NCBI GenBank assembly: GCA_020891255.1
Contig: BQFW01000008.1
Coordinates: forward strand, 744,001 to 808,000
Reading direction: 5' to 3'
DNA length: 64,000 nucleotides
DNA from: Entomortierella parvispora E1425
Lineage: Eukaryota; Fungi; Mortierellomycota
Under the pieces are notes generated by a model. The model ran no database searches and was not told the DNA's origin. It saw only the letters and a list, made by a program, of their open reading frames with translations. The translations under genes were made by a program, and so were the position numbers. This document shows, one piece after another, positions 1 to 64,000 of the stretch; the first letter of the stretch is position 1, and each line of letters starts with the position of its first letter.

Positions 1-1851
1 GGTATGGCTTTTTTGGCTTCGAAGAAAACGATGTGGTGGGTTGCTTGGTTGAGCGGTGCGTTTAGTTGCTTGGATGGCGGACGAAGAGTGCGGCCGCGGT
101 CGTCTTATATGCGCAAGCTTGGTGTTGGCCAATACCATCGTCTTCTTGGTTGGCAACAAACCCCCAGCCAGCGCGTGCAATGTACATCACCAAGTGAGGT
201 AACGCTTTTGCCGAGCAATTAGTAAGGGCCCTTGACCCATGAAAGGACACCAAATCTGACTAAGAACAAATCAGGGGACGGTCAAGACAACGAGGCGTAG
301 AATACGCGCGTGCTTCCATGGACGTGGAATGCGTCACACAGCACTCTTTTGCCTTCTATAGTTGGCAATCAAAAAATTCAACCTTGCATCCACGCATCGG
401 TCATCAACTTCCTTTTCGGCAGAGGTTGCCGCCGAGATGTTTTTCCATCATGCCCTTCTCGTAGAGGTATTTTTGATGCAAAATATAGTCCCATTGCTTG
501 TCTAATACGATGTTTTCGTCGGCATGGTCTAGCCGAGTCGCCATATCTAGAATCGTCTTTTCTTTTTAGAGCTCTCCAGTTGTTTTCAAGCATCTGGGCA
601 GAATCAAAGATGATCTTCCAGCCAACCAAGGCTAGTTTATTGCAGTTACTCCAGGCAGTTGGGAGAACGCGAGTAACAGTCTGTTGCCCGCGAGTCTTTG
701 AGATAAGAGTCAGCAATAGAGAATAGTGGCTCAACAATCGGCGGTGCATGTTGAACTGGCGCTCGGCTCTATTCTGATTGATTTTTACAACTGCCTTTCC
801 GTCCGTCCACTGATCGCCATTCGCCTCCACACGATAGCGTAGACGATTTTTCCCCATCCAAGCGACAAAGCAGAGCACCGTGCAGAGGTGCTGGGACTTG
901 CTGTTGAATTGGGCGTACTGACCTAAAGAGCGGAGAAATCTCCGATTCAAAAGAAAGGCCTCAAAAAAAGCCTATGGAAAAATCAAAATCATTGGAAAAT
1001 AAGCGTTGGACCAACGGAGGGACCTGCATCGAGCATTCTGTGCGGACTCAAAGGTCCAGAGGAATGGATGGTCCTAAAAGAGGACCCGTTCATATTTGTG
1101 GTTCTGCTTGCTCGCAGCAGGGGATTGCTCGGCTTTCTTCATGGCAGTTGTCACGGAGAGTTGCCACCAGTGCGCCAGTGCGCCACCAAATTTGTAGAAG
1201 AAAAAAGACCCCTCTCACATCGATCAATTGCGACACGCAGGTCAATATCTGCCTTCTTTTGCTTCAAGGTCAGTCTGGTGGATAGCCCATCGTCCTCTCA
1301 AGCATTGTCTGTGACCAGCGCGGGGACATCTGATGCAGATAATCTTTGCGGCAAAATATCCATGCCCCGCTCAAGGTTACTTTCTCCTCAGCCAGCTGGC
1401 GGTGAACGTTCAGCCAAATAGATTTCGAGTCGGGGTAGAAAGGCGCTTGGGACTTTCTAACCCCTGTCATTGGTGATTTCTGCCCAAAGCGTTTTGAACG
1501 TTCAATCTTTTTTTGGGTGGACGGTCCACATCGTCTGGATAGCTTGCACGTTGGAGACTCGGACATCCTTTCTTGGTATTTTTGGGTGGGTGATCCTCCC
1601 CGCAATGGCAAAAGCAAAAAATGACGGCGCATTGACCCAATGCGAAGGTAGATGCGATAAAAACAGGGAAGCCTCTTTTGGTCGCGTCCCCAAATAAATA
1701 CCGGGTCCCTCCCCCTGTCTTTCTCTTCACTCAACAACCAAACACCAAAACCCCCCTCCTCCAACTTCTAACAAGACTCTCTCTCTTTCCTCGTACACTC
1801 AGAGACCTTCACACTTCCTCCACAAACAAAACCCCCTCACACACTCCAGCC

Positions 1852-2064
1852 ATGCCTTCCTTCCTCAAGAACTCCAAGAAGAACAAGACCGCTTCGGCCG
1901 ATAACACCCCTGCTCAGACTCCTCGTACTTCGATCCACTTGTCGAGCCCTTCAGACATGACTGGTATCCTCAATTACAAGACCAACTCTCACAAGCAGAT
2001 CGACTTGGCTCTCCAGAAGTCGACCATTGGCCACATGCAGGCCATGTCCCTTTCAAGGATCTAA
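1852..2064 (+). CDS. 70-aa microprotein, TPAQTPR family (paralog A)
   Basis: ATG at 1852 in CCAGCCATG context after a C/A-rich leader; C-ending codon bias; AATAAA-like signal near 2195; clear similarity to the ORF at 45976-46179 (F.K.SK.N.T...TPAQTPR.S ... A.QK..(I/V)G ... RI). Confidence 0.6.
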   Translation: MPSFLKNSKKNKTASADNTPAQTPRTSIHLSSPSDMTGILNYKTNSHKQIDLALQKSTIGHMQAMSLSRI

Positions 2065-2847
2065 AAAAGTCGATCTCACTGGACCTTCAAGCTTCAAGAC
2101 CCCCTACATCTCTTAATTATATTTCTTTGCAGAAGGCCAGCCCTCGACTACCAGAAAAAAACCAATCATACCCCCACATCTCAGCATATTAAAAAATAAA
2201 AATAACCCCCAAGCATGAAGAACCCATCTCTTCCTCAGAAAGTCCCTGATTGCCACAAATAGTTAGAAACGGGTGTAAACACCAAAGACACCTTGCCATT
2301 TTGGAAATCCATGACTTCTTGGGACTTTGACAGCCATAAGGATATAGACAACGGCCTCTGAGAAGAGTTTACGAAGATTAAGATCACAGGTGCTGGCCAC
2401 CAAGCTTCTTTTCTGATATGATTCCCGGCTTCTGACTCCATCTCAGTTGCATGCAAACAGGTGGCATCAAATCCGGACGAACAAGAAGCTATATCTAGTA
2501 TAACAACTGGCAACATCCAAGAGGACCTAGAGTCTTCAGTCAGCTGGAATGGAATGCACAGAGCCCAAATGGTGCCCCTGTGCTATTGCACGCTGGTAAC
2601 AGGTTCGCTGTCCTGTTAGTTCACTCGTTCAACGTTACGCCTTCCCTTCAATCGAGCCAACTGTCCTGCAACTTCGAATGTTTGCCGCCCAAACCCGAGC
2701 TACATTGTCTTTCATTGCAAATCTAGTGGTTCCAATGATCTTTCAAGATAAAAACAGGCAGAGACGGACAAGAGGCGTTTTTGTTTTCGTTGTTCAATCA
2801 AAACGTTGAATTTGTATGTGATTTATTCTTGAGAGGTAAATCAACAT

Positions 2848-4160
2848 TTAAGCACGAGCCTGGGCGACGGAGGCAGCAATGCGATCCAAATCACGCTGAC
2901 CATCGACGGTGATCTTGCGTCCACTATTGAATTAGAAGGGAAAGTCAAAGAAAAATAAAAGAGTCAGTACTTGATCGCAACAGTATTCACTATTATAGTG
3001 CATCCAGTGGCTCAGTAGAAGAAAACATGTAACATACCCGTTCTCATCAGCCTCCAAGACGTTGATCTTCTCCAAGGCCTGGAGGACCTTGCGGGCAATG
3101 GAGCCGGAAGACTTGACGTGGTGGGAGGGGCGGGAACCGCGGTTCTGGGTACCACCGTGGAGCTTCTTCAAGGCACCGACACCGACACCGCGACGGAGGT
3201 AGATGTGGCGGGCAACGCTGGCTATTAATCATCAAAGCAAATCAGAACAGGCGGGTTAGGCACAGAGTCGAGCTGAAGTGTGGAACTGACCAGAGGGTCA
3301 GTTGTGTGGTGAGAAGGGTGAAGGGGACAACAGTATTGATTCCCGAGTTGATTCCCGAGGCTGCTCCGGTGTAAGATGCCGAGTCGTCTGGATTTTTTTC
3401 TTGAATCGGGCAAGTTTTTGGCGTACAATAATCATTCGTTCATCCTGAAATGAAATCCATCAGTCATAGAGGGAGGATTGGTGATGGATCATAGGGCACC
3501 GTCAGTTTGTCGATAAAAGATGTTGCGGCTGATTCCACAGAAAAGCAGAGTGCAATTTTTTTTCCAGAGTTGTATCCAGTTGAAGTTGTTGTTTAGAACC
3601 GAGATGTTGTGATCCAACTGCCAAAAAAAAAAAAAAAAAAAAAAAAAACTCCTTTTGTCCTGATGATGGATCGACGAGTCCTCCACTTTTCCCGAGGCAT
3701 AAAGTCCTTCCGATAATTACCAGCGCGAACGTAGAACCAGTCGGGGTCATAAGGAGCCAACTCCTTGTAGGTGCCGGTCTTGACAATATCGACCCACTTG
3801 GGGATCTCGAGCTTGCCGGAACTAATGAATTGAGAAAATGAAAGATCCAACGTAACCGATGAGAATCAAAGATTCATCCAACATCCAAATTGATGATTCA
3901 TTCCCCTTGACTTCAATGTTTAAAATGTCGAGATGTCTCGTTCGTCATGTAGAATGTGAAATGTCAACAGGTTGGGTTCCAAATGATCCGAGAATCCCAT
4001 CATCCCATCATGAATGATGATTCCGATCGCCCATCCAAGTGGATCCTCCTGACCGAGTCCAAAGTGTCACCAAAACTCACCGCTTAAGGTAGGCGGCGTA
4101 AGCGCGGTTGAAGTCGTGGGCGTTGATGTCCTGAACGGTGACCGAGTACAAGGCAGCCAT
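2848..4160 (-). CDS. RPS19: 40S ribosomal protein S19 (eS19), 146 aa, 4 exons
   Basis: Exons 4160-4081, 3821-3721, 3221-3038, 2923-2848 (441 nt, GT-AG). Translation contains [41 protein letters not shown] and GQRDLDRIA, diagnostic of eS19. Confidence 0.97.
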
Positions 4161-4308
4161 GTTAAATGATCGAATTTGAAAGGGTTTGAATGAGAATCAA
4201 TGCGGGCTTTCTTTTAACGTGAAAAATCTGATGTACTTAAGGGTCCGGGACAAATGAAAACAAAGCCCCTTTCTTTGGTTCTACACCCTTAACGAAAATC
4301 AAGAAACT

Positions 4309-7234
4309 TTATTCTGGGGGCATTGGAGGCGCTCCAACGGGTGCCGCGTGAAGAAGGCGTTCAAGTGGATGCAGCTCTGGCGTCCGGCCTGTGCCGAGGA
4401 ATTCTAGACCAAGACCCACTGGTGGTGGAGGTGGTGCCTGAGAGGGGGGAGGTGGAGGAGGGAGTGGTGAGAGTGAACGCGGCTGTAAAACGGTTCCTGG
4501 CAGTGAGTTCTGTCGCATGGGCGTCGCAGCGCTGTTCCGTCGTGGTCCTCCACCCCAGAGGTTCTTGACGAGCACAGCTGTCGAAAGATCTGGAGTCGCC
4601 GCTGCAGAATTGGAGTTGGATGGATTCATTCTTGAAAATGACATGGATCGTGACCCCCGCCTTGGAGGCACGGACGATTGCAGTTCTACAAATTTGATCA
4701 TATCCTCGCCTAGCTCTTCAAATTCAGAATCCTGCCCTTCATCATCCTCGTCGTCGATATCAACAGCCTCATCTTCAGTACTGAACCGAAACTTTTCAGA
4801 TTCTGCGTAGGATCGAAAGAAGCTCAGTCGATCATCCTCACTATCAAGTGCCTTTCGGCTACTTGGGACATCTGTGGAATCCTGTGCGTGGTTAACGTCG
4901 ATGGAGTGCTTATTGTCATCTTTCATGGAGTGCTGGTGGTTGCTGAACTCCTGCTCTGATCTCAACAACGTTTGTAGGTCAAATTTGAGAGTCCCTGGTC
5001 GTGATGTTTCTTTGAAGAGAATGGGATCCACATTCTGATCCTGTGCAACCGGAGGCTGCGCATTGTTACTGATACCAGCGACAACATGGGCGCCTCTGAA
5101 TCCTGCGATACTGGTACGGTCCATTGAGCAATAGGTCATGGTCGAGGAGCGTGTTGATCGTGGTTGGTGCGAGCTGGAGCGGGTTGTGTTTTCCTCCAGA
5201 CATCTGGATCCGTTGCGGAGCAAATCCTGGGTGGTGAGCAGTATACGTTCATATACAGCATCGGACTCCTTAAAGCACCAGTTTTCAATGACTTCATCCG
5301 GACACACATCAATGTCGACCTTAATATTGTTCTCTCGACAATAAAACTCCACACTAAAGTCACAGCAGGCAATATTGAGTTAATAGCCGATACTCTTTTG
5401 TTGCAATATATGAAGGGAGGTCCAGCTTTGCTTTAACGGCGAAAACTAGTACAGGACTTACGCTTGGAGCTGAATCTGCACCTCAAGGAGAGCCTTTTCT
5501 CGCCGCAAAAGAACTCTGTCGAGGGTCTCTTTTTCTCCTTTCAAGTTTGCATTCTCAATCTGAAGCTCGATAATCTACCAATGGTGAATCTTCATGTTAG
5601 CCAAGTTCATTCTTCTCCACCGGTGTCTGAGGTTTTGATTATTTCTAGTACTGGATGCCCCATACCTTGCAGTAAAGACTGCACTCCCGCTGGCGATGCT
5701 CTTCCTCTTCTCGCTTCATCTCTCTCTTCACATTCTCAGGGAACTCAAGAGGAGGTGGGCAGTTGCATTGAACAACAACTGTCGCTTCCGTGGAAGAGTT
5801 GTTTTTTGTGACAGGGCTCATGGATGTCTCTCCTGGTGTTGGATGTGCGTTGGTCTCTGCATTTGAGAAAGTCGCTGAGGGTGTCGTTAATTTCGTAAGG
5901 TTATTTACACTGGTCTTGCTAGTTGAAGATATGGAGGCTGTAGTAGCGCCTGATGTTGGACAGAATGAAGAAAATGACTTTCCCCTTGGTCGAACATTTG
6001 CTGGGGAGAGGTTCGTTCTGGTCGGGCTCGGTTTACTACTGCCGCTGCCATTATTGTTTGTGCTGCTGCTGGTGTTGCTATGTACAGTGTGGGTGCTACT
6101 ATGGCTGGTGTATCCTGAAGGAGATGCTGATGTGGAAGTGGGAGAAGCAGAAGAAACGCTCAGATCAGCACAAGAGGGCCTTCTAGACATTGGCTTTCGC
6201 AGAGTCGGTGCTGGAAGGCGGGAGTTGCTGCCTTTTGGTAAAGCGGAGGCTGTTGTCGAAGTTGTCGAGTGAACGATGGTGGCCATGGTGCTGTTGATGG
6301 CCGTGGCGGTGGTCGTAGTCGAGGACATGATCTGAACTTCAGGAATAATGGGTGTGGTTGCAACAGACGAGGACGCAGAACTGAAGACCAAGGATTCTTC
6401 GCTTGGGGACCTGGTCATAAAGCAGCCAGAGTCGATCCCTGCATGCAGTCTATTCTTGGATCGTGCCACTGAGGATCCTGATATTGACGAGGGGCTAATG
6501 GGAGTTGCAACAACTGCAGACGATGTCATAAGGGGATTTGAGGGAAAGGTACTGGGGCTCGAAGTTTGGGGTGTTTGAAGGGACGAGTTGGGTGACGGGG
6601 CTATCGGTGGTAAGGATGAGCTCTTCTTCATAGCCGTTGCCACCGTAACAATAGAAGGCGGCTTGGTACCCATTCCCTTCAGCGACTTTGATGCAAGCTT
6701 GACAGAGCTCGACAGAGCCGATACAGAGCCAGATAAGGTCGTTGGTGATGCGATGGATCCTGCGCGCTGCGAGTCCCCGAACCTGGTTGCAGTAGTCAGT
6801 CGAGGAGAAGACGAGGCGGAAGAATATGTTTTCGCAGAGGAAAGCGCTGAGGCTGGCCTTGCAATGTTAGAAGGTGCCAACGAGCTGTCATTCCTTTCTG
6901 CAGACAGACGAGGTAAACTACGTGGTGAGCGCAACTTTGGGGCCTCTTTGGCGGGCTGCAGGAGCTGCGAAGTGGTGTTGGATTGTAGAGCCCTTTGCGT
7001 TGGTATGGAGGAGGAGGTTGCAGAAAAGATAGGCAAGGACGGCCTCCGCGGTTTGGTGGTCATGGCGGCGGTTGAGGTGGTGTTTGTCCCTGACGATGCA
7101 TGAATATTATTGCTCTTGACTGCAGCTGGAGACGATGCGTTGAAGGTGATATTGGCAGATATGGTTGCTGAAGGATTCGGCAGGGTACTCGAGGATCGAG
7201 TACGGTTTTGAAAGCGAGTAGAAGATGTTGCCAT
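4309..7234 (-). CDS. Hypothetical Ser/Thr-rich low-complexity protein with central coiled coil, ~908 aa, 3 exons
   Basis: ORFs 5645-7234 and 4309-5352 are joined via exon 5574-5462 (IIELQIENANLKGEKETLDRVLLRREKALLEVQIQLQ). Exons 7234-5666, 5574-5462, 5353-4309; GT-AG sites with matching phases. No recognised domain. Confidence 0.8.
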
Positions 7235-8010
7235 CGCGTTGCATTGTCGAGTCCCGGTCGAATGGGGTGGGGAGGAAAGTAGATGAATGGGCAGAGCGGA
7301 TCAGATGTCCTCTCGGACGAATCGTTTTGTGAATGAGGGGGAGGGGGAGAGAGAGGAGAGGGGTAAGTCGGGCAGAGGAGGACAGACAGACAGAGAGAGC
7401 GAATGAGAGAGAGAAAGGAAAAGGGAAAAAGGAACGCGGAGGCGATGAAGAGGGAGGGAGGTCCATGGCACGTTCTGCAGCATTGAGCAGACGCGTTTGA
7501 TGTCTTGTTTATTCCTTCGTTCGTTCCTTCCGTCCGTCTTTCATTTCTTTCCTTTGTGCGACTTTCCTCTTCTCCCTCCTGCCCCCTTTCTCCACCGGCT
7601 GACTTGCTTTTTTGTGCCAGAGTCACGATTCTTCCCCATCGCCTCCTTCCCAGCATCATACCATCATACCCCGCTGAAGACTGTCCCCTTTTTAAGCACG
7701 GCTCCGTCTCCCCTCGGTTCCAGGTTGTGTCTCCTCCCTTGCCTGCACTCTAACCCAATAAATCCATTAATATGTCTCTCCAAGAATGACAAAGACTCGT
7801 CAATTGCTTAAAACAGGGCAGACCGTTTCGTACCTGTCCCTGGACGCAAACTGTTACTAGCCTGTGGATTGTCAGACGATGCCAATGGGCGTAATATCTT
7901 TTGGTAGGGCTATTTATTTGATGATATGCAAAACTAGCCAGCATAGAAGTTCGAAAGAGGCGCGCCATCGACTGCCAGGGAGGCGATCCGGGTATTTTTA
8001 TCCATGTGCA

Positions 8011-9391
8011 CTAGTAGTAATCGTCATAGTCCGACTCCAAATAGACCTCGTCAGTGTGCCCAACGTATGCAGCTCCTCCTTCATAGTCAGCATCATCAAA
8101 ATCCTCGTACTCGCTCCCATACTCGATATCTGAAGCCACGAACTCGTCATCCTCATCGTCATCATCGTCGTCGTACTCCCAGTTATGATCATGATCCCAT
8201 GGTCGAGAAGACGTTGGGGCGCGAACGGTTGAACTTACACCCCAACTATCGTCAGGGTTGATTTGCATATTCTGAAGTCGCATTAAAAGGTTTCGGAGAC
8301 CCTCTACATGATCTCGAGAGTCCATGACCGTTTGTCCCAGATGAGCCAGACTGCGGAACGCAACTCTTTGATGAAAGTCCCACCGAGAGTCCTGTCGTGG
8401 ACCATGGTGATGTCTCCGTCTGTTAAGTCTGGGGTTCGAGTTTGGATTCACGGTCGAGCGCTGACCATTTTCGTCCAGGTGAGCAAAAAAACAATCCTCT
8501 CCAAAAGGACACCATCGTCGATCACCTGAATCCGTAAAGTATTTGCATGGCCGTTGAGAGATAACTTCCTTGTAGTTTTGGACAATGGCCTCCTTTTGCT
8601 CTGGACTCGTCGGTAAGATGGAGGAGGGAATAACAAACAATGACCGTGTTCTGCAGTTGGGGCAAGCCTTTGTGACCGAAGCTCCTCTCTCATGGGGCTG
8701 CATGTCATCTGTGATTTCCTTAGACCGCCAAGTGCGAATGCATTCCAAACAAAAGGCGTGATTGCAGGAAGCTATCCAAAGACAGAGTCCACATAAAAAG
8801 TGAGTAAAATGACCAGAGAGGGGGCACACACCTCTCCATGTAGGACCAACTGTGCCAGCGAGAGGGGCATGAACAAAGTCTTCACTCACCTAGCAAGCCA
8901 AACGTTGATGGGATCTCGAAACAAATGGCGCATTTCATATCGTCCTCTTCCAGAGCCGGTGCCGCACTCACAGACGCGTTTTCCGCAGCGTCAGGATACA
9001 GGCTCTCACTGTCCTCTCCATCTCGGCTCCTATATTCACCACCTAGAGCAGTGCCAATCACTGCACGATCATGCGAAAACCAACAAGCTTCGCCACGACA
9101 ACAATATCCTGCTAAATACCAGCGACACGGCGTCATTTGAGCAAAAGTAGGCCGAGCACTTCCAGGAGTTGGCTGTGTAAGTGTTGACGGTCGAGCAGAA
9201 GAAGGCGCTTGAGGTGAAGAGGAAGAAGACGACGACGATGAAGAGGTGGAGGCTTCACTGGTGTCAGGCTCGCCTTCTGCCTCGAGCAGGGTGGCTCTTG
9301 AAATGGAGGAGAATCCCTCGTGGTAAAAGCGACATTGGCTCCCATTCCTGCAAGTCCCCGCGAGAAAGAATCGGCATGGCTGCGTCGTCAT
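8011..9391 (-). CDS. MKRN: Makorin-family CCCH zinc finger / RING E3 ubiquitin ligase, 420 aa, 2 exons
   Basis: Exons 9391-8890, 8771-8011. Two N-terminal C3H fingers (CRFFLAGTCRNGSQCRFYH; CRWYLAGYCCRGEACWFSH), RING CAICFE..FGLL.SCNHAFCLECIRTWR..CPNCR, and C-terminal C3H CKYF..CPFGEDCFFAH. Confidence 0.92.
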
Positions 9392-9814
9392 TGTGTATTC
9401 TCGAGGCAAAGTGAGGCAGTCTGCAAACGAAGAATGAAAGAGTTGCTGGGGATTGGACAGTGGGAATGGCGGAAAGCAGAAAAGCAGGGGTGTGTGGTCG
9501 GGTCGTGAGGGGTGGGTTTGATTGCAGGCGGCAGTACAGTAGGAGGCACGTGCGGTGGCGCACGTGATGCCAGGCAATTTGACCGCGCATGGTCTTGATG
9601 AAGATCAGGGTGGGACAATGTTGTTGTTGTGCAAAGGCGCGTTTTTATTTTTTTATGTCGTTGCTGTGAGATTTGAAGAGTGGAGTTTTGTGTAATGGTA
9701 ACAAAATGCATGCCAAAGTGCTAGATGCTGATGAATGATGTTCGCGAGTATTAAATGTAGTTACGCGGGATATACAAGTGGGTTTTTGTTTAAGAAGCTG
9801 AGGATGTTGGATGT

Positions 9815-11759
9815 TTACTTGCTCTCCTCAACGACAGAGACCTCGGTGATCTCTGTGGTGACAGAGGCAGGCACAGCATCCTCAATGGCCTCCTTGACCT
9901 CTGAGGCCATGACGGGTCTGACGGGCAAGAACCAGGCACAGATACAGCAGATCAGAGTGATAGCAAACGTGATCCACTGAACAATCTTCCAGCCGTGCAT
10001 GAACGAGTTCAAGTACTGGGCATCGATACCGCCTCCAAAGATGAACAATTCTTGGACGGCATCTGGGGGCATGCCAGAAATGATGACCTTGAAGCAGATG
10101 ACAATAGCAATCATCTGGGACAACATCGTGAACATGATACGAAGCGACGAAGATGAAGACCGCTGCTGAGGCAAAATGCAGAGCATCGAGATCGAGGCAG
10201 CGGGAGAAGAGTACAGACCCCATCCAAGACCGTCAATGAGCAACAATAAGGAAATGATCCAGGTGTTGGTCTCGGGCTTGATGATGATGGGCATCAACAT
10301 TGTGCCCACTGACGCCACTCCAAGTCCAATGAAGCACAGGTAACGGAATCCGATTGTGTCAGCCAATTTTCCAGCGGGCATACCGGCAAGCATGATACCG
10401 AGACCGAAGGGGATCAAGAGAATACCGGCCATGAGGGGATCTTTCTTGTAAGGACCCTGGAAGAAGAAGATGAACGAGAACGTCAAGTTGGTACGGGCGA
10501 CACCTCCAGCCAATCCTCCCAAAACGACGGTGTTGTTGAAGACCCAGTTCGTGAACAGGCGGAAATCCATGAAGGGGGCTGTGACGGCGTTAAAGCGCTT
10601 GCCTCCACGGACATAGGTCTCTTGAACAATAAAGGCGATGAAAAGCACACCGAAAGCAACACCCATGCCAACCAAAGAGCTGGTCTCGGAAACCTTGCCG
10701 TTAGGGAACAAAGCACTGACAACAACAACAAAGAGGAGGGCGATGCTGGTAGTCAATGTGATAAATCCGGTGTAATCAAAAGTCTTGACCAACTTGTTGA
10801 AGGACGCGTACTGGACGTGAGGGAAGATGGTATCGTGGCAGAAACAGAAGCCAGCAATAGTTCCAATAGCGCCAAAGGGCAAGTTGAAGAAGAAGACCCA
10901 TTTCCAGCTGGCCTTGACAGTGGCACCTCCGATGACGGGTCCCAAGATTGTACCGGCGGCGAAAGCAATGTTGATGATTCCACTGGCAAGTCCGACCTGG
11001 TTATAAGGGTAAAACTTGTCGGCGACAATGGCAAAGCAGTTGGAGAACAAAAGGGCTCCTCCAAGACCCTGAATCACACGGAAAGCCAGGAGATCGTAAC
11101 CGTTGTACTTGGCTTGTGATAGACCACAAAGAAGAGATCCAATGGTGAAGACCAAGAAACCGATATTGAACATGATGCAACTAAAGAGAAATGAGTGGAG
11201 ATATGAGCAACCTGGAGCAACATTTTCCCGAAGGGTTGTAGATCGAAGCGATTACGACACTCACCGCATGCCACGGAGACCGGCATCGCCGATGAATCCC
11301 AAAAGAGGGACGGTAGCGGTAATGGCCAAGGTGTAGGTCAAGAGAACCCAAATGATGGTGGCAAAGTTGATCTAATCGTGTCCACATGAAATGAAACGTG
11401 GGTGAGTTCCAAGAGAGTTCTTTGTTGCTAAACACAGATAAACAGAGCTCAAATTCATCCTCGATTTTTACATTGAGGTTCTGCATCAGGTCAGGAAGAG
11501 CAACAATCAAGGCGGAACCCTGGAGGGAAACAAAGAGGGCACCGAGCGTAGCGGTCGCGAGGACGATCCACCGTCTTGATGGAGGCTCTTGGTTAGTTTT
11601 GCGAGCCTTGGACATCTCGATGTCGAGCTCGGCCTGTTCCATGGTTTCGTGCTCCATCTCATGACGCAGATTGTCTGCAATGGTATCAGAAACGTTGGTG
11701 ACCGAGCCTGAGTTTTGAGACTCGGCTTTGCCCTCGATATATTCTTGCTTATCAGTCAT
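9815..11759 (-). CDS. MFS drug:H+ antiporter-2 (EmrB/QacA-like) transporter, 586 aa, 3 exons
   Basis: Exons 11759-11472, 11371-11265, 11180-9815. Many hydrophobic segments; DHA2-type motifs IVALPDLMQNL, FRVIQGLGGALL, GPVIGG..WKWVFFFNLPFG, GKLADTIG. Confidence 0.9.
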
Positions 11760-14700
11760 AGCGGTGGATATATAAGGGTGGATGGTGGGTGGTGGGTGGT
11801 GGGTGGTGGGTGGATGGAGGATGATCGAAAGGTGAGTGAGCACGAAAAGTAACAAAAAACTAGAGTACAACAATGAAATGAAAAAAATGCAAGCAATGAA
11901 CAGGAAGGATGAGGGAGGAGGGACAGGAGGAGGAGGTGGAGCGAAAAGCGGTGGAGAAAGAAAAGAGGTAAACTGGGGGTTCAGGGCGGCAGGGGTGAGC
12001 TTTTATATTCATTTACCCAAGGATTAGAAAGCAAGTAGGGTGAACCGCCAGATCCCAGCTATAAACAGAGTTGCCACTCAACTTGATGTTCTTCTTTTAC
12101 TCAGCAGTAGACTACCACACACATGCCGACAGGCGCTTTGAAAATGGCGAGCACATCGTGGCAAGAAAGAGGGCGGGGCTGCTGCATCTTTGCCAGTCGA
12201 TCAAATTAGTCAATCAAGTCAGTCGATGCTGGCAGTGCTTGAAATGGGCATGGCCCTGAGAGCCACCACCTTGTTTTCAATTGAAAAAAAGATCGAAACA
12301 ATAGAAGTCAGGGCAGAGCGGCTATTAGTTCTACCCGGCAATCCTTTTTTCCAGCGAAGCAAGCACCCACAGTCTGCGCTGTTGGGGTGGAAGTCCAGGC
12401 GACAAGATTGCACCCCTTTCAATCGAGAGAAGGGGAACCAAAAAAAGAAAGCGACTCAATAGGGGCGCAGACACTCGTCCGCTGGTTGAAACTGTATCCG
12501 ACTTTCACTTCCCGCACCAACCTTAAAACTTTATGAATCTCACCATCCCACTTTTGTTTGGGAGCTGCAGTCCGTTGCTACTGCTTATGTCCTTTTAGCA
12601 CTCCATCAGAGAAATGACCTTTGCGTTCCTACTTGGGTCACGGCCCTCTTCCCCTGACCCTCTCCTCTCTCCCTCCATTTTCACTCCGTTCCTTCTTCCT
12701 CTCTCTCTCTCCCTCTCTCTCGCTTGCCCTGATCGCTTTCATCTCTGACGACAATAGAATAGCGTGTTGTGGTTGGGTAGGGGTCACCTATGACTAGAGC
12801 AGAGACAGGGCAGAAGGGGTGCATGGATTGATGGCAGACCATCTAAAAACGACTGCTGCAGCGGGCCGCGCCGAATGAAGCGCCCTGTCCAAAAAGTCTG
12901 TTTGTATGTGAGTGTGCCTGTGTGCCTGGGTGTGTTGTACTTCGATCGATTGAGAGTGAGTGTCCGACGAACCTTTGGGCAAGGTACCACAGGGCCAATG
13001 CACAGTTTGCCCAGTCGCCACTGTGCATGTTCTTTGCTGCTTTGCTTCTGTTGCGCATTTTGCGCCGTATCAAAGATTTCTTTTTGTAAAATTCTTCATG
13101 ACAACAATGACAGAGATGACGGATGGAGGACGAGTGTTTCTGCCTGGGTGAAGAAATCTAGCGCAGCTACAACCGTCATCTTTGTATCTTGGGAGTGGAT
13201 TTGATCGAGCAGATCTGCCCCTTTTGTCTCCTGAGTTTTTGACAAAATAAAATTTCTCCTTCAGGGAATATGTTGTGCCGTGCGGTTGATTTGCAACCAG
13301 AGCGGCAGAACTGAGGCATGTACCTCATTTTTTTCACTGACAAATCCTCCTCCTCCTCGAATTCCACCTGTATCATCAGGTGTGTTACTTTCAAGTCCAA
13401 TCGTCCCCATTTGTCTTTTCACTGGTCTCACGAGATATCGAGTTCTTTCCGCAGACCTGGGGTTGGTCAATTGAGCAGGGATGAAGAAATCTTTTCCTTT
13501 GCTAACTGGGCTGGACAACATATTCATGACACACATTACACCAATACTTTTGTTGTTTTTTGAGCTGCTCAATTGCAGTGCATCACTGCTGAACGTGCAT
13601 GTTTGGCCACATCATTCTGATTGATTTTTTTATGTACATGTACATGCACATACAGCCCTCTTTTTTTATTCTTTGGAGGAGGACCGATGGTACACCCCCC
13701 AGTTGAGGTTACAAGATGGTCCCACACGTTTACTCCTCGGAACAGATGTGGTCCAGGGGCATGCGAATCGGACATTTTCGATCACGACTGTGGTGCTTTT
13801 GCCCTACCAAGGATTTATGATGATCCCTAGCAGAGTGCAAAAGAAGAAGGGGCACTCATCTTCCCTGGCCCTACCCTCAACACTGCCCCTGACCTTCTCC
13901 CTCTCCCCTGTCCGTAGACGTGTTGGTTTTCCCGGTAAAAAAACGGGACTATAACGTGCCCTGACAAAAGGGACACAACATTTCGATAAACTTGTGTCAA
14001 ACGCAAATGCTAACAAGCATTTTCAAAGAATCTTCGGATAGACTCTTGCATACGAACAGGGCAGAGAGCAAAAGGCATGGGTGCAGCTGGTTTTTGTTCA
14101 AAAAAAAAAAAAAAAACATTCCAGCGGGCGGGCAGCAGCGGACGCCTTTTGGTTTTGTTCTCTGAAGTTGCGTTTCTGAGGTAGATTTGTTGGAACATAA
14201 ACATCGACCATAAGCGATTAAGAGCACCACACCAGTGATAGCTCGGAAATGAGTAACGTACCGGTACCGTACAGTAGACTATTATATGTCGTAGCCTTGT
14301 ACCATCTGAGGAGAACAAGGGAAGATGGAGAAAGAAGAGAGGCAGGGGCTCATTTTTAGGTTCACGTTTCTTCGGATCCTTTTGAAGGCCATCTTCTACC
14401 TTCGGTCCGTTCACTGATCGATCTCTTGTCACCCACTCAGGCTCTGTCCCGGAATCCAGAGCTCCGCTCGACCCGATTGCTTTCCTCCAGCTTTTGAAGA
14501 TCAGACTCCAATGACAGCTGCTGGAGAGATTGAGCTGCGTGGTTTTACATTTGTGGGTTGTGGCCCCACGTCCCGCCCCACTGCCTTGGACTTCGGACAG
14601 TCGTGGAGATAGTCCCTCCAGTCAGATCAAGCCAAGGAACCTGTCATCCCTCACTACCAAGTACAGCCTTACTCCATTCCTGCTCTCTCTGCTTATCCAA

Positions 14701-14841
14701 GAACGTCTCCAAAGTGTGTGTTGGGCGCAATTGGTGTGACAAAGGAAACACCTCGCAAAATGGGCCCAATATTCGGTGGCAGCCCTGCTCTGCAATTGAT
14801 CGGCCGCCATCAAAACAAAACGGCCAGAAATAAAGAACAAA

Positions 14842-14870
14842 CGCCACCAAGCGCCACCAAGCGCCACCAA
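14842..14870. repeat. Tandem (CGCCACCAAG) x3 upstream of the Cys-rich gene
   Basis: Directly visible: cgccaccaag cgccaccaag cgccaccaa, 170-200 bp upstream of ATG 15040. Confidence 0.85.
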
Positions 14871-15039
14871 ATTGACAAATCACGTTGTTCTCCCGATCAT
14901 TCCACGTGCCGCCGATCACTTAAGGGTCCAACGGCACGAAAAGCCCCTGCTTCGCAGTTCGGACTTTTTTCCACCATGCATCTTTGTTCTTTAACCTTTC
15001 ATCTAATCTCCATTTCCCTCTTCTCCCTTCAATTTCAAA

Positions 15040-15503
15040 ATGTGCTACGCTGTCAAGTGCAACAAGTGCGGCAAGACTGTAAGACGCCTACCCTCTATCT
15101 CCAATCCCTTTTTGGCCGAGACGATGCCGATACACACGATTTTTTTTACTGAGAAAATCTATCTAACCAAAGCGTCTGCTGCCATGATGCCTTGATCGAT
15201 CTCACGACACTACACCTTCATCCTTCTCTAGACCTGGGCTGGCTGCGGCATGGTAAGACCTCTCTCCCCTACGTTTTCTTCCATGATCTGATTACACCCA
15301 ATGTTTTTTGGTGTGTGTGCTTTTATAAACTCAAGCCAATAACACACTCCTTTTTCTTCACTGAAAAACAGCATGTCGAATCGGTCATGAAGGATGTCCC
15401 CAAGAGCCAGCAGTGCCAGTGCCCCCGTGAGCAAGGTTCTTGCATCGTTTCCAACCGTCCTGAGTTCGATAATACCTCTGCTCGTGAAGATCCCATTTGC
15501 TGA
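15040..15503 (+). CDS. Small Cys-rich putative metal-binding protein, ~63 aa, 3 exons including a 21-nt micro-exon
   Basis: Exons 15040-15078, 15232-15252, 15372-15503, all phase 0 with GTAAG donors. Product MCYAVKCNKCGKTTWAGCGMHVESVMKDVPKSQQCQCPREQGSCIVSNRPEFDNTSAREDPIC. ATG context TCAAAATG. The 3' end is less certain. Confidence 0.75.
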
Positions 15504-16993
15504 TACCTGGACGTTTCTACATCCCTGCCACTCTTTTTTTTTTTTTTTTTTTTTTTTCACCATTTTCCTTCCCACGTTGCTCTTTGGACACAAAAACTTC
15601 AATGCCTCGTTTCCTGTTGCCTCACCGTCAATTCCTCTCTCGACACAGCTACCCCCGCGTCAGCCCCCAAGGCTTCTGCTGAATAGGGTCCAGTCATTGA
15701 GCTGAGCAACTGAACTCACGATGGCACTCTCGCAGTCATTTCGCACCGAACAACAAAAACAAACTTTAGTTCTGAAGTGGAAAAACCACGATACTTTGGG
15801 CCTCAGTGATCAAATTCAAAAATAAAGTGCTTTCATTTTTGAACAGAACAAAGTGCGGTCATGAGTGGGGAGGGAAGTGCAAACTCAGCCCAGTGGTGGC
15901 ACCATTTGGCACCATCCGCAGGTTGAAAGTTTTTAAAGACATCGTTCGAATCTGGTGCAGGAGAGAAAGAGAGAGAAAGAGAGAGAAAAACCTAGGACTT
16001 TGGACAAGAACAAAAAAAAAAAAAAGACGTTCAGTCGCGTGTTAGGACTATCGGTCGGACCGAATAGGTGTCGAGCTGCCAAAAGGTATCCAGGCTCCTT
16101 GTGTCGGTTGATCTCCTGAGTCTGGGACAACTCCGTGACAAATTTGGGACCCGAAAGAGCCTAGTTGATTATTTGTAACGACACGTCTTTGACAATGGTC
16201 TAGTGCTCATCAGATTGAGAGACGGAGGAGAGAGAGAGCGAGTGAGTGAGTGAGAGAGAGAGAAAACAAACACAGAGATGAAGAACTAAAAGTGAGGGTA
16301 CCAGTGATGAAGAGCCAAAAAGGGGTCAGGAAAGAGTGACAGAAAGCTGGGACTCCTTGTTTGCCACCAGAAGGATGCTATCGGTCATTGTGCGTGCGTT
16401 CAAGTCTTTTCTGTACTCGGCAGTATCCTACCTTTTTCGGCAAGGTAACCCCCCCCCCCATCTCATTAACAATTTCTTTCTTGTCGTTTTTTTAGCAGCA
16501 CCTCTTCTGCATCCACAGAAAGGATGACGATCCTCCACTCCACTTTTTCTTTAGATGCACTCGTTTTGTTCAGATTCTTTTACGGTGGAGCTGACATACA
16601 TGCAATGGCAGCAACGCCCGCATCATACTGACTAAACGGGAACGGAAAGATCGTTCCAAGCATGAATATTCCTACACCAATATCTACTTTCATGATTTAA
16701 AAAAAAAGCAGGAGGCAAGTCTTGTGGCGTCAAGTAGGTCATCTAGTCGAAACACGAGTGGTCTAATGGTCCAACATCCTTTTTTTTTTCGTCGACGGTT
16801 AGGAGCCCACGACGCCGTCTTTTTCTATAGTGAGCGACATGAAGGTATCATTTCTGCCCTTGATATACGTTCATCTACCAATGTGGATTGCCAGGAGACT
16901 GCCAGACCTCCTTGCCCTCCCCTCACCCCCTCATTTCACATTGTTAGCACACAAGACGCGTCGTACTTCCCCTTTCCATTTTGGAGACAGAGG

Positions 16994-17002
16994 TATATAA
17001 AA
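16994..17002 (+). promoter_or_regulatory. TATA box of the secreted repeat-protein gene
   Basis: TATATAAAA about 100 bp upstream of ATG 17104, followed by a pyrimidine-rich leader. Confidence 0.6.
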
Positions 17003-17103
17003 GGACTCATCCAATCCATTCCTTGCCTGCTTGTTTTTCTTCCTATTCTGTTGGTTCTCACCTCTCTCCTTCACTCTAAAACAACAGATAACATAACCAC
17101 ACC

Positions 17104-17910
17104 ATGAGGATCAGCACTGCCATCGCACTCACTCTCTCCGCCTTTGCGGTTTCAACTCACGCGGCTCCACTTCCCTTGTTGGAGGGCGTCTCTCAGGCAC
17201 TCGGTACGGTTACCAGCCAGGCAGCTCCCGAGGCCGCCACAACTGCTGGTCCCGTTTATGAGAAGCGTGGTTTGACTGACCCACTCACTCAGGCAATCGA
17301 CATGCTTACTGGCGCTGCCGGCCAGGCAGCTCCCGAGGCCGCCACAACTGCTGGTCCCGTTTATGAGAAGCGTGGTTTGACTGACCCACTCACTCAGGCA
17401 ATCGACATGCTTACTGGCGCTGCCGGCCAGGCAGCTCCCGAGGCCGCCACAACTGCTGGTCCCGTTTATGAGAAGCGTGGTTTGACTGACCCACTCACTC
17501 AGGCAATCGACATGCTTACTGGCGCTGCCGGCCAGGCAGCTCCCGAGGCCGCCACAACTGCTGGTCCCGTTTATGAGAAGCGTGGTTTGACTGACCCACT
17601 CACTCAGGCAATTGACATGCTTACTGGCGCTGCCGGCCAGGCAGCTCCCGAGGCCGCCACAAATGCTGGTCCCGTTTATGAGAAGCGTAATGATCTCCTC
17701 GCCCCCGTCGCTAACCTCGCCCCCGTCGCTAATGTGCTCCATACTCTGCCCGTTCAAGCTGAGACTACCCAAACTTCTGGACCCGCCACCGAGGCCACGG
17801 ATTTTGAACCCACTTTCGAGAAGCGTGACAATCTCCTTGCCCCCGTCGCTAACCTCGCCCCCGTCGCTAATGTGCTCCATACTCTGCCCGTTCAAGCTCA
17901 GACATCCTAA
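17104..17910 (+). CDS. Secreted Kex2-processed repeat protein (KEP-type peptide precursor), 268 aa, intronless
   Basis: Signal-peptide-like MRISTAIALTLSAFAVSTHA, then APLP, then six EKR sites delimiting 4 x GLTDPLTQAIDMLTGAAGQAAPEAATTAGPVYEKR and 2 x (N/D)(D/N)LLAPVANLAPVANVLHTLPVQA units. Confidence 0.9.
   Translation: MRISTAIALTLSAFAVSTHAAPLPLLEGVSQALGTVTSQAAPEAATTAGPVYEKRGLTDPLTQAIDMLTGAAGQAAPEAATTAGPVYEKRGLTDPLTQAIDMLTGAAGQAAPEAATTAGPVYEKRGLTDPLTQAIDMLTGAAGQAAPEAATTAGPVYEKRGLTDPLTQAIDMLTGAAGQAAPEAATNAGPVYEKRNDLLAPVANLAPVANVLHTLPVQAETTQTSGPATEATDFEPTFEKRDNLLAPVANLAPVANVLHTLPVQAQTS
17269..17688 (+). repeat. Coding tandem repeat, 4 x 105 bp (type A units)
   Basis: Units start at 17269, 17374, 17479, 17584. 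Units 1-3 are identical; unit 4 differs at 2 nt (ATC>ATT synonymous, ACT>AAT Thr>Asn). The preceding ~50 bp is a partial copy. Confidence 0.97.
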
Positions 17911-17935
17911 ACTCCGGGAGCTGCCACCCGAGGCC
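17689..17935 (+). repeat. Coding repeat, type B units (138 bp plus a truncated copy extending into the 3' UTR)
   Basis: Units start at 17689 and 17827; each has an internal 18-bp duplication (LAPVAN x2). Similarity of copy 2 continues past the TAA at 17908-17910. Confidence 0.9.
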
Positions 17936-18453
17936 CTTGACGCACCTGACACTGCGTTCTAAAAGCGTAGCGCTGTTTCCTTCATACCATGTTTGTTCAT
18001 TCCCTGCACGAGTATCTTAAAGCCTTCAAGAACCAATTTGACATGTTCGCCCTCCCCCCATTGTCTATCCTAATAGCATTTTAATAAAGCCCCTGTAGGC
18101 ATTGATTGCCTTCAAATGAAACCATTCTCCTTGTCTTTTTGGTCTTCCTATCCTGTGAAGCGTCTCGCGTCCTATGGCAAATTGTTTTGACCATGGCAGA
18201 AAACATGTCTTCTCTCAATTTGAAAAAAAAAGCAAAGGTTTTATGTATCTGTACAGTGCCTCAAAACTACGAAAGGTGTTGTTCCCTCATCGTTGAGGCA
18301 TTTTCACTTTCCTCCGGATCCGAATATTATCGATAGTTGGAAAAAAAAAAAAATAAGGAAAAAAAAAAAGAATGCTTTTCGACTCTGCTGGATGTGTTAA
18401 TTCCCAGGCTCATCTCCACCCCTTGATCTCCTCCAATTGAAAAATGAAAAGTT

Positions 18454-18582
18454 CTACCAACCCTTTTTCAGGTTGATCTTGGGCAAGGTTACTGTGCTAC
18501 GTCTGTTCTCCATCCACCTTTCATCCTCATCTTGTAGTGCGCTGGACAGATCCTTGGTCACCCAACTGATGGAGAGTAAACG

Positions 18583-18613
<31 letters not shown>

Positions 18614-21600
18614 AGAATATGAATATGATGTTCGCTTCAAACCTCTGCACACACAAGAACGAAGGAAGGAGAAACTTACATAATAATATGGTTGTCATCG
18701 CTGCATGATGCCATCATTCCAGGTGTCGTTGGGTGGAAACTAACCCAGCCCGAGTGCTTAGAGTGTTCCTCGCTCACAGCAATGATCTCACCGGTCTCCA
18801 CATCCCAAAAGTTGAGCTTTCCATTTTCGGACCCTGAGCAGAGAATCTCATCGTTCGGGCCACAGAATCCTGGCATGATAATAAAGATTCCATTCTCGTA
18901 CGTTTCTGCCTCCAAAGCTCGCATGTGTTCCAGTAACTCGAGATCATAGATCAGAATCTGAGCCGGTCGACACAACTGGGCGTCACCCTTTACAGAGACT
19001 GAGAGGAACGCCCGATTAGGGGAGACCATTATAGACGTTGCCATATCCGACAATCGTTCCACGAATCTGCAAGGAAGATGACCGAAAAGAGAAGAATGGT
19101 AAGTAAGGTTTTGAGCCACAGAAAACGAGCACATGACCCATTATGATACGAGGTATCATAATACTTACTTTGTTTCTTTAGTGTCAAATGAAAGAACCTC
19201 AATGGTGAGTTCATTCGTACAGACCACTGCTTCATTCCGCTCTGGAATCATGCAAAGTTTGACAACAGTCTTCTTGTCGCCAATTGAGATTTCATCTACA
19301 ACTTCTCCTTTCAGGTTCTGTCAAGACAACGACCACAAGAAAAAAAGTGGGTCAGCAAACAAGGTTGGATGCGGGGGGTAGAAGGGCGGGGCAATCATTT
19401 GCGCAACAAAAAACTCACCCAAATGGCTATCAGCCCCGATTGCGGCGCGGTGACGAATCGCTGCGAATCTGGCAACCAACCAATGGCATTGACATGAATG
19501 TCTTGGCTGCCGTCATTATGCCTGGTCGTGAGAACAACCTCTCCAGTCTAGATAGAACAAACAAAGGGAAGGCGTAAGAGGTCAAGAACTCTTTGAACAC
19601 GAGTCGACTGGTGCATGGGGTCGACCTGTTGGGTCATTTCTTATCAATCGAGACATGTGATCTCGTCGGTGGGGTTCCCTTTTTTTTTTTTTTTTTTTTT
19701 TACACGCGTCCCAATGGGTAAAAAGATAAAAATCGCGTTGACTCATGCTTTCATGCATCGGAGAGCATGTCGAGGATCTTACCGCAATATCGATCACGTA
19801 GAATTCTGGGGTGTAGGTGACGCTGATCGCGTCAAAGCCCAGGTTGACGAGGAGATACTTGCTATCGGGCGACCATTCGACATGGGTCACTGAACGCGAG
19901 TATTCAAACTTTTTGTAAATCCTTGGCTCTGGAGTCTATTCAGAAACAACGAAGACACAAAGAGCAATCAAGGTCAGTTCAGTGGATCCTTCTCTGAAGC
20001 CCTTTGAAAGACTGAAGCAAAGAGAGCACTTGACGCAGGGATGGCGGCAAGATTGCAACCTTCTTTGCTGATTACGAATGTCAAAGCTTTCATCCGTTTC
20101 CTTCTGTGTTCCTTCAGAGCGAATTTAGAGTTGCATATAGGGCGGAAGTCGAAAAAAAAAAAGAAAAAGTAAAGAACCGAGAAGTGAAGAAGAAAGAACG
20201 ATGATTGCCTCGCTTGGTTATTGTGAACACAACCGCAGTACATATCACAATCGAATTGAGGTCCAGGCACAATCGATCCTGAGCCTTTGGAAGTTCACTC
20301 TCCTTCCCACTTCTTGTGGTCTGTTTGTGTGTTTTGAGGGCCCTTTTTTTTCTTGTTTTGGCTCGTCCCAGGTCTTTTCTCAACAGCAAAAAGAAAAAAA
20401 TGAAATACAAAAAAACAAACGCAAGAGGGGACTGATCCAAAACGGGTGGGTCCCAATCCATCGGACACGCCAACAAGTGTGGGAAACAGAACAGGGGAAT
20501 GTCAACAACAGTGCGACGGTAGTGAACACAGGGTGCAGACACACAGTCGCCTGTGGTCTTGGCGCAGGGTGGCACTGTTCGCGGAAGGCAATCCGAGTTT
20601 GATTGTTGTGGCCCTGTTTTCGCCAATCAACTAGTGTCCTTGTCAAGCTCAAGGGAACACGCAAGCACCAACCATCCCACCGCGCCTTGTGTTGACTCTT
20701 TTTTTTTCTTTTTTCTTCCCAGATCCCCCTCTCGTTCGCTCTTGTGATGCACCTCACGCCAGTTTGTGCATGTGTGCTACCGTACAGCCGAGCTTCTCAC
20801 TGGGTGAAAGTTGGGAAATAAAAAAAAAAGGGTCGATGGCGAGTGGGCCCGGTGGGCACTGGGTTTTTTTCTCTGATGTCTTGTGCAACCGTCGAGACTC
20901 CACCGACTTGACAGCTCCTTTGCCCAGCTCACACCGTTCTCTGACACACACACTCATCCCCGTATCTGCCATCACCGCCCACCATCGCAGAGCCCCTCCC
21001 TCTCGAATCTCTCGTAAAATTGGATAGGAAGAAAGAAAACAAAGAGGCAAAGGCATATGCATGCACGCGCGACAGAACGCGAGTTCTCTTTTAGAGAAAA
21101 CGGAAAAACCAAGGAGGAGGAGGGAAAGATTGAAAGCAGGGTGTCTGGAATAGCAAACAAACATGGGGAAGCAAAACAACAAATGGAAAGGGCGAACAAA
21201 ATAAAAACGGTTTCACCCCTGTTCCCTCTGTCTTGTCTGCCTTTCACTTACCATAACGTCCTGCCAGATCATTATCGTCTGGTCAAGTCCCGTTGAGGCG
21301 AGGTAGTCGCCAGAGGGCGAAAAATGTACAAACCAACACTCGTCCAGATGATACGTCAAGCGATGGCGTATCTCTGTGGGGATCTGTTCCCGGAGAACAG
21401 CCAACCGGCTTTGTTCAAAGAATTGTTGGGCCTGCATGCTGTGTCGATGGTTGAAAGCCGTTGTTGTTTTTGTTGATGTTATTGTTGTGCCAGACGTTGC
21501 GTGGGAAGAGGATGAGGATGTGGATGTGGAGGCTGTTGACCGCAGGCCCAGTCGAAGAGCATTGTTTGTATCGAGATTGTCAATGTTGTGATTGTTGTTG

Positions 21601-22211
21601 ATGAGGGAGTTTTGGTTGTCTTGCGTTCCAGCACTGCAGATGCTATTGCTACGAACGCTTGAGCAGTATGTGCACGAAGGAAGAGAAGACGCCGCCATAC
21701 TCATGTCTTGATGAGAGGTCGAGAGCAGCGATGCATCATCGTCGCCTTCGCCTCCCATCCCTTTGAATTCTTCGCCTTCTTCCTCGGGAAGGGTGCTAAA
21801 GTACGAAGTGCTCGAGCAAGGCTCGCTCAAAGTCGGTGAGAGCGGAGAAAGATAGGCTTGAGAGACACGTCGACTGTGGGTACTACCAAAGCTAGAGTAC
21901 GAGCCAGACCCGAGACTGGAGACGCTGGCGATTGAAAGAGGGCGTGCACCACCGTGACCATGGTGTTTGCAGTGGGGGAGATGGTTGGCAGATTGACCAG
22001 CACCGCCAGAGAGTCGCGTGTCTCCGAGAAGCTCGGCCAAGGCTCTGTCAAGCTGTTCATCATCTTCGGCGTTATCGCTCAGGTATGAAGGATCGGCGGC
22101 CGCGGCCGTGGCGTTGGGATTGATCTTTGGGTATCTGTGGGAGTTTGAGTGTCCGCCCGTGCTGCTTGAAGAGGACAGCTTTCGGGGAGGAGGCGGCAAG
22201 GAAGGCGACAT
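18454..22211 (-). CDS. WD40-repeat protein, GID7/WDR26-like, ~629 aa, 6 exons
   Basis: Exons 22211-21252, 19935-19783, 19547-19419, 19317-19169, 19066-18680, 18565-18454 (1890 nt). WD repeats HLDECWFVHFSPSGDYLASTGLDQTIMIW, LCSGSENGKLNFWD, HSGWVSFHPTTPGMMASCSDDNHIIIW resemble the GID7/WDR26 pattern (from family knowledge). Ser-rich N-terminus with no LisH/CTLH recognised. Confidence 0.85.
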
Positions 22212-22716
22212 GGTCGGGTATATCAGGAGACGTAGCAAAGATAGGACAGAGTGGGTGTGTGTGAGTTTTGCGCAGATGTCAAAAGGAACGAGCAGAAAGA
22301 GAATGGAGATGACAGGGGAATGAAAGCAAGCGGGAATGAGATTGAGAGTCGAGTTGAAATGAAGAAGAAGAGTAGAGAAGTAGAGACTAAAGGCGGGAAA
22401 GAACAAAGAAGAGACGCAAAAGTCGAAGAAGCGAAGGACGCAAGGAAGGAAGTGAGCAAAGAAAGACAGGGGTGGCATGTCCGTTTCCACCATCACAAGA
22501 CCCGGCAGGCAGGGGTGCTACTGGCTGGATGGCTGGAGGGACGGCCGGGTGCTCGCAGGCAAGGCACAGGTACAGGCACACACGCACAAGACAAAAAGAT
22601 AAAGATACTCAAGCAGACCGCAGGGGCTGGACCCCCTCTTTCCGCTTCCACCCTCCGGGCAGCTGTCGTCGACTCGCACCTCCAAAGTCTAATTCCACTC
22701 GCTCGACCGTCCGTCG

Positions 22717-22825
22717 GTCTGTCTGTGTGTCTGTCTGTCTGGTCTGTTTGTCGCTCTGTGCTCTTCTCTCTGTCTCTGTCTCTGTCTTTGTCTCTGTCTC
22801 TGTTTCTGTGTCTGTGTCTGTCTCT
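22717..22825. repeat. Imperfect (TGTC)n/(TCTG)n microsatellite
   Basis: Visible low-complexity tract upstream of the WD40 gene. Confidence 0.8.
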
Positions 22826-22890
22826 GGTGAGCACCCTCTTCTTCTGACCCCTAAACACAGTCGGACGAAAACCACCTTTCACAAGCGGAC

Positions 22891-22912
22891 TTGAGCATGG
22901 GCCATGGTCCAC
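22891..22912. repeat. 22-bp element TTGAGCATGGGCCATGGTCCAC, copy 1
   Basis: Identical to 46381-46402; contains the palindrome CATGG-G-CCATG. Confidence 0.9.
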
Positions 22913-23258
22913 CTTTCTCTTTGTCTTTGATGGCACAGACGCAAAGAACAGCGCCCCTGCATTTTGTTATTTGTCTTTCACAAGGATGGACGAGCGACAA
23001 GAAGAATAGAACAACAACAACAACAGATGTCATTCTCAAGAGGAGGTCTGTCCACACCTTGGTCCAAATGTTTGTTCAATCCAAGGGGGAGGCTGGCGCG
23101 AGTCATAAAAGGGGATATATGGGTTCATTTTCAGTGAACAAAAAGGGGGACCAGAGTGGTCCAAGCATCGCACCTTCTTTTTTCATATATCTCTCGGTTG
23201 GATTCCGTTTGGGCGTAAAGGAAGAAGACATCCTCGCCAAGGCTCTGTGCAACAACCC

Positions 23259-23291
<33 letters not shown>

Positions 23292-24202
23292 GACGTACTC
23301 TAATCGCTCTTCATTGTCCTTGATCTCTGATTTCGATTGAACCAACAGGGAGGTGGAGTGAGAGGATAAAAGGGAATTCGGATGAATTTGGGGGTTCCAG
23401 CTACCAAGCTTGAACCTTCTTGTTCCGAATGAAACCCTTCATTGAGTCAGGGACTGATTTATGCAAGATACGAACGCTACCTTGGCAATATGACAGCAGG
23501 AGTGTCAGGAGACACTCCATCCCGAACAAAGTGCACACGACCTTTTTTTTTTCTTCCCTCTGAAAACAGGGCGGGGGGGAGAGGAATGATCGTCGACCTC
23601 TCTCTCTGTCCCCCTCTCTGTCGGAGGGCGATCCTCACCGCACAAACAACGCGTCTTTCGCCAGTGCGCGTCATCTTGGACATGAACAGGGAGAACGACA
23701 AATGGTCTCGTGATTCAAAGTCCTATTTTTACCAGCTCTGTTTTATTTGGTTTGTCTTCAGCCTTTCTTTATCTTTTTTTCTTTTCAATTGCGAAAGCAC
23801 TACAAGAAACAGGAGCCTCATCTACAAAGATCTCAAGAACAAAAAAGCAGGGGAAAAAAAAAAAACAAACAAACAAAATGAAAAAAATGGAAAAGAAAGC
23901 TGAAGACAGAGCACGAGGAAACAGTGGTAGCTGACAAACGATGAGAAACAGACGCAGCAACAGAGCAAGGCACACGCAGATAAAGAGGTGAAAAAAAAAG
24001 ACACTGCTATGTACAACTTTTTTCTTCTTTGGTTCTTGAAGAGTGCGGAATGGTATGAGGATAGAGCGGTACAAAGAGTCGACAAAGGACCAGTGCAAAG
24101 ATGACAACTTCCAGAGCAAACAAAAGATGTCGCCAAAACAAAACAATAAAAAAGAAAAAGGAATAGATTGCCAAGATGCAAGAGATGCAAGTCCAAAGAC
24201 GA

Positions 24203-27200
24203 CTAGACAGGGTCCACCACTCCACGAGATGAAGGGTCGTCATATCCTGGAGGTGTGTCCACCATGACGACTGCAGCAACAGCAGTCATACTCCCGGCGC
24301 GTGTTGTTCTTGTCGCTGGCACTGTTCTCGTTCTCGGATCAGAATCCTGGCGTCGTCGTGTATCATAGCGCTGATGGTAGGCTCTGAACATGGCGTCTTC
24401 ATCGCCGTCGTCAGTAGTGATCGCTGTTGAAAGACTCGCCCCAGCCATGCCTGATGTGACTCCCACAAGATGACTGTAGTCGCCCGACCCACTCTCAGTT
24501 CTCTCATAGTCTGGTGGGCTGTCCGTGGTTCTATGGGGGTTGGGGGAGCTGAGAGAGATCGATGAAGACGATGAGGAGGACCTTGCTGGTGAGCCTAGTG
24601 ATCCCGTTCTTCTGTGCATCGACGCTTGCGCCTCATGATCATGTTGGAAATAAGATGGAAGCTCATCATCAACCAAGAGAATCTCTTGTGAGTTAGGTCC
24701 CAGCGAGCTTCCACCCTCAGACGAATAGCTGTCTAGGTTTGCTTCCACATGCTGTCGATGTACCGGTACCCGAAGATGATTTTGCCCGCCTGCGCTCGAT
24801 CCCCAGTTTGTGGTCCCTGCATCTTCTGCAGATTCTGATGCACCGACTAAACTTTCGCCAATACTCCTATAGTGGGCCTGGAGCTCAACTGAAAAGATCC
24901 TGCAGCGCTCATCAAACAGCTTCTCCATGACCACAAACTTCCTCTTTTTCAGAACTCGGCTTTTCTTGTGCAGGGTCTCCAAAGTATGCGAGAGGAGGTT
25001 ATAGGCATCCTTGAATTTAGCGGTGTAGATGATCAACCCGTTCGAGGTGTCCGCAATAGTGTCCATTTTGATATCACACAAGAGTCCAATGTCCTCCAAT
25101 GTCGGTACAAAAGTCCGCGCGTTCGCCATGTGGATGTCTGCAAGCCTCGTGTATGAAGGGGGTTGTTCTATTAGAAAAGGTCAAAAAGAGAAGACGAAAA
25201 GAGTCAGAAGCACATTAAAAAAAACAAGTTGCGATCAAGACTTCCGATGTCCTTCGGTTACAAACACATACTGGGTCCAAGGAAAGGGACAAATTTCTTG
25301 AACGACTTTGAGACATCCTTGGGATTGGAGGCAACTTGCTTCTCCACGGTATCGTTCCAAATGTCAACATAGCGTCTGACTTCCTTGAATTCGGCTTTGG
25401 CTTGACGGTGCTTCTCAAAGCTCTCCTTCACCTAGATTGTAAGGAAGCAAGGACATCAGCGACAGGAAGGGCTGAAATTCACTCATGTGCCAGGCCGTAG
25501 GTGGTTCCCTCCATGTCTTGTGTTGAGTATCATACCTCGACAATCTCTGCACAGATTTTTTCTAGTTCAAGTTCGAGCGCATCTTCACTGGGGTGTTCTA
25601 TAGAAAAACGGCCGAGATCGATAAGACGGTCAGTTTTTTTTTCTCTCCATTCATTAGAAATAGCCATCGATGCTTCGATTGTGGCGCTGCATCTTTGATG
25701 ATTGTTCTCTTGAGCGTGACGCTGTAACCTACCGGGTGTTGATCCGGTGAAGATCTATTCGTGATTGGGCAGAGAGCAAAGGCACAGGAAAAAAAACCGA
25801 TAAGTGAGAGCCTCAACATGACAACAGGGACCTTTTTTTTTGCAGAACGTGGACGAAGGAAACTCATATTGAGAGCTGTTTGCTGTAAGAATTTGTTACC
25901 TCTTCCAACAGCTTCTGAAGGTCGCTTCGACTCTCGAAATACTGGGTGACCTGACGAGTGAGGCCGATGTGCTACGTGAGAAAGATGGAAAAATATTAAT
26001 TGGTGACATATTTTCAGCCGAGGAGGGACGTGCCAGTGCATGTGCACGTCCTCGTGTCGATGGAAAGGGTCGGATGCGCTAACAAAAAGTGCGCAAATTG
26101 CGGATGGGTAAACATATACCAAGAGACGAGGAGAATGCTGCCATTTACGGACATCATCCTGTGGAGGGAATGGGAACAATACAGAGTCGGGGATGGCTTG
26201 TCTATCGACACCTGCCCCTCTGGCGACACCTGTCTACCTGGCCACTTTTCACTCCCACATGCACTTTAAAGCCAAAGAACTAAAAAAGAGTCAGGGTCCT
26301 TTGGCTGTCCAAAGACTGCTCTTTGCACCAGAGGCACCAGCTCCGATTGGATGGGTCAAAAACGGCCAAGAGGGGAGCATGGAAATGCTCTTCCTGTCCC
26401 TCCTTGTCAAACTAGCCAGTAGTGAAGGATCGCCCAGTCCCCACACTTACACGCGCGGGGATGATCGTGTTGGCCCGATGCAGACACTGACCAAACAAAC
26501 AGATACATCGTTGCCCTACTCTACCCACATCTGATCGGATGACAAAGGTCTTTACTCCACAATATCGCGATATCTCGACACGAGAAGGAAGGAATTGTTT
26601 GAGGTGACAACAACAGAGGGGCATCAGCACAAGATGAAAACAGAGTAGAGCACCTTATCCACGAAACATCTCTCCTTCCACAAGAGTTGTCCCTCCGTCC
26701 ATGCTCCACACTTCTCCCCTCACTTGCGCCGTGCCCAGCCCCGCCGCATTCCCCTCCTCCACGCGTCACTATCCATTCTGTCGCATTGATTGATTTGATT
26801 GCTTGAGGAGAGATAAATATACCCTTTGTTTGTTTTCTGCGCGAGTATGTGTGCTGCTGCACCGCCAATCATCCCTCCATCACATCTCTCCCGCTCCTCT
26901 CCCCCCTCGTTGCAATACAATGCGTGGATCAGAGATAAACAATCATCCCTGAAGACGAGATCAGGAAATGATCGTGTCATCCTGCCAAAAAAACAATCTT
27001 CACATTGTAAAAGAAATAAATATAAAAGATGAAAAAAATAATAATAATAATAATTACCAAGATCTTGGCTGCCAGCAGCTGTCCATTGAGCGAGTCGAGG
27101 GCCTCCTTGGTGGCCTGTTGCTGTTCCTGCAGCAAGTCGGATTCTGCCTCCTCTGGAGACGGTTGAAGACTAACGTGGCTCCCATGTCCCGAAGTCTGAG

Positions 27201-27957
27201 GTCTTTTTGACAGGGTCTTACTGTTGAGGGCGGTAAGAAGGAAAGGAGGCAAGAAAAACAAAAGGGGAGGGAAGGTGAGGGTTAGGTGTGTGTTTTATAG
27301 AGACGAACGCGCAAGGGACAATCGCGGAGGGTGCGCGTGGAAGAGAAGCCCTTCGGATAGCAATCCGTGGGATAGGGTTGAGTTCTCCACTTCTCGGCCA
27401 GTCGTGTCTCAAATGGAATTGAAAAAAAAGGAAACGGCGAGAGGGCAATCGGATCCTATTCCCGTTTGTTGTGCAAAAAATATTGCGAAGTGCTCGTAAT
27501 AAAAAAATGGGTACTACCCAAATGATGATGATGACAGCGATGATGTAGCAAAAGGGGAGAGGGGGTAGGGGAAGACTTGCAGCTTGTCTTGACACGATCT
27601 CAGGAGGACCGTCTTCTTCTTGATGTCGGCCTCTAGTCGCTCGATCGTCAGATTGTGCTTGTCCAGCTGCTTCTTGAGTGGGCTGAAGTGGGCAATGTTC
27701 TGAGTCAAGGACGTGAAACGGTGCTCGGCCGCCAAGATCCGATCGCCAAAGGGGACGACGGTTGTTTCCGATGTGGGGGCAGCAGCAGCAGCGCTACTGT
27801 TGCTGTCCATCAACGAGCTGTTGGTGTGATCAGACGTAGATAACGAGGGAGCTTGGGTATATGTCGTTGTCGTGTTGGAGTTACTCCGCACCCGGGTCTG
27901 TTCTGCCGTGGGGGGTGCAAGAGCAGAACTATCGAGCGAGGCTGAAGGCGGTGCCAT
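24203..27957 (-). CDS. Coiled-coil protein with three PPxY motifs, ~606 aa, 7 exons
   Basis: Exons 27957-27581, 27220-27058, 25971-25900, 25754-25733 (22 nt), 25597-25536, 25431-25272, 25167-24203 (1821 nt). Joined reading ..LLAAKIL|HIGLTRQVTQYFESRSDLQKLLEE|IFTGSTPE|HPSEDALELELEKI.. Motifs PPSY, PPDY, PPGY. The intron 1 donor is ambiguous (GC at 27580 or a weak GT 14 nt earlier in the transcript). Confidence 0.75.
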
Positions 27958-29103
27958 CGGATAAAGGAAAGACAGAGAGGACAGTGAATGGGTGGGGTGG
28001 AAGACAGAAAGGAAGGACAGGAGTGAACGGGTCCGAGGAAGCAGAGACGAAAGAAGTGCAACGAGCAAGGGAGGGGCAGGGCGGGCTGTGGAGAGAGTAG
28101 GACAAAGAAAGGGATAAAGAGATGCGGGAGGGCGAGGCAGTGTCGGTGGACGAAGGGTCCAATGTAAAGGAGGAGCAGACAGAAGGAAATGCAAATCGAT
28201 GAAGGATGGAGAAGAATGAATGGTAATGAATGAAACGACGAGAGAGGAGGACGAGAAGAGGACGAGAAGAGGAGAGGAGGACGAGCTGACCAAGAAGGAA
28301 AGACCGCAGGAAATTGCAGGCACACGCCCTCTCTCGTTTCGCCGTCCTTTGCATCCCTTCCTTCTGTCTTGCCTGACTGACTGCGAGGGCGCAGAGCAGA
28401 GTGCCATGTATGCAGTGCATTGCAGAAAGACCTCAATTGACGTCCGTCCTCTCTCCACCCATGATACATGTACCTTCCCCACTGTCTCTGTCCAGTCGTC
28501 CTGGGAACATACAGACCCGTTGTGTGGGATAGACGATGGGCTAGACGGCTCGTTGGTTGGACAGGGTAAAGCGACCTGTGCACCCTTCATCCCCTCCTCT
28601 CCCGTCCTGCGTCTTGGTCATTGTTGTCATTTTGTCATCAAAAGTCCCTGTCTCTTGCTTGCCGCCTTTTTGTGTTTTTCCATTACAAGCGCATCCTCCC
28701 TTCACTCCACTTGCCCGTGGCACACTGTCCTCCGGAGAAAGAGCCGACTACCAGAAGCAATTCGGGACAATGGGTCGTCGACAGACAGAGGAGGATTTTG
28801 ACTATTCTCGTCTGTGGGTCTGCTCGTACTGTAGTATTTTTCTTGACCTTCTCCCAAAAACCTTTCCTCCCACCTTCTTTGAATTCCCAACTCTCTACTC
28901 CTCTTTCTTGGATTCTTGACGAGCAACTCACCTTCTATTTTTCTGCCGCATGCAAGCCCATCAACAGCCGAGATAAAGCATTGGTCATCATGATAAAAAA
29001 AAAGTACTAATCTTTATATGTGTGCGTGCGTGTGTGCATGTGTGTGTGCTTTATCCTGGCGGAGTCCTGACCTCTGTTTTTGTTCGCTACATGCCTTGGT
29101 TCT

Positions 29104-31377
29104 TTAAACCAAGCCAGCCTTCTCCATGGCAGCGCGCATCAACACTCCCAACTTGGCAGGGCTCTGGGAGACAACAACACCGGCGCTCTCCAAGGCCCTG
29201 ATCTTGTCATCGGCACCACCCTTACCTCCGGCAATAATGGCTCCAGCGTGACCCATGCGTCTGCCGGGAGGGGCAGTGCGTCCAGCAATGAACGAGACAA
29301 CGGGCTTGGGCTGCTGGCGGGTCAAGTTGTACTGCTTCAAGAACTCGGCGGCCTCCTCCTCGGCGCTGCCTCCGATCTCACCGATGAGAATAATACCCTC
29401 GGTGTTGGGGTCCTCCAAGAAGACGGACAAGCAGTCGATGAAGTTGGTTCCGTTGAAGGGATCACCACCGATACCGATGCAGAGGGACTGGCCAAGACCG
29501 ACCTCGGTGGTCTGGTTGACAGCCTCGTAGGTAAGAGTACCGGAACGGGAAACGATACCTAAAATGAAGATGGAATCAGCACTAGGTTCTCAATCCTCCG
29601 CAATCTATGCTCCTGGATCAACTCTGTCCAAAGACTGTGTCCAGACTTTAGGAGATCATATTAACTTACCGATCTTTCCGACCTTGTGGATGTGGCCAGG
29701 CATGATTCCGATCTTGCAGGCGTCAGGGGCAATGATACCGGGGCAGTTGGGTCCGATGAGACGAGTCTTGTCCTGAGCCTTCAAGGCCTTGACGACCTAA
29801 TCTTCGCAAGTGGATAAAATAATCCATTTTACATGAGTTACTATGAAACAAAACTGCAAATAGAGACCTTATTCCGCTTGGTCACTTACGCGAACCATGT
29901 CCTGCTGGGGAATACCCTCAGTGATGGCAACAACCAAGGGGATCTCGGCCTCAATGGCCTCCATGATGGCACCGGCAGCCATGGGGGGAGGAACGTAGAT
30001 GACGGAAGCATCAGGCTTAACCTCGCGAGCGGCATCGGCAATGGTGTTGAAGACGGGAAGACCCAAGTGAGTCTGACCACCCTTCTTGGGGGAGACACCT
30101 CCGACCATGTTGGTGCCGTACTCAATGGCCTGCTTGGAGTGGAAGGTACCCTACAGTTTTCCGACAGAAGAAAAAGTACAATGTAAGTTCATGGACGCAA
30201 AAAGTTGTCTCCTTCCCGACGCTAGGCTCGGTCCAAAAGCACCTCGGCCGATGATCCGCCACAAATTGATTTTTAGAGAGCGTCACAGGCCACAGAACGT
30301 GCTGGTATCAAGGAACCGCACAGGTCCAGATCAGGACATGCTCAAGAAGGCGTGTTTCGAGTGCAATGATTTTTATCATATATGCTGCAACAGTGTCCAA
30401 TGCTCCCATACACTATCCCTTGCATTCCATATACTATCCCTTGCATTCCTTTGCTTGGAGTGCATTCATTGCTGTCGTGACGCGCCACCAATGATCCTCC
30501 TGAATCTTCCTGTCCTGAGGGCGCCAATCGATCCATAGCATGTATGAAAGGCAACTGAGGCAGGACCAGTTGATTCTGCAATAGTCCATGACTCAATAAT
30601 GACAACACCAATGACTTGACAAGTAATTACCTGCTTGCCGGTGAATCCCTGGCAGACGACCTTGGTGTTCTTGTTGATCAACATGTTCTTGACAGTCTTG
30701 TCATAGCCGGAGGAGGCCTTGGCAGAGCTGCTGAACATGCGCTGAGCAACTATTTTCATAGAAAGGATAGCCACAAGGGGGTGTTAGTGGACGCTCGGGG
30801 CACTACACGGATCATTACACAAACTGGTCTCGGGGCACGAGTTCCGTGGGGTTCTTGGGCCTCGAAAAGAAAAGAGAAAACAAGGAAAAGGACACAAGAC
30901 ACAATCGAAAAGGCATTGATGGAGGGCATGCGGGGAAGGGTTGGACTGTGTCAGGGGCGTGCGCAACACGCTTGTGATGACCGAGGAAGATTGCATCCCG
31001 ATGCCCCGTATTTTGCATTTTTGGATCGGCTCCCCGGGTGAATCCTGTTCCTGAAGGCTGAGTGTCTGCCAGTGGGACACGCGTTGTTATTCAGGAACAG
31101 AGGACGGGAAGGATGAAGACTCCTTGTCCGTTGCGGTCGCGCTGAATGAGAATACAGTTTTCACCATCCTTGGGAAATGCGGGGATGCCTTCCAGGAAAG
31201 GATTAATGCGGATGGGGCAGCGAGAGCTTGGGTCCCGAGACGAGATGGTTCAACGAAATACAAACAAAGGGACGATTGAACGAAAAGAGAGCGCCAGCCG
31301 TGAGAATGCAAGACGAGAGACAGAAAGCGAGACTTGCCTTTGGTGGCAGGGGCAGCGGCGCGGAGAGAGGCGAGCAT
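29104..31377 (-). CDS. LSC1: Succinate-CoA ligase alpha subunit, mitochondrial, 333 aa, 5 exons
   Basis: Exons 31377-31338, 30749-30631, 30150-29890, 29796-29670, 29558-29104. Motifs [57 protein letters not shown] (phospho-His loop). Presequence [22 protein letters not shown] requires a GC-AG intron 1. Confidence 0.97.
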
Positions 31378-31856
31378 GGTGGGAATTGAGGAGGGAGAGG
31401 GGAGAGGGGGAGGATGAGATGGGGGAGAGAAAGAGATGGAGATCGAGCCTTTTTTGTTTCTTTTCTTTGGGGGCAGATGCGCCTTTCGAGAGGGGATTCG
31501 CTTTCGCAGAAGGGGTCGGACGAGACACGGACAGAGAGGCGTTTTCTGTCGTGTCGACACGGACACTGGCACAAACACGGCCGGAGTTGCACGGCGTGGA
31601 TGCCCCTGGGGGCAAAAGAAAACAAAGGGCGACCTGTGTACGTGGACAGGACTGTCTGTGTACGTGGGTGGGTTTCCCTTGGCTGTGGCACTGGCACTGG
31701 ATGGCAGGGACTGGCACGGACTGGCACGGACTGGCACGGGCACTGGCTGACTTTCGACCGTCCGTCTGTCCGAGCATGCTTTTACATTCTTCGCTGCGCT
31801 TTGCTTCTTGTTTCCCTGTTGCTCCTTCTTTCCCGATCCAATCCCTCTTCACCACA
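31378..31856. promoter_or_regulatory. 479-bp divergent (bidirectional) intergenic region between LSC1 and SDH8
   Basis: The ATGs at 31377 (-) and 31857 (+) are head-to-head; the region contains tandem GGACTGGCAC x3 (31708-31737) and extra TGGCAC copies. Confidence 0.75.
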
Positions 31857-32219
31857 ATGGCACCTCGTTCAATGACATCCACAGTCTTTGGACTCGTCGC
31901 TCGCACAAGTTCATCTCAGTCCTACCTTGCTGCCTGCAGATCCGCCACCCCTGTGCTCATTACTCGCTCCTATGCTGGACTGCGCCCGAGAGGACCAGGT
32001 CCCCTTCCGCTAGGCTCTGCTGCCGATCAGGCAGAGTTTGAGAAGTTGGTCAAGGAAGCAGCCTCGACTCCCGCCACAAGTCATCCGGATGCAAAGGCTC
32101 CTGTCCCGGACGAGTTTGAGGGCGACACAAATCCAAACACCGGTGAGGTTGGGGGACCCAAGCGGGAGCCTGTTCGGTTTGGAGACTGGTCCTTCAAAGG
32201 CCGTGTAACGGACTTTTAG
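31857..32219 (+). CDS. SDH8: Succinate dehydrogenase assembly factor 4 (Sdh8/SDHAF4, DUF1674), 120 aa
   Basis: Presequence-like N-terminus, PGPLPLG..DQAEFE, and diagnostic C-terminus FEGDTNPNTGEVGGPKREPVRFGDWSFKGRVTDF. Confidence 0.93.
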   Translation: MAPRSMTSTVFGLVARTSSSQSYLAACRSATPVLITRSYAGLRPRGPGPLPLGSAADQAEFEKLVKEAASTPATSHPDAKAPVPDEFEGDTNPNTGEVGGPKREPVRFGDWSFKGRVTDF

Positions 32220-32721
32220 GCTTTTAGCCCTGCATCCTCTGTATGTACTGTACAGTACAATGTAATAAAACAAGAGTGGGTGCAGGTCGCTCTCTCTCAC
32301 TTTCTCTCAACGTTCTCTGGTCAATCGTTCACTTGCTTTGCACTGGGTTTTTTCGGCCATACTCACTCTCTTTCCTGGTGCAGATCAGCGAGGTCCAACC
32401 GGGTACCATGCAATCGACACATAATGGTCACCAGGATTAGGTTATAACGTCCCAGACACAGCTTCCTCAATAGTCGCGTCTGAATCGTCAAGCCACTGGG
32501 TGGCTCGCGAAAGCACGTCCTGCAAATGAGAACTTGCGTGTCTGCTGTTCCAGGTGGTGCATCCGGTGGACTGGACTCTTTTTTTTTTTTTCCCTTTTCT
32601 CTTTCTTTCGACCCTTTCTTTTCTTCAATTCCCACGAAAAAACATCCAGCTTACTCCTTTCACTCCTGTTTACTTCACCCATCTTCTATCACATCACTCA
32701 CTTCATCCAGTGCTCGTAACC

Positions 32722-33141
32722 ATGATGCGCTCAACCGTTGCCAACACTGTCCGCCGCACACTTGTGCAACCATCCCAGAGAGTCTCTCCTGTTGTCGTCT
32801 CGACTCGCTTCTACTCTGAAGCCTTCAAAAGGAAGGAGAAGGCTCAGGAGGAGGTGTTTTTCCGTCAGAGGGTAGGTCGCTGCCCCAAGACTGGACGATA
32901 TGCCGATATGTCGTCGTTGCTCTCTTGACTCGTCCCCGTTGTTACTCATTCTCATTGATCTCTATTCACTTTGTATGTCGTTTAGGAGGAGGAGGAGATC
33001 AAAAAGCTCAAGGTTAGACTCGCCAACGCCGAGAAGGAGGAGGACATCAGAAAGCTCAAGGAGGAAGAGATCAAACAGCTCAAGGATAAACTCGCGAAGG
33101 CCGAGAAGGAGGCTGCAGAATTCATGAAGAACAAGAAGTAG
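32722..33141 (+). CDS. INH1: Mitochondrial F1Fo-ATPase inhibitor (IF1/Inh1-like), 101 aa, 2 exons
   Basis: Exons 32722-32871, 32986-33141. Arg/Ser/Thr-rich presequence MMRSTVANTVRRTLV..STRFYS, IATP motif AFKRKEKAQEEVFFRQR|EEEEIKKLK, and a coiled-coil tail. Confidence 0.85.
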
Positions 33142-34250
33142 AGAAGAATCTGACTGTTTTCTATTCCCAGGAGTCTGCCTTTTGGTTGTCTTTGGAATCG
33201 ACTTTTTTGTCCACCCTTTCTTTGTATTCTTTTTTTTTTTGACCTTTCATCGTGTTGCATGACTTACAACCGACGCAGGACAGCCCTCAAAATGACACCA
33301 GGATCCAGTGTCGTTTGTAAATAAAACCCACCTTTTCAGAAGAATTATCATGGACAAAACAGTCTGTTCGCCGCCCAGGATTACCCCCATGCCCAAAGCG
33401 TGACCAATGTGAAACGAGCCGTGTCTTTGTGCAGCATTACCTGAGGGCGTTCCTTCATTGTCGCCACATATCTTTGGCAATCAAGAAGCGCTCTGCTTTT
33501 CTTGTTCATCCTTGTCAAGCCCACACATTAGGTTGTGCTGCTTCCTGCAAGTGCCCGATTCCAGCATTCAAAAGCCAGAAACCAGGTGGCACCATGTCCC
33601 GTTTGACAGACACCTTACATTTTCCTCCTGTGTTCAGTTTCTTTCGGTAGATTCCATTAGACCCATATGTTTTCTGGCTGAAGCCCGGTTCTGGACGATG
33701 GGTGGTATTCCGCCTCAGAGATCTGAGAAAGAACGCGCAATGTTTTTTTTTTTCTATTTTTGTAGTATCAACGGTTGCAAGATCTTGCTGAAAAAGACGC
33801 GTGCAAAAAAAAACGCGTCTTCCCTCCAACTCAACCATGACTGGGTTGCACAGCCTTCTTTTTGTTCTCCACATGAAATAATGTGTGGCGCTCAAAGCAT
33901 CCAAAGCGGTTCCTGAACGCATGCTTGGAAGGGCCTAATACTATTCACACACACGCGCTCCACGCTTTCTCTCATCGATATTACGATTTTTTCTAAAACA
34001 TTCATACGCCTTTCCCCTGCTTTAGTCACCATGACGCTCCTGTAAGACCACTCGGGTATCCATTCTTAGACTGAGGATAGTTTCATGGGACTTTTTTAGA
34101 TGAAGACTTGGACATGGATTTTAAGTAGGGCGCGCATGCCTTTCAGTGGCTCGTCCAGAGGAAGATATTAAGGATATGATATGGTGTTTTTATTTTGTTT
34201 TTCAGTATGATTGACTTTTTTCAGCCCTTTCAAAAAGCGCCTTTCTGTTC

Positions 34251-36420
34251 TTAATAGGTGTCGACGGCATCAAACTGAAGGATTGTGCTGTACACCTTAT
34301 CGCCAACAACAGCCTCTGCCTTGATCTCGTTCAATCCAAAGTTCATGTTGATCTTAACCTTGACCTAATTGATATAAAAGAAATTAGAGACGATGCTCGG
34401 CCATTTTGAACAAATCAGCAAGTAAAGGCATCGTGCCTGAAAAAAAAAAAAAAAAATAAAAAGAGATAGAAACTCACCATTGATCCGAGGCGGGCAGTGG
34501 GCGAGTGCGGGCATGGAATGGGAATATCGGCAAGCTTGGCAATGCCAGCGTCCGTGGTATATCTAGGTGGCTCGTTATCAGTGTCGGCCGCGTACAACGC
34601 AATGTTGTAATCCTCGGGTGCCTCTGAATACTTTGTGAACGAGAACTCGCGCGAGATCGACTCGTCCACGTTCAATTTCTGACCCTTCTTGACAAAAGGC
34701 GAGAAACGATCAATGCACCAAACACCATTGACCTCAAACTTGCGCTTGGCCAAGGGATCTTTGCCCTTCTCGAAGGGTTGGTCTGATGAGATACCATAGC
34801 AGCGACGGGCAATACGAGATGTCACCACTCTTGGGTTCAAACCTACACAGACCGCTCCACGAACCACAGCCAACTCTGGACGAGGGGGGATCGAGATGAG
34901 TCCGACCTGGCTGCTGAACTGAGACTTGACACGGCTGTACAAGTAGTTGGATGATCCAAATCCTCCAACCAAGAAGATGGCAGCACAGTCCTTGGCCTGA
35001 GTCAACTGCTCCTGAATCAACGACAACACATCCTTGACAACAGGCTCGAAAACGTTCTCCTTGAGTTCTGCAGCAGTCAACACCAAGTAACCATCATCAA
35101 TGCCGACAGCCTCTGGGTCCTCCAAGTCATCGAAGCATCGGTTGGCGGGCAGCTGCAAGAACTGATCCTCAAGTCCATCAAACTGAGGCTTGATAACATC
35201 CGCGAATGTGTCGACCAAGTTGGGGATAATGTTGGCGGGGAAGTTGGCAGCGTGGTGGCCAAACTTTTCCTCCAAGAGCCGTCGCATATGTCTGTCCAAG
35301 AAAACAGATCCACAGGAGGCACCGTGACCCTTGGTAACCTCAGAGAGTCTACGTCCAGCTGTTGTAACGGCAATCTCAAAGACAATCAAATCAACAGTTC
35401 CACCACCAGCATCGCAAATCATGAATCGGTCACCATGTCCAAGATCGAACTGGTCGCACTTGCGCTCGCAGTACAAGGCGGCAGCCTCGGGCTCGGAGAT
35501 GAGCATGAGTCTGTCAGGATGATCGGTATCCTTGATGAGGTTAGCCTTAACGGCGGCCTGACGCATCACATTCTTGGCCCTGTCCGACCACATGGCGGGG
35601 ACGGTCAGACAGTACCGGAAGTGGTCGCGCTGAAAGTTTTTGGCAAAGCCGCGCATGATCTCGCCGACGACGTACTCATGGAAGGCATCGAGGTAATGCG
35701 AGATGGCGTCCAGCACAGAGATGTTGACGTCGAGGGGATTGCTGTTCATGGTGTCGTCAAGGTGCAGTTTGTACTGGTACAGCAGTGTGTGGTGACGGGC
35801 AGTGGGTTTGAGTGTCTCCATCTTTGCACGCCAACCCCAAGCAACGAGCTTGTTCTCGGGATCATCCTTCTTGTACAGGTTGAGTGTCGGTGTCTTTGGG
35901 TACTGGATGTTCTGTTTGGGCCTAAATGAAGCGTTAATGACAGGGCGTTTTGTCAGCAGTTTGTTCGCGCAGTGACATCGTGCATGTGTTTGTTTGCATA
36001 TGTGTGTGTTCCAGGAAAAAAAGAGGCCAAAAGGCAGACGCCACCACGCGGGCGAATGTTCTGGTAAACGGAGAGAGGGAAAAAACAAAAGGATGACCAA
36101 TGCATCAATTGAAGGATAGTCAGGTGGGAGGATGGCAGTTTGAATTATTACCAGCTGGTGATGTCGATGACCTCCTTGTCATCTTGGGCATAGGCATAGG
36201 CACATCCCCTGAAGAAAAAGATGAAGAGTCAGGTCAGGTCAGGTCAATCCTCGTTATTGTTGCTCTTGGTGACCATGGCGAAGTAAAAAAGAGCAATCAG
36301 CCAAGACAGGCAAAGGAGCGTGCGAAGTGATCAGGGTAGTACATACGAGAACGTGGTGCCAAAGTCGATGGCCACGACGATGGGGTAGTCCTTTGGATTG
36401 AATGCCTGCTGCTGCTGCAT
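34251..36420 (-). CDS. Atypical Hsp70 (HSPA12-like) actin-fold ATPase, 562 aa, 4 exons
   Basis: Exons 36420-36347, 36208-36152, 35921-34478, 34364-34251. Motifs VVAIDFGTTFSG, YPKTPT, LTVPAMWSD, ISEPEAAALYC, ICDAGGGTVDL, LVGGFGSSNYL. Confidence 0.92.
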
Positions 36421-37124
36421 GTGGGAAGGAAAGTAGAAGGGAGAAGGGAAGAAGGGGAGGAGGGGAGGGACAGAGGGAAGAGAGGAAGGGACGAGCTAGA
36501 TGAGAAAGAAGAATGGAGGATGAAGAACGAAGAATGAAGAATGGCAACGAGAGGAGATTATGGGTTGGGTGAGAAAGAGGGAAGTGTGAAAAAAAAAAAA
36601 AGAAACACGGGCAGGAAAAAAAAAAGAGACTTTTCTCTCTCAGCCCCTCTCTGTATGCTGTCCCCTCTTTTTAGCCCCGAGGAACTCCCCTGGGAGACAG
36701 CGGCGACACTGACGCCACTCTTTCGCAGGTTGTCCCTGGACGGGTGAGCAACCGTCCATCCTTCGACCCCTCCTCCCTGGAGGTGCCAGCTGCAGTCCTC
36801 TGCGGTGCAGTGCAGCGATGGCAGTGAGCCAGGCCCACACCACAACCACAACCACACGATGGCAAAGTTCTATTTCTGCGCCAGGGTTGCCTTGCCCCAT
36901 CGACTCAAGGGAAACACAGGGAAGGAAAAGCAGGTGGGCTGTGCTGTATTGTATGTATGTATGAGTGCATTGCCCCTCTTCCCCTTTGTGCTCTTTTTCC
37001 TCCCTTCTGTCTTTCCCTTCTCTCTGTTTCTGTCCTTTCCCCCCCCCCCCCCCTGTCCATCTCCTTCGGTCTCTCTTCTCCCTTGGTCGACTCTCATCCC
37101 CTCTCCCCCTCTCCCCTCCTGACA

Positions 37125-39008
37125 ATGTCGTCCTCATCTACAAAGGCACAGGCGCAGCACCAGCAGCAGCAGCAGTTGCGTGACAATCAGCGGCGCCAAT
37201 TCGCGTCTTCGCCTCCTTCGCCCATTCATCTCAATCGGGCCCTCTCGGCCTTCTACAGCGCGCCTTCGTTCGAAGACGTAAAAAAGAAGTCATTGACTCT
37301 TCTTCCTTCACCTACCACCATGCAGACAATGAACCTCGACATTAAGGAGCTGCCCAGCGAGCCATCCTCCTCTAGAAACTCTGTTTCCTCCAACCCATCG
37401 TCACCCTACCCCACACCGGCTGTTGCTTTGACCATGGCCTCGCCCGTGCAGGCTGGCCCCAAGAAAAGTGCCAGGGCCTTTGGTGCAGAGGACGAGAGCG
37501 ACTCCATCATGGACCAGGACAGTAAGTGCTTGCTTCGCCCTCAGTGAAAGCTGTATCTCGCTGCCTTCCCTGCCATGGGAAGCAGAGCGTGGTTCAGGAA
37601 CAAGGTTTCTTTCGTCGCTTTTTTTTTTTTTTTTTTTTTTTTCTCAACGCGTCATGTGCCCATGATTGAGCAGGCATGGCAAAGCTGTGGGATTCATCCC
37701 CTGAGAGCTTTGTGAGAAGATGCCATCACTTCATGTGTCTAATAGTTTTTGCTTAAAATGTCTCATCGTCATTGTTCCGGTTTCGTTTCGATAGATCCCC
37801 AGCCATTCAGGGTCAATGCAAGCGATATACCCCGGAAGCAACCCTCGCCTGCGAACGATCTGAGTGAGATCCAGCAACGTGGGATGGACAAAATCAAACG
37901 CCTCTCCAATGATGCTTTGAACGTTAGTCGAGAAGGTTCACCTGTTCCAAGAGGCCGGTTGAGCGAGGACATGTCAAGCAGAGAAGCTGCTAACAGCCGG
38001 AGCAAGATTGATGAACTTCAACTTCAGATCAAGCAACTTCGTGATAACATGCTCCAGAACCTCAATACCGAGGACGACGTGGCCCAGATGAAAAATAGCC
38101 GGGATAAGTATCAACAAGAAAACGTATTGCTGCATCAGAAACTGGAGACCCAGCAGCGGGATTACGAAGTCATGTCCAAGAACTATTTTGACCTTGTTCG
38201 CTTGATCAGAGTCACTGACGATGACCACTCCACTATCATCGATAAACTCAACAAACTCAAAACGTCAATCGAAAATCTGGTCAAGAAGGCCCAGGGCGGT
38301 CGCTCAGTCAATCTCAACAAAGACGCGGCACTCGAACATATCAAGAACTCTGGGAAGCTTGAAGGATTTCCAGTACCTGAGGACAAATTGGATGCTCACC
38401 ACCTGAATTTGTTCATGGAGTCGATTGTCATGTCAACATTGGTTTCTTTCTTCTTTGAAAAACCTCTCAGCAGCATTTTTGACTACAATGACGGCTTCAA
38501 ACAAATCTACGATTGGATGCGTGAAAGAAACCCCACCCTCGCTTTCCGTTGGCGTCAGCAACTCTGCGTCATGCTAAGGGATGACCCGAAGACTAAGGTT
38601 CGCCAGGAAGAGCTGGTTGCATCGGCCGTGGCTGTCCTCTCAGAAATTGTCTCCAGTGTTTATACCAACACAGAGGAGTCTGTCAAGATTCGTGATATTT
38701 GCAACCAGGCCCTTGCCCTGTCCTTAGCACTGACATCACAAGAATCGGCAATCTTCCCAGAGACGGTACCCATTGGAACGGACTTTGATGCGATTACCAT
38801 GATTGCGACCCCCAAGAGTAACATAGAAGGCAAGGTGGTGTTAGTGGTGTTCCCTACTTTCAAGGACGAGGCCATGAATGCTGTCAAGAATGAGGCCAAA
38901 GATGAGGCCAAGGACAATGCCAAAGATGATACCAGGGATGACGCCAACGATGATGCCAAGGACGATGTGAAAGGATTCTCTGTCCGTTCGAAAGTTTGGT
39001 GCTACTAA
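37125..39008 (+). CDS. Hypothetical coiled-coil protein, ~536 aa, 2 exons
   Basis: Exons 37125-37521, 37795-39008 (phase 1, GTAAG/ATAG). Heptad-rich region KIDELQLQIKQLRDNMLQ..; ends VVLVVFPTF..VRSKVWCY. Confidence 0.8.
38862..38969 (+). repeat. Degenerate 12-bp coding tandem repeat x9 (KDEA/KDDA-like)
   Basis: KDEA MNAV KNEA KDEA KDNA KDDT RDDA NDDA KDDV. Confidence 0.85.
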
Positions 39009-40736
39009 GCAAAGTCCATTGTACCCATGGGATGTGTGCAGGGGCAAGGAAGCTGACATAGTTTGAGGTGATGAACACAAAGTCAGAAAGAATACATTTC
39101 TGTCAGAAAAAAACACCTCCGATATATCTTCCCATACTGAACCATGCTGAATAAAAAACAAAGAGTCCTGGCCAGGAACAATACCGGCAGAAAAAAGGAC
39201 AAGGCAACCTTGGTTGAACATAAAACACTAAAATAAATCGAAGAATGGAAGTGAGCTTTGCCAACATGGCCATTCACAATCAAGATCTCCGCGGAGAGCG
39301 AGGAGAGTAAAAAAAAAAAAAAAAAAAAAATCTGTCTTCAAAAGTCCAAAAGACCCGGTTTTCATAGCGATGGTCCCTGATCCTGGAAGAGAGTACAAGG
39401 AAACTCTGTTCGTTGACGTTCCAGCCAGCACTGCCATCCAGGCATTCGGTTGAACGATCCGCGTTGCCGAAGCTGAAGTGCCTCTTGTTTGTTTTGTGAC
39501 GGAACCATTTGGGCCAAAGCAAACTGTTGCGACAAGAAAAAAGAAGCTTTGTAGTCTCTTGTCTTGACTCCCCTCGGAGAAGCAGCACCGTGCACGTACA
39601 TTGAACCAAGTGAGCTCTTTCTCTTCTATATGGATGTGGTGAGATCGCCGCAGTGTCTTGAGGTCACAAGTGCACCTCACTTGAGAAACAGATGGGTTCG
39701 ACTGATCGAGCAAGTCCGAGAGATGGAAAGGTTGGACAATTGGTCCCTAATATTGGTTAGATCTCTGCAGTCGGGCTGACTAAAATGTAAACACGAGCAG
39801 GGACCCTTTCGTTTCCACGAGAATCGACAAACTCTAGACGGGACGTTCTCAGAATGGAGCGGTATCAAAGCTTTCAATTGTTCAATTGTTTCCCGCATCA
39901 TTTTCAAGCGAATCAGACAAGACGCGCCAAGAATGCGAGGGCTGTCTGCACGACTGTCCATTTCTTCTTGAGGCAATAACAATACGCCGAGCGGGTGTCG
40001 ATAAACTGACAAGGGGGTGTAGGGGGTGGGGAGGCAAAGTAGAGACGGGAAACTAAAGAGTCGACAGAGTGTGTGACATTCCGGGCACTGCCGAGCAGCG
40101 AAAGGGATCTTTGCTTGGACAACGAGAGCGGCGACAGAAAAATGAAAAGACGTGGGCAGGGTCTGTCCATCCATGACCCTGTTCCCTTGATGTGTTGATT
40201 GATATCGTTTCTTCAGCAGGGTGGTTTTTCTCTCTCTTTCGTTCCTCTGTAACACAGCCCGTGGTGCATTGTTTGCCACCATTGATGTCCATGCGCGCAG
40301 CTCCAAACACAAGCTCAAAAAGCAAAAAGATATCTTCCGATCGTGGCTGGTTTGCAGGCCAACCTGCAACAAGTGTGTTGCCAGCAGTCGCCGCTCTCAA
40401 AATCTTGTTGTTTGGCTGCTCCCCACACTCCACTTTCGCCCATTATTTCATCTCCTGCTCTCCTTTTCTCTTCATTGTCTTTCTTCTCTCCTTCACTTCT
40501 TTCCTCTATTGCTGCCGCCCTCATTTCTTATCGTCACCCAAGAAAGTGAAGAAGACACTCTGTTCATCCTCCATTGATCTATTTTTCATCCTCTTTCCCC
40601 TCACCATTCGCGCTTACACTCCACTGCAAGCACACGCCTCACATATCTCACTCACAGCACCCAAACAACTCTGAAAACGCACCCCTTTCATCAGTTTCTC
40701 ATTTTTTCCAAACCCCTGCAGGGTTGTTCGTTGCCC

Positions 40737-41169
40737 ATGGCCAACGTTCTCTCCCCCATCGTGGCCAGGTACAACCTGTTCTTCACACTGGCCATGTTCT
40801 CGTCTTCACCGATTTCGCAATCCAGGCAGCCAACACACTTGGTGCAGAATCTTCTTATGGACGCTCACCTTCGCTACCAGGACAAGACCGCTCGAAAGGT
40901 AACGTCAAGACGGCCTGGTGCTGCCCTTTGACGATGTAAACCCTCCCTTTTTACAGATCAGAACCGCTAACCGCTTCAAATTCTTTTGCCATCCTCCTTT
41001 TTTTTTTGCTCACGACGTCCCAACCTTGCAACAACACCATCGAACACGACCATCCATTCCCCCCCTTCACTCTCTCTCCTCCGTCTTCTTTCCTCTCCTC
41101 TCTCCCCTCTCACTTCCGCCACAAACTCTGAAATTTTGCCACACTGACGCGATCGTTCATGCACCATGA
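40737..41169 (+). CDS. Candidate spliced small ORF/uORF (or detached 5' exons of the downstream gene)
   Basis: Exons 40737-40768, 40826-40898, 40957-41169 with GT-AG introns of 57 and 58 nt give MANVLSPIVARQPTHLVQNLLMDAHLRYQDKTARKIRTANRFKF.. Codon bias is strong for the first ~43 codons and then decays into a CT-rich tract. Confidence 0.4.
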
Positions 41170-41452
41170 CAACACATTTTCTTTTCGTTGCTGCGTCTCT
41201 TCGTTCTGTCCCCTGAAAAAAAAAAAAAAAAAAAAAACGACTGTGTTCTGACGATCGCGTATTCGTTGCCACCGTTCACTTTCTGGCTGTCTTCCAAACC
41301 AATCAATTGACCATTCCCTACTTTCAACCCTTCGCCCTCCGTCTCTCTTGCCGCGCTCATTTATGGTTTTGCCCTATACTTTTGCCGCCCTGTCTGATGG
41401 ACTCTTTGGCCTCGTTCGCTCTCACGCTCCTCTTCCCAACCCCAAATAACCG

Positions 41453-44400
41453 GTGCAACCTCCGTTGACTCTTTTATTTTTCATTTCCTTTCACTGTCAT
41501 CATCGCCGAAAACAGTTGAGAGCACTGATCCGCAACGCGTCGACAAAGACGTCGTCTTCTACTTTGTCTTCGGCTACGGTCACTGTCTCCTCCTTTGACC
41601 TGTCTTCTCGAGATCGCACCTCTTTGTCCTCTTTCCAAAGTTCGGAAGATGTTTCGGGTATGCGGTCACTCTGCAGTCCAATGGGTATTGCAATCGCAGA
41701 AGAAAAAGAGGCGGAAGAGAAAGAAAAGGGCTCATTAGCGCAAAGATCAGATGATGAGCGTTCAGAAAGAGAGAGCGCGCAACTTGTGTACTTGTACACA
41801 TCGGCCACGGTCTCGACTTTGGGTGACAACAACAGCAACAACAACAATGGCCACACTGTCTGTTCTGTTCCTGCAAGGGCTGCAGCGACAGTTGTGGAGG
41901 TAGCTTTGGACCACAACTCTGCCCACGATGAACACCAAAGTTGTGACCTTGCGTCTTTGTCGCCGATGTTTGTGAGCTCCGGCCGCCCATGCAAGGATGA
42001 TAGAGAAAACAAGATGGATGCCGTAATACCTGTGCTTCCCGAGAATACGCCAAGCGCAACAGCCTTTCCTCATTCTTCCCCATCTTCAATGGCGTCCCCA
42101 GATGCAAAGGTCTCACGGTCCTCGTTTGCCACGTTGCTGTCTGTGACCCTGACCATGATCTTGCTCAGTCTGTTGCAGGCCAAGAAGCGAAGTCTTCGCA
42201 AAAGAGGGTTGGTCCTGAGAGGTGCGTCAGTGCGTCGTCGACATTCCAGAACCAACAAGAGCAGTCATCGTCGCCATGACAGCTATGGGAACAGCACGAG
42301 CGCCAAGGACAGGCTGTCAATCTACACACCCTCAGCTCAGTCATCTCGATCCAACACGTTGTCGAATATGGACGGCGTGGAAAGCTCGTTCATGTCCCCC
42401 CCTGCATTGCGCCACCACCACCTGCACAACTACCACCAGCATCGTCAGAATGACCATCATCCGCAGCCTCAGTCACAGTTGCATATTCCCTCATCTCCAA
42501 CTCTATCCGCAGGGACCAAAACTGCCGCCGCTACTGCAGCCCATGGCAGCAGCACTGCTGCCACCACGCCCATCACTGAGCACTTTTTTATGGATGAGCC
42601 CGGGTTCGAGTTCAATAACCAAGTCAGACAACATCGTCATGATCGCCTATCAAGACCACAGCGCGCTCTCACCACGCTGAACCTTGAAAAAGAAGAGTCC
42701 CTCCTTTTCCTCGGAGAAGAGAGCCACCCTCAGCGAAACGGAGGAGCTAGTAGCATGTATGGGGCAGGCAATGCCTCATGGAGTCTAAGCGATGGCCACC
42801 TGCCGACGGCAAGTCGTCAAAAGGCTATGAAGAAGGACCTTGTTGCGGCATGGTTGGATCATCAGGACTATCCGGCAGGGCCTGTGCAAGGCAACGAAGC
42901 TGGATGGGACATGGATCCTCTTCAGTCATCTCAAGACGAGTATCGACCCGTACAAGTGCACCATTTGCTCCAGGCTCAACCCTCACCCCAGCGAAACGAA
43001 TTCCCTGGTCAAGGAGAGCGCCACCATTTGCACCATCTTCACCAGCAATCAGAGGCTAATATTAATAGAGTCGCTCACCGAGATCCTCGGCGACAAGAGC
43101 CATTGCGTAGTCTCGACAGTCATCCTCCTAATCAAATTCGCCATGCTCCGCCTCCGCATCACCTTCAGCACGCACAGCATCATCATCAGCAACCGCCTCA
43201 TTACAATGGCTCTCCGGCACCGTCTTTCTATCCAACAAATATCCCAGGTCAATCGCAATCCAGTCGGAGATTGCCACCATCGCCAACTGCTCAACCGCTC
43301 TCGCTTATCCCCGGTGCGCGCACCAGCGGGTACCACCAGCCCCATCACCAACATCACCCCCAGCATCACCAACACCAACCCTATTATCATGATCCCAGTC
43401 TTCCTCGGGTGAGACTCCAAGGCTACATTGATCCCGAGAGTGATTCAAAGTCACACCGCTCCTCTTCCATGACGTTGCATCACCGAGTATCTTTACCATC
43501 GCCAGGAAGGCCCGTCTCCCCTTCCTCTTCAACTTACCACGCTCCCACGAGACTGGAAGACTTGTCACCAGCAGAGAGGGTTCGTCAGGAGCACCAGATG
43601 CGTCGTCAATGGCATCAGATGCAACAGCAGAACATCCAGCATTTCCGTCAGCGGCAGCAGCAGCAGTACCAGATGTATCGTGATGAGCAGCCAGCGGTCC
43701 ACACCCGAGCTTATCGTCAGGGAGGAAGCAGTACTGGTAGTAGCTTGAGTCGTCGATCTACGACCACTGCGGCACTTTCTACCCATGATTTGGGCTACGT
43801 TCCTTCATCTGCGGCCAAGAGCGCGAAGGACTTGGCTTGGGAGCGTCACTGTTATTACCAGCAACAACAATTACAGGAGGAGGCCATGGCGGCAGCGGCA
43901 CGAAAGCGACAACAGGAGGTTCAGCGGCAGCAAGAACTACAACAGCTACAGCAGCAGCAGCAAGCACAGCAGCACCTCACAGTTCCAGAGACAGAGACAG
44001 AGTCAGTGGCGCGTACAAGCTCTTTGAACCGACTGACCTCTGCAGGCTTGACATCGCAAACCGCTCAGCAGCTGGGACTCTCTAGATCAAAGTCTGTCCA
44101 AGAGTCTTCCACGCTTTCATCCCCTCTTGAGCACAGCCTTGGACAGGATCATCCTTCTGAAGAGTCTCCAAAGACTCGAGAGGAGAGACAGGAAAAGCGA
44201 CAGAACAAGGGTCTTCCCCAAGTTGCCCGTGCAAAGTCGATGACTTCGGACTGCAAGTTTTTGTCATTGTTTGTTCGCAAGTTAGAGTCTAGCAAGGACA
44301 AGGATGCAACGGACATCACAGGAACAACGGTTGCCTCCACAAAAGTCGCTGCCGCCCAAGCACCAGTAATGTCGCTTCCGGAGGCTCAACAATCCACAAC

Positions 44401-45598
44401 GACCCTGTCCCGTAAAAAAACCATCAAGGACCTGGCGGGGTCTCTGGTTCGGCGATGCTCCAGTCGGTTCAGCAATCGCAGTCGACCCAATTCTTTTGCT
44501 GGCTCTGGAAGCGATCCTGTTGACCTCGCTGGAGCTAATTCGGTTAGGTCCTCTTCCCACATGGCGACTACCTCTTATCCGCCACGAGAACTAACTCTTG
44601 GACCGGATGGAATCGTGGACCTGAAGCAGCTTGAGGATGATTCTTCGAGGCCAGACACTGACAGCAAGCAGATCATCTCCTCCGTCAGCACACCATCGCT
44701 CTTGATGACGCCTCAGGAGCAGCAACAACAAGAGCAGCAGCAGCAACGGAGTCAAGGAACCACACGCAAAGTCACTTTGTTTCGCTCCAAGACCTTGATG
44801 CTGTCACAGTCGCGGCAGGCAGAGTCATTGTTGCAACCTCGTTCCGAAGAATCATCCTCTCCATCGATGACCCCTGAGACTAAGGGTCGTCGTCATGAAT
44901 CTCTGAGACTTGCCAATGGACGAGGACTGGATCTCGCCTTGTTCCCAAAGGACTTTACCACTTTGAAAAAGAGTGAAGACGGTATCTGCAGCAGTGATGG
45001 ACAGGACATTGCTCGATCCACCAGCTCCCTCGACGGCGCTTTACCCACGAGCGGCTTGTACATTCCCAACAGCATCAACACTAATATTAATAATACCAAG
45101 GACACCAATCACTATACCACCAACAATGGAAACCACAGTAACGATATCAGCCACCATAATTACAACCATACCAACGACACTGTCAACCCAGACGATATAC
45201 AGGAAGAGACCCGTCGGCAGGTCGTGGCCCTTTTGGCCTTGGGACGCAAGGACGGTCGGTCCATGCCCTCACCCTTCACCAAGGCCACTCAACCTCCGTC
45301 TCCACCCAAGGCGACCGTGGCCCCAAAGTCCAAAATCTCAACATTTACACGTTCTGTTTCACCCACGGCGGTTGTCAAGACCACGCAGACCCTGAATCGG
45401 GCCATCACCACGACCACGTTCATCTCTCCTTTGGCTTTGGAAGCGCTGGAGCCGCCACGCATGCCGATGGAAAAGAAAAAGGAGATGACGCCAGCGGCGG
45501 AAGAGGACCCTTGTGAAAAGATCGCGTTCATGTTGGTCCCAAAGTCGCGCTATGAGTTCCAGCCCTTGGTGGCCACCACTGTTGGCGACCACTTCTAA
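41453..45598 (+). CDS. Large low-complexity (S/Q/H-rich) hypothetical protein with one candidate TM helix
   Basis: 1381-codon open frame; first ATG at 41660, true start uncertain. Hydrophobic FATLLSVTLTMILLSLLQA is followed by KKRSLRKR. Ends EDPCEKIAFMLVPKSRYEFQPLV. Confidence 0.8.
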   Translation: MQPPLTLLFFISFHCHHRRKQLRALIRNASTKTSSSTLSSATVTVSSFDLSSRDRTSLSSFQSSEDVSGMRSLCSPMGIAIAEEKEAEEKEKGSLAQRSDDERSERESAQLVYLYTSATVSTLGDNNSNNNNGHTVCSVPARAAATVVEVALDHNSAHDEHQSCDLASLSPMFVSSGRPCKDDRENKMDAVIPVLPENTPSATAFPHSSPSSMASPDAKVSRSSFATLLSVTLTMILLSLLQAKKRSLRKRGLVLRGASVRRRHSRTNKSSHRRHDSYGNSTSAKDRLSIYTPSAQSSRSNTLSNMDGVESSFMSPPALRHHHLHNYHQHRQNDHHPQPQSQLHIPSSPTLSAGTKTAAATAAHGSSTAATTPITEHFFMDEPGFEFNNQVRQHRHDRLSRPQRALTTLNLEKEESLLFLGEESHPQRNGGASSMYGAGNASWSLSDGHLPTASRQKAMKKDLVAAWLDHQDYPAGPVQGNEAGWDMDPLQSSQDEYRPVQVHHLLQAQPSPQRNEFPGQGERHHLHHLHQQSEANINRVAHRDPRRQEPLRSLDSHPPNQIRHAPPPHHLQHAQHHHQQPPHYNGSPAPSFYPTNIPGQSQSSRRLPPSPTAQPLSLIPGARTSGYHQPHHQHHPQHHQHQPYYHDPSLPRVRLQGYIDPESDSKSHRSSSMTLHHRVSLPSPGRPVSPSSSTYHAPTRLEDLSPAERVRQEHQMRRQWHQMQQQNIQHFRQRQQQQYQMYRDEQPAVHTRAYRQGGSSTGSSLSRRSTTTAALSTHDLGYVPSSAAKSAKDLAWERHCYYQQQQLQEEAMAAAARKRQQEVQRQQELQQLQQQQQAQQHLTVPETETESVARTSSLNRLTSAGLTSQTAQQLGLSRSKSVQESSTLSSPLEHSLGQDHPSEESPKTREERQEKRQNKGLPQVARAKSMTSDCKFLSLFVRKLESSKDKDATDITGTTVASTKVAAAQAPVMSLPEAQQSTTTLSRKKTIKDLAGSLVRRCSSRFSNRSRPNSFAGSGSDPVDLAGANSVRSSSHMATTSYPPRELTLGPDGIVDLKQLEDDSSRPDTDSKQIISSVSTPSLLMTPQEQQQQEQQQQRSQGTTRKVTLFRSKTLMLSQSRQAESLLQPRSEESSSPSMTPETKGRRHESLRLANGRGLDLALFPKDFTTLKKSEDGICSSDGQDIARSTSSLDGALPTSGLYIPNSINTNINNTKDTNHYTTNNGNHSNDISHHNYNHTNDTVNPDDIQEETRRQVVALLALGRKDGRSMPSPFTKATQPPSPPKATVAPKSKISTFTRSVSPTAVVKTTQTLNRAITTTTFISPLALEALEPPRMPMEKKKEMTPAAEEDPCEKIAFMLVPKSRYEFQPLVATTVGDHF

Positions 45599-45975
45599 GG
45601 CTGAGCCTTCACTTGTACATATAATATAACGCACGCATTCATATCTCAGTAAATAAATGAAGAACGTTGAAGAGTGATCTTTGCCATTATTCTCCTCCAT
45701 TCATCTCATGATAAAAAAAAAAGATAAAAAAAATCTAAAGGAGGTCGACTGGAAGACTCAGTCTCTTCCCTTTGCTCTTCTTTCTGCCTTTGAGACAAAC
45801 AAGTACGAGTTTTTTGTGTTTAGACAAGCGATTTTAATGTTTTTAATATCTTTTCAACTGTCCATTCTTCTGACGTGCAGGTAAAGGACAATGACAGGGT
45901 TGATGATGCGATGCTGAATGCGGGTATTGAGATGCTAACGATTGAAAAAAAGGAGAGGAGGTGCTGTGTGCTCTC

Positions 45976-46179
45976 CTAAATGCGAATGTTGCCGCGCATG
46001 GCCGTGTTGCCGACGACCTTTTGCATGGCCATCTCGAGTGCCTGCTCCTTGGTCATCTTGGAAGGCTGAGCACCAGCGGCGGTGGCAGGGCGGGAGGCGT
46101 CCAGGGAAGGGCGAGGGGTCTGGGCTGGGGTCGTAGCAGCAGACGTGGTGTTGTTCTTGGAGGACTTGAAGAAGGTCAT
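45976..46179 (-). CDS. 67-aa microprotein, TPAQTPR family (paralog B)
   Basis: ATG at 46179 in GCAGCCATG context; TATAAAA at 46296-46290; similar to 1852-2064. Confidence 0.65.
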   Translation of the reverse strand: MTFFKSSKNNTTSAATTPAQTPRPSLDASRPATAAGAQPSKMTKEQALEMAMQKVVGNTAMRGNIRI

Positions 46180-46289
46180 GGCTGCGAGTGGACTGGGTGT
46201 TGTGTGAGAAGGGGACTTGAATGGGCTTGAGGAGTGATGTTGTTTGGATGTGTGAGGAACAGACACAACTTTGAAGGAAGAGGCAGGTC

Positions 46290-46296
46290 TTTTATA
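46290..46296 (-). promoter_or_regulatory. TATA box of microprotein B
   Basis: TATAAAA on the minus strand, ~110 bp upstream of the ATG. Confidence 0.55.
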
Positions 46297-46380
46297 CGTC
46301 CTTTCACGTCTCTTCACATCCCCAGCACGAAAAGTTAAATCTGGAATGATTCAGGCACCGCTCTCGGATGCACTCCTCTT

Positions 46381-46402
46381 TTGAGCATGGGCCATGGTCC
46401 AC
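46381..46402. repeat. 22-bp element TTGAGCATGGGCCATGGTCCAC, copy 2
   Basis: Identical to 22891-22912; an inverted partial copy GTGGACCATG-CATGGGC lies at 46632-46648. Confidence 0.9.
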
Positions 46403-46974
46403 ACCTCGTCATCCCAATGTTCATGGGAAAAAAAAAAGAAGGAAAAGGCGGGTTGAAATGCCTCATCATCTCTCGTCAGATCGGCCCTTGAAATTAATAT
46501 TTTTTGACCACCGCGTTCTGCCGTCAAGACCACAATGAAAAAAAGAAAAAAAAATGGCTCTTGGCCCTCTTGGCCCAAGCACGTTCCACAATGAACAAAG
46601 GTCTGTGGGGGGAGAAGAGGGAATTTTCTGGGTGGACCATGCATGGGCGGAGTCAGCAAAATAATATCCCAGCTTGACAGACAAAAGGTCCTTTCAGCCG
46701 TGTTGCTCCTCGTTCTTCCCTTTCATTTGCAACTCCGTGGACAGGGGACTCTTCGGAAGGACTCTTCTTTTGGCAACAATACACTGCAACTAACGAGAAG
46801 AATGGGCGTCAATGCGACCAATGAGTCAAGTCTCTTGAATGAACGTTCACACTGAGAAAAAAAAAAAAAAAGCTGAGAGAGAAGTCGACCTTTATTTCTC
46901 TTTGCATGATGACTTCAGCAAAAAAAAAAAAAAAAAAAAAGGATTATAGTACGGCATGTTGTGAAGGACCCGCT

Positions 46975-48241
46975 TTAGACAATCTTGAGGACGATCTTTC
47001 CTCGTGCTCTTGCCGATTCGCTCTTGTCAAAAGCCGCTAGAACCGAAGGCAAAGTCAACTCGGTCACGGAGTCGATGACTGGGTCGACTTTGGCAACCTT
47101 GTCCAGTATCTCCATAACCTGCCGCAGAACCTGGCCATCGGGGGAGATAGAGACAAAATGGTATTTGGGGCCAGACTGAAGCAGCGTTGTCAGCTTCTTG
47201 CTTCCGATACCAACACCCGTCGCCAGAAAGTGAAAGGGCGTGTCAAAGGAGTTAGGTGGAGGAACTATGGAGACAAAGTTGCCATTGCTCTTCAACATTG
47301 AAGATCGCTTGGACCAGATCTAAGTAAAGTTGAAAGATGGGTTCTGCCTGTTAGCCACATGCCCTCTATCTCAAGAAGCAGACTTCTAATCTCGCAGCTT
47401 TGTGCTGTGGTGAGCTAATGCATACCTCAAGGCCTGATCCCGCTGTGTCAAGGACAATGTCAAAGTCCTGATTCTGGTACTTTTGAGTGACATCAGTAGT
47501 CTTATAGTCCACCACTTCATCCGCGCCAAGATCGAGGACCATCTGAACGTTCTTTGTGGAACAAATGCCAACCACATACGCGCCCAATCCTTTCGCCAAC
47601 TGCACCCCCGCAGTGCCTGGAAGGAAACGGATCAAAATAAAAGGAGTTGAGTAACAAGTTGGAAGCGATTGTTTTTGAAGCAAGAAAAGTAAAACCAAGT
47701 GGGGCCATGATGTTCACTCACCTGTTCCACCACTTGCGCCAACAATCAAGACCTTGTCTCCTTTCTTCATCTTGCCTCTCACAACCAGAGCGTCCCAGAC
47801 CGTGCTTGCAACTACTGGCCATGCAGCGGCTTGTTCATAAGTCCACCTTTCGGGTTTCTTGGCCAAGAAGGATTCTTCGACAACTGTGTACTCTTGGAAA
47901 GCACCAGAGACCTTGCAATCCAACATGGTCATGACCTCATCTCCAATGTTGAACTTTGGACTCGATCCTAATTGACCAGTTTTGGGACCCAGAGCGACAA
48001 TAGTGCCCGCGGCGTCCCAGCCAGGAACTTTAATCTTGGGCATGAAGTGCCAGGGGACTCCGCCTCTCATCAACGTCCAGTCGATGGGGTTCACGGAGGA
48101 GGCATGGACTTTGATCAGGACTTGAGTACCACTCGGGGTGGGCACAGGTGCAGATTCGTTGAACTTTAGTTGTTCCTGACGGTTCTTGTTTGGGCAGGTC
48201 CACTGAATGGACTTCATTGTTGCAGGGAGGGAGGGAGACAT
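46975..48241 (-). CDS. MDR-superfamily NADPH oxidoreductase (zinc-independent, quinone reductase/RTN4IP1/YIM1-like), ~351 aa, 3 exons
   Basis: Exons 48241-47722, 47616-47426, 47319-46975. Motifs VLIKVHASSVNPIDW, PGWDAAGTIV, VLIVGASGGTGTAGVQLAK, GADEVVDY, RARGKIVL. Confidence 0.92.
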
Positions 48242-49586
48242 TGATGCTTTCTCTTTCTCTTTGTCCTGAGTATTTTCTTGAAGTGCGTTGTGGGTTGTAG
48301 AGAGAATCGAGTGAGATGATCCATCCTTTTTAAACATCTTTAAAAGATCAGGGACGATGATCGCTTTGTGTTTGTTGTTTCTAGGAACGCGTCGTCCAAA
48401 CCTCACTGCCGCTCACACGGTTAAATTTTGTTGTTTCCATGCCGTTGGACAAAACGACGCGTATCGCTCACGGGTGTTTGTTGTCTTGTCGTCATTACTC
48501 AATTTTTGTAACCAAAGAAGCGAGGCTGTGGATCGGATGGTTTATGACTTCCAGTTTCCTCCCCACCCCCTCTTCAGACTTGTCCTTCTGTGAATTGGAT
48601 TCTTGGCGAAATCTCACTGCTCCTTGCTTCGTTTTCTCTTGCGTTTACGAGATCAAGCTACAAAATTCGATCGGTACCACAACAATTCTGCCGTATGAAC
48701 TATGAGATTTCGATCAGTTCAAGTTCTCTTTCCAGTCTATGGATTGCCTAGGCTTTCAAAGAGCGAAGACATAGCATGGAATGTCCTCGCTCCTATTTCA
48801 AGACGAGGACCGTTCCAAAAACTAGCGGAGTTGGAGGACGTGGTGGTCCTTGCACTCATGCAACTTTCTCTGGCCTGGATAGACAATGATCAGTCCATGA
48901 TGCCCATTCGTACGTTTTCTTTTTTTCAGTACAGTCCTTTTTGACATAATGAAAGCGGTGTTCTGACAGAATCCAAGATAAAATAAGACTACAAGAAAGA
49001 GAGTGGTTTGCTCATGATATAAATTGTCTCCAAACTAAGAGGAGACACGTCTATGTTAGGGGGCTAGCAAGACCTTGTACCTACAGGCTTGGGGAAACAG
49101 ACAGGGCAGGAAGCGAGCGCTGATGACCCAATGTGGACGCGATTATCCTATCTCCCAAGACGTAATTATTGCGTCAATTGTGCTGAGTTTGTTCGGGCGA
49201 CTATAAAGTTTTCCTGGCTCTTCCAAAATATTGGTTTTTTTCTTCAAACACCATCAACGAAGTCCATTGTCGTCTCAGGTCCCCCAACGGTCGCGCCTTC
49301 GGGCAGCAGCCTGCGGAATGGTCCCATTGGCGAGGATGATAAATGCAATAACTCGATGAAGACTACCCTCTCTCTTTCGAGGGAGAGGGGGGCCGTAACC
49401 TCGAAGTTTTCCTCCAGTGGTACCAAAAGTCTTTCTGGAGGACAGAACAGCAGCAGGTGTGATAGCCTGTTGCCGGGTGGCCATCATTTATTATTATTAT
49501 GATCAATTGAAAAACAGCAAAGGAGTGGGCACGTTGTGGGTGCGAGTGGACGGATCGAAGAAAGAGAAAGTAGCTACGACTTTTTT

Positions 49587-49840
49587 TTACTTGTTGGCCT
49601 TCTTGGCCTCCTCCTGTTGAGCCTTCTCCTTGGCAGCAGCGGCAGCGGCGGCAGCCTTTTCAGCCTCCTGTCATAGGGGAAAGAAAAGAGAATGTGAGTC
49701 GTGGATGCAGAAAGTTGTTTCAATGCTGCACGCTAGAGGACTGATTGCTTGTTTTGCAAACAGATCTTGGTACTTACCCGCTTACGAATGTACATTTCTT
49801 CAGCGGCTCTTTCGCGTTCGTCGAGGGGTTTGCTGTTCAT
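49587..49840 (-). CDS. 47-aa IF1-like microprotein without mitochondrial presequence, 2 exons
   Basis: Exons 49840-49778, 49667-49587 (GTAAG/ACAG, phase 0) give MNSKPLDERERAAEEMYIRKR|EAEKAAAAAAAAKEKAQQEEAKKANK. ATG context CACCATCATG. Confidence 0.7.
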
Positions 49841-50336
49841 GATGGTGTGTGTTGATGGAAAGTAGAGGAAAGAGTGAGATTTGGTGTGGTAAATGGATGG
49901 GCCACGACAATCTAATGGTCTCTTTTATTGTGATCAGGTCGACATGGGAACGCTCTTCTCGAATGACCAAAAGAGGACAGAGATTCTCTCGTGTTCTTTT
50001 TTTGCCAGATTTTTTTTTTCCTTGGCACAGCGCTGCCCTTGGATCCCATGACACAATGGGACAGGACCACTGAGGATGGGGCAGGGGTGTTTGATAAAGA
50101 ATGCAGGAGACCTCGGATCTCTCCACGGAGGATGCTTCTGGTGTGCTTTGATGCGCCTCTCTGTGTTGGTCTGGATCTGTCCCGTCCTTGCTGCCGACCC
50201 AGACCAGCTGGTGCATCAGTTACATTGCAACCAGAACAGAATACATAAACAAATAAAAATTGTCGTTGGGTGAAAATAATGTGAAGGTAGCACAAGGCAA
50301 GACATTATCTATTTTCTCAGGACAGGAACAACAGGC

Positions 50337-50363
50337 GATGATGATGATGATGATGATGATGAT
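50337..50363. repeat. (GAT)9 microsatellite
   Basis: Visible in the divergent intergenic region between the IF1-like gene and the BAR-SH3 gene. Confidence 0.9.
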
Positions 50364-50893
50364 GAGGTGAGCCACGGAAATATGTCATGGACCACTGGAC
50401 GTGGTCCTGTCCACGTCTATCGAAATCTGGAAAGGAGGGATGGACGGAGCAACCTTTGGAACAAGAGAGAGGAAAGGGGAGAGGGGAGAGGACCCTGGTG
50501 GCACCACAGCTCTATTGATAGGACTGACAGCTGGTTGGCGTATCGTTTTCTCGGGTGTTGGGCTGCCTGCCTCTTTTCAAAGAACGGACGACTGTTCTCC
50601 TTTTGTTTCCTTATACCGCCCTTGGCTTCATTCCCTTCCCTTCTTCAACCTACACTCACTCATTCGCTCATTCATTCATTCAATTATCCCATTCATTCAC
50701 TCACCTCAATCTCTCGACGTGCTCATTACAACATCACTCTATACTTTTGTACCCACATACCAACGCGCTGTACCTGAGAAAGAACGACCTTACCCTCCTC
50801 ACTCGCTCACAACTACGCCTCCCCAACGAACCAACACTTTGTCCCACGTTCCAACATTCTCTCCATCGCTGAAACGATATATTCCATTGCACA

Positions 50894-53693
50894 ATGATCA
50901 AGAACATTGGCAAGTTCAAACAGGTTCGTCTTCATTCATGGACGTCGCATGAAAGAAAAAAAAAGCGTGTCTCTTGAGCATTGTTCTCCTGCTGCTCTCA
51001 ACTTTGACCAAACTCCACTAAAGTCTACTCCACGTCAACTCACCATTCTTTCGTTCTTTCTTTTGACGTTTTGGCCTTATTCAGTGGACAGGGGAAAAGA
51101 TGGGCAAGACCCAACGAACCCGCATGGACGAGGATTTCAACAGTTTGACCACTGAGACTGATAACAATCGGATAGCTCTCGAGAAGCTCAATGTAGCCTC
51201 TCAAGCCTACTTCAAGGCCATAAGTATGTCCACAGGCACTTATACATCCAGAATCTTTGGGGGACGGGGCAAAGTCTTTGGTGGATCATGCGATGCAGTG
51301 CTATGCATCACCCGTTTTTGTGTCTTGCTATCGTTTTTTTTTTTTTTTTTTTTTTTGCATGACACCACTGTGCGTCGAGTTCAGAGCGAGGGGAAGGGTA
51401 GGATGGACCTACTGACGAAGAGCATGCTGGAATACAGCAGGATCAGACAACTGGCTGGCACGCGGAGGGGAGAATGACAAACCACAGCTAGCTGTGTAGA
51501 TCGTTGATCAACTAAGGATACGAATGATGAGAGATCAGAAAATGGGCATCGAATCAAAGCAATGGCAGCATTCACCTGCTGTGCTCCCCCATGAATCAGA
51601 AACAGACAGACAAACAAACAAAGCCAGCAAAACCGACTCAAGGATGCAACGCGAAACACAAGATGGAATCGAGGAACTCCAAAGTGGATCGGCTGCCGCC
51701 TACCCCCCCTTCCTGCACTTTCCCCCAAACAACACAATTCGCAAACAGAGACAGCGGTGAGGTGGTTCAAAAAGGGGAGACTCGGATCGACTTTCGGCTG
51801 TTCTCCTTCTAGCTTTGACTAGAACCGGAAATTGCATTTGCCGCCAAATTTCCACCAGGGCTGTCTGACACGTTATTTTGAACCTTGTCTCACCGTGATT
51901 ATTCTTTTTTTTCTTTTTGCAGGTAAACGGGTTGAAGGCGATGACAAGTACAAAGGACTGGCGGTCGAGACGTTTGGTATGAGCATGTCGGCGCAAAGCT
52001 ACACCCTGCGCGAGGGATCTGCTTACAGGGAGGCACTGCACCAGATGGGAGATGCGCACCAGGCTATTGGCGCTGCTCAAGCGGAATTGGTAATGTCTGA
52101 TTCAATCCTGACTGATTGTGTCTCAGGGGGGCTGACTTTCTAACTTTTTAATATCCATTCTTGCAATTAGGTCAGTCGCTTCGGAAGTTCCTACATCGAT
52201 TGTCTAGAGAGGGCGCAAATGCAAATGAAAGACTACCAGGCATTACAAAAGAAGCTGCATTCAAGGCGTCTGGATTACGACGCAAAGCTGGCAAAGGTTC
52301 AAAAGGCCAAAAAGGAAAAGCCAGAGTGGGAGGAAGAAATGCAGGCGGCAAAGGCAAAGTACGAGGAGACACGAGAGCATGTCCTTGGGATCATGGCTGC
52401 TATTCACGAGACACAGGCAAGTGAAAAAACCAATGATTAGAAGTGAAGGCTCAAGTGAAATTCTGAGACCTGTTTCTTACGCCCACATGCCTATCTCCTA
52501 TATACCAGGATGAAAACGTTGTCAGCTTGAAGACCTATTACGATGCTCAGCTCACCTACGCCCGCAGGGTGGTAGAGATTCTGGAGGCTATCCCGGAGGG
52601 CACCTTTGATGTTTCTGCTTACGAACCAGTATCGTCACAGAGATTGTACCGACAGAGCTCGTATGAGCCAGATGAGGATCGATCAAACCACTCAGATGAT
52701 CACTCGAGCGTTCACTCTGCATCGGCTTCAGGACCAAGAGCGCGGATCCCGCTTAACAGGGCGCCGTCCTCCTCTGAATTGCGTCGTCAGCCTACTCTTC
52801 AGCGCCAACCCTCAGATTTAAGTCGATCCATGTCTCATCTGGGACCAAATACCGCTCATGTCAGGAAGCCGAGCATAGCTGGCGGAAGATCTACAGGCCA
52901 CATGCCTCCACCGCCACCAACTCTTCCCATCCGAACTTCACCTCAAAAGCAAGTGCGGGCATTGTACAACTTTGAGGCAACGGCTGATGGCGAGTTGTCG
53001 CTTCAAAAGGGAGACATTGTCAGGATTATCGAGGAAATTGATGAAGGTTGGTGGGAAGGCGAGATAGTGGATTCGAGAGGTGTTCGACACGAGGGCATGT
53101 TCCCATCCAACTATTGTGAGGAGATTCAAAGCGACACTGGGTCACCACAGAGGCAGAGTTCAGTCCATTCAAACAACTCGGACTCTGGTCGGTACGTGGA
53201 CGAGGACGAGGCAGCCTATTACGCACGCGAGTCTGAGCTGCCCATCCAGTACGACGAGCCAGAGGTATCCTTTGAGCCTGAGCCAGCGGTGCATCTTCCG
53301 GTAGCGCGCCGAGCACCACCCCCTCCTTCCAGGCATCCACATGGCATGATGTTGGAGACTCACCTTAACGGTGCCTCCTCGTTGACATCGCCCACGTCGT
53401 CCAACCCCCGGCCAACGCCTCCAACGAGCCGACCAGGGTCAGCTGCGGCACCCACCAACAGGATTGGGTCTCGCGCCCCTCCCCCTCCTCCACCTGCCCG
53501 ACGAGGGACAAGCCACGAGGCCATGAGACAGAGCACTACCTTTCCGAATGGACCCGGCACGCCGCCGCTGGCACGCCCAGCAGAGGCGCACACAGAAAGC
53601 GTGATGCGACCCTGTCGAGAGTGCAACTGTACAGACTTTACAGCGAATGTGTTTAAACGAGGATCGTGCAACAACTGCTTCCACACGCACTAG
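50894..53693 (+). CDS. Endophilin-like N-BAR + SH3 protein with Pro-rich region and C-terminal Cys/His motif, 588 aa, 5 exons
   Basis: Exons 50894-50923, 51085-51223, 51923-52089, 52171-52416, 52509-53693. MIKNIGKFKQWTGEKMG amphipathic start, BAR LQKKLHSRRLDYDAKL, SH3 VRALYNFEATADGELSLQKGDIV..GWWEG..GMFPSNY, C-terminus CRECNCTDFTANVFKRGSCNNCFHTH. Intron 4 is GC-AG. Confidence 0.9.
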
Positions 53694-53747
53694 AGACTAT
53701 AAAAACAGAGAATGAACCAAGAACAACCATAATAAAAAGAAGGCAAG

Positions 53748-54126
53748 ACGCGAAGAAGCGCGTCACGAAGACAGACCAAAGAAAAAAAAAAAAAAAAAAA
53801 AAAAGCAAAGTCAACTCGAACGATCATTGGCTGTGGAGACGCGACGGAGGCAGAGAGAGAGAGAAGGCGAGTCTTTTTTTTTGCGCCTTTTCTTCTTTGC
53901 TCCATTCTCTCCCATCCGCCTTTCTTTTGGCATCCTATCCTCCCACTTTCCATCCCCCCAAACAGACGCGAAAGACCCACGCGTCACCTGCTTCTTTGTT
54001 CTTGCCTCGTCTTCTGTCTTGCTTGCCTCGGGATCAGCATCATCCTTCTTGTCCTTCACTCCTTTTTTTGTTCACCTTGTAATGACTCACTCTGGATCGC
54101 GAACCGCGGAGACTGGAGATGCGCGT
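53748..54126. promoter_or_regulatory. Cluster of MCB/SCB-like CGCG cores upstream of the APSES gene
   Basis: ACGCGAA 53748, GCGCGT 53758, ACGCGAAA 53966, ACGCGT 53979, TCGCGAA 54097, GCGCGT 54121. Confidence 0.4.
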
Positions 54127-54208
54127 CTTGTTTATTTGTGTGTGATCTCTCATTCGTGTCTTCTTTTTTATTTTTTATTTTTGTAATTGCCCATAGATCT
54201 CGCCAACG

Positions 54209-54262
54209 ATGGATCAGCAGCAACAGTACCAGGCGTACCTGCAGCAGCAGAGGCAGCAGCAG

Positions 54263-54306
<44 letters not shown>

Positions 54307-57300
54307 GCAACACCACCAACAGCAGCAGCAGTATCAACAATATCAACAGCACCAACAGCAACAGCAACAGCAGCACCAGCTTCAGCAATTGCACATGCAA
54401 CAACAGCATGCAAGACAACAGCAACAGCACCAACAACATCCACAGCATCCACAACATGCACCATCTCGGTATGGTCACATGCCAATGTCCATTCAAATGC
54501 CCACCAATACCACGAGTCAACAACAGCAACAACAACAACACCCCATGTCTTCCCCCTATCCCACACTCAGCTCTCCCACAGCTGCCGCAACAGTGGGTCA
54601 AGGTGGATTTGTATCCATGTCTGTTACAACAGGGACACCCGCCACGCCACCAATCCAGTCTAGTATGTCGGGGTTGATGTCTGCTGCAGCGATCCCACCT
54701 ACTGCATCCACACCTTTGTCCGCAAGTGCATCTTCTACAGTGGCTCCTCCACTTCCTTCACCAGGAGCAGCACCAACTGGAGCAGTAGGAGGCCCGGGAG
54801 GAGCAGGAAGGGTCAACTTGGGCCTAAGCGCGACATCTCCAACTACTCCAGTGGCACCGCAGGCTTTCAAGACACCCACTGCAGTCTTGTTGCAGCAACA
54901 GAGACAAAAACAGTTGCAATTACAACAACAGCTCCAGCTCCAGCAGCAGCAGCAGTTGCAAAAGCAACAACAACAGCAACAGCAACAGCAGCAACAGCAG
55001 CAACAACTTCAGCAACAAAGCCAAGTAAAACCAGAAAAGGTCGACACTACAGTGCCTGTCAGTCGGATCAATACCTCAGTAACGTCTCCCATTGCTATAA
55101 CGACATCGTCCGCAACTCCTACCGCCATCCCTTCTCCTACCAGTCTCAAAATGCCTTTGTCCCCTCAAGAAGGAAAGCCAACATCCTCCCAGCTGATGCG
55201 ACAGCTGGAGGAGCAAAGGAAGCAGAGAGAACAGGAGCGAAAAGCCGCAGCTGAAGCCGAGGCAGCAGCCGAGGCTGAAAAGGCCAAAGAGAAAGAGCGA
55301 CAAGAAAGATTGCAGGCTGAACAAAAGGAGATCGAGGAAAGGCAAAGGCGGCAACTTGAAGAAGAAAAGAAAAAGGCGGCAGAGGAGACTCGAAATCAGG
55401 AACCAAAGAATGCGCCGGAAGAATCAATCCCGGGACAAATGCAGCCAAGGAGTGCAGACAAGGAAGAAGGCAGGGATCCAGGGGAGGCGAACGAAGGCCA
55501 GCCATCCCAGCCCACTCCTCTTCCACATCAGAGTCCTCAGCAACAACAGGGGCAGCAATCCGCGCCACCTCGACCCGTTGAGTCTCCTTCTGGACAATCC
55601 TATTCACAGCAATCGCGTCCTCAATCTTCATCTCAGAGTCAACCTTCTGGAGTATCGCCTCAATCGCAAGATCGCGCTCGGCCACAAGATCCATCTTCAC
55701 AGCAGCAATCGCCATCACACGACACACCGGGACCCTATAATCAACAGTCACCATTGCAATCCCGACAAGGACCTCAATACCCATCATCACAACAATATCA
55801 GCGTCCTTCCCTGCAAGCAGCGTATTCCCAAAAACAGAGCCCTCATTCAACATATCAGCAGTCGTCGCCTGCGAGCAATGCTTCATCCACTTTTAACCAG
55901 CCCGGCCCAGCCACTGGAACTCATCACTCACCATCAGGCGCAGCAGGAACATCTTCCTCAATGGGACCCCCAGCTGATCGAGCGCCAGTCCAAGGACCCT
56001 CAACAGTGACAGCGACCGACTCAATTTCTGATAGCCCATCATCAAAAAAGGAGGGATCATTAGACAAGAGTAATGATACGAAAAAGGAGCCGCCTTCTGG
56101 TAGATCAGCACCGTCAGAGCCCATTGGACCTAGTCAGATATTCAAGGCGACATACTCGGGTGTTCCTGTATATGAAATGATTTGCAAAGGAGTTGCAGTG
56201 ATGAGGCGTCGTTCGGATTCTTATTTGAACGCGACCCAAATCCTAAAGGTGGCCGAATTTGACAAGCCGCAACGGACCCGAATCCTGGAGAGGGAGGTCC
56301 AGAGAGGCTTGCATGTAAAAGTCCAAGGTGGATACGGAAAGTACCAAGGTAAAACAGGAGCACATGTTTTTTTACATTATGGATGTATATTCGTTATACG
56401 TTCTTTTGAATTTTGGGAATTAATATCTTGAATTGTCAACAGGAACGTGGGTGCCATTCGAGCGCGGTCTTCAGCTGTGTCAGGAGTACAGTGTCGTCGA
56501 CCTACTCCAGCCTATTCTTGAGTATGAGGCAACCTCAAGCAGTCCTCCCCTGGCACCAAAGCACATTACAGCAGCGTCTAATCGACCTCGGAAACCACGG
56601 GAGCCCAGAGTGCCACGCCCTCTTAGCGGTGGCGCTGCAGGGACACCAAAATTGAAAAAGCTCAAGCTCAAAGGCTCTGACTCACATATCCAACCTAGAC
56701 CTGCGTTGGGAGTTGTTGACGAGAACGGTCAGCCAGTCGAGGGAGACACTGATGTAGCTGATGAGCAGGTTGATGAGGCTGATGTGGACATGACAGCTTC
56801 TGACATGGACGAGTTGGCAGGTACGTTATATGCCTTTCTTTTGTTGTTTGCGCCATGGGACTTGAAGACCAAATATTGACTTTTTGCCTTCCATTAATGT
56901 CAAGTAGAAGACAGCGACGTCAGCATGGATGAGACCACAAGTATTTCTCAGCCAAGTCGCACCCATACCGAATCACCCTCCGTTTCCCGCTTGAACTCGC
57001 CTTCAGACCTGTCGGAGGAGGAGGCCTATTCGTCCGCCAATTCCAACGTTTCCCCAGCGACCTCCGGCTCCAAATCCACTCGGAACAAATCCCCTCGCGC
57101 TTTACGGAAGAGAGTCGCTCGACCAGGGGACGAGTTGTTTTTGGGTAATGAGGGCCGTCGAAAGAAACGTGGTCGTAGAGCTACTGACGACCAGGATGTG
57201 GAAATGGCAGAGCCCGATGTCGAGGATGGCACTAGAGAGAGCAACAGAGGTTCGACATCTCCGACACGCGATGGATCCGATCAGGAAGACCGTAAATCAA

Positions 57301-59195
57301 CTTCGTCTTCCGCGACAGCTGCAGGATCGACTGCAGCGGCTACATCTGTCGAGTTGCCGACCCGTGGGCCCCAGGCGAATACGCTTCTGGAGTACTTTGT
57401 CTCGGATGCCATGACACTCCCCAAGATTTTGACTCAGCCACCCCCCGAGATGGATTTCAACATTGTGATTGACGACGAAGGACATACAGCGTTGCACTGG
57501 GCCGCCGCCATGGCCAAGATTGATGTTATCCAACTCTTGATTCAGCATGGCGCCGATACTTTCCGAGTAAACCTGGACGGTCAAACGGCGTTGATGCGAA
57601 GTGTGTTGTTTAGTAACAATTTCGATCAAAAATCATTCCCGGCCCTTCTGGAGATGCTTCAAAAGACAATTTTTACGATCGACAAGGACGAGCAGACAGT
57701 CTTTCATCATATTGTCAACACGGCTGGTCAACGTGGCAAGATCCATGCCGCACGATACTACTTGGAGTGTTTGCTGGAAAAGCTGATGCCCCACCCTTCC
57801 GAGCTGGCGTCAATTATTAATGTTCAGGACCATGTCGGAGACACGGCACTGACCATCGCTGCGAGACTGACAGTAGGAGGCAAGAAAGTCGTCAAGCTGT
57901 TGGTGGATTCAGGCGCGGATATGAAAATTCAGAACCGTCAAGGAAAGAATGCAGAGGACTACTTGTTGGAGCAACAGAGCGCCATGGCAGAGAGCATGAA
58001 CGCGCCCCCTTCATCCTCAGCGGTAATGACCAAGACTGGAGGCCAGAATCAACAGGGCGTAGGAAATGGTCTTCCAAGAAGATCTTCGCGGTCTCAACCA
58101 CAGGCCACGCACCCCTTATCTCACCCAGGAGGAGGTCCTCAAGGCAGAGATTCAAACGCGGCTCGTCATCCGTTCCAAAGCATCACGGGAAGAGTTCTCC
58201 CGACCGGGACTCAAATTGCTCCGCAGACTCTCTACCAGAGCCTGCAGAGTGCCAACTCCTTGCGACCAACAGCACACAAATCAACCGAAAGTCTACAGAA
58301 TGGATCCAGTACAGCGGCCCCAGCATCTGCTCTTTCGAACCAGCGAGTGGTTCCAACCGTGAGTGATCTTTTTGGTCGATTGACACATTCGTATGAAAAG
58401 GATCTTTTTGAGAAGGATCAGGATCTTCAGGAAGCCCAGAGTCTGCTGCGGGAGATCCAGATTGAGGTTCAAACGGGTCATCGGACAATTCATGAGTTGA
58501 AGGGTCAGACCGCTGGCTTGGAGAAGGTCCAGGATCAGATTCGGCATTTGGAGGGACTGGTCCGTCAGGAGATTGAAGGGCGACAGCGACTCCGGTTACA
58601 AGAGTTGGTCGAGCGGGAAGAGGAGCGGTTAAAGGCCGAGATCGCCCCTCGTATTGCGAATGGCGCCACCTTGTCGTCCACCACTCCTCCTCCTGAACCA
58701 AAAGAGCAACAAGAGCAACCATCCCATGACGGGGGCGCTAATGAGAACAAGGACCCTGACGCCATGGATGTCGACCCCGCACCACCAACGGCGCCAGTAC
58801 CCGCTTCAACCTCCACTTCTTTGATGAATGGTAGTACCCCTTCAGACTTGGAGGCAGAAGCTGCTCAGCTGAGGGCTCAACTGATCCCTCTTCAGCAACG
58901 GCGAAAAGAACTGGTGGGACAGTTGGTCGAGGCCAAGAGTCAGCATGGCAGGCGACAGCATGAGTACCAACGACTGATTGCGCTCTGCTGTAATGTCGCG
59001 ATGGATCAAGTCGATGCATTGTTGGTCCCTCTACTGGGCTCGCTTGGCCAAGATGATGCAATGGATGCTGAAGAGGCAGAGGAGGCCAAGCTAGAGGAGA
59101 AGAATAAGACAGAGACAGCCGCTACAGCCGACACTGCGGTTGATTCCGTGGCTGTGAAAGAGGACGAGGTGAAAAATGACGCGATGCTGGTCTAA
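54209..59195 (+). CDS. MBF/SBF-type APSES(KilA-N) + ankyrin cell-cycle transcription factor (Mbp1/Swi4/Res-like), ~1601 aa, 3 exons
   Basis: Exons 54209-56348, 56443-56820, 56908-59195. [53 protein letters not shown]; ankyrins [34 protein letters not shown]; C-terminal coiled coil. Confidence 0.93.
54242..55020 (+). repeat. CAG/CAA polyglutamine tracts in the APSES gene N-terminus
   Basis: Two Q-rich blocks, approximately 54242-54440 and 54890-55020. Confidence 0.9.
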
Positions 59196-59419
59196 AAAAA
59201 TAGTAAAAAATAAAAGAGAATGATCGACTGATCTTCTCTGCTCGTCATAAACAATAAAAGCCGGACCATGCCATGTCATTTTTGCAACAAACAAAAAAGA
59301 CATACTGAAAAAAAAAGATGATTTATGATCTACGAAGCGTTTGCTATAAAAATATACATGAAGAGAGGTTGCCAAAGAGGAAAAGCCTCGCTGTCCTCCC
59401 CGCGCTTGCCTTCTGCTTC

Positions 59420-62176
59420 TTACGCCGACTCTTGTTCCGCGGTTTCGACCTCTGATCCCTGTCTTCGCCAGATGGCCAAGCTCGAGACCACCTTCTTGAT
59501 CTGGTCAGAAAAGATGATCGGCGTGGCCACGATACTCATGATGCCGAACATGGTCATGGTCCAACGGAACCCGAAATCATCGTACACATAGCCAGCCAAG
59601 ATGGGACCGGCGGCCATGGAGAGGGAGTAGGTCATGTTGTAGAGGGCATAGGTCTTGGCATAGCAGTTCCAGCCATTCTTGTTGACCACATCTGCCATGG
59701 CGGGCAAAAGGGGTGTCAAGATCATGGAGGATCCCAAGCCAAAGAGCATCAAGGGCAGGACAAACGACACGAACGAGGTTGGCAACACCAACGAAAATGT
59801 CGCCATCGAAAACACAACCATGCCCAAGAGGGACACAAAGAAATGGCCCACCCTATCCGACCAGTAGCCGATAAGCGATGCAAACAATGTTGGGAAAATC
59901 GCTGCCGTCAGCATCAATCCTGTCTGCGTCACCGATGCATCCAAAAGTTCCTGCAAGTAAAGAGGGAAGATGGGCTCCAATCCTAGAACAGACAAAAGAT
60001 CAAGAAAATGTGAATATCGCATGAAAACAAACATGAAAATAAACACAAGGGGGCAGTTCGCCTATCAATTTCTATACAGTCATGGTTCCTTACCTGAGAA
60101 AACACTGGCAGCGACAAAGGTGGCCAACAAGCAACAAATGATGGTCCAGTTGCAAGCAATCTGGAACATGGATGGGTCCTCCACAGGAGCCGCAGGGGCC
60201 GAAGCAGCCATACTGCCGTATCCAGAAGACTCAGAGTTGGAAGACGAGTGGTGGTGCAGTCCATCGTCCAAAATATCTTGGGCGTGCTTGGGGTCTGAGA
60301 TAGCGGCGGCGGTTCTCTCTACCGCAACGATGGTGCTGGTTGAAAGTTCCCCCACTACCAAACCCTCGACATCCTGGTCCACAGCAGTGGATGAAGAAGA
60401 GGGAGAAAGCTTTCTCTTTTCAGGCTCGGCGATAAAGAGGATGCACAAAAAGTCCAGGAATGCCAACGCAGCGCAAAAGATAAAAGGCGCCTTGTATCCA
60501 TGGTAGTCGTAAAAGTAGGCGCCCACAACTGGGCCGACCATGAATCCGACAGCATTGGCCATCATTGTTGCGCCCATGACAAATCCGAGGTTATCAGGAG
60601 GGTATACATCCGCCAAGAGACCCAAGCCAATGGTCCTAAAATACAAGGGTCAATGGCCATGTTAGCAAAATGAAATCATATGGGTAGGAAGAGTAAAAGT
60701 AGGAGTAAAAGTTGCATATCATTTGCATCCATGTTACCATGAGGCTCCGCCGGCAGAACCCTGTCCAATTCTGGCGATGATGAGGACCCAGTAGTTGGAA
60801 GCCAAGGAAAATCCGATTGTAGCGACAGCAAGTCCGAGCATGCCGACCATCATGGGTATCTGTTTTTGTCAATTCAAAAGATAATGTGTGAATGAGAATA
60901 GTTGTCAGCGGATCCGCAAGACCGAAACTGGAACATTGGCAAGTGACATGGCAAATCCACCACTCACCCTTCTGTTTTGGTACTTGTCGCTCAGGATGGC
61001 GAAGAAAGGGGTGGAGGCCAGCAGACCGATGGCTATAAGAGTTGTAGCAATAGTTGTTAGAGACAGGGATCGCTTCAGTCTTCTGATGAGTCGTCTGCTT
61101 CCCAGACATGTCCCGAGTTCAGCTCAAGGTCGGGTCCTGGTCATTCCTAGAGTCCTGTTCCCTCTTTCTCCTCCTCCTGACCCAGCCATGACGAATAGGC
61201 TTTGTGAACAAAGAGACAGAGTCGATCCTGACGAGATGGATGCTGATGACGGCAGACCGAGAGTCTATTTCCTCGGATCTTTGTGCTGTCAATTATTTTT
61301 TGTGCTTTTGTGCTTCCTGTTTCTTTGTCATATCCCTTGCATGCATGGGCTGAGAAAGTATCCTCCAAAAGGTATCAGGTCGATCCTCGTGGACAGTAGC
61401 TTGATGGAGGCGAGAGAGAGAGAGAGTTCCGAACGCATGCATCACATGGCCCCCTTGGTAAATAACAATAAACACCTGCATGTCCTTGGCGCTGTCTGTC
61501 CCATCCGTGTGTGTATGTATGTTCCTTGAAGCCCCCCTTGGTCCTTTTAGATCCCTTTGGATCCTTATCCTGCACTCTGTAAAAGATGATAAGGAAGAGA
61601 TGGGATTACCATAGCAGGCAAACAGCAAGCCGATTGCGCTCGAGTTGCCACCCAGTCGCTCCTTGACAATCATGGGCAGGATGGGCACCACCACACCATA
61701 GACAACCTATCACAAAAGAACAAAGGGCAAGAAGATCCAAACCGAGATCAGATAATCAGTGTGAAGTCCCAAGTCCGACTCGCTTTTTTCCCCAGAGAAC
61801 CAACTCTGAAGATCTTTCCCCGCGCATTTTTTTTTTTTTTTTTTTGGTTGTGAACCAGCCAGAAGCGCCTAAAACGGGGGCTCGCCGTAGTCTACTGGTG
61901 GAACGGTATCACAGTCGTTCGTTTCGCTTCCAGTGAGAGACCAAGCTGGTTCCTGGTGTTCCTGTTCCTGGTTTCATGTTGATTCCCTTGAAAGAGATGA
62001 AGAAAACACCTTACCATGTCAGTGAAGAGAGCCATGGCCACAACGCATGCCACTGCGACAGGGGATCGTCTGGCTCTGTAGAGGGGAGACTTGTTCTTGT
62101 CACTTGACTGAGAAGAGGAGTTGAGCAAGGGCCTCCGCTCCTCGGACGAACCCTGGTTGGGGACCGGGGCAATCAT
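59420..62176 (-). CDS. MFS transporter, vesicular amine transporter (SLC18/DHA1)-like, ~516 aa, 6 exons
   Basis: Exons 62176-62015, 61706-61610, 61032-60968, 60859-60738, 60635-60094, 59982-59420. Motifs ALFTDMVVYGVVVPILP, ARIGQGSAGGASWTIGLGLLADVYP, YALYNMTYSLSMAAGPILAG; N-terminal EERRPLL. Confidence 0.9.
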
Positions 62177-63230
62177 CGAGAGCAGGTTGATGCAAGTGCA
62201 AGAAAGGAGTGAGTGCGGGGAGAAGTGAGGAAGGGAATGAAGGAATGACAAGGAATGGAGAGGAATGAAGAAAGAGGAATGAAGGGTTATAAGCACAAGG
62301 AGAGAAGAGAAGCAAGAGAGAAAGAGAAGGAGGTAGAGAAGGGTAGAGGAGTAGAAGAGTAGAGAGAAGAAAAGAGAAGTAGAGAAAAGAGGATGAGGAT
62401 GAGAGAGAGAGAAGGGAAGCAGTAAAAGAACAAAAAGAACAAGAAGCAGGACCAGAAAAGTCGCTTGTTCTTGAACTTCTTTGAGTTCTTTGTTCTCGTT
62501 CTCCGTCTCTGCTGTCCAGTTGGCTGTCTCTGATCGGACACGAGACACGCGGGGACACAGACGCTGCATCCAACAGGGACACGCAGGGCAAGATCCCGGA
62601 ATGCAGTTGGCGTGTGTGTGGGTGTGTGTGGGTGTGGGTGTGTATGTATCTGTGGTTGTGTGTTTGCTGCATGGTGTCAACACAGCGACCACAAAGACGA
62701 CGACCCGACTGGAGGTCGGCAGTCAAAGGATACAGGTACCGAGAGAAGGCAGGTAATCGGGCTGGTCGATCAGTATGGCATCCTGATCGGCATGATCTTG
62801 ACCCTGCATGAAGCCATAGCCACGGTCTTGAACAAAAAGCCAAGCAGCCAAGCACCCAGTCCATTCAATTCAACCCACATCCACATCCACACCCAGCCCA
62901 CACACCACACGCGAGCCATCCAACCCCGCCCTGCACATCCTTGCCAGATGGACAGAAGGCATCCAAGGATGGACACGCCCAAAAGAAGGTTGAGGTTTGT
63001 CCTTCCTTTTTAAAATCCTTCTCTCGTTTCGCCATTGCTCTACTCTCTTTGGCCTCTTTTCATCCGTCTCTCCTCTTCTTGCTCTTTCCCCCCTTTTCAC
63101 TGTCTGCTCCATTCCCTTGCCTCATTCCTTCATTCCTTTGGTTCTCTCCCCTGTGGCATCTTTTTTCCCTGTACAACGACCCGCTCCATCTCACCCTGAA
63201 CAAGTCAGCTTGTCAAACCGTGCCATCAAC

Positions 63231-63904
63231 ATGATGTCCACTAATGAACAGCATCTGCCAAAGTTCATCATTGATCCCTCGAGCGAGGACTCTTCACCCA
63301 CAGCCCCAGGAGAAGAGCTCGTCGAAGAAAGCGAAGAGCCGTCCGTCTCCTTCCGCCACCATCACAGCTATCTTCGACCCCAGGAACTCAAGCATGCCAA
63401 CTCGTTTTCGTCCATGTCTTCCTATGCTTCGTCCGAGGACGACGAAGATGACCGGAGTCCTGGAACCACGACCTTTGAACAGGAGCAGGAAAGCCAACAG
63501 ACCGAGACCCAGCTTGGCGTGTCGTCACCGTCGTCGACCAGAAAATCCCTGAGTCGGACTCAGAGTCAACGCCCAGGCGGAGGCACGTCCGTGAGACCCG
63601 CAGGCAAGGCACACGACTGGTACTCTGGCGGACGGATCACGTCCCACGGCCGCTGGTTCAGGGACTCGCAGAACCGGACCCTGCTCCTCCGTGGTGTCAA
63701 CCTGTGTGGCAACTCCAAGCTGCCTACTACCCCCAACGGCAGCTCGCATCTCAGCGAAGGCTTCTTTGACCACCGAAACGTCTGCTTTCTCGGCCGACCC
63801 TTCCCCCTCGATCAGGCACACGAGCACTTTTCTCGCCTGCAGCGATGGGGCCTGACCTTTGTGCGCATGCTCGTCCCATGGGAGGCACTCGAGCACTCTG
63901 GACC
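63231..63904 (+). CDS. GH5 endoglycoceramidase-related / sterylglucosidase (EGCrP/Egh1-like), first exon only; gene runs off the window
   Basis: GRWFRDSQNRTLLLRGVNLCGNSKLP..FLGRPFPLDQAHEHFSRLQRWGLTFVRMLVPWEALEHSGP followed by a GTAAG donor at 63905. Confidence 0.9.
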
Positions 63905-64000
63905 GTAAGTTGAAACAAGGTCATGAAGTCATGTCTGTCGTGAAAGAGTCAGCCCTCGGGAGGGTGATCTGCCCGTGTGAAGCCTGTTTGTTCTTTGTTT

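Follow-up and report, generated by a model that had tools for sequence, protein, structure and literature searches.

A candidate Kex2-processed repeat protein of Entomortierella parvispora E1425 and the acidic peptides that it may release

Introduction

[quoted passage not shown] The original prediction, made from the letters of one stretch of DNA (hereafter the window, 64 kb in length), proposed that it is a precursor of this kind and that it belongs to an early-diverging fungus. The description of the host is right, since E. parvispora is a member of the phylum Mortierellomycota. Strain E1425 is a soil fungus whose Mycoavidus endosymbiont was removed by curing prior to sequencing (PMC8759367).

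Le Marquer et al. (2019) defined the Kex2-processed repeat proteins (KEPs) of fungi by four features: a signal peptide, the absence of a membrane segment, at least four fragments after in silico cleavage at KR or RR dipeptides, and the presence of repeated motifs (PMC6339444). The evidence examined below makes it probable that the locus is a genuine single-exon gene for a KEP, which would be processed into peptides as we propose. The other explanations that had to be considered are an intact protein of the cell wall or matrix, an orphan gene that has no selected function, a folded solenoid, and the precursor of a modified peptide.

The gene and its flanking signals

The open reading frame of 268 residues and the unit structure that had been described for it were confirmed by translation, by Tandem Repeats Finder and by alignment (Table 1). 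The exact protein is encoded once, by a called gene on the NCBI record BQFW01000008.1 (assembly GCA_020891255.1), and the annotation of this record, which carries the gene model, was built with RNA-seq-derived hints.

Table 1. Features of the precursor gene. Positions are those of the window.
Feature	Position	Strand	Basis
TATA-box-like element TATATAA, about 110 nt 5' of the ATG	16994..17000	+	pattern search of the sequence
Precursor CDS, single exon, ATG start, 268 aa + TAA stop	17104..17910	+	ORF list, translation
Predicted signal peptide, residues 1-20	17104..17163	+	hydropathy and -3/-1 rule
First, diverged A-type unit, residues 21-55; opens AP-LP, ends YEKR	17164..17268	+	DNA alignment
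Type-A units (four), 105 nt / 35 aa each, residues 56-195; each ends YEKR	17269..17688	+	Tandem Repeats Finder, alignment
Type-A unit A1	17269..17373	+	alignment
Type-A unit A2	17374..17478	+	alignment
Type-A unit A3	17479..17583	+	alignment
Type-A unit A4	17584..17688	+	alignment
Type-B unit 1 (B1), 46 aa, ends FEKR	17689..17826	+	translation, alignment
Type-B unit 2 (B2), 27 aa, cut off by the stop	17827..17907	+	alignment with B1
Former B2 tail, decayed and today part of the 3' UTR	17908..17968	+	B1 aligned to B2 plus downstream DNA
AATAAA polyadenylation-signal-like hexamer, about 175 nt past the stop	18083..18088	+	pattern search

No ATG occurs between the TATATAA element and the start codon, which has a Kozak-like A at position -3. 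A pattern search for the 5' splice consensus GTRNGT finds none inside the CDS. An array of introns of about 105 nt with a single codon per exon was considered for the 105-nt unit and rejected, since the unit lacks this consensus and is coding DNA of high GC content. The codon score of the non-redundant 5' part is highest in the sense frame (0.20; the best antisense frame reaches -0.06); in the region of the type-B units the sense and antisense scores are about equal, and the frames are not separated. An antisense open reading frame of 266 residues is also open across the locus. It has no ATG, no signal peptide and no promoter element, and it is a by-product of the stop-free repeat.

None of the sampled words of the gene is present (a fraction of 0.00) in sequencing runs labelled with the same species. 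The gene may be young and restricted to this strain. The locus could be a young orphan, weakly expressed or silent and without any selected function, in which an expanding minisatellite is open on both strands by chance. The open antisense frame, the result obtained with the same-species runs, a search for RNA sequencing runs that lists none for the locus and the fact that no homologue was found (see below) are all in favor of this explanation. However, the gene has an ATG in a Kozak context, a signal peptide (by rule), a TATA box and a poly(A) signal, and its model comes from an annotation that made use of RNA-seq-derived hints. Moreover, a neutral array would not be expected to confine lysine and arginine strictly to the ends of its units, as is described below. 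We consider it quite unlikely that the gene is such an orphan, and the evidence from the units themselves, some of which goes the other way, is included in this judgment.

Genomic neighborhood

The called neighbors of the precursor gene encode a zf-CCCH/RING protein, an MFS transporter, a WD40 protein and a protein of 627 residues of unknown function. About 5.3 kb on the 5' side of the gene is devoid of called genes; the open reading frames in these gene-less 5 kb have no Pfam match, and no Rfam family is found in positions 11700-18500.

The neighborhood bears on one of the alternatives, according to which the protein is the precursor of a modified peptide of the dikaritin type (a RiPP), whose core would be cyclized via the tyrosine that lies beside the KR site. 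The KEP architecture and the presence of one tyrosine near the cleavage site of each A unit would suit such a precursor. To our knowledge, however, no dikaritin has been found outside Dikarya. The window contains no DUF3328/UstYa-like open reading frame (with paired HxxHC motifs), and none of the genes called in the roughly 10 kb to each side of the precursor gene encodes such a protein. The absence of a DUF3328 gene nearby makes a dikaritin very improbable. The size of the units points in the same direction: they are 35-46 residues long, against 8-14 for the typical repeated sequences of dikaritins (PMC7329392).

Repeat units of the precursor

The first 20 residues read as a signal peptide when the usual rules are applied: an arginine at position 2 is followed by a hydrophobic core of about 14 residues, with a threonine at -3 and an alanine at -1 ahead of A21. 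The hydropathy windows are at about 2.0 across residues 3-16.

The mature part begins with a unit whose two halves differ. Its 51-nt tail is identical in DNA to the tails of the A units, and in its N-terminal half almost every codon has changed. This half still follows the pattern L..x(V/L)(S/T)QA(L/I)x x(V/L)T, with the Q-A pair and the residues V/L, L/I and V/L that stand at hydrophobic positions in the A helix. This first unit looks like an old diverged copy that has kept its hydrophobic pattern, which speaks against the idea that the array is a silent orphan.

The four type-A units which follow are nearly the same sequence. A1, A2 and A3 are 100% identical in DNA, and A4 differs by 2 nt, one synonymous and one that replaces a threonine with an asparagine. 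At 17216-17688 Tandem Repeats Finder reports a period of 105 nt (4.5 copies, 99% matches). This near-identity reflects recent duplication or gene conversion and not selection.

Type-B units form a second array, for which the same program gives a period of 138 nt (1.8 copies, 88% matches) at 17680-17935. A further search for repeats agrees with these results. B1 consists of a hydrophobic N-terminal half punctuated by prolines, in which LAPVAN occurs twice, and of an acidic tail rich in threonine, proline and glutamate which leads to the FEKR site. Over 72 nt, the N-terminal half of B2 shows four changes with respect to B1, one of them synonymous; ND of B1 is swapped to DN.

The 138-nt repeat runs on past the stop codon. 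The alignment of B1 with B2 and the downstream DNA shows that the stop arose by a change of CAA to TAA, which is followed by indels of +1 and +3. Further 3', the relic TTC-TAA-AAG-CGT matches the FEKR codons of B1, and the remnant ends at position 17968. B2 thus formerly had a full tail and a cleavage site. The decay of this tail is also what would be seen in a gene that has no selected function. The N-terminal half of B2, on the other hand, is almost unchanged; this fits, but does not prove, the idea that the functional cores lie in the N-terminal halves of the units and that the tails are spacers.

The Lys-Arg sites

The units are separated by six (Y/F)EKR sites. Cleavage after each KR gives seven fragments of 27-55 residues, the longest of which is the first piece of 55 residues. 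All six lysines of the precursor and six of its seven arginines lie inside these KR dipeptides, the only exception being R2. When the residues of the non-redundant set of units were permuted, none of 200,000 permutations matched this confinement.

The original prediction counted six invariant sites. The six (Y/F)EKR sites are indeed present, but they amount to about two independent observations, one for the A-type tail and one for the B-type tail, because A1-A3 are identical, A4 is only 2 nt away and the first unit has exactly the same tail. Judging from the sequence, the A array is young or homogenized, and the five YEKR sites in it, being identical, count once. The tail of B1 differs otherwise from the A tail, yet both end in (Y/F)EKR. 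Independent support for the sites and the units comes from this FEKR on the B1 tail, from the pattern kept in the diverged N-terminal half of the first unit and from the FEKR relic that lies behind the stop.

Properties and predicted structure of the peptides

The precursor contains no cysteine, no tryptophan and no N-X-S/T sequon. Past the signal peptide, the highest Kyte-Doolittle mean over 19 residues is 1.24, from which it follows that there is no membrane segment and no GPI-like C-terminus; the segment which reaches this value holds four prolines, and the C-terminus is not hydrophobic. The peptides predicted after trimming by a Kex1-type enzyme are acidic, with a net charge of about -1 to -6. 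The earlier argument that this acidity speaks against a cationic pore-former holds.

The structure predictions agree on the absence of a global fold. AlphaFold2, run without an alignment, gives a mean pLDDT of 44.9 and a pTM of 0.17, and the ESM Atlas model has a pLDDT of 0.44. In the AlphaFold model, positions 5-18 of every A unit form a single helix (14-15 residues, local pLDDT up to about 69), and the Ala/Pro/Thr/Glu tails which carry the KR sites are coil (pLDDT < 50).

The hydrophobic moment of the type-A helix is larger than that of 99% of shuffled sequences (p = 0.009). For the N-terminal half of the type-B units the same comparison is not significant (p = 0.22). Of the two classes of amphipathic peptides that had been announced, type A is therefore borne out and type B is not.

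The same properties have to be weighed for a second alternative. The protein could be secreted and remain mostly intact, as a disordered, repetitive and possibly O-mannosylated component of the wall or the matrix, in which the KR dipeptides would be incidental or only partly used. Tails rich in threonine, proline and alanine look like O-glycosylated linkers, and the low pLDDT predicted all along the chain is that of a disordered protein. Yet such a protein offers no easy explanation for basic residues that occur solely as KR at the boundaries of the units, nor for an EKR that is kept in two unrelated types of tail. The precursor also lacks a GPI signal, cysteines and the Ser/Thr-rich block that is typical of wall proteins. 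An intact wall or matrix protein is thus unlikely, although it deserves to be kept in mind.

The reading as a KEP is the one that we retain. The precursor has an ER signal peptide by the rule-based reading and, by hydropathy, is not a membrane protein. [quoted passage not shown] The architecture which had been proposed for the protein thus fits the published definition (PMC6339444) in all its in silico features, and as far as the sequence can tell the KEP architecture is supported.

Searches for homologues

Word-indexed searches with the whole protein, with the B region and with the first 90 residues find no homologue, and neither does a metagenome scan. The collection of 15 billion proteins does not contain the precursor itself; the absence of paralogues from the E1425 genome in these searches is therefore uninformative, since such paralogues could have been missed there. 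The motifs GPVYE(KR), LAPVAN and QAIDML do not occur among the listed rows of the supplementary tables of the two published KEP surveys, and AAPEAA, which was sought in the tables of the first survey, does not occur among the listed rows of these.

An exhaustive phmmer search gives a very different picture at first sight. It returns 370 matches with E < 1e-3, the best at 6.6e-32, and among the matches listed the identity to the A array is 26-36%. Nearly all of the best 150 of these 370 have Sel1-type motifs. In the PDB the TALE-like protein BurrH ranks first (E = 6e-6), ahead of Sel1 proteins. Taken at face value, these results would suggest that the type-A units are helical hairpins of the Sel1 or TALE type, stacked into a folded alpha-solenoid, and that the array is no peptide precursor at all. 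The period of 35 residues is close to those of Sel1-like repeats (PF08238; 36) and of BurrH/TALE-like repeats (33-34), several of the consensus Ala, Gly and Tyr positions coincide, and the four-fold unit scores above composition-matched shuffles.

The controls do not sustain this resemblance. A single A unit reaches only 26 bits (E of about 0.5), compared to about 130 bits for the four copies. Scores such as 1e-32 are inflated, because the alignment of identical repeats to repeats breaks the assumption of independence on which the E-value is based. A Sel1 profile was built from 567 units of those matches, and it was thus biased in favor of the query, being drawn from the query's own phmmer matches. 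Even so, this profile gives 2.8 bits to the A unit, which is equal to the best shuffle, and a total of 13.5 bits to the four units, while the top score among 500 shuffles of matched composition is 13.3. The Pfam model of Sel1 (PF08238, gathering score 30.7 bits) does not report the precursor at E <= 10.

The predicted structure and the origin of the matches lead to the same conclusion. AlphaFold and ESMFold predict one helix per unit where Sel1 repeats have two, and neither a hairpin nor a global fold; proline and Gly-Pro occupy the place of the would-be helix A. The taxa behind the top matches are scattered (chytrid, trichomonad, Bacteroidota, metagenomes), and none of them is a relative of the host. 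Homology to Sel1 or BurrH was rejected on these grounds, and a solenoid is most improbable. We conclude that the likeness to Sel1 is generic, that of an Ala/Gly-rich 35-mer which resembles a 36-residue repeat consensus. The case shows that E-values of 1e-32 may arise between an array of identical repeats and a repeat family to which it is unrelated, such as Sel1, and that controls with a single unit and with shuffled sequences are needed before a match of this kind is accepted.

Proposed processing

The protein is observed to have an open reading frame with a clear repeat anatomy, basic residues restricted to KR, no fold and no homologues in the searches described above; for this protein we infer secretion, cleavage, trimming and a function, in the following steps.

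The pre-pro-protein would enter the ER, where signal peptidase would cleave it after residue 20. A kexin of the late Golgi would then cut after each of the six KR dipeptides, which are predicted to sit in disordered acidic linkers rich in Ala, Pro, Thr and Glu, with an aromatic residue at P4. The C-terminal lysine and arginine would be trimmed by a Kex1-type carboxypeptidase. Finally, a Ste13-type dipeptidyl aminopeptidase may strip AP-LP from the first peptide only. In the literature, just 15 of 250 fungal catalogues lack one or more of KEX1, KEX2 and STE13, and the cases named for KEX2 are Microsporidia and a few species of Dikarya. The X-P/X-A signature of Ste13 substrates, which had been attributed to the protein, is indeed found as AP-LP after the signal peptide, but it is absent after the KR sites, where GL, ND and DN stand instead.

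The precursor most likely releases seven small acidic peptides. These products would be linear and free of cysteine: one diverged A-type peptide of 29-33 residues, four A-type peptides of 33 residues (about 3.2 kDa) and two B-type peptides of 44 and 27 residues. Their functional cores are likely to be the conserved N-terminal halves. In type A these would be amphipathic helices and in type B hydrophobic segments punctuated by prolines; the tails would serve as spacers that present the cleavage site.

Possible role and significance

We know of no peptide hormone or pheromone in Mortierellomycota. The original prediction offered surface-active, amyloid-like, signalling or antimicrobial peptides as candidate functions. 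The predicted peptides of 27-44 residues could be diffusible peptide signals, or they could form, by convergence, a repellent-like surface coat that does the job of the hydrophobins or of Rep1 in Dikarya, by lowering the surface tension and covering aerial hyphae and sporangiophores. We put forward these roles as a guess which has a rather small chance of being right. Canonical hydrophobins are rare or absent in the lineage, and one surveyed Mortierellales proteome had none (bioRxiv 10.1101/2022.08.19.504535).

If the peptides are made, they will be one more concrete KEP product in Mortierellomycota, and one whose mass can be predicted. The predicted average masses are about 3202.5, 3215.5, 2832.1 (3210.5 if AP-LP is kept), 4592.0 and 2767.1 Da. 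They are a direct target for peptidomics in a culturable strain (JCM 39028), whose bacterial endosymbiont can be cured.

An easy functional read-out should not be expected. In agaricomycetes, the linear peptides of KEPs were confirmed by peptidomics and the kep knockouts had no phenotype (PMC9769878), which is a warning in this respect.

Comparison with known systems

Le Marquer et al. (2019) listed 1193 KEPs, 77 of which have two types of motifs, and found that the KEP peptides of Mucoromycota are longer (the class of 25-50 residues); Mortierella elongata has 11 KEPs (PMC6339444). Umemura (2020) counted 7878 KEPs, including 357 in 39 strains of Mucoromycota and 8 in Mortierella verticillata, and 2560 of the 7878 are stand-alone, that is, they have no homologue (PMC7329392). 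The precursor described here resembles these catalogued proteins: it has two types of motifs, its predicted peptides belong to the class of 25-50 residues and it stands alone without a homologue. Its cleavage is predicted, as it is for nearly all of them. The genome of E1425 was published after both surveys.

The statement that such peptides are little studied in early-diverging fungi has to be qualified. On the one hand, we found no report of an experimental study of a KEP from Mortierellomycota, where KEPs have been counted (8-11 per genome). On the other hand, these proteins are already catalogued (Mucoromycota account for 357, from 39 strains), and the type with two motifs is known too. 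The precursor is an orphan member of this catalogued class of fungal genes, and by itself it adds no new principle.

The precursors of alpha-factor share with this protein a pre-pro architecture, KR sites, tandem identical peptides and a run of X-Pro after the signal peptide. The resemblance score obtained with a language model, 0.70, is below the noise level of the tool. In contrast to alpha-factor, there is no X-Ala or X-Pro after the internal KR sites here, and the predicted peptides are acidic and 27-44 residues long, instead of 9-24. Membership of the alpha-factor family was rejected, as neither MF_alpha_N nor MF_alpha of Pfam matches at E <= 10 and GL, ND and DN follow KR.

Ece1 of Candida albicans is also a polypeptide whose parts are separated by KR and which yields several peptides by the action of Kex2 and Kex1, one of them an amphipathic helix. 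The peptides of Ece1 are not identical to one another and candidalysin is cationic and membrane-lytic, whereas the peptides predicted here are repeated and anionic. A candidalysin-like peptide was rejected on account of this charge.

Rep1 of Ustilago maydis has a signal peptide and 12 repeats, from which ten peptides of 34-53 residues are produced, and it has no Ste13 signature (PMC3133707). The peptides form an amphipathic amyloid on aerial hyphae (PMC3133707). The present precursor has the same combination of a signal peptide and repeats separated by KEX2 sites, with several types of products per precursor and peptides of comparable size (27-44 residues, against 34-53). Rep1 is larger, with 652 residues, 12 repeats and an end product of 229 residues, and its location in the wall and its role in aerial hyphae have been demonstrated. 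As regards the amyloid, the type-B units differ in that they carry a proline every 6-7 residues, which disfavors amyloid formation. No sequence similarity to Rep1 was detected among the best 150 of the 370 matches of the exhaustive phmmer search. Because of the size of the peptides, the absence of a Ste13 signature after KR and the amphipathicity, the repellent precursor Rep1, rather than alpha-factor, appears to be the closest working analogue of the E. parvispora protein.

Presence of the precursor gene in sequencing runs

The gene for the predicted Kex2-processed repeat precursor (17104-17910) was looked for in public sequencing runs by means of sampled 31-mers. In two runs of the source sample, 0.71 and 0.40 of these 31-mers are present; the fraction is 0.00 in nine other runs which carry the same species label. 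This split may reflect a gene that is confined to the strain or evolves fast, or a species label shared by divergent isolates.

Neighboring open reading frames and the upstream gap

The features considered around the precursor gene and further downstream are listed in the table.

Features in the window
Feature	Position	Strand	Size	Remark
Gene-less stretch	11760-17100		about 5.3 kb	free of called genes; flanked by the MFS transporter gene and the precursor gene
Homopolymer run A16	14101-14116			inside the gene-less stretch
Homopolymer run T24	15534-15557			inside the gene-less stretch
Antisense ORF	17152-17952	-	266 aa	covers the same repeats as the precursor gene
Stop-free stretch	54197-56428	+	744 codons

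The antisense ORF, taken from a bacterial-code ORF list, starts with GTG and lacks a signal peptide. It looks like a side effect of a tandem repeat that is free of stops, and not like a second gene.

For a genome of 38.7 Mb in which 11,641 genes are counted, the gene-less stretch is long, and so are the homopolymer runs inside it. Its ORFs, 124-144 aa in size, have no Pfam match, and no Rfam family was found in it.

Similarities of the stop-free stretch and of the repeats

The long stop-free stretch matches KilA-N below threshold (E 2e-4, 21.6 bits, compared to a cut-off of 23.8). Part of it (54217-54438) shows a weak tblastn similarity (E 0.1) to the type-A array, the four near-identical 35-aa units of the precursor; this similarity is probably compositional.

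Used as a query in a protein library search, four identical 35-aa repeats match Sel1-repeat proteins with an E value of 6.6e-32, and the same query matches BurrH in the PDB (E 6e-6). With a single unit as the query, the score is no more than about 26 bits (E about 0.5); scored against a Sel1 profile, the unit is at the level of shuffled sequences. The matches of the four-repeat query are a method artefact. Any repeat-on-repeat match, like those to Sel1 and BurrH, needs both single-unit and shuffle controls.
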